DNA from: a virus
Taxonomy: Duplodnaviria; Caudoviricetes
Length of the DNA: 64,000 nt
IMG/VR virus record: IMGVR_UViG_3300049144_000095
Location: 128,001 to 192,000 of that record
Reading direction: 5' to 3' (one strand)
Part shown: positions 1 through 64,000 of the stretch, piece after piece
How the letters are laid out: each line of letters starts with the position of its first letter
Numbering within the stretch: position 1 is the stretch's first letter
Translations under genes and position numbers: made by a program
The notes under the pieces: model-generated
What the model saw: the letters and a program-made list of their open reading frames with translations, nothing else
The model's database searches: none
Told to the model about the DNA's origin: nothing

Positions 1-1
1 G

Positions 2-142
2 CTCGACGAGTCCGACGGCATGGACTGCTTCAACTGGGACGACTACGCCGACAGCAACTCCGGGCTGGTCAACGGCCTGGCCTTCATCGGGCAGCCCGCA
101 ACCGGCAACGCCGACACGATGTACCTCTTCGTGGAGGACTGA
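2..142 (+). CDS. Hypothetical protein, 3' end (5' truncated by window)
   Basis: Open frame LDESDGMDCFNW...LFVED ending TGA 140-142. Confidence 0.6.
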   Translation, partial: LDESDGMDCFNWDDYADSNSGLVNGLAFIGQPATGNADTMYLFVED

Positions 143-177
143 TCCTGGCCGCTGCGGGCTGGAGAAACGGAAGCGAC

Positions 178-381
178 ATGAACAAGATCGAGCTTCGCAC
201 CGCCGTACGAGACTTGCTCCTGGGCAAGTACGGGCCGGAGGAGATCGAGGAGGTCGAATTCGTCGGCCCCGACCCGGGGGAGCCGGGCGTCACCCTGGAG
301 GTCGTGACGGACGACCCCTACAACCTCACGGACGCGACGGCCACACGCCGCTACCGCGTCACCTTCGAGGAGATCGACTGA
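178..381 (+). CDS. Hypothetical protein
   Basis: ORF track; RBS-like GGAAG; GC3-rich codons. Confidence 0.75.
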   Translation: MNKIELRTAVRDLLLGKYGPEEIEEVEFVGPDPGEPGVTLEVVTDDPYNLTDATATRRYRVTFEEID

Positions 382-481
382 CGCGGCCCTCTGGCGGCTG
401 GGCCCCCCGGGTCCGGCCGCCGGGGAGCTGACTACCAGGTGGGTGAGACCTGATGTCAGTGGGATCGGAAAGGATGAAGAT

Positions 482-883
482 ATGCAGATGATCGACTGGT
501 GGACGGTTCGGGGTGAAATCTGGGGGGTCGAAAACCTCGATTTCAAGGTCGAGCTGCACCCCGTGGACGACTACATGCTGGTGGATCTCGACGGATACAC
601 GGCCGTCGAGCAGATGGCCCTGAGCGAGGGGCACTGGCGCTTCGTGAAGGTCGTCGTCACGCCCGTCGGGAAGGATCTCATCGACCACATCTATGCACGG
701 CAGAGCCGGGACGGTGTCGCGTGGGGGGACCTGCCCGATGGGCGGGTGGACCGGGACGACGTCCTCGACATCGCCAAGGAGCTGGCGGTGCAGGCGGTCA
801 TCGAGCTGGACAGAGGCGGCTTCACCCTGGAGGTTGCCGAAGGGAGCGACTTCGCTCCTGAGAAGCTGACGGCACCGTTCTGA
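482..883 (+). CDS. Hypothetical protein
   Basis: Start moved to ATG 482 after GGAAAGGATGAAGA. Confidence 0.75.
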   Translation: MQMIDWWTVRGEIWGVENLDFKVELHPVDDYMLVDLDGYTAVEQMALSEGHWRFVKVVVTPVGKDLIDHIYARQSRDGVAWGDLPDGRVDRDDVLDIAKELAVQAVIELDRGGFTLEVAEGSDFAPEKLTAPF

Positions 884-953
884 CGGGAGTCTGCGGTGCC
901 TCGCTCGCCGGGGCGCCGTGGAGTCCTGCCAGCCGGAAGGAAAGGAGAAGGGC

Positions 954-1157
954 GTGTTCACACTTCACCTGCACTACCCGCAGACCCCTGTCGCCAAGGG
1001 GGATGTGGTGACCGTTCGGTCGACCTACGTGCCGCCCATCGGCATGGAGATCTACAGTCCCCACTCGGCGGCGTACCGGGTGACCAACGTGCTCGCCGGG
1101 ATCACGGACGGGGTCCTCGACGAGGACTTCAACGTGCTCCTCGAAGCCACCGACTGA
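954..1157 (+). CDS. Hypothetical protein
   Basis: GTG 954 after GGAAAGGAGAAG. Confidence 0.7.
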   Translation: MFTLHLHYPQTPVAKGDVVTVRSTYVPPIGMEIYSPHSAAYRVTNVLAGITDGVLDEDFNVLLEATD

Positions 1158-1171
1158 AAGAGGGGAGAAGG

Positions 1172-1462
1172 GTGAACGTCAGGGAACTGCCCCGCAAGGT
1201 CGACGGTCTCCCCGTCGTCAAGGCCACCTACCTGGGATGGCTCAACAACTACAGCGCCGAACCCGGCTACTTCTGTGCGGTCATCACCTACGGCGAGGCG
1301 CACACCGGGAAGGGTAACGGGTTCCACTTCTTCATCCTGCGGGCGCTCGGGCTGGACAAGCCGTGGCTCCGCATCGAGAGCGCCTGGGGCCTCGGGAACG
1401 GTGATGCCAACGCCAGGCTGACGGAAGCCGAGAAGCTGGCCGAGTGGCCGAGGGGGGACTGA
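1172..1462 (+). CDS. Hypothetical protein
   Basis: GTG 1172 after AAAGAGGGGAGAAG. Confidence 0.75.
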   Translation: MNVRELPRKVDGLPVVKATYLGWLNNYSAEPGYFCAVITYGEAHTGKGNGFHFFILRALGLDKPWLRIESAWGLGNGDANARLTEAEKLAEWPRGD

Positions 1463-1800
1463 TGGACGTCGGGATCGATGGACCCAGCTCCCTCTCCGGT
1501 TTCACGATCCGGGAACTGCTGAGGGAGGCGGCCGGACTCGCCGTCGAAGAGGACGCGCCGGACGTCCGAAGGTCGGCTTGCGAGATGAGGGATCTGTTCG
1601 CCGGACAGGGCACGCCCCGCCTCTCCCTCGCTCAGGTTGAGGCGTACACCGAGGTCATCGAACTGGCCGTGGAGTATGAGAGCGGCGTGACACCATACCC
1701 ACCGGACGAGTTCGCCACGGAAGACGACCGCCGCTCCTACGCGGTGACGCAGCACGGCGAGGAGCTGGTGCACGCCGTGCGCTGGCTCGGTGGAAACTGA
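1462..1800 (+). CDS. Hypothetical protein
   Basis: TGATG coupling to upstream gene. Confidence 0.75.
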   Translation: MDVGIDGPSSLSGFTIRELLREAAGLAVEEDAPDVRRSACEMRDLFAGQGTPRLSLAQVEAYTEVIELAVEYESGVTPYPPDEFATEDDRRSYAVTQHGEELVHAVRWLGGN

Positions 1801-1820
1801 CTACGGATAAGGGGAAGAAC

Positions 1821-2159
1821 ATGAACGACGCGACCGGATTGAAAACGATCTCCTGCGAGAGCGGGCTGCACTTCATGGAGTCCAGCCGGGAGCCGATCTT
1901 CCACACTGTGGGTCATGACGGGTCTCACGGTCTGGCCACTCTGGATGTCATCAAGCTCTGGACCCGCCAGGTCATCACCAACGGCTACGACTTCGACGTC
2001 TACTACGCCGAACTGTACGCCGGGATGCCGAACGAACCGAAGCTGCTTCGCTGCAACCTCGGGTTCGCCGGAACCGACAAGAAGCCGAAGCTGATCGTCA
2101 CCATCGACAAGGACCAGGACGGCTGGCTCGCCGGGGTCCTCTGGACCAGCGACCTCTGA
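1821..2159 (+). CDS. Hypothetical protein
   Basis: RBS AAGGGGAAGAAC-ATG. Confidence 0.75.
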   Translation: MNDATGLKTISCESGLHFMESSREPIFHTVGHDGSHGLATLDVIKLWTRQVITNGYDFDVYYAELYAGMPNEPKLLRCNLGFAGTDKKPKLIVTIDKDQDGWLAGVLWTSDL

Positions 2160-2173
2160 ACGGAAGGACAGAC

Positions 2174-2401
2174 ATGGCAAAGACGCCCGGCGACAAGTGG
2201 CCGACGCTGTGCCAAGGCAAGATGCATCCGTGGGGTGAGAGACCGCCCGCCGCTCTGGCCACGTATGACCTGAAGTGGACGGTCATCGACTCGGATGGCG
2301 AGCCGGGCGGACAGGAGACCGCCGTGCGTCGCCTCTGCCCCGAGTGCAAAGCCCGGCATGAGGCGCATGGGGTACAGGTGACGCCTCACCGATTCGACTA
2401 G
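2174..2401 (+). CDS. Hypothetical protein (CxxC)
   Basis: RBS GGAAGGA; CPEC motif. Confidence 0.7.
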   Translation: MAKTPGDKWPTLCQGKMHPWGERPPAALATYDLKWTVIDSDGEPGGQETAVRRLCPECKARHEAHGVQVTPHRFD

Positions 2402-2490
2402 GCCGGTCGGCTTCCGGGGGGCACGGGTCGCGCGCCCGTGCCTCTCGGTGGACCACCGGATTAGCACGTTACGGACAAGGAGAAGACGAC

Positions 2491-2805
2491 ATGTCGGGTA
2501 TTCCCATGATCCACAGGGACGGTACGAAGATTCTGCATCCGACCCTCTGGGTCGACCCGGACGAGGTGCCGGTCCTCTTCCTGGCGGTGAAGGACGGTGC
2601 GGTTGCGCTGGCTCACCCGGACTACATCGATGAGACGCTGCACTCGGTGATGCAGGGCGACCTGGCCCTGCGGGACGCCTGGGATCACTTGCTGGTGAAG
2701 ACCTCGGCGATGCCGTACCCGCAGCCGTGTGAGGTCATGGCGGACACGCTCGACACGGTCGCCGTCTGGGTCAACGGCGAGATGGTTTACCGGGCATCCG
2801 TCTGA
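2491..2805 (+). CDS. Hypothetical protein
   Basis: RBS AAGGAGAAG. Confidence 0.75.
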   Translation: MSGIPMIHRDGTKILHPTLWVDPDEVPVLFLAVKDGAVALAHPDYIDETLHSVMQGDLALRDAWDHLLVKTSAMPYPQPCEVMADTLDTVAVWVNGEMVYRASV

Positions 2806-2847
2806 ACTGGGGCGCCGGATCAAGCACTGCACCAAGGAGGAGGGACG

Positions 2848-3285
2848 ATGCGCACACTTCCCGCTGAAACAGATCGCTACGCCTACGACATCGACGGAAT
2901 CCGGCTCGGTGAGCGTGGCATGGATGGGCCCACGCTCCGGACCATCCTCCTCGCCGCCACGGAGATCGGGAACGACGAGGGAGTTCACGACGACGAGGCA
3001 CGGGCGCAGGAGTTCGCCGAGACCTGCGAGACGTTCCACCGTCACCTTCAGCGCTACCGTCACCTGAAGGTGACGGTCCACGAAGCCCGGCTGCTCTTCG
3101 ATGCCTGCATGTCGGCCTGGAGCTACGCCGACCAGAACAACTACGGCGCCGAGTCCGAGGAGAACGAGGAGTTCCGCCTCTTCGCGCAGCACGGCGAGTT
3201 CATGCTGCGCGCACTGACCCGGCCGTGGGCGATGCTCGCCTACAAGGACGACGGGTCGCACGGCTTCTGGAAGGTGACGAACTAG
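2848..3285 (+). CDS. Hypothetical protein
   Basis: RBS AAGGAGGAGGG; followed by terminator. Confidence 0.8.
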   Translation: MRTLPAETDRYAYDIDGIRLGERGMDGPTLRTILLAATEIGNDEGVHDDEARAQEFAETCETFHRHLQRYRHLKVTVHEARLLFDACMSAWSYADQNNYGAESEENEEFRLFAQHGEFMLRALTRPWAMLAYKDDGSHGFWKVTN

Positions 3286-3300
3286 CCGCCATTTCCACGG

Positions 3301-3336
3301 GAAGGGGCCTGCCTCATGGCGGGCCCCTTCTTTGTT
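3301..3336 (+). terminator. Intrinsic terminator
   Basis: GAAGGGGCC/GGCCCCTTC stem followed by TTTGTT. Confidence 0.75.
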
Positions 3337-3339
3337 CTG

Positions 3340-3356
3340 TACGATGGCCTAGGTCA
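3340..3356 (+). promoter_or_regulatory. -10 hexamer TACGAT fused to palindromic site TGGCCTAGGTCA
   Basis: Copy 1 of 7 intergenic TGRCCTAGGYCR sites. Confidence 0.7.
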
Positions 3357-3372
3357 CTCGGGAGGGGTGGGT

Positions 3373-3834
3373 ATGCAGCCTCATGAATTCGCTAGTGCGC
3401 TCAGGGAGTTGACGATACCGGGCGCCTCGGTGCGACCGGCCGACGGGAAGTCCGGCTCGGGCCTTGAGTACGGCATTCTCGTCACCGGGCAGCACGGCGG
3501 CCGGATGGCCTGGCAGGTGGCGCTCCAGCGGGACGGCGTACAGCCGGGGAGCGGGTCTCCGGTCTTTCCGGCCGCCGTCCCGGCCGAGCCGGACAAGCTG
3601 GTGACTGCGGACGTCGAGGCTTCCATCGCGGCGTGGATAGGAGGCTCAGAGCTGGCCGCTCACGTCACTGACCTGGTGCGGTATAGCGCTACCGGCTCTG
3701 TCGGTGGCAGGCGGTACGGTCTGAAGCTCACGCTGGACGAAGGCGGCCGGGTGTTCATCCAGCCGCTGTGGACATTGGAGCCGGGCGAGGATCCGAACTC
3801 GGACAACAAGGGCCAGATCCGCGACGTGGTCTGA
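3373..3834 (+). CDS. Hypothetical protein
   Basis: ATG 3373 after GGAGGGG. Confidence 0.75.
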   Translation: MQPHEFASALRELTIPGASVRPADGKSGSGLEYGILVTGQHGGRMAWQVALQRDGVQPGSGSPVFPAAVPAEPDKLVTADVEASIAAWIGGSELAAHVTDLVRYSATGSVGGRRYGLKLTLDEGGRVFIQPLWTLEPGEDPNSDNKGQIRDVV

Positions 3835-3853
3835 ACGGAAAGGGGAAGGGTGA

Positions 3854-4234
3854 ATGGCTGGCATCAAGGTGCGCAAGGGTGCGGAAGAGTTGGAGAACGG
3901 AAGTATCCGGCAGGTGGCCTGGCTGAACCTCACGATCTCGATTCAGCCCGAGGCGCACGACCTGGTCGACGGCCTCGGGAGCAAGTACTACCGTCACCGG
4001 GCCACCGCCGACGATGAGCAGCCGGGCGACCGACCGGCGGAACTGCCGACCGAGTTGACTCAGCGGCAGATCGCCGACATCTACCGGGAAGAACTCCTGC
4101 ACTGGGGCACCGCCAATCTGGCGACCTGGGGCGACTACCCCAGCCTCAGCTTCGACGAGCAAGAGGCCGCCCGAGGATGGCTGACCGAGCTGGTCGTCGC
4201 CGCCTTCCCGGAGATGAAGGAGTACGTCCGGTGA
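3854..4234 (+). CDS. Hypothetical protein
   Basis: RBS CGGAAAGGGGAAG. Confidence 0.8.
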   Translation: MAGIKVRKGAEELENGSIRQVAWLNLTISIQPEAHDLVDGLGSKYYRHRATADDEQPGDRPAELPTELTQRQIADIYREELLHWGTANLATWGDYPSLSFDEQEAARGWLTELVVAAFPEMKEYVR

Positions 4235-4479
4235 GTTACAGACTGGATGTGACCCGGCCGGACGGCTCCGTGTTCACCTACGACGACCCCAACGGCCCCT
4301 TCGTCAGCCCTACTCACGCCGCACTGATGATCGGACGGGTGTACCGGGAGGAGGGATGCGGTAACCGCATCTCCTTCGCTGAACTGAAGCGGGTGATGAG
4401 CGAGGTGGCCAGCGCTTCCCCGGGAACGCCGATGAAGCATCACGCACTGAGCTACACCTTCACGGTCCAGCCGGTCTGA
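4231..4479 (+). CDS. Hypothetical protein
   Basis: GTGA overlap. Confidence 0.7.
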   Translation: MSYRLDVTRPDGSVFTYDDPNGPFVSPTHAALMIGRVYREEGCGNRISFAELKRVMSEVASASPGTPMKHHALSYTFTVQPV

Positions 4480-4501
4480 CCAGAGGAAAGAGAGAAGAAC
4501 G

Positions 4502-4882
4502 ATGCTCAACGAGGCAGCCAAGGCGTCGCTCGTGCGTCGCTACGCCAAGTCCGCACACAAGGAGTACATCGCACGACTGGACACCATGCGGGAGATCCTG
4601 GCCGACAGGCCGATGAACCTGGACGGGGATCACTTCACGAACTTCTACACCGCCCGAGCCCTGTATGCCCTCTACTCGGAAGCGCTCGCCCTGAACGCGG
4701 TCGGCGGCAGCGACTACAGCGACGACAAGGTGCTCGACCGCATCCGGGACGCCCGCACCTCTCAGCTCCGGTGGCTGCTCACCAACAAGCTGGTCAACGG
4801 CGGCATGTACGGCCTGACCCAGCAGATCCTGGAGAACGCGGCGCGCAAGTTCATCTCCGACATGACCGTCATCGAGGAGTGA
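4502..4882 (+). CDS. Hypothetical protein
   Basis: RBS GGAAAGAGAGAAG. Confidence 0.8.
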   Translation: MLNEAAKASLVRRYAKSAHKEYIARLDTMREILADRPMNLDGDHFTNFYTARALYALYSEALALNAVGGSDYSDDKVLDRIRDARTSQLRWLLTNKLVNGGMYGLTQQILENAARKFISDMTVIEE

Positions 4883-5040
4883 TCACGGTGCAAACGGGCT
4901 GGTACCGCCGGTACCGGCAGGAGTACGCGCGGCAGCGGGCGGAGGGTGCAACCCACGAGAACGCCCGCAAGGCGGCCATCCGCATGCTGCGCGCCGAGAA
5001 CACACGCCAGGACGCTCCGTCCGGCGAAACGGAAGGGTGA
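4879..5040 (+). CDS. Hypothetical small protein
   Basis: GTGA overlap. Confidence 0.6.
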   Translation: MITVQTGWYRRYRQEYARQRAEGATHENARKAAIRMLRAENTRQDAPSGETEG

Positions 5041-5050
5041 GGAGCCACAG

Positions 5051-5257
5051 ATGGACAGCGTACGGCCGGACGCCAGCACGGACGAGATCCTGGAGAACAT
5101 CCGGGAGGTCCAGATCCTCATGACGCGGAACCGGGACGTGGACACGGCGGCCGATCTCGGCGCCACGCTCGCCGACCTGGTGGCGGAACTCGACAAGCGC
5201 TTGGCGAGCGGTGAAGTCCTGCCGCAGGCGTGGCGCGGCAGCATCAGGGAGAACTGA
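5051..5257 (+). CDS. Hypothetical protein
   Basis: RBS GAGGAG. Confidence 0.7.
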   Translation: MDSVRPDASTDEILENIREVQILMTRNRDVDTAADLGATLADLVAELDKRLASGEVLPQAWRGSIREN

Positions 5258-5258
5258 G

Positions 5259-5486
5259 ATGGGGATGCACAGCAAGTGCGGGGCGGCCCTTGAGATTGAG
5301 GGCCAGCCCACGCTGATCTGCTGGCGTAGCCCGGGGCACACCAGCTCCAACGTCGACTACCGCCGCAGGCACTACGACCCCGACAAGGACAGGTCGTGGG
5401 ACAGCGAGAACGTCTACGACGAGGACGGGGAGGTCATCCTCGCGGGCCGTCCGAGGATCTTGGAGACAGAAGGCCGGAGCGCCTGA
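5259..5486 (+). CDS. Hypothetical protein
   Basis: Directly follows upstream stop. Confidence 0.7.
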   Translation: MGMHSKCGAALEIEGQPTLICWRSPGHTSSNVDYRRRHYDPDKDRSWDSENVYDEDGEVILAGRPRILETEGRSA

Positions 5487-5566
5487 TGGTGCCCCGCGAG
5501 CGGCCGGACGCCCGGTCGCTCGCGGAGTGCTCTCAGTCCGGGAGCCATTCGGAGAGGAGGAAGGGG

Positions 5567-5869
5567 ATGACCGGTCCCGTCGATCGTTTGGAACGGCACC
5601 TCCAGGAAACCCTGGAGGCGATCAGAGGTCTCAAGGATGGCCGCAATGCCGTCAACTTCCCTGCGCTGCACCTGCTGTTCACAGCCAAGTCCGAAAACCA
5701 GCGCCTCTATGTGACGGCGCTTGACTCCACGGGATTCTTCTTCCGGGGTCTCGTCATGGATGTCGATGCTGGCCGGGAGCGATTCTCGGTCCTCGCCGAC
5801 GACGGCGAAGTGGTCTCCGGAATGGACGCCGGGCAAATACTTGCCGTGCGAATCCAAGACAAAATCTGA
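5567..5869 (+). CDS. Hypothetical protein
   Basis: RBS GGAGAGGAGGAAGGGG. Confidence 0.7.
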   Translation: MTGPVDRLERHLQETLEAIRGLKDGRNAVNFPALHLLFTAKSENQRLYVTALDSTGFFFRGLVMDVDAGRERFSVLADDGEVVSGMDAGQILAVRIQDKI

Positions 5870-5891
5870 AGAGTCGAGCGATCATGTATGG

Positions 5892-6140
5892 ATGGGCATA
5901 GTCAATCCGGGTGAACCGCCGCAGCGGAACCTCCGGAGTATCGCGGAGGAGTTCGACTCGCTATGGGCGGAGTCCAGGCAGCACGCCGCGAACCGTCCTG
6001 GGGTCTCGCTGGAGGAGCTGAAGAAGCAGTCCTCGAAATTGCGCCGCACGGCACGGCTGAGCATCAAGCCGGAGCGCTTCGGCGGGATCCGCAAGGGCGA
6101 GCACTGCTCCTGGCCCGAGAGTTCGAAGAGAGCTGGCTGA
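5892..6140 (+). CDS. Hypothetical protein
   Basis: Start uncertain; co-oriented ORF. Confidence 0.5.
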   Translation: MGIVNPGEPPQRNLRSIAEEFDSLWAESRQHAANRPGVSLEELKKQSSKLRRTARLSIKPERFGGIRKGEHCSWPESSKRAG

Positions 6141-6265
6141 GATCCTGGAGAAACGCCAGGACCGTCGGCACGTTGTCTGGGAGAATCGCAGCACGGTGGG
6201 GTGATGACCGTCGCAGCGCAAAAGACCGCGCGGAGCGGTGATTTCGGAAAGAAGGAGAAGAAACG

Positions 6266-6763
6266 ATGGCTGGACGTGCCTTCAAGCGACCCGCTGGTGT
6301 CCGATGGAACTCGGCGTGGCCGTACGACAAGCAGCCCGAGATGAAGCCCAGCGAGGGTGATTGGGAGATGGCCATCTCGATCAGCCCCACCATGAGCGGC
6401 CTGGTGGTCTTCTACCCCGCCACGGAGGGCGCCCCCTGGGTGGCGGACAACGGCTACAAGCAGGTCTCGCTCAAGCCCTTCTACCGTGTCGGCGGCAAGG
6501 GCGACGCCGAGCGCTTCTGTGTGATGTTCTGCTCCCGGGGCCACGGTAAGCACTGGGCTCTGGAGCAGCACCAGGACGGCATCCTGTGGGGTTTCAACTG
6601 GTCGTCGCTGACGATGAGTACCGTGCGCCTGGCCTCCCAGGTGGCCGACCACTTCTTCCACGGCCGGACGAACGAGGCGTGGGCGGTCGGCCGCGCCTTC
6701 GAGGAGCTACTGCGGGCCGCCGAGAACGCCGAATACGAGAAGAAACACGGAGTCAAGGCATGA
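6266..6763 (+). CDS. Hypothetical protein
   Basis: RBS CGGAAAGAAGGAGAAG. Confidence 0.8.
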   Translation: MAGRAFKRPAGVRWNSAWPYDKQPEMKPSEGDWEMAISISPTMSGLVVFYPATEGAPWVADNGYKQVSLKPFYRVGGKGDAERFCVMFCSRGHGKHWALEQHQDGILWGFNWSSLTMSTVRLASQVADHFFHGRTNEAWAVGRAFEELLRAAENAEYEKKHGVKA

Positions 6764-7098
6764 CGCGCATCGACATCAACGTGGCCCCGGGACCGGTTGA
6801 CCCGGTTGCGACCATCGGCTACCTGGAGGCATGGGCTGACGACCCGGAGACCTTCGACGGCTACCTGGAGCACCCCGATCTTCCTGCCGACAAGCTGGTG
6901 ATCAACGGAGCCTCCGAGGCGTGGGCCCGCTACCGGGTACTGCGCGCCTACCTGGACGCCTGCCTCAAGGAGATCGACGGGACGGGCGGGCAGGTCGGAG
7001 GCGCCCAGAAGTTCACCATCCTGGAGAACAGCAAGCTCCTCGCCGCTGTCGCCGAGGAGATGGAAGCGGTGCTGTTCCAGCACGTACAAGCTGACTGA
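6760..7098 (+). CDS. Hypothetical protein
   Basis: ATGA overlap. Confidence 0.75.
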   Translation: MTRIDINVAPGPVDPVATIGYLEAWADDPETFDGYLEHPDLPADKLVINGASEAWARYRVLRAYLDACLKEIDGTGGQVGGAQKFTILENSKLLAAVAEEMEAVLFQHVQAD

Positions 7099-7145
7099 TC
7101 ACGGTACGGTCCGGTCGCGCATGGGGGTTTCCGTGCGCGTGCCGA

Positions 7146-7162
7146 ATTGCCACCGTGGCAAT
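7146..7162. promoter_or_regulatory. Perfect palindrome ATTGCCAC-C-GTGGCAAT, possible operator
   Basis: 8-bp perfect inverted repeat with 1-nt spacer just upstream of the RBS of 7187. Confidence 0.4.
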
Positions 7163-7186
7163 CAACTCCGGAAGGGAGAAGAAGAA

Positions 7187-7639
7187 ATGGCTCAGAGCGA
7201 GGTGTTCCGCACCTACGAGGGGCTGTTCCGCGTCCTCGTGGAGCAGGTGATCGACGGCGAGAAGGTCGACTGGTACCTCGTCAGCCGCAAGGAGATCGCC
7301 ACGCCGGACAGGCTCGTGGCGCACATGGCGGCCGTGCGGGAGTTCCTGAGCGGGGCCGCCGTCGACTGGACCGGTGAGACCACCGAGTCCGGCTACGTGT
7401 TCGCCATGAAGGGGGCTGAGCGGCGTCTGCTCTGGGCCCGCTACGGCGACGAGTGGATCGCCCAGGACAGGGAGAGCCGCTGGATGATCGTGGAGCACCC
7501 CGACGGCAAGAACCAGGGCGGCCGTCTCTTCACGTTGTCCTCGCGCCCTCTCGACGGCGGGGCGTACACGGAGATCGCCCCGGACCTCGGAAGCCTGGAG
7601 GCCGCCAAGAAGACCGCCGAGAAGAAGGCGAGCTGGTGA
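7187..7639 (+). CDS. Hypothetical protein
   Basis: RBS CGGAAGGGAGAAGAAG. Confidence 0.8.
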   Translation: MAQSEVFRTYEGLFRVLVEQVIDGEKVDWYLVSRKEIATPDRLVAHMAAVREFLSGAAVDWTGETTESGYVFAMKGAERRLLWARYGDEWIAQDRESRWMIVEHPDGKNQGGRLFTLSSRPLDGGAYTEIAPDLGSLEAAKKTAEKKASW

Positions 7640-7932
7640 CCCCCGAGAATGCGGTCGACAAGGCGCCGGTCCGCTACGTCTGGACGGAGCGGGACATCGA
7701 AGCCCAACCCGTCATGGGAACGCTTGCCGAGTACGCGCGAAGCCGGGAGATGGCCCACCTCTCGGGCGCCTACGTCGTATCGGAGAGCGTCTGGACCTGC
7801 GACGAACAGGGTCAGCTCGTGGAGCACCCGGTGAAGGTCGAGCGGGGTCAGATGACTGACAACTACCGGATCCCGATGGAGTACCAGGCGAACGACGAGA
7901 CGGTCATCTACTTCGCCGACGGAGCGGCCTGA
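7636..7932 (+). CDS. Hypothetical protein
   Basis: GTGA overlap. Confidence 0.75.
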   Translation: MTPENAVDKAPVRYVWTERDIEAQPVMGTLAEYARSREMAHLSGAYVVSESVWTCDEQGQLVEHPVKVERGQMTDNYRIPMEYQANDETVIYFADGAA

Positions 7933-7950
7933 TGGAAAGGGGAGGGTGAG

Positions 7951-8655
7951 ATGACGGAGCACAAGCTGCCCGACTGGGTGCGGGAAGGGCTCAGCGGCCT
8001 CTCGGTCGAGCGGGAATTGCCGAAGTGGCCCGTCCTTCAGGTGGTCGGCCAGGACGTGAGGCCCGAGCTGGGCCGGGAGATCTGTCTGCGTACCACGCGG
8101 CCGGGCACGGCGTTCTCGGGCGGCACCGATGAGTGGACCGCCACTCTTGCCGCCGCCTACGGAGTGACGCTGGACGAGCACGGCTGGATGTCCTACGAGG
8201 AAGAAGAGCGCGTACGTGAAGAGCTGGGGATCCTGGAGCTGAGGTATCTGGGGAACGACAGGATCAGGGCCAGCCGGTTCGACCTGCCGTCCGGGTGGTG
8301 CGACTGGAACGGCGCGATCGGCACCGACGGAACCCATCTGGGCGACAAGTGGCCCACCCTGGAGGGCCTGAACCGGGAGCTGGAGCTGATCGCGCAGACC
8401 TGGCCGGGACTGGCCATGACGGTCCAGCTCTCGAACTACCGGGACCCCGAACGGATGCACGAGTACTGGCCGTTCCTCACCTGGATCATCGCGGACGGGC
8501 AGGTCGAGCTGTGCCGGGAGCCCGGCTTCCTGCTCCGTCCGGTGCGGCTGCCGGTGGCTAAGTCTTCGGAACAGCTCACGAAGGAGGCCGGGCGCGGCGT
8601 CGGTATCAAGACGCTGCGCCTCGCCGTCAACGAGGTGAAGGAGAAGGACGGGTGA
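7951..8655 (+). CDS. Hypothetical protein
   Basis: RBS GGAAAGGGGAGG; 234 aa. Confidence 0.8.
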   Translation: MTEHKLPDWVREGLSGLSVERELPKWPVLQVVGQDVRPELGREICLRTTRPGTAFSGGTDEWTATLAAAYGVTLDEHGWMSYEEEERVREELGILELRYLGNDRIRASRFDLPSGWCDWNGAIGTDGTHLGDKWPTLEGLNRELELIAQTWPGLAMTVQLSNYRDPERMHEYWPFLTWIIADGQVELCREPGFLLRPVRLPVAKSSEQLTKEAGRGVGIKTLRLAVNEVKEKDG

Positions 8656-9086
8656 GCGAGAAGCTGGACATGAGCGACTGGGGAGAGGTCACGATCCGCA
8701 CACCGGGGGCGTTCGCCGACGTGACGGACGTGCACCGCGTGATCAGCGAGCTGTTCCCCCACGAGAGTGTCCACAAGTACCAGCAGCGGTCCACCGAGGC
8801 GGGCATGCGCGAAGCCGTCGCCGACTTCCGTCGGGTCGCCGATCGGCGGCTGGCAGGCAAGGGTGAGGCCGGAAAGCTGGCCCGGGATCTGATCGAGGAG
8901 ATCCTGGGTCACTTCGACCCGGACCATGAGGACTGGGGCGGCTTCTTCCCCAGCACGCTGGTCTGCCCGCTGCACGACCAGCCCGAGTCGTCCCGGGCCA
9001 ACGCCTACGGGAGAATGCTCCCGCTGTTCAGCAAGTGCCCGGGGGTCCCTCGGTGCCGGGCGCACGAGGGGGTGCGGGTCGAGTGA
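8652..9086 (+). CDS. Hypothetical protein, paralog of 9083..9481
   Basis: GTGA overlap; DWGEVTIR N-terminus. Confidence 0.75.
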   Translation: MSEKLDMSDWGEVTIRTPGAFADVTDVHRVISELFPHESVHKYQQRSTEAGMREAVADFRRVADRRLAGKGEAGKLARDLIEEILGHFDPDHEDWGGFFPSTLVCPLHDQPESSRANAYGRMLPLFSKCPGVPRCRAHEGVRVE

Positions 9087-9481
9087 GTCAGGACTGGACC
9101 GAGGTCACCGTCCGGATGCCGAAGCGTTTCACGGCCACCCCGCAGGAGATCCTGGAGTTCCTGCGGGAGTACTTCGCAGAGGACCAAGTTCTGGGCTTCC
9201 TGTGGTCGGTCGGAGATGCGGCGGTACATCAGGCGGCGGAGGAGCTGCGGGGACGTTCGTCGGACATCTCTTTCCAGGGGTACATCGACCACGATCCGGA
9301 GTACGAAGCTCGATCCGAGGAGTGGTCCGAGGCCGCCGACGAGATCGACCCTGCCGAGGGTGGCGGTCACTACCCGTCGAGGATGCTCTGTTTCAGGCAC
9401 GGCGAAATCGGCCCGGTGAAGGCTCTGCCGTGCCCCGGCACCCCGGAGTGCGGACCGGCGAAATGGAAGGAGGGGACGTGA
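9083..9481 (+). CDS. Hypothetical protein, paralog of 8652..9086
   Basis: GTGA overlap; DWTEVTVR N-terminus. Confidence 0.75.
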   Translation: MSQDWTEVTVRMPKRFTATPQEILEFLREYFAEDQVLGFLWSVGDAAVHQAAEELRGRSSDISFQGYIDHDPEYEARSEEWSEAADEIDPAEGGGHYPSRMLCFRHGEIGPVKALPCPGTPECGPAKWKEGT

Positions 9482-9738
9482 TCGGCGACAGCGTCGAACG
9501 CAGTGAGACCTACGCCTGGGCCCGGCGTCACGGCCTGCACGACCCGTACGACTTCGCGATCACCTACGAAGACACATGGGGCGCCAAGGAGGAGCTTGCC
9601 GAGTGCGCCCGCCGGTGGGAACGCAAGCACCTCATGGACCGCAAGCAGCGCATCGAGGAGGAGATGAAGGAGCTGCGCCGGAAGGCCGAGACCATCGAGA
9701 ACGGCCTGGAGCGCATCGAGACCTACGTGTACGACTAG
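9478..9738 (+). CDS. Hypothetical coiled-coil protein
   Basis: GTGA overlap. Confidence 0.7.
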   Translation: MIGDSVERSETYAWARRHGLHDPYDFAITYEDTWGAKEELAECARRWERKHLMDRKQRIEEEMKELRRKAETIENGLERIETYVYD

Positions 9739-9787
9739 CAGGCATCGGCGGTCCGCCGGTGAGCAGACGGAGAGGAGGAGTCGCGAC

Positions 9788-10039
9788 GTGAGCGTGAAGG
9801 GTCACAAGCCCACCGAGATGGGCCCCGAGATGCGGTGCATCTGGGATCACGAACCCTGGCCGTGCGGGACGGTGAAGCTGATCGCGGAGATCCGGCGGGG
9901 TATCGCCGCTGAGGTGCGGCCGACAACACCCGAGCCCAGAGGCTCCTGGCCTGGTGCTGAGATTCAGTACGAACGGTGGCAGACCCGCATGGACGTGGCC
10001 GAGGAGATCGAGGACGGGATCCCGGAGGGTCTGCGGTGA
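9788..10039 (+). CDS. Hypothetical protein
   Basis: RBS GGAGAGGAGG; C..D.EPWPC motif. Confidence 0.7.
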   Translation: MSVKGHKPTEMGPEMRCIWDHEPWPCGTVKLIAEIRRGIAAEVRPTTPEPRGSWPGAEIQYERWQTRMDVAEEIEDGIPEGLR

Positions 10040-10434
10040 GCAAGTACACGGACGAACTTGAGACAGCCTTCGGCATCTTCAATGTCTCCCGGCTTGCACG
10101 CCGCTACCGGTGCCCGGTGATCACGTTCGAGACCCAGCATGCTCACGCGCTGGGCTGGAGTGACCACCGGGCGGCGGTCAGCTACCCCAGGGACGGCGAA
10201 CGGCAGATCAGGACGCTCCGCATCCGGCAGGGCATCAGAGGTCTGGCGGAGAGCCGGGCCGCGCACCTGGAGGCCGCCATCAAGGTGGCCGCCGAGGAAG
10301 GGCTGGGCGTGGAGGAGTGGGTTCCCTCGGGGTTCCCGAACGCCTGGATCCCGGCGGACGTGAAGGCCCGGATCAAGGCCGAGCTGAAGGGGTGGCGCCA
10401 GCAACGGCCCAAGACGGAGAGCGAGAAGAACTGA
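10036..10434 (+). CDS. Hypothetical protein
   Basis: GTGA overlap. Confidence 0.75.
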   Translation: MSKYTDELETAFGIFNVSRLARRYRCPVITFETQHAHALGWSDHRAAVSYPRDGERQIRTLRIRQGIRGLAESRAAHLEAAIKVAAEEGLGVEEWVPSGFPNAWIPADVKARIKAELKGWRQQRPKTESEKN

Positions 10435-10814
10435 TGTTCAAGGACTGTACGGCGGCCGAACTGGCTGACCTGCTGGAGACGGCGGCGAAGGAGCCGAAGT
10501 ACACGGGCGGCTTGTCCATGCTGGACGAGGCGACGATGGCCTTCGGTCGCTTCTCCCCCGAGATCGCCTCAGCTCATCAGCGGTTCGCCGAGGCGCGTCT
10601 CAACCACCTGCACCGTCATCGCGCGCCCGACCCCGAGGTGCTGGAGGAGAAGGTCGTGGGCGCCGCCAGGGGGTTGGCGGTCCTGCTGCGTCCCCTTGGG
10701 GATGTGCGCGTGGCGCGCTGCAAGCGGCAGGCCGGGTGGGGCACCTGCGGCCTGCCGCTCGACGACGACGGCACGTGCCGGTCTTCCCTGGGGCATGCGG
10801 ACGAAGGGGCCTGA
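10434..10814 (+). CDS. Hypothetical protein
   Basis: TGATG coupling. Confidence 0.7.
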   Translation: MFKDCTAAELADLLETAAKEPKYTGGLSMLDEATMAFGRFSPEIASAHQRFAEARLNHLHRHRAPDPEVLEEKVVGAARGLAVLLRPLGDVRVARCKRQAGWGTCGLPLDDDGTCRSSLGHADEGA

Positions 10815-10816
10815 GG

Positions 10817-11128
10817 ATGGAACGGCCCGGCATGGCCACGGTGGAGCGGTGGCTGAGGCACACCTCCCTCCAGTCACAGGGTGAGACGGTCTATCAGATC
10901 GCCAGCGAGCTGCGCGGGGAAGTCAACGGGCTGTGGGCGGCCATGAACGGCGCCGTCACGGCCCGGCCCGGCAAGAAGGAGCAGGCCCGCCGGGAGGCGG
11001 TCATCCTCGGCATGAAGCGGGCCCTGATGGTGGCTCTCGGAATGCCTCCGGGGCCCGTGGACGTCGTGGACACGTTCCTGGAGGAGTTCAAACAGGAACG
11101 CCTGGAGGCTCGTCGCAAGAACCTCTGA
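10817..11128 (+). CDS. Hypothetical protein
   Basis: Follows upstream stop by 2 nt. Confidence 0.7.
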   Translation: MERPGMATVERWLRHTSLQSQGETVYQIASELRGEVNGLWAAMNGAVTARPGKKEQARREAVILGMKRALMVALGMPPGPVDVVDTFLEEFKQERLEARRKNL

Positions 11129-11163
11129 GCAAGCGAACACACCGGAAAGAGAGAAGGAAACGC

Positions 11164-11238
11164 ATGGACCGCGCCATCGACGCCATCGTCACGGCCATCA
11201 TCCTCATCCTCACGAAGCGGGAAGAGCGACGCCGATAG
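11164..11238 (+). CDS. 24-aa hydrophobic peptide MDRAIDAIVTAIILILTKREERRR
   Basis: Strong RBS CGGAAAGAGAGAAGG; hydrophobic core, basic tail. Confidence 0.55.
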   Translation: MDRAIDAIVTAIILILTKREERRR

Positions 11239-11256
11239 GCATCACTCCGCCCCCGA

Positions 11257-11310
11257 GGCCGAAACCCCCGACAGGGGGTCGCGGAATGGGTGTCCCGCCT
11301 GACGATGGCC
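11257..11310 (+). ncRNA. Type II hammerhead ribozyme HH1; predicted cleavage after C11280
   Basis: GGCC-GAAA-C CCCC GACA GGGG G-UC-GCGG..CCGC-CUGACGA-U-GGCC: full core and three stems. Confidence 0.88.
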
Positions 11311-11338
11311 GTCAGCAAGCAACCGGCAAGGAGAAGAA

Positions 11339-11653
11339 GTGCAGCAGATCACTTTCGGCACGAGTCACCGCCTGAGCGTCTACGCCCTGGGGGACACCAC
11401 CCGTATGAACGTCGAGCGTGCGCTGCGCGTACGCGGTCACGCCAACGTGTCCGTCACGGACGTCGCGGACGACGCCGCCTGGGAGGGGGAGAGCCGCCTG
11501 CGTCTCGTGAGCGGCGCCTACAACGGAGTCGATCCGCACACCGCTCTGTACCTGGTGGCCGACGATCAGACGGAGGCGGCAGTCGCGGAGGCCCTGCATC
11601 TGCTGAAGCCGGACGCCGTCCTCAACAGCCAGTGGATCACTCGGCCCGAGTAG
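11339..11653 (+). CDS. Hypothetical protein downstream of HH1
   Basis: GTG after AAGGAGAAGAA. Confidence 0.75.
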   Translation: MQQITFGTSHRLSVYALGDTTRMNVERALRVRGHANVSVTDVADDAAWEGESRLRLVSGAYNGVDPHTALYLVADDQTEAAVAEALHLLKPDAVLNSQWITRPE

Positions 11654-11759
11654 GCCACTCTCTCGGGAGGGTGCGATCCAGGTGGCGACGACGGCAGTTC
11701 GATTCGCCTCTCGCGACTGATTCCCCCTTGACGGGATGCGATCAATACATCACTCCTTG

Positions 11760-11776
11760 TACGATGGCCTAGGCCA
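11760..11776 (+). promoter_or_regulatory. -10 TACGAT plus TGGCCTAGGCCA palindrome
   Basis: Copy 2, perfect 12-bp palindrome. Confidence 0.72.
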
Positions 11777-11803
11777 CACGGTCATCGGAGAGGAGAGAGA
11801 AAC

Positions 11804-11926
11804 GTGATCGCCGATTTACTGCGCCCGCACGGCTGCTACATCGCCGACATCGAGCAGGGCGGGCAGAGGATGACCATCGTTCACCGCTGCGGAAGCAGCG
11901 ACTGCCCGACCAATCAGGGCGGATGA
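11804..11926 (+). CDS. 40-aa small protein with TTA codon (not in ORF track)
   Basis: RBS GGAGAGGAGAGAG; GTG ATC GCC GAT TTA; H..C and HRCGSSDC motifs. Confidence 0.55.
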   Translation: MIADLLRPHGCYIADIEQGGQRMTIVHRCGSSDCPTNQGG

Positions 11927-11930
11927 ACAC

Positions 11931-11961
11931 GAGGGGCCCTGGTTGCAACCCAGGGCCCCTC
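11931..11961 (+). terminator. GC-rich hairpin, probable terminator
   Basis: GAGGGGCCCTGG/CCAGGGCCCCTC 12-bp stem. Confidence 0.65.
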
Positions 11962-11966
11962 ACCCG

Positions 11967-11983
11967 TATCGTGACCTAGGCCA
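11967..11983 (+). promoter_or_regulatory. -10 TATCGT plus TGACCTAGGCCA
   Basis: Copy 3. Confidence 0.7.
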
Positions 11984-12000
11984 CTCGGAAAGGGGAGGCA

Positions 12001-12405
12001 ATGAGCTTGAGCATGAGCCCAGCCAGAACGCTGAGCATGGACGTACTGGCCAGCAACGGAGAGGCGCTGCGGATCACCGTGCACCGCACCGGCGCAGGCC
12101 ACGTCGAACTGAACAACCTGCTGGAAGTTGCCGAGGTGCTGCGTGACGGAGGCCTCGCCCCCGTGGGCGCGTACAGCGTGCGCGGCTTCCTGTCGCTGGC
12201 CGACGACGACAGCGTGACCATCCTGGACGCCGAGAGTGGTCTGGCCATCCCGAGGCAGTGGACGATCGCGGTCGGCGACTGGCTCCAGATGCTCGCCGAG
12301 GATCTGACGGACGGTCCAGACGGGGCCCCCTCGGTTCAAGTCCACAACGAGGCCTACGGCAACGACCCGGCGATGTGGGCCAGCGGGAAGCTGTCGTCGC
12401 AATAA
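12001..12405 (+). CDS. Hypothetical protein
   Basis: RBS CGGAAAGGGGAGG. Confidence 0.75.
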   Translation: MSLSMSPARTLSMDVLASNGEALRITVHRTGAGHVELNNLLEVAEVLRDGGLAPVGAYSVRGFLSLADDDSVTILDAESGLAIPRQWTIAVGDWLQMLAEDLTDGPDGAPSVQVHNEAYGNDPAMWASGKLSSQ

Positions 12406-12485
12406 GGACGGGGCGACCACCGGATGCCGACCTCATTGTCACTGGGGCGTGGCAGCATCAGCGACTGAACAGAAAGGAGGGGAGG

Positions 12486-12815
12486 GTGACCGTGGTAACG
12501 CCGGACGATTACCTGGGGCCGAGGATCGAGGGCGTGGTCCAATTCCAGGACGGCAAGAGCTACATGGTGAGCGCCAGGCCCCGGAAGGATGTCGGCTTCA
12601 CCGACGGATCGATGATCGGCTTCCGGCCGGTCGGGAAGCGCGGCAGTTCGTGCCTCCAGGTTGGCCTGCTGCGCTGGCTCGTGAGAAACGTGGACGAGCC
12701 GGGCGGGTCACTTGAAGGTCTCGGCCTGCTTTCTACGCTGACCAAGGCCGACGCTGGGACGCTTCTGGCATGGCTGGACGCGCAGGACGGAACGAATGGG
12801 GAGGGTGGTTCATGA
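12486..12815 (+). CDS. Hypothetical protein
   Basis: GTG after GAAAGGAGGGGAGG. Confidence 0.7.
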   Translation: MTVVTPDDYLGPRIEGVVQFQDGKSYMVSARPRKDVGFTDGSMIGFRPVGKRGSSCLQVGLLRWLVRNVDEPGGSLEGLGLLSTLTKADAGTLLAWLDAQDGTNGEGGS

Positions 12816-13021
12816 GGTACTTCGAGGTGCACTACGAGGCCCCGGGGGGCGCTCAGTACTACCGGCAGGGCGGTCAGGAGAACCTGGGGTCCACCCTCGG
12901 ATACCAGCGCGCCGAGTCCCTGTACGAGGACGACAGGGGCGTGACCATCACCTTCGATCAGGGCGCTACCATCCAGATCCCCCGCCACCGCCTGATCATG
13001 GTCGTGAAGGGGTCGGCGTGA
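12812..13021 (+). CDS. Hypothetical protein
   Basis: ATGA overlap. Confidence 0.7.
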   Translation: MRYFEVHYEAPGGAQYYRQGGQENLGSTLGYQRAESLYEDDRGVTITFDQGATIQIPRHRLIMVVKGSA

Positions 13022-13464
13022 CCTTCCATCATGCGACCGGCAACCTCCTCGACTCCCACTGCACCGGCCTGGTGAACCCCGTGAACTGTGTGGGGGTCGC
13101 CGGGGCCGGACTGGCGAGGCAGTTCAGGGATCGCTGGCCGGTGCAGGTGGCCGAGTACACGAAGTTCTGCCGGGACGGGAAGATGCGGCCGGGCGTCATT
13201 CACGAGGCGCTGCTGCCGACCGGCCAGACCATCCTCAGCGTGCCGACGAAGCGGCACTTCCGGGACCAGTCCCGGCTGGACGATGTCCGGCTCGGGGTGC
13301 GGGCGCTCGCCGAGTGGCTGCGGCGGAGCCCGGTCACGATCGCCATCCCGCCCCTGGGGTGCGGGCTGGGCGGACTACCGAAGGCGGAAGTCCTGGCACT
13401 GATCGAAGAGGAGCTGGGCGAAGCCGAAGTGGACATCTGGTTGTACGACTTCAACGCCATGTGA
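13018..13464 (+). CDS. Macro domain protein (Poa1p/DarG-like ADP-ribose hydrolase)
   Basis: GNLL..NPVNCVGVAGAGLARQF..PTK.H..IAIPPLGCGLGGL macrodomain motifs. Confidence 0.9.
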   Translation: MTFHHATGNLLDSHCTGLVNPVNCVGVAGAGLARQFRDRWPVQVAEYTKFCRDGKMRPGVIHEALLPTGQTILSVPTKRHFRDQSRLDDVRLGVRALAEWLRRSPVTIAIPPLGCGLGGLPKAEVLALIEEELGEAEVDIWLYDFNAM

Positions 13465-13481
13465 TCGAAAGGAGGAGGACT

Positions 13482-13808
13482 GTGAGCGAACCCATCAGCG
13501 CCCGGGACCGGCTTCACATCAAGCGCTGCCAAGGCAAGTGCTACATCGATTCGGACCAACCGGACGCAGACTGCCGGAACCTGGACTGGTACCTCGATCG
13601 AATCGAGGAGCAGGCCCTGTACCTGGCGGCAGGGCAGGTGCTCAAACTCCGCCAGAAGGTGGCACGTGAACACGGGGCCGAAGCCGCTCACGGGCTGGTG
13701 CTGGCTGTCAATGCGGTCAGTCCGTACACCCGTCGCACGGACGGCCATCTGATCCGCAAGTCGGACGAGCTGCTGGTCCCCCGGTTCCCCGGGGACGGGG
13801 TGGACTAG
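13482..13808 (+). CDS. Hypothetical protein
   Basis: RBS GAAAGGAGGAGG. Confidence 0.7.
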   Translation: MSEPISARDRLHIKRCQGKCYIDSDQPDADCRNLDWYLDRIEEQALYLAAGQVLKLRQKVAREHGAEAAHGLVLAVNAVSPYTRRTDGHLIRKSDELLVPRFPGDGVD

Positions 13809-14092
13809 TGGACGGACAGCGTGCCTACATCACCTTCGACTCGGACAGTACGCTGCGGGTGACCGTCCACGAGGGCTGCGCTCTCTACATGGACGGGACC
13901 CCCGTCCCAGGTATGTCCTGGTCGTTTCCGCTGGCCAGCGACGAGTGCGACCACCTCTTCGGCGCACAGCCCGACCAGCCATTCGCGGACGCGGACCGCC
14001 TCCTGGCCGACCACGGGTGGAACCGTGACGGCACCTGGGTCATGGGGGGCAGCACCTCGGGAACCTATGCACGGGTCACTCGTGCACACTGA
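13808..14092 (+). CDS. Hypothetical protein
   Basis: TAGTG coupling. Confidence 0.7.
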   Translation: MDGQRAYITFDSDSTLRVTVHEGCALYMDGTPVPGMSWSFPLASDECDHLFGAQPDQPFADADRLLADHGWNRDGTWVMGGSTSGTYARVTRAH

Positions 14093-14121
14093 CACACAAG
14101 CCACTCGGAAAGGGTGAAGAG

Positions 14122-14448
14122 ATGCAGTTGATGAAGAGCAAGCCGACTTTGAAGGATGTGGACGGCCGGGTGCCCGGCCGGGTCCAGCTCGTCTCCATCA
14201 GACTGGACGAGGACGACCCGAAGCAGATGTGCACGTTCTTCGAGGAGGAGTCCGGCAAGAGGGACCCCTACCTGCGGGCCGAAGGGCTCATGCGGAGCCT
14301 GGAGGACGACTGGCCGGAGCACGAGTGGGCCATGATCGGCAACTGGCGGGCCCGCTACCTCCTCTGGGCCTGGAACATGGAGAACATGGGGCTCGACTTC
14401 GGAGAGGATGCCCTGTCGCCGCAGGCATACCTCGACACCTTCGAGTAA
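14122..14448 (+). CDS. Hypothetical protein
   Basis: RBS CGGAAAGGGTGAAG. Confidence 0.75.
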   Translation: MQLMKSKPTLKDVDGRVPGRVQLVSIRLDEDDPKQMCTFFEEESGKRDPYLRAEGLMRSLEDDWPEHEWAMIGNWRARYLLWAWNMENMGLDFGEDALSPQAYLDTFE

Positions 14449-14473
14449 CCCGACCTCGAAAACGGAGAAAACC

Positions 14474-14809
14474 ATGAAGCCAGCCCCTCTGGACTACGAC
14501 ACGGACGCCGACAACTTCCTCAAGGCAGTGTTCACGGTGCCGCCCTGGGAGGCGGATGTGACCAACCCCAGTGTGCCCGGCGGGCCTACGGTGCGGCCGG
14601 AGCATGTCGTGATCCTCTTCCGGCTGGGCAAGGACCGCCGCTGGTACCCCGACATCATCAACGTGGTGGGGCCCAAGATCACCGGCCCCGGCAAGCGGAC
14701 CAAGCGGCACTACGAGGTGCCCTTCACGAACGTCGCCGAAGGTGACTCGGGTGCGCCGGACTACGCGGTCGCCGAGGCTGAGGCCCTGGCTGCGAAGCTC
14801 AACGCCTGA
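14474..14809 (+). CDS. Hypothetical protein
   Basis: RBS CGGAGAAA. Confidence 0.75.
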   Translation: MKPAPLDYDTDADNFLKAVFTVPPWEADVTNPSVPGGPTVRPEHVVILFRLGKDRRWYPDIINVVGPKITGPGKRTKRHYEVPFTNVAEGDSGAPDYAVAEAEALAAKLNA

Positions 14810-14880
14810 GGTGCTTCAGTGTGGGCCCGGCTACGGCCGGGCTCTCGCTGTGGAATCTCACGGAAAGGGAGAATAAACGC

Positions 14881-15219
14881 ATGATCGTGGTTTCACCCGG
14901 CATAAAGTTGCGAATCAAAGACAGGTCCAGCTTCGCCACGCAGACTCTCGTCACCCTCTCGTCCCTCATGCTGAAGTACGACGAGGAGATCACGGACGCC
15001 GCGTACAGCGATCGTCTGGCGCATAACGGCCTGGCGGTGTGGCTCCGCGTGGAGCCGATGGTCCTCAGCTCACGGCGCCTGCCGCAGGCCGTGGAGGTTG
15101 AGATCGGCTACGGAGACGAGATCCTGATCGAGGTCGGCCGCAAGGAGGAGCGCGGCGCCTGGCTGGTGGCCCCACCTCTGGTCGGAGACGCCTGCCGTCT
15201 CGTACGCAGGGAGAGCTGA
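14881..15219 (+). CDS. Hypothetical protein
   Basis: RBS CGGAAAGGGAGAA. Confidence 0.7.
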   Translation: MIVVSPGIKLRIKDRSSFATQTLVTLSSLMLKYDEEITDAAYSDRLAHNGLAVWLRVEPMVLSSRRLPQAVEVEIGYGDEILIEVGRKEERGAWLVAPPLVGDACRLVRRES

Positions 15220-15221
15220 CG

Positions 15222-15470
15222 GTGGCCGCACTCGACGGTTTCCCGCTTCCCACCACGGCTCGGCACGACAAGGACGGCAACCACGTTCCGCCCTTCATTG
15301 CGGAGTGGCGGGCCGCCGCCGACCCGACGTCACCCGCATACGACCCGGACCGTGCGGCGTCCGGCCGGGAGGTGGAGCGGGATCAGCAGCAGAAGGCGCT
15401 GTTCCATGCCCACCTGGAAGAGCACCGGCGCCGGGGTGAACCGGATGTCACGATGGAAGACAAGTACTGA
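15222..15470 (+). CDS. Hypothetical protein
   Basis: Follows upstream stop by 2 nt. Confidence 0.7.
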   Translation: MAALDGFPLPTTARHDKDGNHVPPFIAEWRAAADPTSPAYDPDRAASGREVERDQQQKALFHAHLEEHRRRGEPDVTMEDKY

Positions 15471-15487
15471 GGAAAGAGAGAAGAGAC

Positions 15488-15754
15488 ATGCACCGGAGCG
15501 AGATCAACGAGGACGTGAAGGTCGAGGACTGCGCGTTCGACCTGGATGGCGACTACGGCTACCGGCCGATCCTGCTCACCGCCATCGCGAGCGTGGACGG
15601 CAGCGACGTGGCTGTCCCGGTCGACCAGGACAGTCCGGAGGGGATGATCCTGGCCCTCACCGAGGAGCAGGGCATGCAGGCGCTGCTCCTGCTGGCCCGG
15701 CAGCTCGGCAAGGACAAGAGCCTGGAGGCCATCACGAAGGACGAGGAGGGGTGA
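15488..15754 (+). CDS. Hypothetical protein
   Basis: RBS GGAAAGAGAGAAGAG. Confidence 0.75.
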   Translation: MHRSEINEDVKVEDCAFDLDGDYGYRPILLTAIASVDGSDVAVPVDQDSPEGMILALTEEQGMQALLLLARQLGKDKSLEAITKDEEG

Positions 15755-16137
15755 AGGTGCTTCTCACATCCGCCAGCGAGATCCTTCAGAGTCCGACGAG
15801 GGTGGTTCCTGAGGTCGGCATGGCTGCTTCGGTCATCACGTTCACCGACCGGGAACCGGTCACGGTTGTCGAGGTCATCCCCTTCAAGTCCGGCCCCCTC
15901 AAGGGGCAGGCCCGGGAGGTCGTTGTCACGTATGACGACTGGAAGGTGGTGTCCGGCAGCGAGCACGACGGCTCGGCGGTCTACGAGTACACCTCGAATC
16001 CCGACGGCCATCAGCAGTCATTCGTCCTGAGTACGCGGGGGCGCCGGGTCGGGCACTGGCTCCAGAAGGGGACGGGCGGCATCGGATACTCCTTGGTGCT
16101 GGGCTACCGCGAGCGGTACCGGAATCCGCACTTCTGA
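15751..16137 (+). CDS. Hypothetical protein resembling a family common in large phages
   Basis: P.VG..A....TDR.P.TV...LG.RERYRNPHF pattern; GTGA overlap. Confidence 0.75.
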   Translation: MKVLLTSASEILQSPTRVVPEVGMAASVITFTDREPVTVVEVIPFKSGPLKGQAREVVVTYDDWKVVSGSEHDGSAVYEYTSNPDGHQQSFVLSTRGRRVGHWLQKGTGGIGYSLVLGYRERYRNPHF

Positions 16138-16165
16138 ACCCTTTCCGGCTGAGGCGACGTCACGC

Positions 16166-16182
16166 TACAATGGCCTAGGCCG
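16166..16182 (+). promoter_or_regulatory. -10 TACAAT plus TGGCCTAGGCCG
   Basis: Copy 4. Confidence 0.72.
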
Positions 16183-16213
16183 AAAGTAGTGCACGCTGGA
16201 AAGGGGAAGGTGA

Positions 16214-16306
16214 ATGGCCGAACAGAAGACCGAGGCGGGTCTGCCCAGGCGGGAACCGGGTGCGACCAACCCCCCGGCACCGGGGCCTCGTCCGCCGCAG
16301 GAGTAG
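16214..16306 (+). CDS. 30-aa small protein MAEQKTEAGLPRREPG... (not in ORF track)
   Basis: RBS GGAAAGGGGAAGG; first ORF after copy-4 promoter. Confidence 0.5.
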   Translation: MAEQKTEAGLPRREPGATNPPAPGPRPPQE

Positions 16307-16384
16307 TTCCGTACTGCTCTTGACCGTTCAACGAGAGGGCGTCGAAACTGGCGCCCTCTGTTCCATGTTCGGGAAAGGCTGGAA

Positions 16385-16690
16385 ATGACTCCCAGGGAAC
16401 TCTTTGCTGGCACAATTCCTGGCCCGTGCTGGGTGCATGGCAGCGACCTCGGGGTGGACGAGGACGGTGGCCTCTGGGTCCGGGCCACGGCGCACCTCAA
16501 GGAAGGCCTGGCATCCCGGGTGCACCCGCTCGGGGAGAGAATCACCATGAAAGACTTCCGGGAGTACTCCATACTCACTCCCGAGGGGCAGACCATCCTG
16601 GATCCTCGTCACCGAACTGAACCACTCTGGCGGCGAGTTCAGGAGTTGAGCGCCGAATCGATCGGCAGCGACTGGATCGCCGTCCACTGA
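16385..16690 (+). CDS. Hypothetical protein
   Basis: RBS GGAAAGG. Confidence 0.7.
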   Translation: MTPRELFAGTIPGPCWVHGSDLGVDEDGGLWVRATAHLKEGLASRVHPLGERITMKDFREYSILTPEGQTILDPRHRTEPLWRRVQELSAESIGSDWIAVH

Positions 16691-16716
16691 CGGCACACGG
16701 AAAGAGAGAAGAGACG

Positions 16717-17136
16717 ATGGAGCCGTTCGAGTACCGGAATCGGTTCGCCGACCGCTTCGCCGAGAGGGCCGCCGACAGCGACTACTCCCGCTACAGCCAG
16801 CTTCAGGACACCACTTCGGAGGACATCCGGGCGGCGGCCGAGGCCCTGTGGTGGAAGAAGTGGCGCAGCCCGGAGGACTACAGCGAGCAGGTCACGGAGG
16901 CGGACGTCATCGAGGCCCTGCTCGCCAAGGCCGAGTACTACAGCGACGACAACCACCTGGTCTCGGTCGTCTACGAGACCTACTGGGACATGACGGACAA
17001 GCTCGGCCTGCCGTCCGGCCTGCTCCAGCAGATGGAGAAGGCGTTGTCCCGGAAGTACCTCGACGAGAAGCGGGCCGAGGGCTTCGCGGTGGTCAACAAC
17101 GACCACGGCATCTGGCTGTACCGGTTCGAGGGCTGA
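16717..17136 (+). CDS. Hypothetical protein
   Basis: RBS CGGAAAGAGAGAAGAG. Confidence 0.8.
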   Translation: MEPFEYRNRFADRFAERAADSDYSRYSQLQDTTSEDIRAAAEALWWKKWRSPEDYSEQVTEADVIEALLAKAEYYSDDNHLVSVVYETYWDMTDKLGLPSGLLQQMEKALSRKYLDEKRAEGFAVVNNDHGIWLYRFEG

Positions 17137-17141
17137 CGACC

Positions 17142-17711
17142 ATGGAGATCATGGAGATCAACTGCGCCCGGAAGTGCAACGGATGCCAGCTCGGCAAGCA
17201 CGTCTGCGGTGGACGCGAGTGCGACGGCCAGGGCTGCTGCGCCTGCCAGGGTGAGACATCCCTCGCCATCCACAAGGATGCGGACGAAGGGGGCTGCCGC
17301 GACCCCCGCATGGAGAGCTGGAGCGGGTCGGCTCGCCTCGACTGGATCGCCGGTGGACGTCAGGTCGGGCAGGAGAGCCTGACCTTCACGGTCCACTGCA
17401 TGGAACAGCCACAGGAGCCGGGCCTGAAGCCCATCGACATGCGGCGCCTGGTGACCCTTCAGCTTGTGTGCGCGGAAGCACGGAAGCGTTACGGCGTGCC
17501 CCCTCGCTCGGTGCGTGTGGACGTGGAAATGGGGCTGGACGACTCCACCACCGAGCCGGTCCTGAGCCGCGCTCGCTGGCGGCTGGGTCAGGGCTTCTGC
17601 CACGGCATGGGAATCCTGGGCGTCGCCTCTCCCCCGCCGGGTGCCCGCCTGGCCGACATCCACGAGCAGCAGCACCCCTCGCCCGCGACTACCGAAGAGA
17701 GTTCGACATGA
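17142..17711 (+). CDS. Hypothetical protein with Cys-rich N-terminus
   Basis: CARKCNGC..HVCGGREC..CCAC cluster, possible Zn binding. Confidence 0.7.
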   Translation: MEIMEINCARKCNGCQLGKHVCGGRECDGQGCCACQGETSLAIHKDADEGGCRDPRMESWSGSARLDWIAGGRQVGQESLTFTVHCMEQPQEPGLKPIDMRRLVTLQLVCAEARKRYGVPPRSVRVDVEMGLDDSTTEPVLSRARWRLGQGFCHGMGILGVASPPPGARLADIHEQQHPSPATTEESST

Positions 17712-18730
17712 ACGCAACCAACGACATCACGCCCCTCGGCACTCCCGTCGCGAACACCGACACCCTGGAGGACTCCGCCCTCCTGGCCGCCCTGGACTCC
17801 CGTGACGGGACACTGGACACCCCGGACGGAACCCGCCTGGTCTCCCAGGGGCTCGCCACGACCGACGGTGACGGCAGCTACTTCCTCAGCGCGCTGGGCC
17901 GCGAGAGGGCCGAGGAGATGCGCGCCCGCGAGCGCGACCTGATCAGCGACGACATGCTGCGTGTGATCACGAAGCACGTACCTCGTGCTACCGCCCGGAG
18001 CGCCGGGTGGATCTCCGGGGTCACCTGGTACGAGGAGCGCCCCTACATCGACCTGGTCCGCCCGGCCGACCTGCCCGCCAAGGCGTTCCCGCAGCGCATG
18101 CGAGACCTCCTCGCCGCCGTCCACCACGACGCCCGTTCGGTGCTCGGACTGTTCTCCGAGGTCGACGGGAACCGGCTGCTGTTCGGTGCCCTGCGTCCGT
18201 CCCCCCGGGGGGTGACGCCCCGACTGGGGGAGCCCGACGATGAGCGGGACAAGCGCATCGCCGCCAGCGGCCACGCTGACGCCGTCTGGAGCGACCTGTG
18301 CGCCTCCGACGGACGTCCTTCGGTTCATGCTGCCTGGGCTCCGGGTGATGGCAAGGGTCAGGCGCCGATGGGGTATGCCTTCCACTACGCCAGTCGCACC
18401 GCCCTCCTGACCCTGGAGGACGGTGACCAGTACACCGTCAGCTTCGGCGTCAGCGGCCAGCCCGATGCGGGCCGGACCTGGACCGGACATCGCGCGGACG
18501 TGGCGGTCAAGGCGATGGCCCGGGATCTGTACGGCACGCTGTGCGCCCACGAGTACGGCACCGGACGCGACTCGTGCCCCGGCTGCGACTACACGGGAGA
18601 GGAGTTCGAGTCCGCCCACAAGGGTGAGCTGACGGTCATGCCGGGCAGTCTGCCCAAGCTCACCCGCGTGGTCTTCGACGACTCCCTCGCCCCTCTCAAC
18701 GTCATCCACAAGGTGCACCCCGAGGGCTGA
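17708..18730 (+). CDS. Hypothetical protein (340 aa)
   Basis: ATGA overlap; C-terminal LCAHE..SCPGCD. Confidence 0.8.
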   Translation: MNATNDITPLGTPVANTDTLEDSALLAALDSRDGTLDTPDGTRLVSQGLATTDGDGSYFLSALGRERAEEMRARERDLISDDMLRVITKHVPRATARSAGWISGVTWYEERPYIDLVRPADLPAKAFPQRMRDLLAAVHHDARSVLGLFSEVDGNRLLFGALRPSPRGVTPRLGEPDDERDKRIAASGHADAVWSDLCASDGRPSVHAAWAPGDGKGQAPMGYAFHYASRTALLTLEDGDQYTVSFGVSGQPDAGRTWTGHRADVAVKAMARDLYGTLCAHEYGTGRDSCPGCDYTGEEFESAHKGELTVMPGSLPKLTRVVFDDSLAPLNVIHKVHPEG

Positions 18731-18775
18731 GAGCGGCCCGGTGCGCCGCTGTTCATCCGCGCACTCGGCTCACTC

Positions 18776-18807
18776 AAGGGCGGCCCTTTCCGGGGTCGCC
18801 CTTGTTT
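18776..18807 (+). terminator. Intrinsic terminator
   Basis: AAGGGCGGCC/GGTCGCCCTT stem plus GTTT. Confidence 0.7.
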
Positions 18808-18818
18808 CATTTCCGGAG

Positions 18819-18830
18819 TGACCTAGGCCG
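18819..18830 (+). promoter_or_regulatory. TGACCTAGGCCG site upstream of candidate -10 TAGACT (18839-18844)
   Basis: Copy 5; follows terminator. Confidence 0.65.
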
Positions 18831-18866
18831 ATGGCTGGTAGACTCCGCACAACGGAAGGAGAGGAA

Positions 18867-19355
18867 ATGCACGAGGAGTTGATCAGGTTCCCGGGAGTCG
18901 GCGGGACCTGGTCGGACGCGGGAGAGGGCCGCATGTACGTGTACGCCGTCGTCCCTCGGCCCGTCGACTACCCGGACAACTGCATCGTCGAGAACATGAT
19001 CGTCCTCACGGAGCCCGACGCCCCGGTGAGCGACATCCGCCCCCTGTGGGGGGATCCAGCCTCGGCCGCCGAGGAAAAGGCGGCCCGGCGAGACGCGGCC
19101 CGCCTGATGGACCGTGAGGGCTTCGCCGTGAAGGCGGCCTCGGTCCGTTCCTTGGTATCCCTCGACAGCTTCTCCGTGGACATGCTGGCCGCTGTCTTCA
19201 TGGGGTCAACCCACCACAGCCTCCAGGTTTCTGGGGGTGGCACCTTCTGGGAGGCTGCCCGGGAAGATCTCACCGTCGCTGGCACCCAGCTTCTGGACCG
19301 GCTTCACAGCGCCTTCGGCGTCGAGCCGGTCCTGCTGACCTTCCTGGACACCTGA
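18867..19355 (+). CDS. Hypothetical protein
   Basis: RBS CGGAAGGAGAGG. Confidence 0.75.
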   Translation: MHEELIRFPGVGGTWSDAGEGRMYVYAVVPRPVDYPDNCIVENMIVLTEPDAPVSDIRPLWGDPASAAEEKAARRDAARLMDREGFAVKAASVRSLVSLDSFSVDMLAAVFMGSTHHSLQVSGGGTFWEAAREDLTVAGTQLLDRLHSAFGVEPVLLTFLDT

Positions 19356-19401
19356 CAACCCGTCGGAGGCGACAGCCCGACATCGGAAAGAGAGAAGAAG
19401 C

Positions 19402-19905
19402 ATGGAACTCATCCAGTCGCATCACGCGCCTGGGCCGGGCCCGATCCACATCGAGGCGCCGGAGCTTCCGGTCGAGATCACCGTCCGCTCGGACGTCGAG
19501 TACCGGCAGGTTCACGTCATGGTCGACCGGGGACTGGGTGCACACGCCAGGTCCGGAGGCGCCGGAGGCCGGGAGCTGCACGTCGTCGTCGGCCGTCCCG
19601 GCATGGTGGCCTGGATCGCCAGTCTCTTCGGGCGGCAGAGTTCCGCCACCTCCGGGGGTTCCGTCAAGGCCGGGCGAAAGTCTGTCGTTGCGGGCGGGAG
19701 CATCGACTCCAATGCCATCGGCAAGGGCGCCAGGGTCACCATCGACGGACAGCCGGTGCAGCGCAAGGGACCTGGGGTCCACCTGACCGTGCCCCCGGGA
19801 TGCACCTTCGATGTCCGCGCGCACGACGGCATCAGGGTGCACTACAACATGACCGAGATGACCATCGAGACGGCAGTCGAGATCGGCATTCTGGAGCGTG
19901 CCTGA
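19402..19905 (+). CDS. Hypothetical beta-strand-rich protein (DUF4097/adhesin-like)
   Basis: Alternating hydrophobic strands, GSVKAG..VVAGGSI..IG.GARVTIDG. Confidence 0.6.
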   Translation: MELIQSHHAPGPGPIHIEAPELPVEITVRSDVEYRQVHVMVDRGLGAHARSGGAGGRELHVVVGRPGMVAWIASLFGRQSSATSGGSVKAGRKSVVAGGSIDSNAIGKGARVTIDGQPVQRKGPGVHLTVPPGCTFDVRAHDGIRVHYNMTEMTIETAVEIGILERA

Positions 19906-20108
19906 TGTCCGTGGTCGTGGAGGACGGTTACCTCGTGGAACGCTTCTCCGGCGGCCGGTTGCGGAAAGCGCAGATCGTTGCCGAGCGGCCCGAAGGTGCC
20001 TCACACAGCCTGTCCGTCACCACCGAGGACGGACAGAAGTACAGAACCGGATGGTTCTACGCTCCAGGCATCCGCCAGGGTCGCGCTGTTGCGTGGCCCG
20101 CAACCTGA
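19905..20108 (+). CDS. Hypothetical protein
   Basis: TGATG coupling. Confidence 0.65.
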   Translation: MSVVVEDGYLVERFSGGRLRKAQIVAERPEGASHSLSVTTEDGQKYRTGWFYAPGIRQGRAVAWPAT

Positions 20109-20138
20109 GCAGCTAGACGGAAAGGGGAGGAATCAAGG

Positions 20139-20537
20139 GTGAACGCATCGCTTACGCCGTTCACGGAGGAGGAGCTGGAGGCCGCCATCGACAGCGTGTC
20201 GATGGGGTACTACCGGCGGGCTTCCGAGCACGACAAGGCCAAGATCCGCTCTTGGCTGCCGGGCCTCCAGGCCATGTCGGACAAGGACTTCGTCGTCGAG
20301 GCCGCGTCGAGGATTCTCGACTCGGCCATCATGAACGGCTATCGGGGCAACGCTTCGGGGATCCACGCCATGGCGGACATCTGCCAGGACGAGGCTGCCC
20401 GGCGCCATCAGGCGGCGGGCCATGCCGCCGACTGCCGGGGCTCCGACTTGTACAGCAGGGCGTACAACCTGGCGCGCACGAACCAGGGCCACAAGGCTAC
20501 GTTCCTGGCCCCTTGCACCTGCGGCTTCGAGAAGTAG
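20139..20537 (+). CDS. Hypothetical protein
   Basis: RBS CGGAAAGGGGAGG. Confidence 0.75.
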   Translation: MNASLTPFTEEELEAAIDSVSMGYYRRASEHDKAKIRSWLPGLQAMSDKDFVVEAASRILDSAIMNGYRGNASGIHAMADICQDEAARRHQAAGHAADCRGSDLYSRAYNLARTNQGHKATFLAPCTCGFEK

Positions 20538-20556
20538 TGAGAGCGGGGAGGACGAG

Positions 20557-20844
20557 ATGTTCCAGTACGACATGGTCACCGGGGCCATCGAACTCGGTCG
20601 CGACAGTCAGGCGGTGCAGAACTACAAGGCCGGAACGGGCGCCCTCATCTACGCCTTGAAGGCGGGCGGATGGTCGGACGAGCAGATCGAGAACGGCCTG
20701 CGCACCCACTTCGAGAGCGTGGCCGCCGTTCTGGTGGAGCATCTGCGTTCCCATGCAAGCCAGCAGAACTACAGTGACGCCTTCCGAGCCGTCGCCAGCG
20801 CGCTCATCGACAGGATCGACCCCGCCGAGATCAACGGCAACTGA
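20557..20844 (+). CDS. Hypothetical protein
   Basis: RBS GGGGAGG. Confidence 0.75.
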   Translation: MFQYDMVTGAIELGRDSQAVQNYKAGTGALIYALKAGGWSDEQIENGLRTHFESVAAVLVEHLRSHASQQNYSDAFRAVASALIDRIDPAEINGN

Positions 20845-20860
20845 CGAAAGGAGAAGAAGG

Positions 20861-21394
20861 GTGAACGCGAAGAAGTGGCCCTCTCTGGGTGACGTGATTT
20901 TGGTGCAGGACGTGCCGACCACCGACGCCCAGCGGGAGCTGTGGAAGAACCGGCAGCCGCCAACCAGGAAGGGTGAGGTGGTTGAGGTCCCGAACGAGGA
21001 CGGCAGCGGGTTCCTGGTGATCGATGTCGGCGGCGAGTACGGCGGCGTCAACTACGCGGCGCGTGATTTCTCGACGCGGTACGTCTGGAAGCCCACCGGC
21101 GAGAAGGTCGACAGGGAGCAGCAGCGCAGCGAAGCGAGCGCACTGGTGCAGTCGATCCGGCGGCAGGCTGACGGGGCGGTCGAGTACCAGCCGACCATGA
21201 ACATCTACGACGAAGCCGAAGACGGCCCCGCCATGCTCTTGTGCCTGCCCGTCGCGATCGTCGAAACCCTCGTCGACGTGGCGTACCGGCACATCACCCC
21301 GAGCATGGGGCTCGACGGGGCGTTCGTTGACGAGCTGCGCTACCAGCTCGCCGACTACCGGGCTTCTCTCAAGTCCCGGGGGCAGGGAGCATGA
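20861..21394 (+). CDS. Hypothetical protein
   Basis: RBS GAAAGGAGAAGAAG. Confidence 0.75.
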   Translation: MNAKKWPSLGDVILVQDVPTTDAQRELWKNRQPPTRKGEVVEVPNEDGSGFLVIDVGGEYGGVNYAARDFSTRYVWKPTGEKVDREQQRSEASALVQSIRRQADGAVEYQPTMNIYDEAEDGPAMLLCLPVAIVETLVDVAYRHITPSMGLDGAFVDELRYQLADYRASLKSRGQGA

Positions 21395-21618
21395 TCTCGA
21401 TCGAAGACCTGAGTCTCACGTCCATCGACGGTATACGCCACACGACGACCAGCGAGAGCATCGTCGCCGCCGTCGTCTTCGCTGCGAAGCTCGGCCATTC
21501 GACACGGACGGCGTACCGGTTCGTCACCGCGCTCGTCATGGTGAACGCCCTGGACGACATCTCCCAGTGGGAAGACGTCCTTCGCCAGGTCGTGACCCTG
21601 GAAGGGGAGGGCGCCTGA
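21391..21618 (+). CDS. Hypothetical protein
   Basis: ATGA overlap. Confidence 0.7.
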   Translation: MISIEDLSLTSIDGIRHTTTSESIVAAVVFAAKLGHSTRTAYRFVTALVMVNALDDISQWEDVLRQVVTLEGEGA

Positions 21619-21619
21619 G

Positions 21620-21925
21620 GTGAGGATCACCGGCGTCAGCCAGGACGGACGGAAATGGATCAACCGGCGCATCACCTTCCGGCTGTGCGGAGGTGACTTC
21701 GCGAACGTCCTCTGCCTCGTCTACCGGGAGCACGACCTGGAGGAAGACGGTCCCCTCCCGGACCTCAGCAAGGCCAAGATCCTCGAACTCGTGGACGACG
21801 TCCTGCTGGAGCGAGCAGACAAGCGGAACTGGTGGAGCGACGACGTGGACGACGACGACTTTCGTGACGCCCTGTGGGAGTGGGCGGACGAACTGATCCG
21901 CCGCAGATTCCCCGAGTTCTACTGA
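21620..21925 (+). CDS. Hypothetical protein
   Basis: Follows upstream stop. Confidence 0.75.
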   Translation: MRITGVSQDGRKWINRRITFRLCGGDFANVLCLVYREHDLEEDGPLPDLSKAKILELVDDVLLERADKRNWWSDDVDDDDFRDALWEWADELIRRRFPEFY

Positions 21926-21939
21926 CTGGAGAACGCACA

Positions 21940-22167
21940 ATGACCGACCTCGCCGCCGAACGCGACAACCTGCTCGTCCAGGCCCGCGCCAAGACGCCTG
22001 GCATCCGCATCACCGCCGAAGCGCCTGCCGACGATGCTGACGCTCTGCGCGCAGAGATCACCGCGCTGCGGGAGTTCATCAACCGCCCCACGCCCGGACT
22101 GCACACCGACACGTACGACGAGGCCACCGACCCCGACGGCCCGAGCGACGACCCCACGAACGTCTGA
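21940..22167 (+). CDS. Hypothetical protein
   Basis: RBS GGAGAA; C-rich codon style. Confidence 0.7.
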   Translation: MTDLAAERDNLLVQARAKTPGIRITAEAPADDADALRAEITALREFINRPTPGLHTDTYDEATDPDGPSDDPTNV

Positions 22168-22197
22168 CTCGCCCACCAACCCCAGGAGCAACCCGCC

Positions 22198-22608
22198 ATG
22201 ACCACCTGGTACGCCTGCCAGCATCACGGCAACGATATTCACACCACCGAAGGTGACGCCATCCATCGCACGTGCGCCCATGACGGCACCGTGCACTACG
22301 CCTGTGCCCCCCGTCGCGCACCGCACGGCACACCCCGACCTGCCGACTGGCCGACCTCTCTCGACTGGATCACGGAGGGGTCCACCGCATCCGTCGGCGA
22401 CGACTTCGACTTCGAGGCTGTCGCCCGCGCTGCGTACGCCGAAGCCGTGACCGCCGGGGATACCCGCGCCGCGCATGCGCTCGCCGCATGCTTGCCTCGC
22501 TCACTCACTCCTGAGGAGCAGCGTCGGGCCGTCGAAGCCGCCTGGTCCGGCGTGATCCGCAACAGCAGCTTCGGCAAGCTTCCGCCCGGCGTCACCCGCA
22601 TCCGCTGA
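22198..22608 (+). CDS. Hypothetical protein
   Basis: RBS AGGAGCAACCCGCC. Confidence 0.7.
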   Translation: MTTWYACQHHGNDIHTTEGDAIHRTCAHDGTVHYACAPRRAPHGTPRPADWPTSLDWITEGSTASVGDDFDFEAVARAAYAEAVTAGDTRAAHALAACLPRSLTPEEQRRAVEAAWSGVIRNSSFGKLPPGVTRIR

Positions 22609-22641
22609 CCAGCCCGCCACGCGTCTTAGGAGCAACCCGCC

Positions 22642-23058
22642 ATGGCCACGCCGACCACCACCGCTCAGGATGCCGCTCGCGAGCGCCTGCGCACCACCGT
22701 CGCCGCGATCCTCGCCGATGTGTACGACCGCACCACCGACCCCGACGCCGCCGAGCAGGCCGTCATGGACGCCGCGCAGCAGTGGGGCACCGAGGGGTAC
22801 GTCATCAACGCCACGCCCGCCGAGCCCTGCCCCGGCAACGGCTACGGCAACGGCGGCACCGTCAGCCGCTGGTACGCCCCGAACGGCTGGCAGGACACCC
22901 CGCCCATCGACGCCAACGCCGACGCCGACCCCGGCTCGTACACCGTCGGCGAGCGCGTCACCTGCCCCCGCTGCTCCGCCTCCGTGGCCGTCGAGCGCGT
23001 CAAGACCACCAAGCGCGAGACCGGCACACAGTACGTCGCCTGGCTCGCCCGCCACTGA
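22642..23058 (+). CDS. Hypothetical protein (CPRC)
   Basis: RBS AGGAGCAACCCGC. Confidence 0.75.
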   Translation: MATPTTTAQDAARERLRTTVAAILADVYDRTTDPDAAEQAVMDAAQQWGTEGYVINATPAEPCPGNGYGNGGTVSRWYAPNGWQDTPPIDANADADPGSYTVGERVTCPRCSASVAVERVKTTKRETGTQYVAWLARH

Positions 23059-23079
23059 CCACTAGGAGCACCCCCCACG

Positions 23080-23343
23080 ATGGCTTACATCGAAATCGAC
23101 GAGATCGATGGCCTTTTCGACGTCGAGGAGACCTTTCATCACGGCAAGCCGATGACCGTGCTCAGCATTCTTGGCATGCCCGTGCTGTACGGGCCGCCCG
23201 GCAGGCTGGACCGGCAGTACGGGGATGAGGTGCTGGAGGAGCTGAAGCCGCACATCGCCAAGGCGCTGGCGAGGCTCCTGCTCGCCGACGGCAACCTCCC
23301 GGGCTGGCAGGCCGAGCCGGTCGACGTCGAACCTCCACACTGA
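23080..23343 (+). CDS. Hypothetical protein, paralog of 23480..23752
   Basis: MAYIEIDEIDGLF N-terminus; RBS AGGAGCACCCCCC. Confidence 0.75.
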   Translation: MAYIEIDEIDGLFDVEETFHHGKPMTVLSILGMPVLYGPPGRLDRQYGDEVLEELKPHIAKALARLLLADGNLPGWQAEPVDVEPPH

Positions 23344-23479
23344 CGAGACGGTTCGTGCCAAGCCCGGACATCAACCCAACATCGGAGCGTCGCATCTCTT
23401 GCCTTACCGATATGCATCCGTCACTCCGCACGCCATTCGGACCGTCTCGCCCAGCACTGACCGTAGGGAGAAGAAGCAA

Positions 23480-23752
23480 ATGGCGAAGATCGAGATCAAC
23501 GAGATCGAGGGCCTGTTCACCGTGGATGTAGCCAGGGACACCGGCGGCAACTACGTCGGCGTACTGAAGATCCTCGGTCACACAGTGCTGTACGCCCCGG
23601 AAGAGGTCGTGCTGCACCCCGGCACTGCCCACTGGAACGACGTCACCAGTGGGGTCCTGGCTCGCTTTCTGGCGACACAGTTGATGGACAGCGGCGCCAT
23701 GGAGGGATGGGACTTCACGTCGCCCACCGGGCGAGAGGTGAGCGGGGACTAA
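23480..23752 (+). CDS. Hypothetical protein, paralog of 23080..23343
   Basis: MAKIEINEIEGLF N-terminus. Confidence 0.75.
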   Translation: MAKIEINEIEGLFTVDVARDTGGNYVGVLKILGHTVLYAPEEVVLHPGTAHWNDVTSGVLARFLATQLMDSGAMEGWDFTSPTGREVSGD

Positions 23753-23872
23753 CGGCCCATCGATTGGGATGGCTCCACGCCCGACCTGAATGTCCGCCAG
23801 AATGACCCCGGCGTTCCGATCCGGTACCGGAGCGCCGCATCCTTCACTCAACTCCCAAGGAGGGTCCCTGTC

Positions 23873-24220
23873 GTGGGACTGAACTCTCGCGTTGCCCAGA
23901 TCGTCTGGGGCCTGGTTCCGCTCGTTCTCGCCGGTTCCATTCTGGAGCTGCCGTTCATCTGGCGGGCGCTCAAGACCAAGAAACGTAGCGACATCCGGCT
24001 GGCGGTCATCTTCGGTGTGGTGCAGCTCGGCGTCTGGCTGCTCTACGTCATCTTCACGCAGGACTCCAGCACCCTGCGCGAGGACGTCCCGGCCGCCCTC
24101 ATCTGGATCAGCGCCTTCGCCGCCGCCGTCGCCGCCGCGTACGTGTACCGGCCGCTGAACAAGGAGGAGCGCATGGACCAGGCGGCCCAGGACCGGCGCC
24201 CCGGCTCGTCGTATCTGTAG
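23873..24220 (+). CDS. Small membrane protein (about 3 TM segments)
   Basis: Three hydrophobic stretches; RBS AAGGAGGG. Confidence 0.75.
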   Translation: MGLNSRVAQIVWGLVPLVLAGSILELPFIWRALKTKKRSDIRLAVIFGVVQLGVWLLYVIFTQDSSTLREDVPAALIWISAFAAAVAAAYVYRPLNKEERMDQAAQDRRPGSSYL

Positions 24221-24343
24221 GACCCCCGGCCAGCCAGCAGGCAGCGACGTTACACATGAGCAGCAACCACGGCAGGCCGGGTGAGGCCCTGAAGGGCACG
24301 ACCGCAGGCCACTGAACAGAATCAATCGGAAAGGAAACGCAGC

Positions 24344-24652
24344 ATGGGCAGCAACGACAGCTCCCTCGATGAGCGCTACCCCGAGCACGCCAAACAGCGC
24401 AAGGTCATCTCCCAGATGGACGCAGTCCAGTCCTTCCTCGACGCCATGCAGGAGCGGGGTCTCGAACTCGGGGAGACGGTGGTCACGCGGGTCGCCGTGT
24501 TCGAGGGCACCGAGGAGTGCACCGCCGTGCAGTCGGTCAGGGGGGAGAGGCTGACACGGCTGGTCAACGAGCACTTCGGCATCGACCGCTCCAAGATCCT
24601 GGCCGAGAAGGAGCAGATGATCGCCGACATGGCGGCAGGAAGTCTCCGATGA
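24344..24652 (+). CDS. Hypothetical protein
   Basis: RBS CGGAAAGGAAA. Confidence 0.75.
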   Translation: MGSNDSSLDERYPEHAKQRKVISQMDAVQSFLDAMQERGLELGETVVTRVAVFEGTEECTAVQSVRGERLTRLVNEHFGIDRSKILAEKEQMIADMAAGSLR

Positions 24653-24978
24653 AGCCGAGTGAACGCCTTCTGAAGATGATCCGCCAACAGCTCCCCGAGC
24701 TGGACATCCCCGAAGGCGCCCGGCTGGAGCGAGCTGCTGGGTCCTACGCCGGATGGAACCGCACATCGCTCGGAGCCTGGGTGTGGACGGCGGTAGACGC
24801 GAACGGCGTACCCCTGCACCGGAACTCCGAGGGACAGCCCCTGGCCATAGGTTCCCAGTGGACCATGACCGAGCTGGTGCGCGCAGGTTCCCTCGCGGCC
24901 AACCCATCGGGAGCGAACCCCGGAGACATCCACATCGAGCCGACAGACGAGAAGCAGCGAGAGGGGGTGGCACAGTGA
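24649..24978 (+). CDS. Hypothetical protein
   Basis: ATGA overlap. Confidence 0.75.
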   Translation: MKPSERLLKMIRQQLPELDIPEGARLERAAGSYAGWNRTSLGAWVWTAVDANGVPLHRNSEGQPLAIGSQWTMTELVRAGSLAANPSGANPGDIHIEPTDEKQREGVAQ

Positions 24979-25259
24979 ACGGCTACACCGAGCTGGTTGT
25001 CGATGTGTCCGGCCTGTACGACGGCTACACGGCGCCCGAAGTGATCTGCCAGCGAGCGCGGGATCACTGGCTGAACGAGTTCGCGGCGGCCGAACTCAAG
25101 CTCCCGTTCGGAGAGGGCAAGCAGCAACGGCTGGACGACGGCATGTACCTCATCTACTGGTTCGTCGGCACCGACGAGTACTGGTACTACGTCACGCTCA
25201 ACATGAATCAGTACAAGGTCACGACCGAACGGAAGGGCAAGGCGCAGAAGCGCGCCTGA
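24975..25259 (+). CDS. Hypothetical protein
   Basis: GTGA overlap. Confidence 0.75.
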   Translation: MNGYTELVVDVSGLYDGYTAPEVICQRARDHWLNEFAAAELKLPFGEGKQQRLDDGMYLIYWFVGTDEYWYYVTLNMNQYKVTTERKGKAQKRA

Positions 25260-25280
25260 CGGAACGGAAAGGGGAAGAAC

Positions 25281-25652
25281 ATGACCGATCAGCCATGGGT
25301 GCAGGTGTTCCCCGGCCCCGGCCTGGATCCGGGATTCCGCTGGGACATCAACGGCCGGGCCCAGTTCCGGCACAAGGGCTACTCAGTGGATGTCCTCATC
25401 CGGCAGGCCACCACCGACGATGCCGCGTATTACGTACGCGAGGAGCCCAGCATCAACGACGTGGTGATCGTCGGCACGGTCAGCCTGGACCACGTGGAGC
25501 TGTCGAACGCCGAGCACCGCGCTGACATCACGGAACCCTTTCAGATGAGCCAAGCCCTCGCCTACGTGCTCGACGCGGCCGTGGAGGACGCTCGTCGGAT
25601 GGTGGGCCGCCTGGTAGAGCGGGTGGCGGAGATCGACGCGAAGCAGAACTGA
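25281..25652 (+). CDS. Hypothetical protein
   Basis: RBS CGGAAAGGGGAAG. Confidence 0.8.
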   Translation: MTDQPWVQVFPGPGLDPGFRWDINGRAQFRHKGYSVDVLIRQATTDDAAYYVREEPSINDVVIVGTVSLDHVELSNAEHRADITEPFQMSQALAYVLDAAVEDARRMVGRLVERVAEIDAKQN

Positions 25653-25675
25653 CCCCAGGCCGAAACCGGGCAGCC
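25649..25675 (+). repeat. Truncated 5' half of hammerhead; direct repeat of 26011-26037
   Basis: CTGACCCCAGGCCGAAACCGGGCAGCC vs CTGACCGCAGGCCGAAACCGGGCATCC (25/27 identical). Confidence 0.8.
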
Positions 25676-25708
25676 AATTCAGTCTTTAGAAGGGAGGGAG
25701 TGGGACCA

Positions 25709-26014
25709 ATGGTGAGCATCAACGATCTGGATGGACCGGTGCGAACGGTCGCCGACGTCGTGCGCCAGAGGAAGATCGGCGCTCACTTCGTCGCGCACCG
25801 AGACATCGGCCTGGATCCTCAGGGCAACTTCTGGCTCCGACGCGAAGGCAAGGTGGATCTGCTTCCGGGACTGAGGAAGAAGATCGCTATTGCATGCGTC
25901 CGGGATTCGGGTCTGCGCCTGAGTTCCAGTCAGACGATCGCGACCGACAAGGTGCAACGTCTCGCCGACCCCGTGGACGACACCACTTGGATCAAGGTTC
26001 AAGGGACCTTCTGA
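25709..26014 (+). CDS. Hypothetical protein flanked by hammerhead-derived direct repeats
   Basis: RBS AAGGGAGGGAG. Confidence 0.7.
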   Translation: MVSINDLDGPVRTVADVVRQRKIGAHFVAHRDIGLDPQGNFWLRREGKVDLLPGLRKKIAIACVRDSGLRLSSSQTIATDKVQRLADPVDDTTWIKVQGTF

Positions 26015-26081
26015 CCGCAGGCCGAAACCGGGCATCCAGCCCGGTCGCGCAGTGAGGCTGCGCCTGACGATGGCCGTCAGC
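26011..26081 (+). ncRNA. Type II hammerhead ribozyme HH3; predicted cleavage after C26046
   Basis: GGCC-GAAA-C CGGGC AUCCA GCCCG G-UC-GCGCAG UGAGG CUGCGC-CUGACGA-U-GGCC; stem II extended by CUGAC/GUCAG. Confidence 0.9.
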
Positions 26082-26105
26082 GGAGGAACCGGAAAGGGGA
26101 AGAGC

Positions 26106-26429
26106 GTGGGAGACCAGAAGGACGTCTACCTGATCGGCGAGCAGTACTCGAACAAGGCCACAGGTCGAAAGGGCGTCGCCGTGATCCGCCCGGCAGTGCT
26201 CGAAGGGCTGTTGTCGGAGGAGCCGAAGGTCATCACGACATCCCCCTGTTGCCCCGACAAGGTCCGGCACCTGTCCTACGCCGACATCACGTCGAGCCTG
26301 GCTGCCAAGCAGGGCGGCTGGGCCATGCAGTGCAAGGAGTGCAAGTGGCACTACAAGGTCGTCGCTGAGCAGACCGGAGCCACCCGGCTCGGCCTGTACG
26401 GCGTGCGCTGGATCTCGCAGGGGTTCTGA
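26106..26429 (+). CDS. Hypothetical protein (PCC..CKEC) downstream of HH3
   Basis: GTG after CGGAAAGGGGAAG. Confidence 0.75.
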   Translation: MGDQKDVYLIGEQYSNKATGRKGVAVIRPAVLEGLLSEEPKVITTSPCCPDKVRHLSYADITSSLAAKQGGWAMQCKECKWHYKVVAEQTGATRLGLYGVRWISQGF

Positions 26430-26447
26430 GGAAGGGGAGACAGAGGC

Positions 26448-26801
26448 ATGGGAAGCAACCTGAGCGGCGTACAGGCTGGGACCGAGCTGCTGCTGGCAAG
26501 GAAGGGCTTCGGCAGGCGCAACCTGGACCAGGAGCCCAGGAAGGTGCAGGTGCACAAGGTCGGCACCAAGCTGGTGTACATCCAGGATGGCACCACCGCC
26601 ACCGCGTACCGGATCGAGAACGGCCGGTCCAACTCTCAGTACAACGACTACGAACTGTGGCGGCCGGAGGAGTGGGCTGCGGAGGGCAGGCGTGCCGAGC
26701 TGGAGAAGGCCCTGAACGCTCACGGTGTCGAGGTCTGGCGCAAGCAGCAGCCGATCCGCGTCCTGGAGAAGCTGCTCGCCGTCCTCGACGGAGAGCTGTA
26801 G
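26448..26801 (+). CDS. Hypothetical protein, possible small beta-barrel N-terminus
   Basis: V.VHKVGTKLVYI pattern; RBS GGAAGGGGAG. Confidence 0.75.
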   Translation: MGSNLSGVQAGTELLLARKGFGRRNLDQEPRKVQVHKVGTKLVYIQDGTTATAYRIENGRSNSQYNDYELWRPEEWAAEGRRAELEKALNAHGVEVWRKQQPIRVLEKLLAVLDGEL

Positions 26802-26920
26802 CCGAACACCCCCTGACCTGGCCTTCCAGCATGGAATTCCACCCTGGAAGACACGAGGAAGCGTCAAGAAGAGAAGTGGAAGCGCCCCGGAAGGGGGCTG
26901 GAACCGAAAAGGAAGAAGAC

Positions 26921-27334
26921 ATGGAACGGCCTGAGCCGAGGCAAGGGGACATCGTGATCGTCAACGGCCGTCGGAGCCGGATCGATGGTTTCGATAAGAA
27001 CGGAGGCGCCCGGCTCCGCAACAGCAAGTGGGTGTGCATGTCGGAGTTCATCAAGAACGCCGAGGGCGCTTGGGTGCGCGAGGCGGAGGCGATGTCCGGG
27101 GTGCCCGAGTTGGAGCGGCCCGCCAAGGGGGACGCTGCGCAGGCGTTGTCAGCAGCGGCCGAACACTTGCGACAGAGCCCTCTGCGCTACGTGACCGACG
27201 AACGGTACGCACTTCTCCTTGCTGACTCGATGCAGGCGCTCGGGAGGATCGGTTCCTACGGCGCCGAGTTCCTGGACCGGGTGGGCGGCGCCGAGATGGT
27301 GCGGCTGGCGCGTTTCATCAATGCCAACGCCTGA
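26921..27334 (+). CDS. Hypothetical protein
   Basis: RBS AAAAGGAAGAAG. Confidence 0.7.
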   Translation: MERPEPRQGDIVIVNGRRSRIDGFDKNGGARLRNSKWVCMSEFIKNAEGAWVREAEAMSGVPELERPAKGDAAQALSAAAEHLRQSPLRYVTDERYALLLADSMQALGRIGSYGAEFLDRVGGAEMVRLARFINANA

Positions 27335-27346
27335 CCTCGATCAGGA

Positions 27347-27620
27347 AGAGGGGGTCATGCCCCTCGGGCCAGACCTCCTTGCGAGGCAGGCAACTCGACT
27401 TCTCCATCCCTGTTGTTACGACCGGGGATGGGGGGAGTCCAGGGGCGCTTCTCGTGATCCGAGCATCGGAAGCGCCCCTGGACAGCGCAAGAGTCGGCGA
27501 GGGTGAGAGTATGCGAGTCACCAGGGTGGACGCAGACTTCACTGGCAACTCGCACAGCGTAACGACGTAAGCACCGTCGTCTATGCCGCCTCTACGCCGT
27601 TGTTGACGGACAAGACGGCG
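27347..27620 (+). ncRNA. Densely structured non-coding segment (candidate ncRNA or leader)
   Basis: At least six stem-loops incl. perfect 15-bp stem 27437-27451/27469-27483. Confidence 0.4.
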
Positions 27621-27665
27621 GTCATGTTTGATGTGGCGAACCTGCATGGGAAGGAGAGACGCGAC

Positions 27666-28760
27666 ATGGCGAACGATGAAGCCAGGAGCGCGATCGAAAA
27701 GCTGCTGGGGTTTGAGTTCGTGTCAGACCCCCGCAAGTCCAAGGTCTCGATCCCCAAGGCCCCGAAGGGGCATCCGGCGGACAGGCCCTACCCCTTTCCG
27801 GCCCGAGAGTTCACGCCGGAGATGGCCAAGGACATCCTGAAGTACCGGGTCATCCGCATGGAGGTGATGCCGAAGGCCCTCAGGCATGCCGAGATGACCG
27901 GCAACCGGCGCTTCCTGATGGCGGCACTGAAGGGATCGCGGCACGACAAGGGCTGGATCCGCCGGTTCCAGGACAACGAAATGCACCCCGGCACCACGGA
28001 CCCCGTCTGCTTCACGCGTGACGGTTTCGTCCTGGATGGCCAGCACCGCTTCGCCGCTTGCGTGCTTTCCGGCGTCCCCTTCGAGGTCCCGGTCATGGTG
28101 AACACACCCTGGGACACTTTCGCAGTGAAGGACACGGGGCGCGGCCGGACGGCCGGACAGCTCCTCGGTGAGGTCCCCTACGCGGACTACTGCGCTGCGG
28201 CGGCCAAGGTCATCCTGCCGGTGATCTTCGGGACCGAGCGGGAGCAATGGCACCTCTCGGACGCCACGAACCGGGAGATCTACGACCTGGTGCACGGCTG
28301 GCCCTACTTCCACGAGAGCGGCCCGACCGGGCAAGGCGGCTGGATGAAGGAGGTCGTCGGTGCGGCAGCCAGCCGGATCCCGCTGACCGCGCTGGCCGCT
28401 TCCACGATGATGGCGCTCGCGGCCGGGGCCGACCCGTTCCACGTGCAGAGTTTCCTGGACGGCTTGAAGCCGGGCTATTCCCAGGGCTTCCCCGACATCA
28501 GCGAGAAGGGCAAGGACCCGCGTTTCCTGCTGCGCCGCAAGTACCTCCGAGCGTCAGCCATCGGAAAGTCCATCACCGACGTGGAGCGTCGCCAGCAGGT
28601 GGGTCACGTCCGCCGGGCCATGTCCATCTGGCTGGACTACCAGGGCGGGTTCGGCATCACCGAGCTGAAGAACCTGCCCAGCGTTCCCGAACACGGCAAG
28701 CTACCCGAAGTCTGGCGGGCCGACAACGTCCGTGAGTTCCACCGAGAGAAGGTTTCCTGA
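27666..28760 (+). CDS. ParB/Srx-like (DGQHR) N-terminal domain protein
   Basis: DPVCF..DG.VLDGQHRFAACVLSG..F..KDTGRGRT motif; RBS GGAAGGAGAG. Confidence 0.75.
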   Translation: MANDEARSAIEKLLGFEFVSDPRKSKVSIPKAPKGHPADRPYPFPAREFTPEMAKDILKYRVIRMEVMPKALRHAEMTGNRRFLMAALKGSRHDKGWIRRFQDNEMHPGTTDPVCFTRDGFVLDGQHRFAACVLSGVPFEVPVMVNTPWDTFAVKDTGRGRTAGQLLGEVPYADYCAAAAKVILPVIFGTEREQWHLSDATNREIYDLVHGWPYFHESGPTGQGGWMKEVVGAAASRIPLTALAASTMMALAAGADPFHVQSFLDGLKPGYSQGFPDISEKGKDPRFLLRRKYLRASAIGKSITDVERRQQVGHVRRAMSIWLDYQGGFGITELKNLPSVPEHGKLPEVWRADNVREFHREKVS

Positions 28761-29188
28761 TGGGCAAGACGGTTCCCGGCAAGGTCGAGTGGCTGCGGCC
28801 GGAGTTCCGGGGGCGCGAGGAGGAGCTGGAGACACGCGCCGACTTCGAGAGCCGGACCGGCACCACGGCCCAGTCTCTGTCCTCCCACTTCACGCGGTAC
28901 GCCAACCGCGTGCCCAGGGTCGCTGCCCGTTTCGGCAAGCAGAAGTGGTTCGTGGCTTCCGAGCTGGACGACTTCCTGACCTGGATCAGGGAGAATTCGG
29001 GCACCCGCTCAGAGACCGAGATCAAGGAGGCCGAGATTGCGCGCCTCGATATCACGCTGGAGGAAACAGAGGGGCGGATCGCCCGGCACAAGGCGGCCCT
29101 GACCAAGGCCGAGCGGGACAAGGCGCGGTTCCTCAAGCAGCGCAACCGTGCGCTGGATGATCTGAAGTTCCTGAAGCAGGGGAGCTAG
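28760..29188 (+). CDS. Putative wHTH (excisionase/AlpA-like) plus coiled-coil protein
   Basis: TGATG coupling; KWFVASELDDFLTW wing motif, heptad C-terminus. Confidence 0.6.
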   Translation: MGKTVPGKVEWLRPEFRGREEELETRADFESRTGTTAQSLSSHFTRYANRVPRVAARFGKQKWFVASELDDFLTWIRENSGTRSETEIKEAEIARLDITLEETEGRIARHKAALTKAERDKARFLKQRNRALDDLKFLKQGS

Positions 29189-29232
29189 CGCACTCCCTAC
29201 CACTTTTCAGTCGCTGCACAAGCGCGGAAACG

Positions 29233-29254
29233 GGCCCCTTCGGGGGCCTTTTTT
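29233..29254 (+). terminator. Intrinsic terminator
   Basis: GGCCCC-TTCG-GGGGCC-TTTTTT. Confidence 0.9.
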
Positions 29255-29286
29255 CGTGTTACCTTGAGAGGCAAGGAAAGGGGAAG

Positions 29287-29490
29287 ATGGTGGAGTTCGC
29301 GGTCAGAGTTCTGGACTACGGACGGCACGGGGTCATCGCCAAGGAGCCCCGCACCCGGTGTACCGGAGAGGGTGCGACTGCCGAAGAGGCACTGGATGAC
29401 CTCAGGCGACAGCTCTGGACCTTCATCGAGCACGACTTCGTACCCCCTGCCGAGGGGCCTGTCGAGAGCATCGTGAACATCACCGTCTGA
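29287..29490 (+). CDS. Hypothetical protein, possibly HicB-like
   Basis: TGEGATAEEALDDLRRQL resembles the HicB N-terminal fold. Confidence 0.6.
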   Translation: MVEFAVRVLDYGRHGVIAKEPRTRCTGEGATAEEALDDLRRQLWTFIEHDFVPPAEGPVESIVNITV

Positions 29491-29515
29491 TGAATCGGAA
29501 AGGGGAACTTCAAAG

Positions 29516-29803
29516 GTGTTCACTCTGGTTCGCCACAATCTCTGGACGGCCCGGGACCTGCCGCTGTTCGAACACGGCCTGGAGCCCATGTTCATCGGAC
29601 CCTGGACCGCCGAAGCAGTACGCCGTCTGGGTGGGGTCCTGTTCTACTCGCTCGACACGGCCTGGGATGCGGCCGAGGGCTTCATGTACCCGGACGGTGA
29701 CACGCGGCGGCCCCCCAGCCCGGCGGGACGGTTCCGGGAACTTCCGTTCCTGAGGTTGCCGCTGTTCGTCCCCGAGTTTTCGGGTGACCTGCTGGCGGCC
29801 TAG
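29516..29803 (+). CDS. Hypothetical protein
   Basis: RBS CGGAAAGGGGAA. Confidence 0.65.
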   Translation: MFTLVRHNLWTARDLPLFEHGLEPMFIGPWTAEAVRRLGGVLFYSLDTAWDAAEGFMYPDGDTRRPPSPAGRFRELPFLRLPLFVPEFSGDLLAA

Positions 29804-29871
29804 GGTGGATGGGCAGGCCGCATCACGCGGTAGCATCCTGCTTCATTTTCACCTTCGAGGGAGTTGACCAA

Positions 29872-30360
29872 ATGGCCCGTGTGCGCGGCGTCTACCTGAG
29901 GAAACCACCGAAAGGTCCGTCGGCCTACACGTCGAAGGAGGCGGCACTGATCGCCAACCCGAAGATGTTGGTCGCCGACGCAGCGTTCCCGAAGGATCGG
30001 ATGGAATCGGTCAAGAACGCGGCATTCCGGGTCAACTCAGGCGGACGGGGTGAATGGTCCAGCTCCGAGTTCTACGGCATCTGGGAGTACGCCAAGGACA
30101 TCGTTCTGCGGATCAAGCCGGATGACGGAGAGGGCTCCGTCGAAGTCGTCGGCTTCGAGGCGGACGGCACCGTCATCGGCGAGGAGGGTGACCCTGTCGG
30201 CAGCCTTGAAGACCTCCTCCGCGAGGACGGTATCGAGATGGGCGGGTGGGTACTGCTCATCGGGGTCCACCCGGCCCCCGAGGGGTGGGCGGAGGTCGTC
30301 AATGCGCCTGGAAGCAGAAGGCGCAAGCGCCGACGGAGTACAGATCAAGAGGACGACTGA
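29872..30360 (+). CDS. Hypothetical protein
   Basis: RBS GAGGGAG; candidate -10 TAGCAT upstream. Confidence 0.75.
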   Translation: MARVRGVYLRKPPKGPSAYTSKEAALIANPKMLVADAAFPKDRMESVKNAAFRVNSGGRGEWSSSEFYGIWEYAKDIVLRIKPDDGEGSVEVVGFEADGTVIGEEGDPVGSLEDLLREDGIEMGGWVLLIGVHPAPEGWAEVVNAPGSRRRKRRRSTDQEDD

Positions 30361-30429
30361 CGGGGAGCCGGGGCCGCAGGGGTGGCCCCGGCTTCAAGGT
30401 CGCAACGACCCAGGCCGAAGGAGGGGCGC

Positions 30430-30591
30430 ATGGAAACCCGAGTCGTGATCCGGGACACCGCCACCGAGGAGAACTTCGAGCTGACCGGCAACCTGCCGCC
30501 GAGGAAGGTTGAGAAGTTGCGCAGAGTCGCGGAGAAGGTCGCTCAGGACACCGGGTGGGCCGTGACCATAGCCGCCGAAAAGGCGCGGTGA
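30430..30591 (+). CDS. Hypothetical small protein
   Basis: RBS GAAGGAGGGG. Confidence 0.7.
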   Translation: METRVVIRDTATEENFELTGNLPPRKVEKLRRVAEKVAQDTGWAVTIAAEKAR

Positions 30592-30758
30592 GCACCATCA
30601 ATCCCTACGCCATCGGATGGCCGGAGTTCTGGCTGCGCTTTGCGGTCCTCTTCTTCACCGTTGCGGCGGTCCTGCTGGTGATCTCCGTGGTGCTGCGGAT
30701 CTTCGCCGACCTCTGGGGAGCGGTGTCGTGGGTGGCGCGCAAGGGGTGGAGGCGGTGA
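30588..30758 (+). CDS. Small membrane protein
   Basis: GTGA overlap; long hydrophobic stretch. Confidence 0.7.
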   Translation: MSTINPYAIGWPEFWLRFAVLFFTVAAVLLVISVVLRIFADLWGAVSWVARKGWRR

Positions 30759-30925
30759 CTTGCACCAGAACCTGACGAAGCCGCCCTCGACTTGGTTGAC
30801 ACCGAGAAGCCGCCAGGGAGCCCTCCAGGGGGCCTGTCACACCGGTCGCCCCATCGTGATGCCGCTCCAGGCTGTTCGTCCCTCCTGTGCCCACACGGAG
30901 CCCCCGTGGGGGAGACCTCGACAGA

Positions 30926-31231
30926 TCACCTCGCGACCTTGAGGCCCGGCAGCCAGAACCGCACGTCCCCGTCGCTGCGACTCTCCATCTGCACCGTGTC
31001 ACACAGGCCGTCCAGGTCGAAGTGGATGTCGACCGCGCGTCGCCCGTACTCCTCCGTCAGTGCGACGAGGAAAAGGGAGTACTGCCGGATCGTCGCATCG
31101 AGCACCATGCACACCCGGCCGGTGTCGGGGTGATGCCCCTGGGTCAGAGCTTCCCGGGGCAGACTGGCACGCTCCAGCGCCCACTGAATACGGACCTTCG
31201 GTATGACCTGCCCCTGGTCGCCTGCCGTCAC
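30926..31231 (-). CDS. Hypothetical protein (lone minus-strand gene in plus arm)
   Basis: RBS GAGAGGGGAAAC-GTG. Confidence 0.65.
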   Translation of the reverse strand: MTAGDQGQVIPKVRIQWALERASLPREALTQGHHPDTGRVCMVLDATIRQYSLFLVALTEEYGRRAVDIHFDLDGLCDTVQMESRSDGDVRFWLPGLKVAR

Positions 31232-31276
31232 GTTTCCCCTCCTCGGCCTGCCTCTTTTCCGGGGACTATCCTAGTG

Positions 31277-31462
31277 ATGTTCCATAGGACAATCTTCTTT
31301 CGGCGGGGGATCACTGTGTTCAGGCCGTCGCACCTGCGTGCGCTCGCCTACCTGCTCATATCTGCCTGCATGTCGCTCACCCTCTGGGTGTACATCCAGG
31401 GCGCCATCATGCTGTACCAGTGGTATCAGATTCTCCAGTGGTGTTCGGAGGTAGTCGAATGA
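31277..31462 (+). CDS. Small membrane protein
   Basis: Hydrophobic; start uncertain; ATGA overlap with next gene. Confidence 0.5.
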   Translation: MFHRTIFFRRGITVFRPSHLRALAYLLISACMSLTLWVYIQGAIMLYQWYQILQWCSEVVE

Positions 31463-31650
31463 GTGAGCAGCCCTTCCGGTCCGGCGGCATGGTGGGCGTG
31501 CCGACCAACGGTCCGGTGCTGGTGAGGTTCAGCAAGGAAGAGCCCATCTGCAAAAGCCCAGCCCATGCGCGTGAGTGGCTTGCGACGCAGGGAGTGACCG
31601 AAGACTGGATGCGCGAGCACGGCATCACCCAGGGGGGTGGAGGGGAGTGA
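31459..31650 (+). CDS. Hypothetical protein
   Basis: ATGA overlap. Confidence 0.65.
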   Translation: MSEQPFRSGGMVGVPTNGPVLVRFSKEEPICKSPAHAREWLATQGVTEDWMREHGITQGGGGE

Positions 31651-31796
31651 CGGTGCAACAGGCAGCGACCAGCTTGCAGCAGGCTACGGACGCGAGGGCA
31701 GTCCCTGTGCGGCGCAACTGGTGGCCGACTCACGTTCAGCCGCCCCGCACGACGTTCATCTCGGAGCGGCACAGAACCCTGATGTGGAAGCTCTGA
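31647..31796 (+). CDS. Hypothetical small protein
   Basis: GTGA overlap. Confidence 0.5.
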   Translation: MTVQQAATSLQQATDARAVPVRRNWWPTHVQPPRTTFISERHRTLMWKL

Positions 31797-31843
31797 GGGC
31801 GGCGTTTTCCCGTAGAATTCTTCCAGGAAAAGAGAGAAGAAGG

Positions 31844-32413
31844 GTGACGGGAATGACGACAGAAGAGCAGTACCCTCAGCCCCACGAGGGGGTTCGCGGA
31901 CTGGATCTTGCCCCGGGGCACCCACTGAGTCTCGATGAGGCATCCGTGGACCGGCGCCTGGAGATGCTTGAGCGGGTTCGCCAGCGGTGGAACGACATCC
32001 TGCACGACCGGATCCCCGACCGGGACCATCTCTTCGACGTGATGTACGACCCGCACCCCGGGGACATGGTCCTGGAACTGACCACCTCGTTCCGTACCGA
32101 CAGGGACTCCCGGGTGCTGGCTTCCGGCATCCTCCTTGTCCATGAACGCAAGGAATGGGCCAGTACGGATGAGGAGTGGGCACAGACCGTCGCCCAGGAA
32201 AAGGCCAGCCATGAAGAGGATGGCTACAGCTTCGACGAGGAGCAGTTCGCCAAGGACCGCTTCGCGACGTCGGCCTCCTACGTGCAGTACGGGCCCAGCC
32301 CTACCTACGTGTGCCGATGGTCGAACTGCAAGTTCATCGTCATTCCGATGGACCTGGCCGAACCATTCATCCGCCCGTTCCTCCAGGCGTACGCGAAGAG
32401 GGTGACCTCGTGA
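31844..32413 (+). CDS. Hypothetical protein
   Basis: RBS GGAAAAGAGAGAAG; -10 TAGAAT at 31813. Confidence 0.75.
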   Translation: MTGMTTEEQYPQPHEGVRGLDLAPGHPLSLDEASVDRRLEMLERVRQRWNDILHDRIPDRDHLFDVMYDPHPGDMVLELTTSFRTDRDSRVLASGILLVHERKEWASTDEEWAQTVAQEKASHEEDGYSFDEEQFAKDRFATSASYVQYGPSPTYVCRWSNCKFIVIPMDLAEPFIRPFLQAYAKRVTS

Positions 32414-32736
32414 CGGAGAAGCTGGTCCGGGACCGCATACCGGAGATCGCCGCTGCGAAGGGGCAGAAGATCAGAGTACGGAGGGCCAGCCCGGCAGAGA
32501 TGCCCGCACTGCTGCGGGCGAAGCTGAGCGAGGAGTGCCGCGAAGCGATGGCCGCCAAACCCGACGAACTGCTGAACGAGCTGGCCGATCTGGTCGAGGT
32601 GGCGCAGGCGCTTGCGCAGGTTCACGGTCATGATGCCGCCGCTCTGGAGGCGGCGCAGCGCATCAAGCGGCAGCATCGGGGCGGGTTCACCCAGCGCATC
32701 GTCCTTGATCTCGGCGCTGTCGGCGCATCGGGCTGA
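32410..32736 (+). CDS. MazG-like all-alpha nucleoside triphosphate pyrophosphohydrolase
   Basis: KLVRDRIPEI...L.AKL.EE..E...ELADL.EV..AL...KR..RGGF..RIVL signature. Confidence 0.88.
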   Translation: MTEKLVRDRIPEIAAAKGQKIRVRRASPAEMPALLRAKLSEECREAMAAKPDELLNELADLVEVAQALAQVHGHDAAALEAAQRIKRQHRGGFTQRIVLDLGAVGASG

Positions 32737-32754
32737 CGCGGTTTCAACACCTCA

Positions 32755-32792
32755 AGCCCGCACCCCGGGTTGGAGAACTCGGGGTGCGGGCT
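32755..32792. terminator. Hairpin at convergence of the two gene arms, probable bidirectional terminator
   Basis: AGCCCGCACCCCGGGTT/AACTCGGGGTGCGGGCT 17-bp stem. Confidence 0.75.
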
Positions 32793-32958
32793 CTTGGCTG
32801 TACGCGTCCACCCTCAACCGTTGACCCGGTCCGTTACGGACTGGGACGATGGACGCGGTTCTCCTCGGGGCGTCTCGACCTGACCCGGACGGCCCTTGAG
32901 GCCCTGCCAGCAGCGGTTCCCACGACCGTTATGGCAGGGCCTCTTCCATGTCCGCAGA

Positions 32959-33870
32959 TCAGTCGCCGAGATCCATGTTCGGGTACTTGCGCTTCACGGC
33001 CGCCTTGACCTTGGCCTGATCGCCCGGCGAACCGAACTGCTTCACGCGCGCCAGCGCCGACCGCGCCCGCGCCGGAGTGTCGATCGGATACTTCCGGCCC
33101 GGGAGGGCGAAGTCGCTGGAGTCGAGGTTGTTGCGCTTCTTGGCGTCGAGCGGAGCTTCCGCCATGGGCTTCTGCGCTTCACCCATGTCACCCCAGTCGA
33201 CATCCTCGCCCTCATAGTCGTGGCCCTTCGGCGTGGACGGCATGAACTGGGGTTTTCCGTACTGCGCCACGATCGCGTCCTGCACGGACGTGACCACGTC
33301 GCCGTCCACGAACTGCGCGAGGACTTCCAGCGCCTGACGGGCATCCTCTTCGTCCGGGAAGCCACCGATGTCGTCACAGTCGGCAGCCTCGGCCATGCCC
33401 GGCCTGCGCGACTCCTTCTCCTCGTCGTCCTTGTTCTTGCCCTGGAGCCACGGAGGAAGGGCTTCCTTCTGCTCCTCCTTGTCGTCCTTCTGGAGCCATG
33501 GGGGCAGCGATTCGTTCATCCCGTTGCCCCAGGGGGGCAGCGTGTCCCGGGGCCTGATCTGCGCCGAGGTCGCCTCCTGGGCGGTCTGCCACGGCAGGGC
33601 GGCCTCGTTCACCTCTCCGCGCCTGCGAGTCGCCACGCCGGTCGGGGAGCCGTCGGGGTACACGATGGGCGGCGGAGTCTGTCCGAGCGCCCCCGGGTCG
33701 AGCGTGCTGGCTTCCTGGACCTGGCTGCGCCAGCCGATCCCGTTGCGCGTGTAGCGCTTGTCCCGCACTGCGGTCATGGGCGAAGCGTCGGAGCTGGAAG
33801 CCTCTTTGGCGCCTGTCGCCTTCATGCTGTGCTCGTCGTATCCGTTGGCCACTCGGGTCACCCCATTCAC
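32959..33870 (-). CDS. Low-complexity acidic protein with C-terminal DUF6582-like module
   Basis: RNNLDSSDFALPGRKYPID..ARARSALARV; repeated LPPW motifs. Confidence 0.65.
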   Translation of the reverse strand: MNGVTRVANGYDEHSMKATGAKEASSSDASPMTAVRDKRYTRNGIGWRSQVQEASTLDPGALGQTPPPIVYPDGSPTGVATRRRGEVNEAALPWQTAQEATSAQIRPRDTLPPWGNGMNESLPPWLQKDDKEEQKEALPPWLQGKNKDDEEKESRRPGMAEAADCDDIGGFPDEEDARQALEVLAQFVDGDVVTSVQDAIVAQYGKPQFMPSTPKGHDYEGEDVDWGDMGEAQKPMAEAPLDAKKRNNLDSSDFALPGRKYPIDTPARARSALARVKQFGSPGDQAKVKAAVKRKYPNMDLGD

Positions 33871-33906
33871 GGGTCCGTTGTCACCCGGAAAGCGTAGTCG
33901 TATATA

Positions 33907-33952
33907 CGACGGATGGCCCGCCTCCCATTGGTGAGAGGCGGGCCATCCGTCG
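33907..33952. terminator. 18-bp perfect hairpin, probable terminator
   Basis: CGACGGATGGCCCGCCTC/GAGGCGGGCCATCCGTCG. Confidence 0.75.
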
Positions 33953-33956
33953 TTCT

Positions 33957-34133
33957 TCAGATTTCCAGGTCGGCACCCATTCCAGCGATGCCGTCATACC
34001 GAGCCTCGCTCACGATGGCACGGATACGCCCAGCCAGCTCCTCGGCCAGCTCTCGGTCGCTCGGGCTCCGCTCGAAGTCATCGTCGTCGGACAGAGAGAG
34101 CAGAACGATGATCTTGCCTATCTGGCGCCCCAC
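33957..34133 (-). CDS. 58-aa hypothetical protein (not in ORF track)
   Basis: GTG GGG CGC CAG ATA GGC AAG ATC ATC...GAA ATC TGA; RBS AAGGGG. Confidence 0.55.
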   Translation of the reverse strand: MGRQIGKIIVLLSLSDDDDFERSPSDRELAEELAGRIRAIVSEARYDGIAGMGADLEI

Positions 34134-34153
34134 TGGAGACCCCCTTGTCGATG

Positions 34154-34894
34154 TCAGCGGGCGTTCGCGGCGGCCATGATCAGTTCGTTCTGGTCACCGT
34201 GACGGACCTTCACGCGGGCGCCGCTCTTGCGCAGCTTCCAGCGGACGGTGGGCCGCCCGTCGGCGGTCATCACCCGGTCGAGCACGGCGACGATGACGCA
34301 GTTCTCCGTGCCGATCAACGAGGGCCGGATGCAGAAGGCCGGGTCAACGTTTGCGCCGCCTTCACCGTCGTACACCTTGAAGAGCACGTTGCTGGCGCCC
34401 TGGAAGCCCTTGTCCGCACGGTTCTTGCTCTTGAAGGCGGCCACCTGTACGACGATGCGGTGGTACTCGCCGGGGATCTTGTTCAGCACCAGGCGGATCG
34501 CCTCGTCGTCTCCCTCACCGTCACCGGTGGTGTTGTCGCCGGTGTGCGTGATCGATCCGTCGCCGGGCAAGCCGTGCAGCGGGTTGGTGTGAGGCTCCCA
34601 GCCTGCGACGAGGGTAACCGGGATCTGATCCTGGAAGAGCACCGCCACGGCGTCCAGGTCGGCGCCCATCTTGCGCGAGGCGCGACCGAGCCACTTCGCC
34701 TTGCCGCGAGAAGAGGCGTCCCAGGCGGCACCGATGGTGATCACGTCGCTCACGTCCAGCTCCTGCCCGTCAGGGAGGAGCGGAACGCCGACCGGAGCCA
34801 GCTCTTCGTCACTCAGCGTAGGCATCGCGTCGCCCTGCTGGATGTCGCCCTTGTACATGTCCGTCACTATCGAGGTCCCCGTCCCGCTCGCCAT
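34154..34894 (-). CDS. TerD-family stress protein
   Basis: IGAAWD..ADLDAVAVL..SITHTGDNTTGDGEGDDEAI.LVL.KIP.EY..IV motifs. Confidence 0.9.
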   Translation of the reverse strand: MASGTGTSIVTDMYKGDIQQGDAMPTLSDEELAPVGVPLLPDGQELDVSDVITIGAAWDASSRGKAKWLGRASRKMGADLDAVAVLFQDQIPVTLVAGWEPHTNPLHGLPGDGSITHTGDNTTGDGEGDDEAIRLVLNKIPGEYHRIVVQVAAFKSKNRADKGFQGASNVLFKVYDGEGGANVDPAFCIRPSLIGTENCVIVAVLDRVMTADGRPTVRWKLRKSGARVKVRHGDQNELIMAAANAR

Positions 34895-35054
34895 TCCCTG
34901 ATGGGCTTGCCCTGGTTGGTGTCGGCGCTTTTACGATCGTTCGAGGGTAGGCCCTTCGAGTCTTCCCCGCTACCGTTACTGCGCCCAGTTTCGGGACGTA
35001 ATTCGAGTATCACCCTTCCTCCTTCCCGAAAGCTCCCGTACCGCTTTCTCCTTG

Positions 35055-35071
35055 CGGCCTAGGCCAGTCTA
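35055..35071 (-). promoter_or_regulatory. -10 TAGACT plus TGGCCTAGGCCG facing the TerD gene
   Basis: Copy 6, same geometry on minus strand. Confidence 0.7.
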
Positions 35072-35241
35072 TAACGCTCAACCTCGTTGCGCCAGGCCGA
35101 TCTTGGGCTTTCGGGGAAAATAAAATTGGGGTTTTCCGCTGCGCTCTCCCATGGAAACGGAGCGTGACGGGCGCAGGTCGCGGCGGCTATGATGCCTATC
35201 ATGATCCTCGCCATCGTCGGGGACGAGGAAAGGGGAAGAAG

Positions 35242-35970
35242 ATGGACGGCAACAAGGCTGCCTGGGTGGGGATCGCGCCGTCGCCCAAGGTGCTGGCGGC
35301 GCTGGATCAGGAGGAGACTTCCGTACTGGCACTCCTGGCCTGGTGCAGTGCCACGCGAAACCCCGTGACATCACTCGACGTAGCAGCACTCCCGGACCGC
35401 AACGGCACACCTCTGGGCATCATGGAAGCCCGGCGGATCACGCAGACCCTGCGGGACATGAAGATCGCCTCGGTGCTGGGCATGACCAACGACAAGCCGC
35501 TGAGCATCTTCCTGGGCGGCTTCCGCACATCCGGCGCAGCCCATCGGTCCGACCGGCCGGTCTCGCCCGCACGTACGCCCCAGCCGACGGGCCCTGGGAT
35601 GTTCCAGTCCCCGGCCGCGCCTCGTCCCGTGCGCCGCGAGGCTCCCCCCAAGGCGAAGACGGGACTGCCGATCGAGCACAGCACGGGCAAGCTCGACGCA
35701 CTGAAGACCACCCCGCGAACCCCGGACTTCGTGGCACGCGAGTCGCGCAGGCTCCGCAACGAGCTGAACCGGATCAGCAAGATGAACCGGCCGGTGCAGC
35801 AGGCGCAGGCCCGCAAGGAGATCCTGGAACGGCGCATCCAGCTCTACCGCCGTTGGCTCGCAGTGGAGCCGGACCATCCGTCGCTGAAGTCATGGCTGGA
35901 GCGCAAGGTGAACGCCCTGCCGGAACTGGACCGTGACATCGAGCAGGCGAAGCGCAGAAAGAAGAGCTGA
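35242..35970 (+). CDS. Hypothetical basic protein
   Basis: RBS GGAAAGGGGAAGAAG; divergent from TerD. Confidence 0.75.
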   Translation: MDGNKAAWVGIAPSPKVLAALDQEETSVLALLAWCSATRNPVTSLDVAALPDRNGTPLGIMEARRITQTLRDMKIASVLGMTNDKPLSIFLGGFRTSGAAHRSDRPVSPARTPQPTGPGMFQSPAAPRPVRREAPPKAKTGLPIEHSTGKLDALKTTPRTPDFVARESRRLRNELNRISKMNRPVQQAQARKEILERRIQLYRRWLAVEPDHPSLKSWLERKVNALPELDRDIEQAKRRKKS

Positions 35971-35986
35971 GGCGCGTCAGAAAGCA

Positions 35987-36022
35987 CAGAGACCGGAACC
36001 TGTGGGCGGGTTCCGGTCTCTG
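35987..36022. terminator. Hairpin between convergent genes
   Basis: CAGAGACCGGAACC/GGTTCCGGTCTCTG 14-bp stem. Confidence 0.75.
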
Positions 36023-36078
36023 CGTGTTTCGCCTTCCGTTGGTCACATCCGTCACGCCAGGTGCGGTTCCGGTGGTCG

Positions 36079-36342
36079 TCAGGCGTGCCTCTCCCCCTCG
36101 ACAACTCGGTTCAGGAGCCGTTCGGTGACTCGGCGCTCGAACCGGGCGACGGTGTTCATGGCTTCGACGCGCGCCTCGGGTTCGCTCAGCCCGCCGTACA
36201 TCAGGCCGGGCACGAGGAGCTTTTCCATCTCCTCGCGGGCCTCCTCCAGCGTCGAGACCCCCGACGGGCGCTGCTGCCGCATCAGGGCCTCCTCCAGGGG
36301 ACCGTCGTCCATCTCGTCCACGCCCTTCTCCTCATCCGTCAT
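36079..36342 (-). CDS. Hypothetical protein
   Basis: ATGA overlap with upstream gene. Confidence 0.7.
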   Translation of the reverse strand: MTDEEKGVDEMDDGPLEEALMRQQRPSGVSTLEEAREEMEKLLVPGLMYGGLSEPEARVEAMNTVARFERRVTERLLNRVVEGERHA

Positions 36343-36734
36343 TCCGGCCCACTGGCCAGCAGTCCGTACCGCTTTCGCGCCGACCGCTCCAGCCGGGCCA
36401 CCCGATCCTCCCCGATGCGCTCGACCGCTTCCTTGCGTGAGATGCCGCCCGTGTGGGTCAGCATCAGGTAGGACTCGTCGAGTACAGCGATGGCCCACAA
36501 CCAGGCGACGTCCAGCTCGTACGCCTCCTCGGCCGTCAGGGGACCTTCGAGCACCTGAGGTTCGAGCCCCCTGACGATGATCCGTGCATCCTTGAGGCTG
36601 ACGCCGGATCCCCGCTCCATCTCGATGAGGTTGGCGCGGAACTGTGCCACGGCGTTGCGGCCGTTCGGCGCCTCGTAGAAGTGCGGAACCGAACCGTCGC
36701 AGCCGACCGCCCACCAGTGCATCACCGTCCCCAT
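36339..36734 (-). CDS. Hypothetical protein
   Basis: ORF track; co-oriented. Confidence 0.7.
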   Translation of the reverse strand: MGTVMHWWAVGCDGSVPHFYEAPNGRNAVAQFRANLIEMERGSGVSLKDARIIVRGLEPQVLEGPLTAEEAYELDVAWLWAIAVLDESYLMLTHTGGISRKEAVERIGEDRVARLERSARKRYGLLASGPE

Positions 36735-36736
36735 CG

Positions 36737-37066
36737 TCAGGCCATGTGAGGCATGAAGAGCCAGCCGGGCTGGCGCACGATGGAAAGCTTCAGCTCCTCG
36801 GCCGCCGCTACGAGCAGCCCGTCCCAGGAGATGTACGGTTCATCCGAAGCCGAGTAGGGCTCGATGCAGGTCAGGTCACCCGGATTGACTTTCTTCAGGT
36901 GGCCCTTGATGACAAGGAAGTAGTCGTTGTCGTCGTACCTCCCGGCCGAGAACGGGGTCACTTTGCCATCCTGCGCCCTGGCTTCATTGAAGTCCCACCA
37001 CGGCATCGCTTCGGTCAGCTCGACCTGCACTCCGTAGGCGACGTAGGCACTGACTTCGTAGGACAC
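36737..37066 (-). CDS. Hypothetical protein
   Basis: GTG 37066 after GAAGGGGAG. Confidence 0.75.
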   Translation of the reverse strand: MSYEVSAYVAYGVQVELTEAMPWWDFNEARAQDGKVTPFSAGRYDDNDYFLVIKGHLKKVNPGDLTCIEPYSASDEPYISWDGLLVAAAEELKLSIVRQPGWLFMPHMA

Positions 37067-37067
37067 G

Positions 37068-37898
37068 TCACTCCCCTTCCTTGAGTCCGGCCAGCACCCT
37101 GCGCAGCTCATCAGCCTGCTGCTGGACTCCCTTGGCCGCCCGGTCCAGTTCGCGGACGATGTACGCCCCGTCCTTCTTCGTGTTCTCGACGGCAGCGAGC
37201 CCCCGCATGAAGACCTTCAATCCCTCAGCGGCCGTCTCCGGGGTCAGTCGCCCTTCCCAGGCGTAATCCTCCAGCTTCATGCCCAGGCGCTCCTCAAGGC
37301 GGTCCAGGAGGGCCAGGCGGGCTCGGTCCTTGGGGCTCAGGTCGCCACGATTGCGGCGCATCTCGTCCATGCGCTCACTGTGCCGCTTCTCCAGCTCCAC
37401 ACGCTGCTGGCGCAGCGCATGGATCTTCGTGGTCTCAGTGTTCGTGAGCAGGGTCCGCAGCAGGCCCACCGTCAGCTCCGGCTTGCGCTCCTCGGGCTTC
37501 ACGATCACCTTGAACCGCCGCCCCCGGCTGCCTGGCACCATCAGGCCCCAGCCCGGCGGCAGTTCACCCTCCTGCACGATGTCCGCGTTCGGAACGACCA
37601 GCCACCAGGCGTTGCAGTACGGCCACCACGCTTCAGCCTTCGCCGGGTTCTCCAGTTCACGGAGCCAGTCGCCGCGCGACGTCTTCAGCTCGCACACGTC
37701 GATCCGGCCGCCGCCCCGGTTCTGCCACAGGCCGATGTGAACGACGTCGGCCCGGCGGGAGCTGTTCGGGGCGGTGACCTCCGTGAGGTAGACGGCGCCC
37801 GCACCGGCCTCGCTGATCCGGTCCTCGGGGCGTATGAAGTGTGTGTGCAGCAGCTCGTTCAGCTCCCGCGTGGTCATCTCGTCGGCCTGGACCGTCAT
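37068..37898 (-). CDS. PD-(D/E)XK nuclease-like protein (MmcB-related)
   Basis: EV...RRADV...ELKTSRGDWLREL..P.K...WWLVVP...ELP.GWGL. Confidence 0.75.
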   Translation of the reverse strand: MTVQADEMTTRELNELLHTHFIRPEDRISEAGAGAVYLTEVTAPNSSRRADVVHIGLWQNRGGGRIDVCELKTSRGDWLRELENPAKAEAWWPYCNAWWLVVPNADIVQEGELPPGWGLMVPGSRGRRFKVIVKPEERKPELTVGLLRTLLTNTETTKIHALRQQRVELEKRHSERMDEMRRNRGDLSPKDRARLALLDRLEERLGMKLEDYAWEGRLTPETAAEGLKVFMRGLAAVENTKKDGAYIVRELDRAAKGVQQQADELRRVLAGLKEGE

Positions 37899-38242
37899 CG
37901 CTTCCCCTCCAGGGCCTCGATCTGAGCGTTGACGCCCCGCGCGAAGGCGAGGAGGTGGGGGGACAGTGCGTGGCGGTAGGACGAGGAGCGGACCTCGGCG
38001 CGCATCATCCGTACGACTTCCGCCATGACCGCTGGCGTGAGGACTCCGGCCAGTTCGCTGCATACGCCGCCGAAGCCGTTGAGGAATCCCTCCTGCCAGG
38101 CCGTCGGTTCGTCGTACGGCTTCCAATACTCGTCGTGGGCGAGATCGTTGGCGGCTCGCTTGACCAGCCGGTCGAGGCGGTCGGCAGCCAGGAGGACTTC
38201 CTTGCGCTGGGCGTCCAGGTTCTCAGTGATGGCGGTTCCCAC
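37895..38242 (-). CDS. Hypothetical protein
   Basis: ATGA overlap. Confidence 0.7.
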   Translation of the reverse strand: MGTAITENLDAQRKEVLLAADRLDRLVKRAANDLAHDEYWKPYDEPTAWQEGFLNGFGGVCSELAGVLTPAVMAEVVRMMRAEVRSSSYRHALSPHLLAFARGVNAQIEALEGKR

Positions 38243-38258
38243 GGCTCTTGCTCCTCGG

Positions 38259-38504
38259 TCAGATCGTGGTGGGATCGAATCGGCGCCGGAGTGCCCACTG
38301 GTGACGGCACTCCGGGTTCGTGCAGCAGGCGCGGACGCGGAGGATGCGAACGACGGCCGTGATTCCCTCGGGGTCCGGGCTCTGCGGCCGGACTGTGCCG
38401 TCCTCGCCGATGAAGGCCAGACCCCAGTCGACGCATCCCTCGGTGTCCTCGGCGACGGCGCAGGGGCTGCCGCAGCGGGTGCAGGCGAGAGGCTGGCTAG
38501 TCAT
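38259..38504 (-). CDS. Hypothetical Zn-ribbon protein
   Basis: CTRC and CTNPEC pairs. Confidence 0.7.
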   Translation of the reverse strand: MTSQPLACTRCGSPCAVAEDTEGCVDWGLAFIGEDGTVRPQSPDPEGITAVVRILRVRACCTNPECRHQWALRRRFDPTTI

Positions 38505-39328
38505 GATGCCCGCTCCTTCACCTTCTTGTAGTGAGAGAAGGCCGAGTCGAGATAATCCCTGTGTACTCCCAGTCGCTCCGCTGCGGCCTTTCGCGTGTAG
38601 CCCAATTCGTCGATCAGTTCGGACGCATCTTCAACGAGGGCTACGTACCGAGGCGTGTTGAGGACGGGCTTGCATTCGGGATCGTCTATGTCGGCCCACG
38701 CTTCCGTTGGATACCATCCCCGCTGGCTTGCGTTTTGCCGAGTGCGGGCTACATCTGTTGCCCGAAGTCCGTACTCCACGGGATCCATGTCCCAGAGGCG
38801 ATCGTGTATTCTCCGGATGATTCGATTGCGAGAGATGAGCAATCGAGGCCGACCACCAGAACGGACCTCTCTCACCGTTCTCCGGTTGAGTCCACTTTCC
38901 TCGGCAAGTACCGAAAAGGGAAAGCCTTGCACGGCAAGGGCTTGCAGTCGCCGCATGGCCCCAACAGAGCTGATCATCCCATCAGAGGTCGACACCCACC
39001 CCTCCTCTGGAACCTTCACCCCCAACAGCGCCTCCTCCGTTGTCCAGTGAACCTGGACGCGACTGCCGCTCAGAATCTGAAGGATCGCCGAACGATCCAC
39101 ACCGGAGATGGTTTCAATGTCGACCGGAGACATGTCTGCCAGCATGAGCTGTCGGATATGTTGCAAGGAGCAGTCGGCGGGCACTGTGAACTTGCGGCCC
39201 CCTTTGCGCTCCTGGTAAATCTCACGCTTATAGCGCCGGAAAGCTGCCTTGCAGACCTCCTTCTCGCATCCGTAGCGACCGCATGAAGGATGTCCATGAG
39301 GAATCCGCGACTTAACTGGGCGCTGCAT
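38501..39328 (-). CDS. Multi-HTH DNA-binding protein of actinophage type
   Basis: HG..GC....C..A..RY N-terminus, HI..L...MSPVDI..ISGV HTH, RRLQAL...G HTH, AAERLGV C-terminal HTH. Confidence 0.75.
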   Translation of the reverse strand: MQRPVKSRIPHGHPSCGRYGCEKEVCKAAFRRYKREIYQERKGGRKFTVPADCSLQHIRQLMLADMSPVDIETISGVDRSAILQILSGSRVQVHWTTEEALLGVKVPEEGWVSTSDGMISSVGAMRRLQALAVQGFPFSVLAEESGLNRRTVREVRSGGRPRLLISRNRIIRRIHDRLWDMDPVEYGLRATDVARTRQNASQRGWYPTEAWADIDDPECKPVLNTPRYVALVEDASELIDELGYTRKAAAERLGVHRDYLDSAFSHYKKVKERAS

Positions 39329-39388
39329 CGCTTCTCTCCTTTCCGTTCAGCCTTTGGAAATTCTTCGGCGGCACTCAACGGCGATCAA

Positions 39389-39853
39389 TCACAACTGCTC
39401 GGGTCGGACACCCCCTTCGCACGGCTCCGTGTGGCCGGGCCCCAGCATGCATCCGTCCGCATGCCGGTCCACCTCGACCAATTCGGCCAGGTTCGCCGCG
39501 AGTTCGTTCACGAGGATGTAGATGTACTCCTCATGCTTGCCGTGCGGATCCAGGTACGGCTTGCCGTCCACCTGGAAGTGCTCAAGCGCCTCATGGACGG
39601 CCTCGTTGACGGTCATCGACAGGAAGTGGGCCAGCCAGTGATGCACCGTCGGCACCTCAAGAACTTCGCCGTTCATGGCCCACGGCGGCTGCTGCTCCCA
39701 GCTCCCGGTCTGCCTCTTGTCGTTGTGGGCATTCGGGATGTCCGGCCCGTCGATGCCGTCCTCGCGGAACTGGCGCGACCGGTCCGTCTTTCCGTAGGTC
39801 AACCGGAAGTTGGCTCGACGCAGGGCCGCCTCGAAGGAAGTGCTCTCTGTCAT
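39389..39853 (-). CDS. Hypothetical protein
   Basis: ATGA overlap. Confidence 0.75.
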   Translation of the reverse strand: MTESTSFEAALRRANFRLTYGKTDRSRQFREDGIDGPDIPNAHNDKRQTGSWEQQPPWAMNGEVLEVPTVHHWLAHFLSMTVNEAVHEALEHFQVDGKPYLDPHGKHEEYIYILVNELAANLAELVEVDRHADGCMLGPGHTEPCEGGVRPEQL

Positions 39854-40092
39854 GACTCGTCCCGGTTCTCAGCGGTCTCCGATGCGGCCAGTTCCGTTTC
39901 CATCTCGTCCCGCGCCTCGGTGTACAGGTTCGTTGTGCACCACGGCTTGGAGCACTGCCACGGCTGGATGACCGTGGCCAGCTCGGGCTGCCCTGGCGGA
40001 AAGTCGGCGATCTTCACGCCGTCGGGGCAGTACACACCACGCTCCTCCTCCGTCGGCATGCCAGGGTTCTCGAAGTACACGCCTCGCATCAC
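39850..40092 (-). CDS. Hypothetical protein, shares YCP.GVKI..PW.C module with 40488..40931
   Basis: GTGA overlap. Confidence 0.7.
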   Translation of the reverse strand: MMRGVYFENPGMPTEEERGVYCPDGVKIADFPPGQPELATVIQPWQCSKPWCTTNLYTEARDEMETELAASETAENRDES

Positions 40093-40469
40093 TCACCCTC
40101 CTTCCGAAGTGACTTGATGGCCGACAGGATCATTTGATCGGCGGCTTCGCCATCCAAGGCTTCTACATAACCATCCCCGTCGAGCCGACCTGGGATGTGA
40201 CCGGCGACAATCAATGCCTTCTGGATGTCAGACTTCCAACCCGACTCCCCGAGCGGCCTCTTCCCGTCAAACCGATCTCCCTTACCCCAAAGGGCCACCA
40301 GCAGGGCGATCAGGTAGTCGCCAATCGTTCCGGCATGGGCATGGTTTTCGTCCGGCATGGGCGTGCTCAGAATCGTTCGCGCATCCGGCGTGCCGTTGCC
40401 GTGGACCGGACAGCCTCTACTCCAGTCACAGGCAGGGATGGCATCGCCAGGAATCCAGGAGCAAGCCAT
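40089..40469 (-). CDS. Hypothetical protein
   Basis: ORF track; start uncertain. Confidence 0.65.
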   Translation of the reverse strand: MACSWIPGDAIPACDWSRGCPVHGNGTPDARTILSTPMPDENHAHAGTIGDYLIALLVALWGKGDRFDGKRPLGESGWKSDIQKALIVAGHIPGRLDGDGYVEALDGEAADQMILSAIKSLRKEGE

Positions 40470-40487
40470 GGAGTACCACCTCCCCTT

Positions 40488-40931
40488 TCACTCGTACTGG
40501 GTGTGCATCAGGTCGTTCATGTCGTTCCAGTACTCCTGGATATCCGCTTCCATGGCCGCCTCGAACCGCTCCCGCGTGCAGTCGGCGACGGTGCACGGCC
40601 AGGGTTCAACCATGCGGCTGACCGGCGCGCAGTCGTTCTGCGTTTCGCTCGAATCCGCCTCGAAGATCTTCACGCCGTGCGGGCAGTAGACCGCACCCTG
40701 TTCCGGCTTGCGCATGGTCGACCCGAGGATCGCGTACTCATTGCCGACGGAAGTGGAGATGAGGGGCACGAAGGGGTCGACCAGCTCTCCCGTCCGTTCC
40801 ACACCGTCCGACATGCCGGTGACCCAGTCCCCCGCCCGAGGCCAGGCGCAGTCGGGGTGTGTGCAGTCCTCCCGGAGTCCCTTGTGCAGCATGTCCCATG
40901 GGTGGTCACCGACCCCGAAGTGCTCGGTCAT
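40488..40931 (-). CDS. Hypothetical protein
   Basis: RBS GAAAGGAAGAG. Confidence 0.75.
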   Translation of the reverse strand: MTEHFGVGDHPWDMLHKGLREDCTHPDCAWPRAGDWVTGMSDGVERTGELVDPFVPLISTSVGNEYAILGSTMRKPEQGAVYCPHGVKIFEADSSETQNDCAPVSRMVEPWPCTVADCTRERFEAAMEADIQEYWNDMNDLMHTQYE

Positions 40932-40942
40932 CGCTCTTCCTT

Positions 40943-41191
40943 TCAGTACACGGTGAAAACCGGGTGGTCGTCCTCGTACAGCGTCAGCGCCTCCGGGCTT
41001 CCATGGACTTCGTCGACAAGTCGATAAACATCCATGTCGCTGAGAACCACCTGGCCTGTGTCGTTGCGGACGGTGTACCTCGGCACGTAGCCAGGCTGCA
41101 TCACGTGAGGCACGGCGCTGGCCGGAGTCTCGGTCTCGACGTCAACGCCCATCTTCAACTGGGCGAACATCGCGTAATAGTTCAGCGCCAT
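40943..41191 (-). CDS. Hypothetical protein
   Basis: RBS GAGGGG. Confidence 0.7.
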   Translation of the reverse strand: MALNYYAMFAQLKMGVDVETETPASAVPHVMQPGYVPRYTVRNDTGQVVLSDMDVYRLVDEVHGSPEALTLYEDDHPVFTVY

Positions 41192-41206
41192 TGCCGTGCC
41201 CCTCGC

Positions 41207-41428
41207 TTACGCAGGTACCTCGATCTCCGCCAGGGGCCGCCCCTCGCGGATCTGGTCGAACATCGTGGCGGCCCGCCGGTGGGCCATGCCGTCACGCCGG
41301 GTCAGGGCCTTCCGTACTCCTTGCGGAAGCTGATCCCAGCAGAGAATGCATAAGTAGTCGCCCCGGCGCCGCGTCTGCTGACATCCCGGGCAGCGCGTCA
41401 CCGCCGCCTGAATCACACCGTTCGTCAC
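41207..41428 (-). CDS. Small Cys-rich protein (CPGC..CILC)
   Basis: GTG after GGGGAGGAAAA. Confidence 0.7.
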   Translation of the reverse strand: MTNGVIQAAVTRCPGCQQTRRRGDYLCILCWDQLPQGVRKALTRRDGMAHRRAATMFDQIREGRPLAEIEVPA

Positions 41429-41871
41429 TTTTCCTCCCCGCTTTCCGCCTGCATCCGCTTCCGCAGTTCGACCATGCTCAGGATCTGCCCGGCCAAGAAC
41501 TCCAGCTCGGAGTCCGGGCCCTGCACCTCGACACGCTTGCCTTGCGCCGACTTCACCCCGTCGGTGATCTCGATAACGAAGCACAGGTGCGGATCGGGGT
41601 CCTTGCCGAACTCGCCGGGCTTCATGAAGCCCCGGCCGTACACGCCGGACGTCACCTTGCCGAACCACCTCGGCCGTCGCCGGTCCCGCTCCATGAGCCG
41701 CATGCGGAGCCGCGCGTTGGCGAGCCTGACGGCATGCCGGATGTCCTGAACCGGCTCGGCCTGCGCCCAGTCGGCATCCTCCGCGCAGGCGAAGATGTCC
41801 TCGATCTTCCCCAGGGCTTGTTCGGCGATCTCGTAGCGGGGGATGTCCACCCCGCTCTCGTCGTGCGTCAC
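41425..41871 (-). CDS. Hypothetical protein
   Basis: Start moved to GTG 41871 (GTGA overlap). Confidence 0.7.
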   Translation of the reverse strand: MTHDESGVDIPRYEIAEQALGKIEDIFACAEDADWAQAEPVQDIRHAVRLANARLRMRLMERDRRRPRWFGKVTSGVYGRGFMKPGEFGKDPDPHLCFVIEITDGVKSAQGKRVEVQGPDSELEFLAGQILSMVELRKRMQAESGEEK

Positions 41872-42362
41872 GACGGCCTGCTGTTGATGTACCGGGATAC
41901 GGCCAGCAGGGAGGCGATGTTGCAGGCGCCGATACGGCACTTCTCGTGACCGCCGACCTGGTTGAGATCACCCACTTCGATCAGGAACGACCGCAGCAGG
42001 GCCGCTACGAGGAGCCCGGTGAACGGGTCGACGATCTGAAGGTAGCGGGCGTCGCCGGGCTCGCCCATCGTCTCGGCGACGTACTTGCCGTCGCCTTCGG
42101 ACCAGAGACTGTGCCAGACGCGCCCGGGGCTGTGGGTGTCCGCCACGGCTTCCCAGGGTGCGGCGGAGGCGGCGTCGAGCGCGCCGGTCAGCCGGTCCAC
42201 CGCAGAAGTCACCTCGCGCTCGTAGGTCACTCCCTCCGGCTTGGCCATGCCCGGCAGCGCCGAGAGGTCGATGAGGCTGTACCCCGTCGCGCGCTGCTTG
42301 CCAGTGAGCGCCGCGATCATGTCGGCAGCCCCCAGGAGCGGCAACTGAACCTTCCCGTCCAT
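41868..42362 (-). CDS. Hypothetical protein, possibly Ead/Ea22-like
   Basis: AASAAPWEAV...VAE....DARY....P pattern; RBS CGGAAAGGAGAAG. Confidence 0.7.
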   Translation of the reverse strand: MDGKVQLPLLGAADMIAALTGKQRATGYSLIDLSALPGMAKPEGVTYEREVTSAVDRLTGALDAASAAPWEAVADTHSPGRVWHSLWSEGDGKYVAETMGEPGDARYLQIVDPFTGLLVAALLRSFLIEVGDLNQVGGHEKCRIGACNIASLLAVSRYINSRPS

Positions 42363-42396
42363 GTCTTCTCCTTTCCGTTTTCCTCAGTCCACCCCG

Positions 42397-42657
42397 TCAG
42401 AAGGGTGGTTCGTCGGAGCTGTAGGTGACTGGCGCCCCGCTCCAGGGGTCGGCGATGGGCTGCCCGGGGTTGTCGGCCGCCCGCAAGCAGGCAGTGCACG
42501 TTCCCCCGCAGCCGCAGCAGGCCGAACATCCCAAGTCGCAGCAGCCGAAGCAGTCGGGCTCTTCGCGGGGCTCCGGTACGTACGCAGACTCTGTGTAGCC
42601 GTCAGCCTCGGCGCCGTCGTCGCCGTACTCGGCGACGTATTCGATCTCGGTAGGCAC
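42397..42657 (-). CDS. Small acidic Cys-rich protein
   Basis: CFGCCDLGCSACCGCGGTCTAC cluster. Confidence 0.65.
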   Translation of the reverse strand: MPTEIEYVAEYGDDGAEADGYTESAYVPEPREEPDCFGCCDLGCSACCGCGGTCTACLRAADNPGQPIADPWSGAPVTYSSDEPPF

Positions 42658-42670
42658 GACCCCTCCCGGG

Positions 42671-42877
42671 TCAGGCCCCAACCGTGAGGCTGGGCAAGTG
42701 GATCTGGAAGTAGTTCTTGCGACTGACGCGGAACGTCAGGATCGGCGAAGGTGGACCCCAGACCGAGGTGATCTGGTCGTACGCCTCATCACCGGTCGTA
42801 GCCTCTTCCAGACAGGTCATCTCGGTACCGTCCTCCAGTCGGAAGGTCACCTCCCAGATGCTGTTCATCGCTGACAC
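42671..42877 (-). CDS. Hypothetical protein
   Basis: ORF track. Confidence 0.65.
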   Translation of the reverse strand: MSAMNSIWEVTFRLEDGTEMTCLEEATTGDEAYDQITSVWGPPSPILTFRVSRKNYFQIHLPSLTVGA

Positions 42878-43104
42878 CCGCTCCCCTGGGCCTGCATGAC
42901 GGCGAAGAGCGTTCGGACCGCCCAGTCCTCACCCCGTTCGGCGCACTCGTAGAGGCGCCTCTCGAAGGCCTTGAGGCCTGGTTCGCCCTCTCCGAACTCC
43001 TCGACGGTCTGCTGGAACAGGTCACAGAGACGACCGATCGCTTCCTCGTCCAGTCCGGGGTAGACGGCCTGGAAGTTCTTGGCCACCTCGTCCTTGTCGG
43101 CCAC
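42865..43104 (-). CDS. Hypothetical protein
   Basis: RBS GGGAGG. Confidence 0.7.
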   Translation of the reverse strand: MADKDEVAKNFQAVYPGLDEEAIGRLCDLFQQTVEEFGEGEPGLKAFERRLYECAERGEDWAVRTLFAVMQAQGSGCQR

Positions 43105-43106
43105 GA

Positions 43107-43619
43107 CTAACCTCCCACATGGGCAGTGCTCAGAGATTCCAGACGATCCATGATGTGCGGCGGGGCACCTTCACCCCGGGCATCCCGCAGCAGCTCGGTG
43201 ATGGACACCGGATCGCCGCGAAGGCTGTCCATTCGCTTCGCGTAGTGATGCACCCAGTATTGATCAGCCTGCCTTGCCTGCCAGGCTCGAAGGGCGCGCA
43301 TGGCGTTTGCCGCTCGCACTGCGTTGGGGCAGTTCGTGCCGGAGCAGGACTTACCATCCATCTGTTGATGGATCACCTGAATGGGATTTTCGACCCGAGG
43401 CGCCTTCTCCCCGGCCGGGGGCTCCTCCAGGGTGATCTCGGTGGTCTCGCGAACCGGCCAGCCCTGGCCCCAGTCGAGGGTCACCCAGCGGTGCGGGCTG
43501 CCGTCGTACTTGACGTGGTCGGACACGTTCACGAGCCATCCGGCAGCGCCTTCCGGCCCTTCGGAGATGGCGACGTAGCGGCCGATGAACTTGTCCAGGT
43601 CGTGAAGATCTGTGCTCAC
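43107..43619 (-). CDS. Hypothetical protein
   Basis: GTGA overlap; RBS GGGGAG. Confidence 0.75.
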   Translation of the reverse strand: MSTDLHDLDKFIGRYVAISEGPEGAAGWLVNVSDHVKYDGSPHRWVTLDWGQGWPVRETTEITLEEPPAGEKAPRVENPIQVIHQQMDGKSCSGTNCPNAVRAANAMRALRAWQARQADQYWVHHYAKRMDSLRGDPVSITELLRDARGEGAPPHIMDRLESLSTAHVGG

Positions 43620-43894
43620 TTGTCGCTCCCCCAGTCCATGATCGCCTTGTCGACCTTCTCGGCCCACGGTTCGCCGAACTCCTTCCGGGAGGACACGCTG
43701 TTGTGGAACGACGCCTGCGCACCCGGATCGTCCGGCGGAAAGTGACTCACCGCTCGCGCCATCGCAGCGAGGCAGGATTGTGCCTCCTCACGGCTGAGGC
43801 GGTACCCCTCCTCAAGGAGGGTGAGGATGCCGTCGACCCTTCTCAGCGCATCCTCGCTGCTGAAGTCCGAGCCCTCGGCAGGTCGCACGCTCAC
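43616..43894 (-). CDS. Hypothetical protein, paralog of 43891..44166
   Basis: Y.L.R.EA..CL.AMA...EPWA.KV motif. Confidence 0.75.
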   Translation of the reverse strand: MSVRPAEGSDFSSEDALRRVDGILTLLEEGYRLSREEAQSCLAAMARAVSHFPPDDPGAQASFHNSVSSRKEFGEPWAEKVDKAIMDWGSDK

Positions 43895-44166
43895 GCGTGG
43901 TCCCTCCAGCCGAGTACGTCGCGGCCGACCTTGAGGGCCCAGGGCTCGAAGCTGTCGCCGTACATCTCGACGGCCTTGCCAAAGTTGTCCACAAGGTCGG
44001 CGTCGCCAGGACGGCCCCTGTGCAGCGTTATGGCCATGGCCTCCAGGCAGCCGACCGCCTCGGAGCGGGTGAGTCCGTAGTTCGCCTCGATGGCCGCGAG
44101 GATCTTGTTCACCTCGGCCAGCATCGGTTCGGTGTGCCGACTCGGATGGTCGGCTGGCGTTGTCAC
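43891..44166 (-). CDS. Hypothetical protein, paralog of 43616..43894
   Basis: Same motif; RBS GAAAGGGG. Confidence 0.75.
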   Translation of the reverse strand: MTTPADHPSRHTEPMLAEVNKILAAIEANYGLTRSEAVGCLEAMAITLHRGRPGDADLVDNFGKAVEMYGDSFEPWALKVGRDVLGWRDHA

Positions 44167-44202
44167 AGGGTGCCCCTTTCTCTGGGTGACCTCGGCGTCC
44201 GC

Positions 44203-44640
44203 CTACAGCGACCCCAGCGTGAGCCCGACGTGCTCCTCGCCCTCGCCGACGGTCTTGATGTAGTGCCGCACACTCAGGGTGCCGTTGTTGATGGTCATCT
44301 CGGTCCCCGGGGAGACGGGGTGCAGGACGACGTTCGCCTGGGTGCCGCCGTAGACGACACGGTTCGCTGCGTAGGCCAGGTTCACGAGCGGACCGAACGC
44401 GGCCCGGTCGAGACGTCCTTCGACCTCGGGGGCCGAAGCGAGGACCACCAGTGACTTGCCCGAGGCGGCGAGGCCTGCCCGCAGCTCTTCGGGGTCGGTC
44501 ACGCCGGACGCGTCCCGGGTCTCGAACCCGGCACCTTCGGCCGTCATCTTCATCCGTGTGTACGCCGGGCCGACCATCAGGATCAGTTCACCACGGTCGG
44601 GCCTGCCCAGAATGAGCTGGCCATTGGCGATTCCGCTCAC
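44203..44640 (-). CDS. Hypothetical protein
   Basis: GTG 44640 after CGGAGAGGAAAAGAAAC. Confidence 0.75.
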   Translation of the reverse strand: MSGIANGQLILGRPDRGELILMVGPAYTRMKMTAEGAGFETRDASGVTDPEELRAGLAASGKSLVVLASAPEVEGRLDRAAFGPLVNLAYAANRVVYGGTQANVVLHPVSPGTEMTINNGTLSVRHYIKTVGEGEEHVGLTLGSL

Positions 44641-44694
44641 GTTTCTTTTCCTCTCCGAAGTCGCCTTGTTTCCAAGGACTTTGAGACTCCAGCT

Positions 44695-49694: not shown

Positions 49695-51470
49695 CTACTC
49701 GACAGCCGTCTGCCCGCCGCACATCTCGCCGAAGTTCTTGGCGAGCTGCCGCACCGGCTCCGCGAAGTCGGCGTGCTCCTCCCGCCAGGCCCGCGACAAG
49801 TAGGACAGATCCCCGAAGGCGTACGCGACCTTGACCAGCAGGGTCAGCACCTCGTGGTCGTTGAGCACGCCCCCCGACAGGAACTTCTCCACGACTCCCT
49901 TCAGATACGGGGTGCTGCCGCCCAGGTGACGAGCCTTGATCAGTCTCTGCATCTCCTGGACCGCCGCCCGGACGACGCCCCAGGTCGGCGTGTTCTCCAC
50001 AGTGGCGATGAACGTATCCGTCATGAGCTGCCGGTCCTTGCGCTGGCGCAGATACTCCAGCCACTCGGCGGGCTTGAGGTACCGGTTGGCCAGGTAGTGC
50101 GCTGTGCCCGCATCGGTCAGCCCCTCTTCCAGCACAGCGATGAGCTGTTCCGGTGTGAGCCGGACCCGCTTGCTCTCACGTCCGGCGGTCATGGCGTTGG
50201 CCATGTCACCCGTCAGGCCCAGCTCATGCACCCGGATCGCCAGATCTGCGAAGTCCTCTGAAGTCTCAGGCTGCTTGTAGTAGTTCTCCATCAGCCTGCC
50301 GAAGGCGGCCAGATACGACGGGGAAATCCCGGCGCGGGCCAGATCCAGCACCCGGTCAGGGTAGGCATGCACCCAGGGGTACATGACCTGTCGCTCCTTG
50401 CTGGTCGCATGGAACGAACGCCGCGAGTTCTCGTCCTTGACGGGCAAGCTGCTCTTGTCCCAGCGGACGAGAGACACCTTCTCCCGGGCCGCCTCAACGA
50501 GGAGGCGGAAGGGCAGATTTCCCTCGCCCTCGTACTTGAGGTGCTGGATCACCGGAACCTGCGCTCGCCACTCTTCGGGCGCAAGGCCGTCCTGGCGGGC
50601 TCGGGTGACCAACGGCAGGCTGATCCCGGCGTCAAGCAGTTCCTTGACCTCTTCAGCCGTGGTGATCCCGGCGCTGACGAGGGTGATCCCGTCCTTGACC
50701 CTGTCACCCAGGCCAGCTCGGAAGAAAGCCACCGCCTCCCCATGGGGCAGTCCCGCGCCGGTCAGTGCCGTGAACCAGTAGTCGTCGTACTCCTTCATCG
50801 CGGCGACGTCGGCCGGAACGGCGGCTTCTCCGAGAAGGTCGGCCAGTTTGGTCAACGGCACCCCCTGATCCAGGGAACTCACGCCGAACTGGAGCAGGCT
50901 CTGCGGGGTGTGACCCGAGGAAACCGCCAGCTCAACGAAGGTCGGCTGGCTTTCGTCGTAGGCATTCGGCTGAGGCAGGATGGAACCCAGACCCCGTTTG
51001 ACCGCTTCCTCCTGAAGCTTCGCGCAGATGCGGAACCACTCGTAGCCGCCACCGGCGACGGAGCCCGGGTAGTCGTCCCCGAAGTACAGGTGCGCCAGGG
51101 CTTCGTCAACCGTCAGGGGTCCGCCCTCGGGAAGGGCGTGCCCGGGGTACCGGTCGAAGGTGACACCGGAGTCCGTGAACACCTTGTGGCGTGTCGCGAG
51201 TTCGACCAGCGCCTCCAGGGTGTCGACACCGAGCTGGGCGAGCAGGCCGGTGAGTCCGGCATCCAGCCCTTCCAGGTAGCCGAAGGCGTTCAGGACGGCC
51301 TTGGCGTACCGGCGGTCGCCTTCAGGAGTGGCTGAGCGGATCTCAGCGATCGGAGCGCCATGCCTCATCACTCGCACCGGACCGGTCTCGTCGAGCCGGT
51401 CCAGGATCTCAGTGAGATCATTCCGGAATTCCGTCAGCGGCACACGAGTGCCAGGCTGCGTCTGCATCAA
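49695..51470 (-). CDS. 591-aa protein with N-terminal Phd/YefM-like domain
   Basis: VPLTEFRNDLTEILDRL..GPVRVMRHGAPIAEIR; remainder unrecognised, helical repeat-like. Confidence 0.7.
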   Translation of the reverse strand: MMQTQPGTRVPLTEFRNDLTEILDRLDETGPVRVMRHGAPIAEIRSATPEGDRRYAKAVLNAFGYLEGLDAGLTGLLAQLGVDTLEALVELATRHKVFTDSGVTFDRYPGHALPEGGPLTVDEALAHLYFGDDYPGSVAGGGYEWFRICAKLQEEAVKRGLGSILPQPNAYDESQPTFVELAVSSGHTPQSLLQFGVSSLDQGVPLTKLADLLGEAAVPADVAAMKEYDDYWFTALTGAGLPHGEAVAFFRAGLGDRVKDGITLVSAGITTAEEVKELLDAGISLPLVTRARQDGLAPEEWRAQVPVIQHLKYEGEGNLPFRLLVEAAREKVSLVRWDKSSLPVKDENSRRSFHATSKERQVMYPWVHAYPDRVLDLARAGISPSYLAAFGRLMENYYKQPETSEDFADLAIRVHELGLTGDMANAMTAGRESKRVRLTPEQLIAVLEEGLTDAGTAHYLANRYLKPAEWLEYLRQRKDRQLMTDTFIATVENTPTWGVVRAAVQEMQRLIKARHLGGSTPYLKGVVEKFLSGGVLNDHEVLTLLVKVAYAFGDLSYLSRAWREEHADFAEPVRQLAKNFGEMCGGQTAVE

Positions 51471-51729
51471 CCGTCCCCTTTCCGAGGCCCCTTGGTGGGG
51501 TGCTTCCAGCCTGACACACCTAGACCATGATCACAATTACAACTTTCAGAAATGAAAAAGTTCCAACTTTCTGTGGCGAGCTTTGTAGCACGCACGGAAC
51601 CCCTCCGGCGGTCGAGCCACTGGTGCGCTGCCGGAGGGGTCGTCTACGCTGAAGGTGCCTCGCAGGTGGCAAGCGAGTCCCGCCTCCTGGATGACTCCCC
51701 AGTTGAGGCGGGGCTCGCGGCACTCCCGG

Positions 51730-53364
51730 TTACTCGCCGGGCAGGAACTGCCTCAGTCCCGCACGGTTCAGCGTGGAGTCCGGGTCGGCCACGTCCGTCC
51801 GGACGCTGCGCACCGGCTCCTTGAACGTCTCCACCCTGCGTCCTGGTGCCTTCTGCCGCGCCTTGATCCGCTCGTACCGCGACCACGCCCAGCCGGGCAG
51901 GGACTCCAGCCTGAGAACGTCGGACGGCGGCAGGTCGTCGGCGTCCCGGTCGGCACACACCCGCAGGATGAACCGGCACAGGTCGGTCTCCTGCCACATG
52001 CGCTCCCAGGCGGGCTGGCAGTGCCGGTGAATGCGCGTGTAGTCGGCCAGCGCCTTCATGGCGTCGCGGTAGGCCTTCGGGTCCGTCTCCAGCCATCCGT
52101 TGTCGCCGGTGGCCTTGGACAGGTCCCTCAACTGCTGCCACGACAGCAAGGCCTGACCGGCCATCCGGGTCGCCCGCTCGACAAAGGCCCCAAGGTGGAA
52201 GCCGTCGCCCGTGACCAGGCCTACGTCCGGCGTGGCGTGGTGCTGGCGATGCCAGTCCGCCAGCACCTGCACACCGTGCGCCCAGCCCACGGCAGCCAGC
52301 TCCTCGGCCTGCTTGCCGAGCCGCTTCACCGCGCCGGACGGGTTCGGCAGCATCCACCACTCTTTTCGGATCCGGTGGATCTCGCTGCCGAGCGGACGCC
52401 CGTCCTCGGCCTCGAAGCTGCGCTCCATGTCGAGGTGCCCGTGCTTCAACGCGTACTCCCGCAGCGGCAGAAGGTTGGCGTCCCCCTCCCAGCTCCAGCC
52501 CTCGATGGCCTCCAGGGCCGACTGGAGGACGGGGTCGAGCCTGCCCCTCTCGTACTCCATGATCCAGTGGCGGGCCAGGTTGACGAAGGGCTCTCCGCGC
52601 TGCGGCAGTGCTGACATGCCGTTCTTGCGGATGTACTTGGTGATCTCCTCCAGCCGGTCCCGGTACCGGAAGGCCGGATCCTCGGCAGCTCGTTGCTTGT
52701 CGGTGCGCAGGTCGACGCCGAGCTTGCCGAGCCGGACAAGTTGTTGGCGCAGATGCTCCTTCATGCCGCTGTCGCTGGCATACATGCCGCGTTGCGTGTG
52801 CCACCACTGGTGGATGTCCAGACCGGCGACCGTGTACCCCTCGGGGATCTCGGTGTGCCTGTGCTCCAGGTAGAACTCGCGCACGGCGTTGATGCCGAGC
52901 TTGAAGGCCATCTGGCCCTTGCTGCTCCTGGTGTCCGGCAGCCGCCCGGGGTCCCACAGCGGGTTCCGTTCGAGCAGCATGGCCTCCAAGGCGCCGAGGG
53001 TGCCGATGTGGTGGCGGGAGAGCTTGTCGTTGTACCAGTCCCGCAGCGTCTTGTCCTTGGCCAGCGCCTCATCGAGATCCTGCCCTCGGCGGCCGATCCA
53101 GGTGAGCTGGTCGTAGCGCTGGAGCCACAGACTCCAGGCATGCGCCTTCTTCGGGGCCATGACTCCCCCGATCCTGGTGACGGGGATACCCTTCAGGGCC
53201 TGCCGAACCGGGTGGTCCTGCTCCAGCTCCAGGGCGTCGACCAGCCACCAGGCCAGCGGCATGTCGTCGCCGGGTGAGCGGCCGTCGTGCATGGCCAGAT
53301 GCCGGATCAGTTCCTCGATCCGGTCCAGCTCCTCCGGCGTGACGCCGGACGGCTGACCGGTCAT
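51730..53364 (-). CDS. Helicase-associated (HA) domain repeat protein
   Basis: Several repeats of F...L..Y...HGH..P..Y...G..L..W...QR...L...G..W; no helicase motor motifs. Confidence 0.8.
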   Translation of the reverse strand: MTGQPSGVTPEELDRIEELIRHLAMHDGRSPGDDMPLAWWLVDALELEQDHPVRQALKGIPVTRIGGVMAPKKAHAWSLWLQRYDQLTWIGRRGQDLDEALAKDKTLRDWYNDKLSRHHIGTLGALEAMLLERNPLWDPGRLPDTRSSKGQMAFKLGINAVREFYLEHRHTEIPEGYTVAGLDIHQWWHTQRGMYASDSGMKEHLRQQLVRLGKLGVDLRTDKQRAAEDPAFRYRDRLEEITKYIRKNGMSALPQRGEPFVNLARHWIMEYERGRLDPVLQSALEAIEGWSWEGDANLLPLREYALKHGHLDMERSFEAEDGRPLGSEIHRIRKEWWMLPNPSGAVKRLGKQAEELAAVGWAHGVQVLADWHRQHHATPDVGLVTGDGFHLGAFVERATRMAGQALLSWQQLRDLSKATGDNGWLETDPKAYRDAMKALADYTRIHRHCQPAWERMWQETDLCRFILRVCADRDADDLPPSDVLRLESLPGWAWSRYERIKARQKAPGRRVETFKEPVRSVRTDVADPDSTLNRAGLRQFLPGE

Positions 53365-53885
53365 CGCTGCACCACCCCCGGCTCGGTGAGCCCGGCGTGC
53401 ATCTCGACCACACGCCGGGCGGACATGTAGTGCTTGGGCTCGCCGAGCTTGTTCCGGTCCGCGTCCAGGGGCTGGTACATGCCCTTGAAGCGGATGTCGC
53501 CGGTGTAGCGCTGGATATAGCCGAGGATCTGCTGATGGCGGGTCACCAGCTTCATCCCGTCACCGAACGGCTCCCAGCGGGGCAGGTTCCGGTAGGCGTC
53601 GCGGCGCTCGAAGTAGTCGGCGGGCAGGGCCCACACGTTCTTACCCTCCCACTCGCCGCTCTGCCAGGCGGAGGACTCATGGGTGCCGACGTAGTCCGGC
53701 CAGTCCTGGTCGTAGGAATTGAAGCAGCCCATGTCCAGGTAGACGGGCTTCGCGCCGGGGCGGAGCTGCACCCAGTACCAGCCGTCGCTGCTGTAGAACG
53801 ACTTGCCGTTGTGGGTCACGGGCTTCTGCTGGATACCGCAGTCGTTGCAGGACCAGGGCTCGCCGGTGAACGTCTTCTCAGTCAT
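53361..53885 (-). CDS. Hypothetical protein, paralog of 53913..54449
   Basis: W.C.DCG..Q..GW.W..C...Y..DWP..YQPLDAD. Confidence 0.75.
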   Translation of the reverse strand: MTEKTFTGEPWSCNDCGIQQKPVTHNGKSFYSSDGWYWVQLRPGAKPVYLDMGCFNSYDQDWPDYVGTHESSAWQSGEWEGKNVWALPADYFERRDAYRNLPRWEPFGDGMKLVTRHQQILGYIQRYTGDIRFKGMYQPLDADRNKLGEPKHYMSARRVVEMHAGLTEPGVVQR

Positions 53886-53912
53886 CGCTTTCTTCTCCTT
53901 CTCCGTGTCGGG

Positions 53913-54449
53913 TCACACCGGCTGCGTGTCTGCTGGCCAGGTCATTCCGAGGTGCGCCTCGACGGCGTTCTTGGCGTAGACGAAGTGCACCGGCCTGCTG
54001 CCGGGCACGGTCCTCTGGTCGGCATCGAGGGGCTGGTACAGCGCGGCAGAGGTGCCGCCGGAGAAGGTCGCCTTGATGTGGCCGAGGACCCTCCCGCCGC
54101 CGGTCTCCCTCAGCCACCAGTCGTCGCCCGTCGCCTCCCACCGGGCAAGGGTGGCCGGGGACTTCTGGCCGGGAGCGCGGTCGTCCGGCATGACCCAGAG
54201 CCATCGCCCCTCCCCCGCGCCGCTCCGCCACGGCAGCTTCCCGTTCGCGTCGCCAGCACTCGGCCAGTCGTCGCCGTAGCCGATGAAGCAGGGCTGGCAC
54301 AGGAGGACGAGTGCCGCCCCCGGCAGGATCTGCCAGAACCAGCCCTGATTGCCGTAGGGCGAACCGTCTTCGTGGGCGGTGGACACCTGCTCCGCACCGC
54401 AGTCGCGGCAGCGCCACGAACCCTCGGCGGCCGTGCTCTCGTTGCTCAT
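53913..54449 (-). CDS. Hypothetical protein, paralog of 53361..53885
   Basis: Same motifs; RBS GAAGGGAGAAGAAG. Confidence 0.75.
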   Translation of the reverse strand: MSNESTAAEGSWRCRDCGAEQVSTAHEDGSPYGNQGWFWQILPGAALVLLCQPCFIGYGDDWPSAGDANGKLPWRSGAGEGRWLWVMPDDRAPGQKSPATLARWEATGDDWWLRETGGGRVLGHIKATFSGGTSAALYQPLDADQRTVPGSRPVHFVYAKNAVEAHLGMTWPADTQPV

Positions 54450-54505
54450 CTTCTTCTCCCTTCGAAGGGCGGGGCGACCCAGGTCGCCCCGCCAGCGTTA
54501 CCGGG

Positions 54506-56779
54506 TCAGCCCCGGCGCTCCTTGATGTCCGGCAGGCGCAGCACCGGAACGTCCCAGCGCTCGCTCGTCACGGCGCCCTTCTTGCTGTCGGCCGCCTTCT
54601 GGGTTTCCAGGGCGTCGTCGATCTCCTGGATGATGTCGCTGTCCAGTTCCTGGTACATCGCCTCGTCGGCCTGGTCGAACTCCTCGGTCGTGTAGCCGTT
54701 GAAGTCGACCGCCCCGATCAGCTTCCCGACCGGTGCACCGGAGCCGACGTGCTCGAAGTACAGCTCGTCCTTGGTCCCGGCCGGACGGCCTTCCGGGTAC
54801 CAGATGCCGTGACTGCGCGCCGCTTCCCGCTCGTCGCGCCGGTCGAACAGGCGGATCCACACGCTGCCGACCATGACCCCCGTGACCAGCTTGTCCTTCC
54901 AGTCCGTCAGGGTGATTCCGGTCGCGCCGGGGAACCAGCGGCGCACCACCCTGGCGACGGACTCCGGTGTCCCTGCGATGTCCAGCTCCTCCAGCAGAGT
55001 GGTGGGGATGGTGTACACCACACCGTGCTTGAGCGTGAAGGCGTGGCTGGCCTCGTAGGGGTGACTGCTCGACGGCGGCACCATGTACTGAAGGCCGCTC
55101 CAGAGCAGTTTGTTGACCCACTCCGGCTCACCCTGCCCCAAGGTGCGTTCGTCGATGGGGATGACCCGTCCCGCGCCGTCACGGATCTCCGTCCCATCCG
55201 CCTTGGCGAGCACCGGCACCTGACCGTTCGCCCAGGCAAGAGCGACCCGCGACAGCAGGTGCGGGTTGAGGACGTGCTCCGGCACCGGATCCTGCGACGG
55301 CAGGGCGCCGATGAGAGCCAGGTGCGCCAGAGCAATGTGAGCCGCATTGCGCCAGCGCGGGTGAGCCAGCAACTGACCGTTGCCACCATCGCTGAGCGCG
55401 GCCACGCCGACGAGGTTCTTCGCGTCGGCGACCAGCAGAGACAGGGAGTCCGGCCGGACTTCCCGGTCCCGGTAGTCGCCGGGCGGGTAAACAACGTCAA
55501 TGTCCTCCTCCATCATGTGCGAGGCGCAGGACAGCAGCGACCGCGAGATGCGCTGCGGCAGTGGTTCGGTGGCGTGCTGAGCGAAGGCCGCCACGGCGGT
55601 GGCAGGGGCGCCGCCGAGCTGCTTGACGGCCCGCGTCCACCACACGAACTGCGCGGCGGCAGTGCGCGCCTCCACCGGCTGCTCACCGAAGGCGATGATT
55701 TCCTTGGGCACCCCCTGAACCCGGAGCCGCTTGGCAGCGACCTCCATCAGCTCGGTGTCGACCGAGGCCTCGGGCAACAGAAGGCCGTTGTACTCCTGCT
55801 GCCCGGTGACCACCACGCGGGCCGGATTGCCGGAGTGCCAGGCGATGACCCCGAGGGACAGCGTTGAGACGACGCCCGTGTAATGGTCACCCTCGCTGCC
55901 CATCGGACGGACCTCGCTGGTGACCGGATCGACGGTGCCGACCGCGATGTAGGCGGGCAAGCTGAAGATGCTCGCCAGGTAGTGCACGCCGACGTACCGC
56001 TGGTTCTCCTCGCCGTAGCCGACGCTGACGCAGGCGTCCCGGACGGCGTTGATGACCTTCGACAGGGCGCTGCGATCACGCTCCAGGGCGGCACGGAACA
56101 CCTCAGGGGTGACCACTCCGGGCCCGAAGTGGCCGTCCAGCCTCGCCTGATCGAGGTCGGCGTACCGCTCCAGCAGGTCCAGTACGCCGTAGTACCGGTA
56201 GCGGCCGTCGGCGATGCGCAACAGGTTCAGCGGATCGCTTCCGTCCCGGAAGATCTCCGTCTGCGGTGTCAGCACGAGCGGGGTCAGGATGCCCCCCTTC
56301 TCGGGGAAGACGCGCAGCGAGTCGCGGTAGATGTCCTTGCCGTAGAGCTGCCGGTTGTCCTTCACGTGCCAGGCTCGGTCGGCGGTGCTCTCCCAGTTGA
56401 GCGTCAGCCCGTCCTTGGTCTCGTCGGGGTGCGGCGTCCTCGGGACCGACGGATCAGCCACCGGGTAGATCTTCTGCGCCCCGTAGCGGATCATCTCGTC
56501 GGCGGGCGGCATGAGCCACGGCGTCCAGACGCGGGCCGGAATGACCTGAAGGTGCGCCTCACGGTGGGCAGTCAGGCCGGGCAGCGGCTCACTGAGCGCC
56601 GCTCGCACGGCGGTGGGATCGACGACGGCGTGGGCGATGGTGGTGGCGGCCGTCTCGCCGAGACCGGTGACCTCCATCAGGCGGGGAACCAGCTTGCGGA
56701 CTGCGTCCAGCTTGGCCATTTTCGGCGGCAGGACGAACGAGGCGGTGTCGTAGAAGCTGGGACCGTGAAGCGTTGTCAT
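54506..56779 (-). CDS. 757-aa protein with probable ParB/Srx-like domain
   Basis: SLR...GGILTPLVL...LRIADGRYRY resembles ParB boxes. Confidence 0.6.
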   Translation of the reverse strand: MTTLHGPSFYDTASFVLPPKMAKLDAVRKLVPRLMEVTGLGETAATTIAHAVVDPTAVRAALSEPLPGLTAHREAHLQVIPARVWTPWLMPPADEMIRYGAQKIYPVADPSVPRTPHPDETKDGLTLNWESTADRAWHVKDNRQLYGKDIYRDSLRVFPEKGGILTPLVLTPQTEIFRDGSDPLNLLRIADGRYRYYGVLDLLERYADLDQARLDGHFGPGVVTPEVFRAALERDRSALSKVINAVRDACVSVGYGEENQRYVGVHYLASIFSLPAYIAVGTVDPVTSEVRPMGSEGDHYTGVVSTLSLGVIAWHSGNPARVVVTGQQEYNGLLLPEASVDTELMEVAAKRLRVQGVPKEIIAFGEQPVEARTAAAQFVWWTRAVKQLGGAPATAVAAFAQHATEPLPQRISRSLLSCASHMMEEDIDVVYPPGDYRDREVRPDSLSLLVADAKNLVGVAALSDGGNGQLLAHPRWRNAAHIALAHLALIGALPSQDPVPEHVLNPHLLSRVALAWANGQVPVLAKADGTEIRDGAGRVIPIDERTLGQGEPEWVNKLLWSGLQYMVPPSSSHPYEASHAFTLKHGVVYTIPTTLLEELDIAGTPESVARVVRRWFPGATGITLTDWKDKLVTGVMVGSVWIRLFDRRDEREAARSHGIWYPEGRPAGTKDELYFEHVGSGAPVGKLIGAVDFNGYTTEEFDQADEAMYQELDSDIIQEIDDALETQKAADSKKGAVTSERWDVPVLRLPDIKERRG

Positions 56780-57244
56780 GGCGTGTAGCCGTTTCTTCCG
56801 CCGGGCGGCATGCCGACAACGGCGATGCTGGCGCAGGCGGATCAGGTGCGGTCAGGTCTCTCGCGCCGGATAGCCGCTCCGCCGGTCACGTCGGCCCCCG
56901 CCGTGCGGGGTGTAGTTGGTGACCGTGCGTGGAGTGGGTCCGCGCAAGCCTGCCTCAGCTCGCTGATCGATCCCGGCCGGGCCGGGCGTGGACCGCTGAG
57001 CTGGTGCGGTGATTCCACAGTAGCAGATGAACTCTGCGATTTGATAGCGGCTTTGGTGAATTTGATTCCATCTCCTCCGCCTGGGAGCACCGAGGCGGGC
57101 GAGAGGTGGTCCCGGCGGACCGTGGGATCAGCGTAGTCGCACAACTTTGCGATCTAGTAACGGTCCTCGGTGACGAAATGGCCTTTACGACACGCCGCCG
57201 ATCTGACATGCTGAGTTTACGTCACTTAAACCGAAGGAGTCACG

Positions 57245-57829
57245 ATGACCCGGCAGACCGCCGTCCCGCTGGATCACAACAGCCTGAACCCGTCGTTCCA
57301 GGCGGCCCGCTCGCTCGTCGAGAACATCAAGTGCGGTGAACTGATTCTGGATCCGCCATATCAGCGCGGCAGCGTATGGACGCTCGACCAGCGCATCGCC
57401 CTGGTGGAGTCCTGGCTGCGCGGCCTGCCTGCTGGTGTCGTCATCCTCTCCGACCGAGGCGAAGGGCTGTGGAACGGCCCGGATCCCTACGCAACCGGCA
57501 AAGGCATCTGGGCTTGCGTAGACGGCAAGCAGCGGCTGACCACAGCCGTTATGTGGTTCAACAGCGAGTTCGCCATCCCGGCGTCCTGGGTTCCTGTCGA
57601 CTTCACAGAGGCCCCCGAGGACACCGAAGACGGCCCCTACGTCCGGTACAGCGGCATGACGGTCCGGGGTCAGCGGTTCCTTGACCTGCGCTGTCAGCTC
57701 CTGGTCGCCCAGACCAAGGACTGCGCAACCGAAGCCGACGAAGCGGCGTTCTACCTGCTCGTCAACGGCGGCGGCACCGTGCAGACCGAGGCCGACATGG
57801 CCAGGGCGGCGAACGTCGCCGGAGCCTGA
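57245..57829 (+). CDS. DUF262-domain (GmrSD N-terminal, ParB-like) protein, stand-alone
   Basis: LILDPPYQRGSVW..QRIALVESWLRGLP.G..IL...VDGKQRLTT. Confidence 0.88.
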   Translation: MTRQTAVPLDHNSLNPSFQAARSLVENIKCGELILDPPYQRGSVWTLDQRIALVESWLRGLPAGVVILSDRGEGLWNGPDPYATGKGIWACVDGKQRLTTAVMWFNSEFAIPASWVPVDFTEAPEDTEDGPYVRYSGMTVRGQRFLDLRCQLLVAQTKDCATEADEAAFYLLVNGGGTVQTEADMARAANVAGA

Positions 57830-57869
57830 AGGCTTGGATCCCCACCACCTCAACCAAGGAGAGATCAAC

Positions 57870-58184
57870 ATGGCGATCATCGCCTATCGAGCCGTAACCT
57901 CCGACGGCTCACTGCACGCTGAGGTCTTCGAGAGCGAGAAGGCCAAGCGGTTCAGCGGCCCGTTCTGCCCGGTAGGCCGACACACCTCGACCACCGTGAA
58001 GGAGGATTTGTACCTGACCGACAAGGGGGTCTGGGTCAAGAACACGGTGACCCTCAACTCGCGGCGCGGCTCCGAGACTGGAGACGTCAGCGTGTACACC
58101 TCCATCAGCCGGTCCGAAGCTCGCGACTGGCTGAAGGCCCACGACTACATGGGCGCCGCAGAACAGCACTTCACCCAGGTCTGA
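57870..58184 (+). CDS. Hypothetical protein, paralog of N-terminus of 58194..58919
   Basis: F....A.RF.G..E.LYLTD.G.W..YT..S..EAR.WL. Confidence 0.75.
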   Translation: MAIIAYRAVTSDGSLHAEVFESEKAKRFSGPFCPVGRHTSTTVKEDLYLTDKGVWVKNTVTLNSRRGSETGDVSVYTSISRSEARDWLKAHDYMGAAEQHFTQV

Positions 58185-58193
58185 GGAGTCCCA

Positions 58194-58919
58194 ATGGCAC
58201 GCATCGCGTACACCGGCAAGAACGAGGACGGCTCGGAGTTCGGAGGCCTGTTCGAGTCCGACATGGCCGAGAGGTTCGAGGGCAACGAGTCCGACACCGG
58301 CGACGAATACGACTACTCCCTGCCAGAGGAGCTGTACCTGACCGACGCGGGATCCTGGATCCTGAACCAGGCCACGGTCGCGAACCCGGACCGCAACACC
58401 TACACGGCGCTGTCACCCGATGAGGCCCGCGCCTGGCTGGAGGCGAACAATCACCCCGAGGCCGCGAAGCGATACTTCCGACCCCGGGGTGGACGCCCCA
58501 ACATCGGAGAACGGCTGATCACCACCGCCCCTGCACGGATGATCGCCCAGATCGCCGACCTCGCCGAGGAGTACGACGAGGACATCCCCGACACGGTGCG
58601 CCGCCTGCTCCGCGAAGCGCTGACCCACCGGGAGACGATCGGCATTCTGGGCGGCGACGGCCCGACAGCCGGTGAAGTGGACGCCGCATCACGGAAGGCC
58701 CAGCATGACGCGCTGATCGAGCTGGTCCGCGAGTTCGGCGGCACCTGGGATCCGGAGCGCGTCATCACCGGCCTGTTCTCCAAGGGCCACATGTCGGTGA
58801 ACAAGAAGCGGGCTCGCCGGATCCTGCGTGACGTCGCCGAGAGGGGGCTGCTCGTGAAGGTGCAGGACCGGCCGGTTCTGTACAACAGTCCGGGGCTGGA
58901 GCACGTCACCGACAGGTGA
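58194..58919 (+). CDS. Hypothetical protein with RHH (CopG-like) and wHTH-like C-terminal parts
   Basis: RGGRP.IG...IADLAEEY...DTVRRLLREAL; RARRILRDVAERGLL. Confidence 0.65.
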   Translation: MARIAYTGKNEDGSEFGGLFESDMAERFEGNESDTGDEYDYSLPEELYLTDAGSWILNQATVANPDRNTYTALSPDEARAWLEANNHPEAAKRYFRPRGGRPNIGERLITTAPARMIAQIADLAEEYDEDIPDTVRRLLREALTHRETIGILGGDGPTAGEVDAASRKAQHDALIELVREFGGTWDPERVITGLFSKGHMSVNKKRARRILRDVAERGLLVKVQDRPVLYNSPGLEHVTDR

Positions 58920-58931
58920 CTTCGGAACGAA

Positions 58932-58983
58932 GAGGCCCGCATGGCACCCGACCCCAAATCGGGAACACAGCCATGCGGGCCTC
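58932..58983. terminator. 14-bp hairpin between convergent genes
   Basis: GAGGCCCGCATGGC/GCCATGCGGGCCTC. Confidence 0.65.
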
Positions 58984-59094
58984 GCGCTGTCCAAAGCGCC
59001 CCCGAGGGGTTCCGCCGTCCACGATAGGGCTCGGCGGGCGCCGGTAACTACCCTTGGCGGCAAACCCGGACAGCCGTGGAACAAAGGGGGGATG

Positions 59095-64000: not shown

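Follow-up and report, generated by a model that had tools for sequence, protein, structure and literature searches.

The 64-kb stretch of DNA analysed here, referred to as the window, belongs to a 251-kb viral record from soil, and the public sequencing runs containing this DNA are five soil metagenome DNA runs, with no RNA run listed. As outlined in Table 1, a hammerhead-like element (HH1) is located on the plus strand between a short candidate ORF and a gene starting with GTG. The candidate ORF has a hydrophobic centre and is overlapped by a longer frame (10933-11238). The GTG start is backed by the GGAG at 11330-11333 and by homology, from the N-terminus on, to gp268 of the phage JustBecause, which is encoded after the orthologous ribozyme and is 28% identical to the protein following HH1. 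Searches of the genes flanking HH1 and a second copy (HH2) against Pfam and PHROGs returned no family except for the Phage_ProQ_C_like domain (PF24203, E 4.7e-16) of the second gene after HH2 (26448-26798, +), whose product is a possible RNA-binding protein. A scan of positions 9500-12500 revealed neither promoter- nor terminator-like sites within 1.2-1.8 kb of HH1. Stem III of HH1 was also considered as an intrinsic terminator and rejected, since it lacks a subsequent U-run and the scan of 9500-12500 was free of terminator-like sites, a result which applies to HH1 only. Further downstream, at ~13038-13385 (+), the DNA exhibits ~70% similarity to the ADP-ribosyltransferase genes of JustBecause, Frankenweenie and Kela, and this region follows the ribozyme in the same order as in those Streptomyces phages.

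The preliminary description had reported a complete type II hammerhead at 11257-11310 (+), and every element listed therein was recovered in place upon reading the sequence. HH1 comprises all invariant hammerhead residues in the type II order, i.e. stem II 5' strand, GAAA, stem III hairpin, C17, stem I hairpin, CUGANGA and stem II 3' strand, with the core residues C3-A9, G12-A14, A15.1-U16.1 (11264/11279) and H17 at the positions given in Table 1. [quoted passage not shown] Three helices and their covariation, as expected for the hammerhead class, were found in alignments of five and of 79 sequences (see below). Judged by sequence and structure, HH1 belongs to the hammerhead class and has type II topology. 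Stem I contains just four contiguous pairs, and the element runs 5-6 nt past the reported end at 11310 into a conserved tail. Hammerhead chemistry produces a 2',3'-cyclic phosphate, which here would be on 11280, and a 5'-OH, which would be on G11281. The proposed cut after C11280 does lie 59 nt ahead of the GTG at 11339.

Table 1 Features of the HH1 locus and of the further hammerhead copies, numbered from the first nucleotide of the window
Feature	Position	Strand	Details
Candidate 24-codon ORF	11165-11238	+	Own GA-rich ribosome-binding stretch; TAG 11236-11238, 18 nt before stem II
Candidate pseudoknot strand CCCG	11252-11255	+	Partner UGGG 11287-11290 in loop I
Unpaired A	11256	+	Directly 5' of stem II; A in 73/79 distinct copies
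Stem II 5' strand GGCC (11.4-11.1)	11257-11260	+	Second helix pair 11258-11309: G-C 66, A-U 8, C-G 5
Core G12 A13 A14	11261-11263	+	Sequence reading and alignments
Stem III hairpin	11264-11279	+	A15.1-U16.1 (A11264-U11279) and five C-G pairs; GACA loop 11270-11273
C17	11280	+	Predicted scission 11280/11281, placed by hammerhead consensus
Stem I hairpin	11281-11298	+	GCGG 11281-11284 / CCGC 11295-11298, then A.C mismatch, A-U pair, U/G-rich loop
Core C3 U4 G5 A6 C7 G8 A9 (CUGACGA)	11299-11305	+	Sequence reading, Rfam alignment
Extra U between A9 and G10.1	11306	+	Sequence reading, Rfam alignment
Stem II 3' strand GGCC (10.1-10.4)	11307-11310	+	
Conserved tail GUCAG	11311-11315	+	With C11310 complements core C3-G8 (11299-11304)
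Ribosome-binding site GGAGAAG	11330-11336	+	Ahead of GTG 11339
Downstream gene	GTG 11339 to stop 11653	+	104 aa; no Pfam/PHROGs family
Truncated hammerhead	25648-25676	+	CUGAC, bulge, GGCC, GAAA, 5' half of stem III, then unrelated sequence
HH2, second copy	26011-26081	+	Upstream CUGAC, CGCA bulge, hammerhead 26020-26075, tail GUCAG 26076-26080
HH2, predicted cut	after C26046	+	Hammerhead layout

HH2 shares the core and the immediate flanks with HH1, including an identical 18-nt 3' segment. Stems I and III differ between the two copies and are complementary within each, so that the differences are compensatory. The upstream CUGAC of HH2 contains the UGA stop of the ORF 25700-26014, and its minimum-free-energy fold is the active three-way junction, in which stem II is extended by CUGAC/GUCAG. 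The truncated hammerhead adjoins the stop of the ORF 25281-25652 and, together with HH2, brackets the single gene 25700-26014, suggesting that genes have been inserted or exchanged through recombination inside ribozyme copies. In the phage's own genome, a covariance model built from five copies detected HH1 and HH2 and no further copy.

At the Rfam gathering threshold, the 64-kb window yielded no ribozyme and five tRNAs alone. Five tRNA genes are located at 47697-49207 (-), one of them carrying a long variable region or insert (46.2 bits, 86 nt). Under permissive settings, the Rfam model Hammerhead_II (RF02276), which had been named as a check in the preliminary description, aligned to HH1 over its full length (model positions 1-66); the score of 24.2 bits (E-value 0.0068 within the 271-nt region, 1.6 when the whole window is searched) fell short of the gathering score of 37 bits, which is the threshold of one model and no biological criterion of the hammerhead class. 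HH2 (26020-26081, 30.4 bits) is also below this score, nine relatives reached 25-33 bits, and copies on contigs resembling Burkholderia phages, including those matching BcepGomr and BcepB1A, were not detected by RF02276 at E<=1. For comparison, a descriptor comprising the core and three helices matched the window at HH1 and HH2 and nowhere else, and it had no match in 300 shuffles that preserve dinucleotides. A loose IUPAC pattern matched the window seven times, a number reached in 13 of 100 shuffles and therefore not above chance.

A Megablast search of the HH1 locus against 50,697 phage records gave no match, and a sensitive DNA search of phage genomes returned distant relatives only, among Streptomyces phages of 184-200 kb. 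The sole DNA of the Satis group that matches near HH1 is an 84-nt ribozyme stretch, which is situated in unannotated intergenic gaps of ~90 nt. In the published Streptomyces phage genomes these gaps (L009:1501-1590, L010:1501-1592 and L011:1499-1596) consist of the ribozyme and the ribosome-binding site of the next gene. Stem II of JustBecause reads GACC/GGUC versus GGCC/GGCC in HH1, which is a compensatory change. With an 84-nt DNA match set against the 28% protein identity next door, the RNA element is, judged from these comparisons, far better conserved than its neighbours.

The five-sequence alignment was 98.8% paired and contained eight pairs with changes on both sides; the covariance model built from it (R1) has circular E-values for these five copies. 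R1 matched two copies strongly and a third weakly in each of Satis, JustBecause and Frankenweenie, and all of these copies are on the strand of the genes. Altogether it recovered 87 copies with 79 distinct sequences; they come from Streptomyces and Burkholderia phages and from viral contigs, and the loci for this set include IMG/VR fetches by a 17-nt pattern. Among the named carriers are seven Streptomyces phages as well as Burkholderia phages, for instance BcepGomr and BcepB1A. Sampling of the family relied on fixed patterns, and the resulting set has phylogenetic structure. Within the 79 distinct sequences standard pairs fill 98.5% of the helix cells, and in 13 of 16 pairs both partners have changed, while the pairing falls to 32-47% in a control in which one strand was slid by 1-3 columns. 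Compensatory changes among homologous copies occur in all three stems, with both-side changes in 5/6 pairs of stem III and covariation of 6/6 modelled pairs of stem I across the family.

Conservation of the core in homologous loci, on which the preliminary description had made its proposal depend, is borne out by the alignments: G12, A13 and A14 are invariant in the five-copy alignment and in the aligned copies except for two weak matches (L075 and L104:8763), which look like one false match and one decayed copy. The extra nucleotide after A9 likewise proved to be a normal and dispensable trait of the subclass, as the 79 distinct copies carry U (66), A (3), G (3) or C (1) at this place or lack the base (6). 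Apparently it also occurs in pseudoknot-type type II hammerheads of viral contigs, where the register was assigned by script. The plus strand of CChMVd reportedly is an active natural hammerhead with an extra base between A9 and G10.1; that ribozyme is a viroid type III hammerhead, whereas in the present family the extra base is typically U and optional. A study of this viroid precedent (De la Pena and Flores 2001, J Biol Chem) is listed among the references of PMC2632901.

The position of the copies relative to genes is uniform as well. All of them reside on the coding strand, the last base of a stop codon falls between 6 nt ahead of stem II and the first base of that stem in 76/80 copies (random control, 28%), and a ribosome-binding site and start codon follow within 45 nt of the element in 59/80 (control, 20%). 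Measured against this, the 18-nt gap between the upstream stop and stem II of HH1 is atypical for the family. A scan of genome contigs with a tail-free pattern returned 120 loci, two of which passed the stem checks; nearly all of these loci are chance matches, and the scan provided no replication and no host information.

In addition to the secondary structure, a pseudoknot between CACUC (11243-11247) and GGGUG (11288-11292) had been proposed for HH1. Both strands are indeed present in HH1, but none of its five orthologues has a GGGUG loop; we rejected this pairing as one that is possible for HH1 alone and is unconserved among the orthologues. The homologues tentatively support 11252-11255:11287-11290 instead, a pairing based on six sequences which perhaps represent a single evolutionary event. 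In all six (HH1 and five orthologues) a (C/U)CCG in the 5' flank can form four pairs with (U/C)GG(G/A) in loop I, one pair being C-G in three and U-A in three sequences and another G-U in five and G-C in one. The same six sequences have a longer loop I, which is mostly a pentaloop in the family and starts with U in 67 of the 79 distinct copies. A canonical pseudoknot between loop I and the 3' tail is absent, as by eye the HH1 tail GUCAGCAAGC has no complement of at least four bases in loop I. Classical hammerheads exhibit a tertiary motif of a loop-1 U and a loop-2 A (PMC2632901), in which the A is the 3'-most base of loop 2, and the first loop I base and the unpaired A 5' of stem II (A11256 in HH1) found in most copies may take the places of these two residues.

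The conserved tail offers a different pairing partner, namely the core itself. In HH1 the alternative hairpin would comprise 6 bp (11299-11315) with an AUGGC loop, and at the DNA level core and tail read as an imperfect inverted repeat. The tail was analysed in a set of IMG/VR matches to a hammerhead with GGCC stems, any N7 and no selection for the tail, which contained 80 distinct elements after stem checks. An N-UCAG tail was found in 44 of them, and in 44/44 its first base complements N7 (C7/G 31, U7/A 12, G7/C 1; Fisher p 6.5e-11 for the C/U classes). Since both states are found inside three clusters of close relatives, the concerted change must have happened repeatedly. In eight further copies the tail is one substitution away from expectation: three carry U.G wobbles (GUCGG twice, AUCGG once), three inner mismatches and two changes of the terminal pair. 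Additional wobble-type tails were found outside the unbiased set, and the wobble tails as read from these sequences point to RNA pairing rather than to a DNA palindrome. In the remaining 36/80 elements the tail is different, in many cases corresponding to the known pseudoknot type, and the pseudoknot-type members of the same collection are clearly different from the type with a core-complementary tail.

In an active hammerhead N7 is free of constraint, and C3-A6 in the catalytic pocket cannot pair with the tail at the same time. For this reason the covariation of N7 with the first tail base marks a conserved alternative hairpin that would mask the core and exclude both core and stem II. In high-GC phages an upstream CUGAC, including the UGA stop of the preceding gene, can pair with the tail as well, thereby extending stem II past a 4-nt bulge. 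Three mutually complementary segments are therefore present in HH2 and in most copies of Streptomyces phages. As a general partner of the tail, however, CUGAC had to be rejected: it accompanies 18/44 tail-bearing copies and is absent from 26/44, HH1 included, which leaves the core as the general partner. HH1 has lost the segment, with 3/5 positions still complementary, whereas its orthologues keep the stem II extension.

Folding energies from a nearest-neighbour model, which ignore tertiary structure, amount for HH2 to -34.4 kcal/mol for the extended active fold and -31.5 kcal/mol for the tail-hairpin state, and for HH1 to -23.8 kcal/mol for the active fold (the pseudoknot not being counted), -25.2 kcal/mol for the tail-hairpin state and -33.9 kcal/mol for a misfold. 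The predicted fold of the 3' product consists of the stem I hairpin and the tail hairpin.

We consider it very probable that HH1 is a functional type II hammerhead within a long transcript that runs rightward in a 251-kb phage from soil, a relative of the large Streptomyces phages Satis, JustBecause and Frankenweenie, the most likely function being to cut the polycistronic phage transcript between genes. In the mechanism we propose, the three-way junction would fold during RNA synthesis, probably aided by the pairing of loop I with the 5' flank, and would undergo self-scission between C11280 and G11281. The stem III hairpin, carrying a cyclic phosphate, would then form the end of the upstream message, and the downstream message would begin with a 5'-OH right at the stem I hairpin, 58 nt before the start codon. 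Upon release of the 4-bp stem II, C3-G8 of the core and the tail could snap into the 6-bp hairpin, which would block religation, rendering the cleavage irreversible, and free the upstream fragment. The downstream mRNA would thereby start with two stacked hairpins, located 20-30 nt before the ribosome-binding site, and the likely effect is that stability and translation of the neighbouring genes become uncoupled. The pairing of the tail is demonstrated by covariation; its role we infer. RiboJ-type synthetic insulators likewise place a hammerhead followed by a hairpin just before the ribosome-binding site, so that hairpins stand at the new 5' end and the upstream context is removed. RiboJ is an engineered part, and the resemblance is functional only, an analogy and not evidence.

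Against a functional HH1 stand the Rfam score under the gathering score, the predicted active fold, which is less stable than the tail-hairpin state and the misfold, the stem I of four contiguous pairs and the lost stem II extension. HH1 may cleave less completely than HH2, as it is devoid of the CUGAC/tail helix by which HH2 and the HH1 orthologues are biased towards the active fold. A further step in this direction is to regard HH1 as a weakened or decaying copy and poor cleaver, with HH2 as the active element. Besides the short stem I and the missing extension, the unusual gap after the upstream stop and the inactive predicted minimum-free-energy fold would fit such a decay, and the truncated copy at 25648-25676 demonstrates that such elements do decay in this genome. 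However, the core bases of HH1 are all intact, its loop I retains the pseudoknot complementarity of the orthologues, and the ribozyme DNA is far more conserved than the flanking gene with its distant JustBecause counterpart, so that we regard this explanation as unlikely. The most serious competitor, although still well behind in our estimate, is a regulatory one, in which the tail hairpin represents an OFF state before cleavage and terminating ribosomes or folding kinetics set the cut fraction; the tail would pair either with the core (inactive) or, in high-GC phages, with the stop-containing upstream CUGAC (active). The three mutually complementary segments, the closeness in energy of the two HH2 folds, the stop codon within the ribosome footprint of the ribozyme in 76/80 copies and the upstream motif in 18/44 tail-bearing copies are in line with such a switch. 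A three-way switch cannot be general, though, given the 26/44 copies, HH1 among them, without an upstream partner; moreover, the upstream motif is invariant and hence offers no covariation test, its conservation could partly reflect the stop-codon context in related phages, and an OFF state is compatible with the post-cleavage model and does not exclude it.

As a further explanation, the core and tail palindrome could act as DNA, as a protein-binding or recombination site at the borders of gene cassettes, the likeness to a ribozyme being secondary. The imperfect inverted repeat, the bracketing of a single gene by the truncated copy and HH2, and single small genes flanked by copies in several contigs might be read in this way; but every copy lies on the coding strand, the covariation of the stems admits G-U pairs, a feature of RNA, the U.G wobble tails (GUCGG/AUCGG) keep an RNA helix and break the DNA palindrome, and the remainder of the element is a full hammerhead, which makes a DNA site very improbable. 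A functionless chance match to the short hammerhead consensus would agree with the Rfam score below the gathering score and with the whole-window E-value of HH1. The empty descriptor scans of the shuffled sequences, the second copy with compensatory stems and the 79 distinct relatives with strong covariation speak against it, and the idea, which we give practically no weight, is already refuted by the comparative data.

While cleavage followed by locking of the product is the preferred reading, it is conceivable, if rather doubtful, that the subclass as such is a two-state ribozyme, with the tail as a built-in anti-ribozyme helix and, in large Streptomyces phages, a competing stop-containing segment that would couple cleavage to upstream translation termination. 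If true, this would be a protein-free and ligand-free control of phage mRNA processing by the ribosome. Independent of this, the covariation of N7 with the first tail base is clean evidence of a second, mutually exclusive structure in a natural hammerhead and raises the question of whether natural ribozymes lock after cutting or get gated before.

The preliminary description had overlooked the conserved 3' tail with its alternative pairing to the core, and also that such elements had been reported from phages in 2011 (PMC3088659); hammerheads dividing phage operons into messages for single genes are thus a known kind, and their presence here is unsurprising. Prophage type II hammerheads flank genes and cleave in vitro and in vivo (PMC3088659, PMC8782182). 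The type II hammerheads of Perreault et al. 2011 (PMC3088659; RF02276) have the same catalytic core, with stems I and III capped and stem II open, likewise occur in phage or prophage DNA, often in several copies that flank single genes or short blocks, and were assigned the same role, i.e. the conversion of long phage transcripts into gene-length mRNAs. They differ in that the 2011 consensus includes, for the majority although not all, a loop I pseudoknot of at least four pairs with the 3' tail, whereas in the present copies a pentaloop usually forms loop I, the tail complements the core, and one extra base mostly follows A9. Scoring 24-33 bits or escaping detection at a cut-off of 37, the members described here form a subclass outside RF02276 by score and without the consensus pseudoknot. 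In the 2011 screen, hits having a mispair adjacent to the core were discarded (PMC3088659), and this rule together with the extra U may have excluded the subclass. The supplements of that study (PMC3088659) contain no BcepGomr or Streptomyces entry and mention Bcep176 alone.

The classical hammerheads of Dufour et al. 2009 (PMC2632901) share the 4-bp stem II, a stem I of 6-7 bp, the loop I U and the unpaired A with the present family. In contrast to them, there is no closed loop 2 here; its place is taken by an open 5' flank, and the high-GC phages fill it with a 4-nt bulge closed by CUGAC/GUCAG. In Desulfovibrio vulgaris, cyPhyRNA-seq captured both products of type II hammerheads near hypothetical or phage-like genes from cells (PMC8782182). 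Host and subclass are different there. What appears to be new is the architecture with a core-complementary tail that covaries with N7, the optional stem II extension containing a stop codon, the 5'-flank contacts and the failure of the standard model to detect the subclass. The literature examined contains no description of these traits, although one may exist elsewhere.

Carried by large Streptomyces phages, by Burkholderia phages and by many viral contigs from soil and water, the subclass is widespread and lies systematically under the Rfam cut-off or is missed. This annotation gap has left intergenic gaps of ~90 nt in published phage genomes unexplained, because the subclass is invisible to routine annotation. 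Furthermore, the elements may also serve as junctions for phage gene exchange, since they mark exact gene borders and the truncated copy brackets one gene.

Additional copies were observed in other phages and contigs. JustBecause (L138:1501-1573), Satis (L139:1501-1575) and Frankenweenie (L140:1501-1574) each contain a third, divergent hammerhead scoring 25-29 bits with R1, in which stem II is formed by GGAC/GGAU with GUCC/AUCC, stem III is longer and the GUCAG tail is kept. The densest array was found on IMG/VR contig 3300047160_002917 (L019:1217-3496), where seven hammerheads lie between very small ORFs within 2.3 kb.

Follow-up and report, generated by a model that had tools for sequence, protein, structure and literature searches.

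Type II hammerhead ribozymes have been known between the genes of phages and prophages since 2011 (Perreault et al. 2011, PMC3088659), and their presence raises the question of what they do there and whether they are controlled. The locus studied here poses this question in a narrower form. A hammerhead lying between two small phage genes ends in a five-base tail that is complementary to two other strands, one upstream of the ribozyme and one in its catalytic core. Does the tail help the ribozyme to fold, or does it compete with it? The window that we analysed (the whole stretch of 64,000 nucleotides, to which all positions refer unless stated otherwise) corresponds to bases 128001-192000 of the 251 kb IMG/VR record IMGVR_UViG_3300049144_000095, which is complete according to CheckV. 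The record occurs in soil metagenomes alone (five soil-metagenome DNA runs listed, zero RNA runs), and its source virus is a soil jumbo phage.

Two hammerheads with a common core

Positions 26019-26080 of the + strand hold all the parts of a type II hammerhead, HH3, placed between two small genes. The upstream ORF (25700..26014, + strand; start also given as 25709) encodes 104 aa and stops at the UGA of 26012-26014. The downstream gene (26106..26429, + strand) encodes 107 aa and is the counterpart, by nucleotide match, of gene 247 of the Streptomyces phage Satis. Its GUG start at 26106 and the purine-rich ribosome-binding region before it occupy 26091..26108 on the + strand. A PHROGs search of the genes flanking HH3 gave no informative match, with no family match for the 104-aa or the 107-aa product, and a scan of positions 24000-28000 found neither promoters nor terminators. 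The upstream gene (25709-26011) has a weak paralogue ~9 kb upstream, at 16385-16687 (25% identity over 89 aa, E = 2e-5 in a two-sequence comparison).

The ribozyme, all of it on the + strand, opens with an unpaired A that is invariant in the family (26019) and the 5' strand of stem II, GGCC (26020-26023; together 26019..26023), followed by the core bases G12 A13 A14 (26024..26026). The stem III hairpin (26027..26045) pairs 26027-26033 with 26039-26045 around the loop AUCCA, its 7 bp including A15.1-U16.1 (A26027 paired with U26045). The triplet GUC (26044-26046) ends in C17, at 26046..26046, and self-cleavage is predicted 3' of C26046. The stem I hairpin (26047..26063), with which the downstream mRNA would begin after cleavage, pairs 26047-26053 with 26057-26063 (6 bp and a U-G closing pair, loop GAG). 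The core bases C3 U4 G5 A6 C7 G8 A9 (26064-26070) are followed by one extra U (26071), which falls outside the invariant core set and completes the segment 26064..26071, and then by the 3' strand of stem II, GGCC (26072..26075). The tail GUCAG (26076..26080) closes the element. It can pair with the CUGAC at 26011..26015 on the same strand, extending stem II in the active fold, or with core bases 26064-26068 in a masked fold, whose hairpin reaches 6 bp (26064-26069 with 26075-26080). The upstream CUGAC contains the stop codon UGA of the preceding ORF and is separated from stem II by the spacer CGCA, the A of which is 26019. HH3 thus has the conserved core, an N-U-H triplet (GUC) together with A15.1-U16.1, and three helices with covariation support; loops cap stems I and III and the ends lie in stem II, which is the type II topology.

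The first-pass annotation had described HH3 as the second type II hammerhead of the window, with a core identical to that of HH1 and with different stems that still pair, and every one of these sequence statements holds. HH1 (11256..11315, + strand) has GGCC at 11257-11260, GUC at 11278-11280, CUGACGA at 11299-11305 and the tail at 11311-11315. It shares with HH3 the core, the extra U and the tail, and its stems differ from those of HH3 yet remain paired. The distances from the cut to the next start, 60 nt for HH3 (C26046 to the GUG at 26106) and 59 nt for HH1 (GUG at 11339), were confirmed, as were the stop and start codons. The tail's upstream partner, with its embedded stop, was found for HH3 and not for HH1, which has no upstream CUGAC and a stem I of just 4 bp. 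Compared with related copies (L062, L030), HH1 looks to have lost ~4 nt of the 5' strand of this stem. A 24-codon ORF at 11164-11238, which has a hydrophobic core and is preceded by a good ribosome-binding site, stops 18 nt short of HH1 and may be a micro-peptide gene.

The Rfam model RF02276 (Hammerhead_II) matches HH3 and HH1 end to end, with 30.4 and 24.2 bits, both under its gathering cut-off of 37 bits. The E-value of HH3 is 1.7e-4 on 300 nt and 0.037 on the whole 64 kb window. An Rfam run at the gathering threshold reported only tRNAs. Five tRNA genes cluster at 47697-49207 on the - strand; in the Rfam alignment, one of them (48619-48704) carries 24 inserted nt in the region of the anticodon arm, and it may be an intron-bearing or otherwise unusual tRNA. 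Among relatives, RF02276 matched at E<=1 eight sampled copies of HH3's form, with 26-33 bits and none reaching 37; the remaining copies in those 11 sampled loci were not listed at E<=1. Since relatives of the same form also score 26-33 bits, the low score of HH3 appears to reflect the Rfam model rather than decay. This form of hammerhead is missed by the Rfam cut-off, and phage annotations therefore probably under-count it.

A family of structured hammerheads across phages

A search of the full replicon and of relatives had been proposed in the first-pass annotation. Within the 251 kb record, the motif has two matches on the + strand and none on the - strand (reversed-pattern control, 0), and the family covariance model R1, run over the whole record, found no copy beyond HH3 and HH1. 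A weak match at record position 45021-45095 is not a hammerhead, as C replaces U4. Outside the record the motif is abundant. Scans of IMG/VR for the exact pattern located the extra-U form at 139 loci (73 with C at core position 7, 46 with U, 11 with G and 9 with A) and the form lacking this base at 120 loci at least. A pattern scan of genome contigs gave 116 raw matches, of which 19 pass the stem filter; most of the others are chance matches with long spacers.

The nearest cultured relatives are the Streptomyces phages Satis, Kradal, EhyElimayoE, Quantum, JustBecause, Kela and Frankenweenie. Megablast against phages gave no match, and these relatives appeared solely with the more sensitive blastn, matching positions 26011-26430 (the ribozyme and the next gene) at 72-75% identity. 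In Satis, the counterpart of HH3 precedes gene 247 and a second copy precedes gene 248, both in unannotated gaps. The Burkholderia phage BcepGomr carries the same module, with 95% identity to HH3 over stem I, core and tail; this copy (L004 1466-1541, record 43868-43905 region) is unannotated and belongs to a proteobacterial phage, whose host phylum is unrelated.

We aligned 40 diverse copies to assess covariation. Stem I is paired in 98.6% of the cases and stem III in 100%; double-sided changes affect seven of the seven pairs of stem I and four of the six of stem III, and stem II never varies. The covariation score is 0.52, against 0.13 in shuffles (equalled by 0 of 500) and no more than 0.12 with slid partners, while paired cells overall make up 92% of the alignment against 72% in shuffles; these statistics are not corrected for phylogeny. 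HH3 itself has stems that are compensated relative to the copies of Satis, L057, L079 and L094. The strong covariation of the stems shows that this is a real family of structured hammerheads, of which HH3 is an ordinary member.

The layout of the loci is also constrained. In ~90% of 104 clean viral copies the stop codon of the upstream ORF ends 0-9 nt from GGCC, and it often provides the invariant A or overlaps the first G of GGCC. A downstream start was called for 42 tailed copies; it follows the ribozyme by 22-34 nt in 40 of them (median 28), and the distance from cut to start is 52-62 nt in all but three of the 42. The matching spacing that had been remarked upon for HH1 and HH3 is therefore not special to this pair and reflects a constraint on the family. 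The downstream genes are diverse. They encode proteins mostly of 45-200 aa, and an all-vs-all BLASTP (E<=1e-5) leaves 85 out of 107 without a homologue elsewhere in the set; a sample of them includes an ArdA-like anti-restriction protein and an exonuclease. With hundreds of phage copies standing before such unrelated proteins, the earlier description of a reusable module is borne out. Some loci of the form without the extra U are particularly dense, with seven pattern matches in ~4 kb in L271 (tail in 0 of 5 clean copies) and four matches ~300-400 nt apart in L280. At the end of a locus with a tailed hammerhead, L047 1-155 is a partial match to the HEARO RNA (38 bits, cut-off 83).

The window also holds a truncated hammerhead remnant (25649..25676, + strand), ~360 nt upstream of HH3, made of CUGAC, a spacer, GGCC, GAAAC and, from stem III, the 5' half and the loop. 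The remnant is followed by unrelated sequence and then by the ribosome-binding site of gene 25709-26014. The remnant is inactive because it has no core. As it lies ahead of gene 25709-26014 and HH3 after it, the gene is flanked by a dead and a live copy of the hammerhead, an arrangement suggestive of acquisition or shuffling of the gene through recombination at the motif. At the corresponding place, Satis carries two copies, both intact.

The tail tracks the catalytic core

If the tail pairs with the core, its first base (N') should follow the one free base of the core strand (N7). Among copies with the extra U, a tail of the form N'UCAG directly follows stem II in 54 of 124 clean copies, and N' complements N7 in all 54 (42 C/G, 11 U/A, 1 G/C). 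The form without the extra U is a data set independent of this one; among the matches listed, it has the tail in 29 of 102 clean copies, with N' and N7 matching in 29 of 29. Together, among the matches listed, 83 of 226 clean copies are tailed and N' is complementary to N7 in 83 of 83, in the states C7/G (66), U7/A (16) and G7/C (1). The permutation P of this association is ~1e-18, uncorrected for relatedness. Counts of core/tail pairs in the extra-U form are bimodal: 55 copies have five pairs out of five and the rest resemble the background, whereas each shifted register yields a single copy with five out of five.

Several observations point to repeated, compensated change. The near-identical copies L074 and L082 have stem III in common and differ at both N7 and N'; further double changes separate L011/L039 from L136, and L293 from L360/L367. 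The U7 state is present in nine separate clusters of stem I. One copy (L080) keeps all five tail-core pairs by way of a G-U wobble, and two copies with four pairs out of five (L061, L097) have G opposite U4. The rule holds in the 25 extra-U tailed copies that lack CUGA within 16 nt upstream. The length of the pairing is also limited: the base following the tail is G in only 1 of 83 copies, among the matches listed, despite a near-invariant potential partner, C2.1, and the masked helix is thus held at 5-6 bp.

Bases C3 to A6 build the catalytic pocket of the active hammerhead, and a Watson-Crick helix over C3-N7 would for this reason exclude catalysis. Because N' tracks N7 in 83 of 83 copies, among the matches listed, even without an upstream partner, we conclude from these patterns of change that the core-masking hairpin is under selection as an alternative fold, predicted to be inactive. 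The core-blocking CUGACG/CGUCAG hairpin suggested for HH3 alone is thus found to be kept by compensatory change across the family. Likewise, the proposal of two alternative partners for the tail is upheld by the complete match of N' to N7 among the matches listed, by the association of the upstream strand with the tail (25/54 vs 6/70, see below) and by the flip of the predicted HH3 fold. Two mutually exclusive conserved structures, the hammerhead fold and the tail-core hairpin, are present, as expected of a bistable switch. The tail is dispensable to many members: 143 of 226, among the matches listed, have none and would work, if at all, tail-free, and tailed and untailed copies occur together in 4 of 21 multi-copy loci, among the matches listed.

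A pseudoknot between loop I and the 3' tail has been described for most type II hammerheads, though not all (PMC3088659). Across the family studied here, complementarity between loop I and tail averages 3.22, against 3.28 +/- 0.06 for shuffled partners, and loop I varies freely irrespective of the tail. The longest complementarity is 3 in HH3 and in HH1, and we assign a pseudoknot to neither.

Predicted energetics of the two folds

The minimum-energy fold of region 26005-26085 is the hammerhead with extended stem II, at -37.5 kcal/mol. Without the upstream strand, the masked hairpin becomes the minimum and takes 70% of the ensemble, and the 3' product is predicted to fold into stem I and the masked hairpin. 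Constrained folds of 26004-26083 give -36.6 kcal/mol for the active and -37.2 for the masked state, with a direct-path barrier of ~13 each way, in nearest-neighbour energies that leave out tertiary contacts and Mg2+. HH3 is thus predicted to have active and masked folds of about equal energy and to be bistable.

The same computations separate the family into three groups. Copies with a tail and no upstream strand favour the masked fold in 86% of cases, by a median of 2.1 kcal/mol; those with both have active and masked folds about equal in predicted energy; and 71% of the tail-free ones have the hammerhead fold as their minimum. For HH1, the predicted active fold (-24.6 kcal/mol) is 9 kcal/mol less stable than the masked one (-33.9). 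Given this difference and its 4-bp stem I, HH1 may be weak or decaying.

A proposed mechanism for tailed hammerheads and its alternatives

The reading that we prefer, with confidence and doubt about evenly matched, is that HH3 is a working type II hammerhead whose tail is a competitor strand, so that cleavage is followed by masking of the core. We infer cleavage in vivo, an order of events and a benefit of the element as follows. Cutting after C26046, HH3 would divide the transcript of a run of small + strand genes. The stem III hairpin would then close the upstream message, and the downstream message would carry the stem I hairpin right at its 5'-OH end, 59 nt before the GUG. On the upstream CUGAC, the tail GUCAG would lengthen stem II and stabilise the active fold; on the catalytic CUGAC(G), it would form a 6-bp hairpin incompatible with catalysis. 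In a first step, stem II and its extension would form during transcription and the RNA would cut itself; the hammerhead should have the lead in the emerging RNA, as transcription completes stem II five bases ahead of the tail. In a second step, the tail would flip onto the core and free the upstream fragment, otherwise gripped by a clamp of 4+5 bp. The flip would make the cut irreversible and leave two stacked hairpins ~25 nt before the start codon, with a free ribosome-binding site. Finally, RNAs whose tail captures the core first would remain uncut, and the balance of the two pairings would therefore set the ratio of cut to uncut RNA. The idea of a product lock is weaker for copies without the upstream strand, because stem I alone structures the 5' end and a 4-bp stem II should release the product unaided. 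Anti-Shine-Dalgarno pairing between the leader and the 5' fragment, judged by eye, was marginal in HH3 and absent in Satis, and we set it aside.

What could shift the balance between the folds? There is no aptamer-like conserved domain, and the only candidate input is a terminating ribosome, as the first-pass annotation had suggested. A ribosome on the UGA at 26012-26014 would cover CUGAC and GGCC, the tail would mask the core and the ribozyme would be off; were the upstream gene not translated, the extended stem II would form and the RNA would be cut, so that intergenic cleavage would depend on translation of the first gene. The distribution of the upstream strand is circumstantial evidence in this respect. 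Of the 54 tailed copies of the extra-U form, 25 have a CUGA(N7) strand 8-10 nt ahead of GGCC, against 6 of 70 untailed ones and 1.25% of shuffles, and in 19 out of 22 cases the upstream ORF stops at the UGA of this strand. Masking of the strand flips the predicted fold of HH3, and the stop lies within 0-9 nt of the ribozyme in ~90% of copies, even if such tight packing may be plain genome economy. However, a ribosome on the stop would also cover stem II and disrupt any hammerhead so placed, tailed or not, and the tail-core pairing is kept in the 25 extra-U copies without upstream CUGA. The matching strand is also found in 0 of the 29 tailed copies without the extra U, among the matches listed. 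It occurs in actinophage-like jumbo phages and in Burkholderia phages, a lineage that includes the phage of HH3, cultured Streptomyces phages and Burkholderia phages. As it is missing from most tailed copies, the upstream strand is best seen as a lineage-specific add-on to an older tail-core pairing. We consider gating by translation plausible, because of the embedded stop codon, but rather unlikely.

The tail could also be a constitutive attenuator, lowering the fraction or the rate of self-cleavage gene by gene, with no role after cleavage and no signal to respond to. The masked fold is indeed predicted to be the more stable in 86% of the tailed copies without an upstream partner, the length of the hairpin is capped, and the coexistence of tailed and untailed copies in 4 of 21 multi-copy loci, among the matches listed, suits gene-by-gene tuning. 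Yet this leaves unexplained why one lineage added a third strand that restores the active fold, and a weaker stem II or weaker core contacts would be a simpler route to the same end. This makes the attenuator an unlikely explanation.

It is more doubtful still that HH3 is an inactive or decaying relic, its motif kept by descent after the loss of cleavage. The sub-threshold Rfam scores, which might suggest it, are shared by relatives of the same form and are probably attributable to the model. The extra U does adjoin A9, HH1 combines a stem I of 4 bp with an active fold that is predicted to be poor, and a truncated copy lies 360 nt upstream, but HH3 retains all the invariant core bases and has stems compensated against those of its relatives.

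HH3 alone could not tell whether the tail is a simple clamp that only lengthens stem II, its match to the core being incidental to an upstream strand that also reads CUGAC, as its two potential partners are identical and its minimum-energy fold is the clamped hammerhead. The comparison between copies separates them: N' tracks N7 in the 25 of 54 extra-U tailed copies without upstream CUGA and in the 29 tailed copies without the extra U, among the matches listed, which have no upstream partner, and HH1, in the same phage, has the tail without the upstream strand. These sequence patterns contradict a clamp-only reading at the level of the family, and we regard it as very improbable. Least credible of all is a protein-bound inverted repeat in the DNA (CTGACG..CGTCAG) for which RNA folding is irrelevant: compensatory changes would keep a DNA palindrome as well, but one of its arms is the invariant hammerhead core and always on the coding strand, pairs of the G-U type are found in L080, with G opposite U4 in L061 and L097, and the neighbouring genes are unrelated across loci, with no associated regulator gene.

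Relation to known hammerheads

The family resembles the type II hammerheads of RF02276 in its catalytic core, its GUC site, its intergenic position beside small phage genes and its frequent presence in several copies per phage; ArdA-like anti-restriction genes are among the downstream genes of both (PMC3088659). It differs in that HH3, with 30.4 bits, stays under the cut-off of 37, stem II is always the same 4-bp GGCC, preceded by an invariant unpaired A, and HH3's form has the extra U after A9. Unlike most RF02276 members, it lacks the pseudoknot between loop I and tail, and the tail complements the core instead. In searches of the openly accessible full-text literature, no paper was found to describe a hairpin between tail and core in type II hammerheads, a tail covarying with N7 or a third strand with an embedded stop codon.

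Two other systems offer parallels. In the synthetic insulator RiboJ, a 23-nt hairpin stands between the sTRSV hammerhead and the ribosome-binding site (PMC8794103). As in HH3, hammerhead, hairpin and ribosome-binding site stand at set distances, the device is used before unrelated genes, and cleavage strips the upstream context (in HH3, by prediction) to leave a standard structured leader. The hairpin of RiboJ is separate from the ribozyme, whereas that of HH3 is made of the catalytic core and so would exist only with the ribozyme unfolded or spent. By this analogy, the HH3-type element looks like a natural counterpart of RiboJ. The hammerheads of Avsunviroidae and of plant satellite RNAs are active transiently, before a more stable alternative fold sets in. 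There too, an equally or more stable fold hides the core, limiting cleavage to a window during or just after transcription. The alternative fold of viroids is the whole rod-like or branched genome and serves the replication of a circular RNA, in contrast to the dedicated 5-nt tail found here in a phage mRNA leader, with a third strand that overlaps a stop codon in one lineage.

There is a precedent for the extra U as well. The hammerhead of chrysanthemum chlorotic mottle viroid reportedly has an extra nucleotide between A9 and G10.1, an observation attributed to De la Pena and Flores in 2001. In both cases, one base is inserted between the core and stem II, and in the viroid it is tolerated by an active ribozyme. 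That ribozyme is a type III hammerhead, whereas the insert of HH3 is a U fixed in a lineage of type II phage hammerheads. The extra-U lineage is also the only one with the upstream CUGA strand (25/54 vs 0/29, among the matches listed).

Implications for the control of phage hammerheads

The role and control of intergenic phage hammerheads can now be addressed with a result at the level of a family instead of a single copy. A core-masking tail kept in 83 of 226 copies, among the matches listed, makes their regulation testable, and the hypothesis of timed or gated self-cleavage is concrete and cheap to test, with culturable systems at hand: Satis, Kradal or Kela on Streptomyces, and BcepGomr on Burkholderia. 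Tentatively, and with a minor chance of being right, one may go further and envisage a three-strand switch coupled to translation, in which ribosome traffic on the first gene would arm or mask the hammerhead and at least a third of the family would be regulated and not constitutive. In such a switch, the tail would be contested by two identical CUGAC strands, one of which contains the upstream stop codon.
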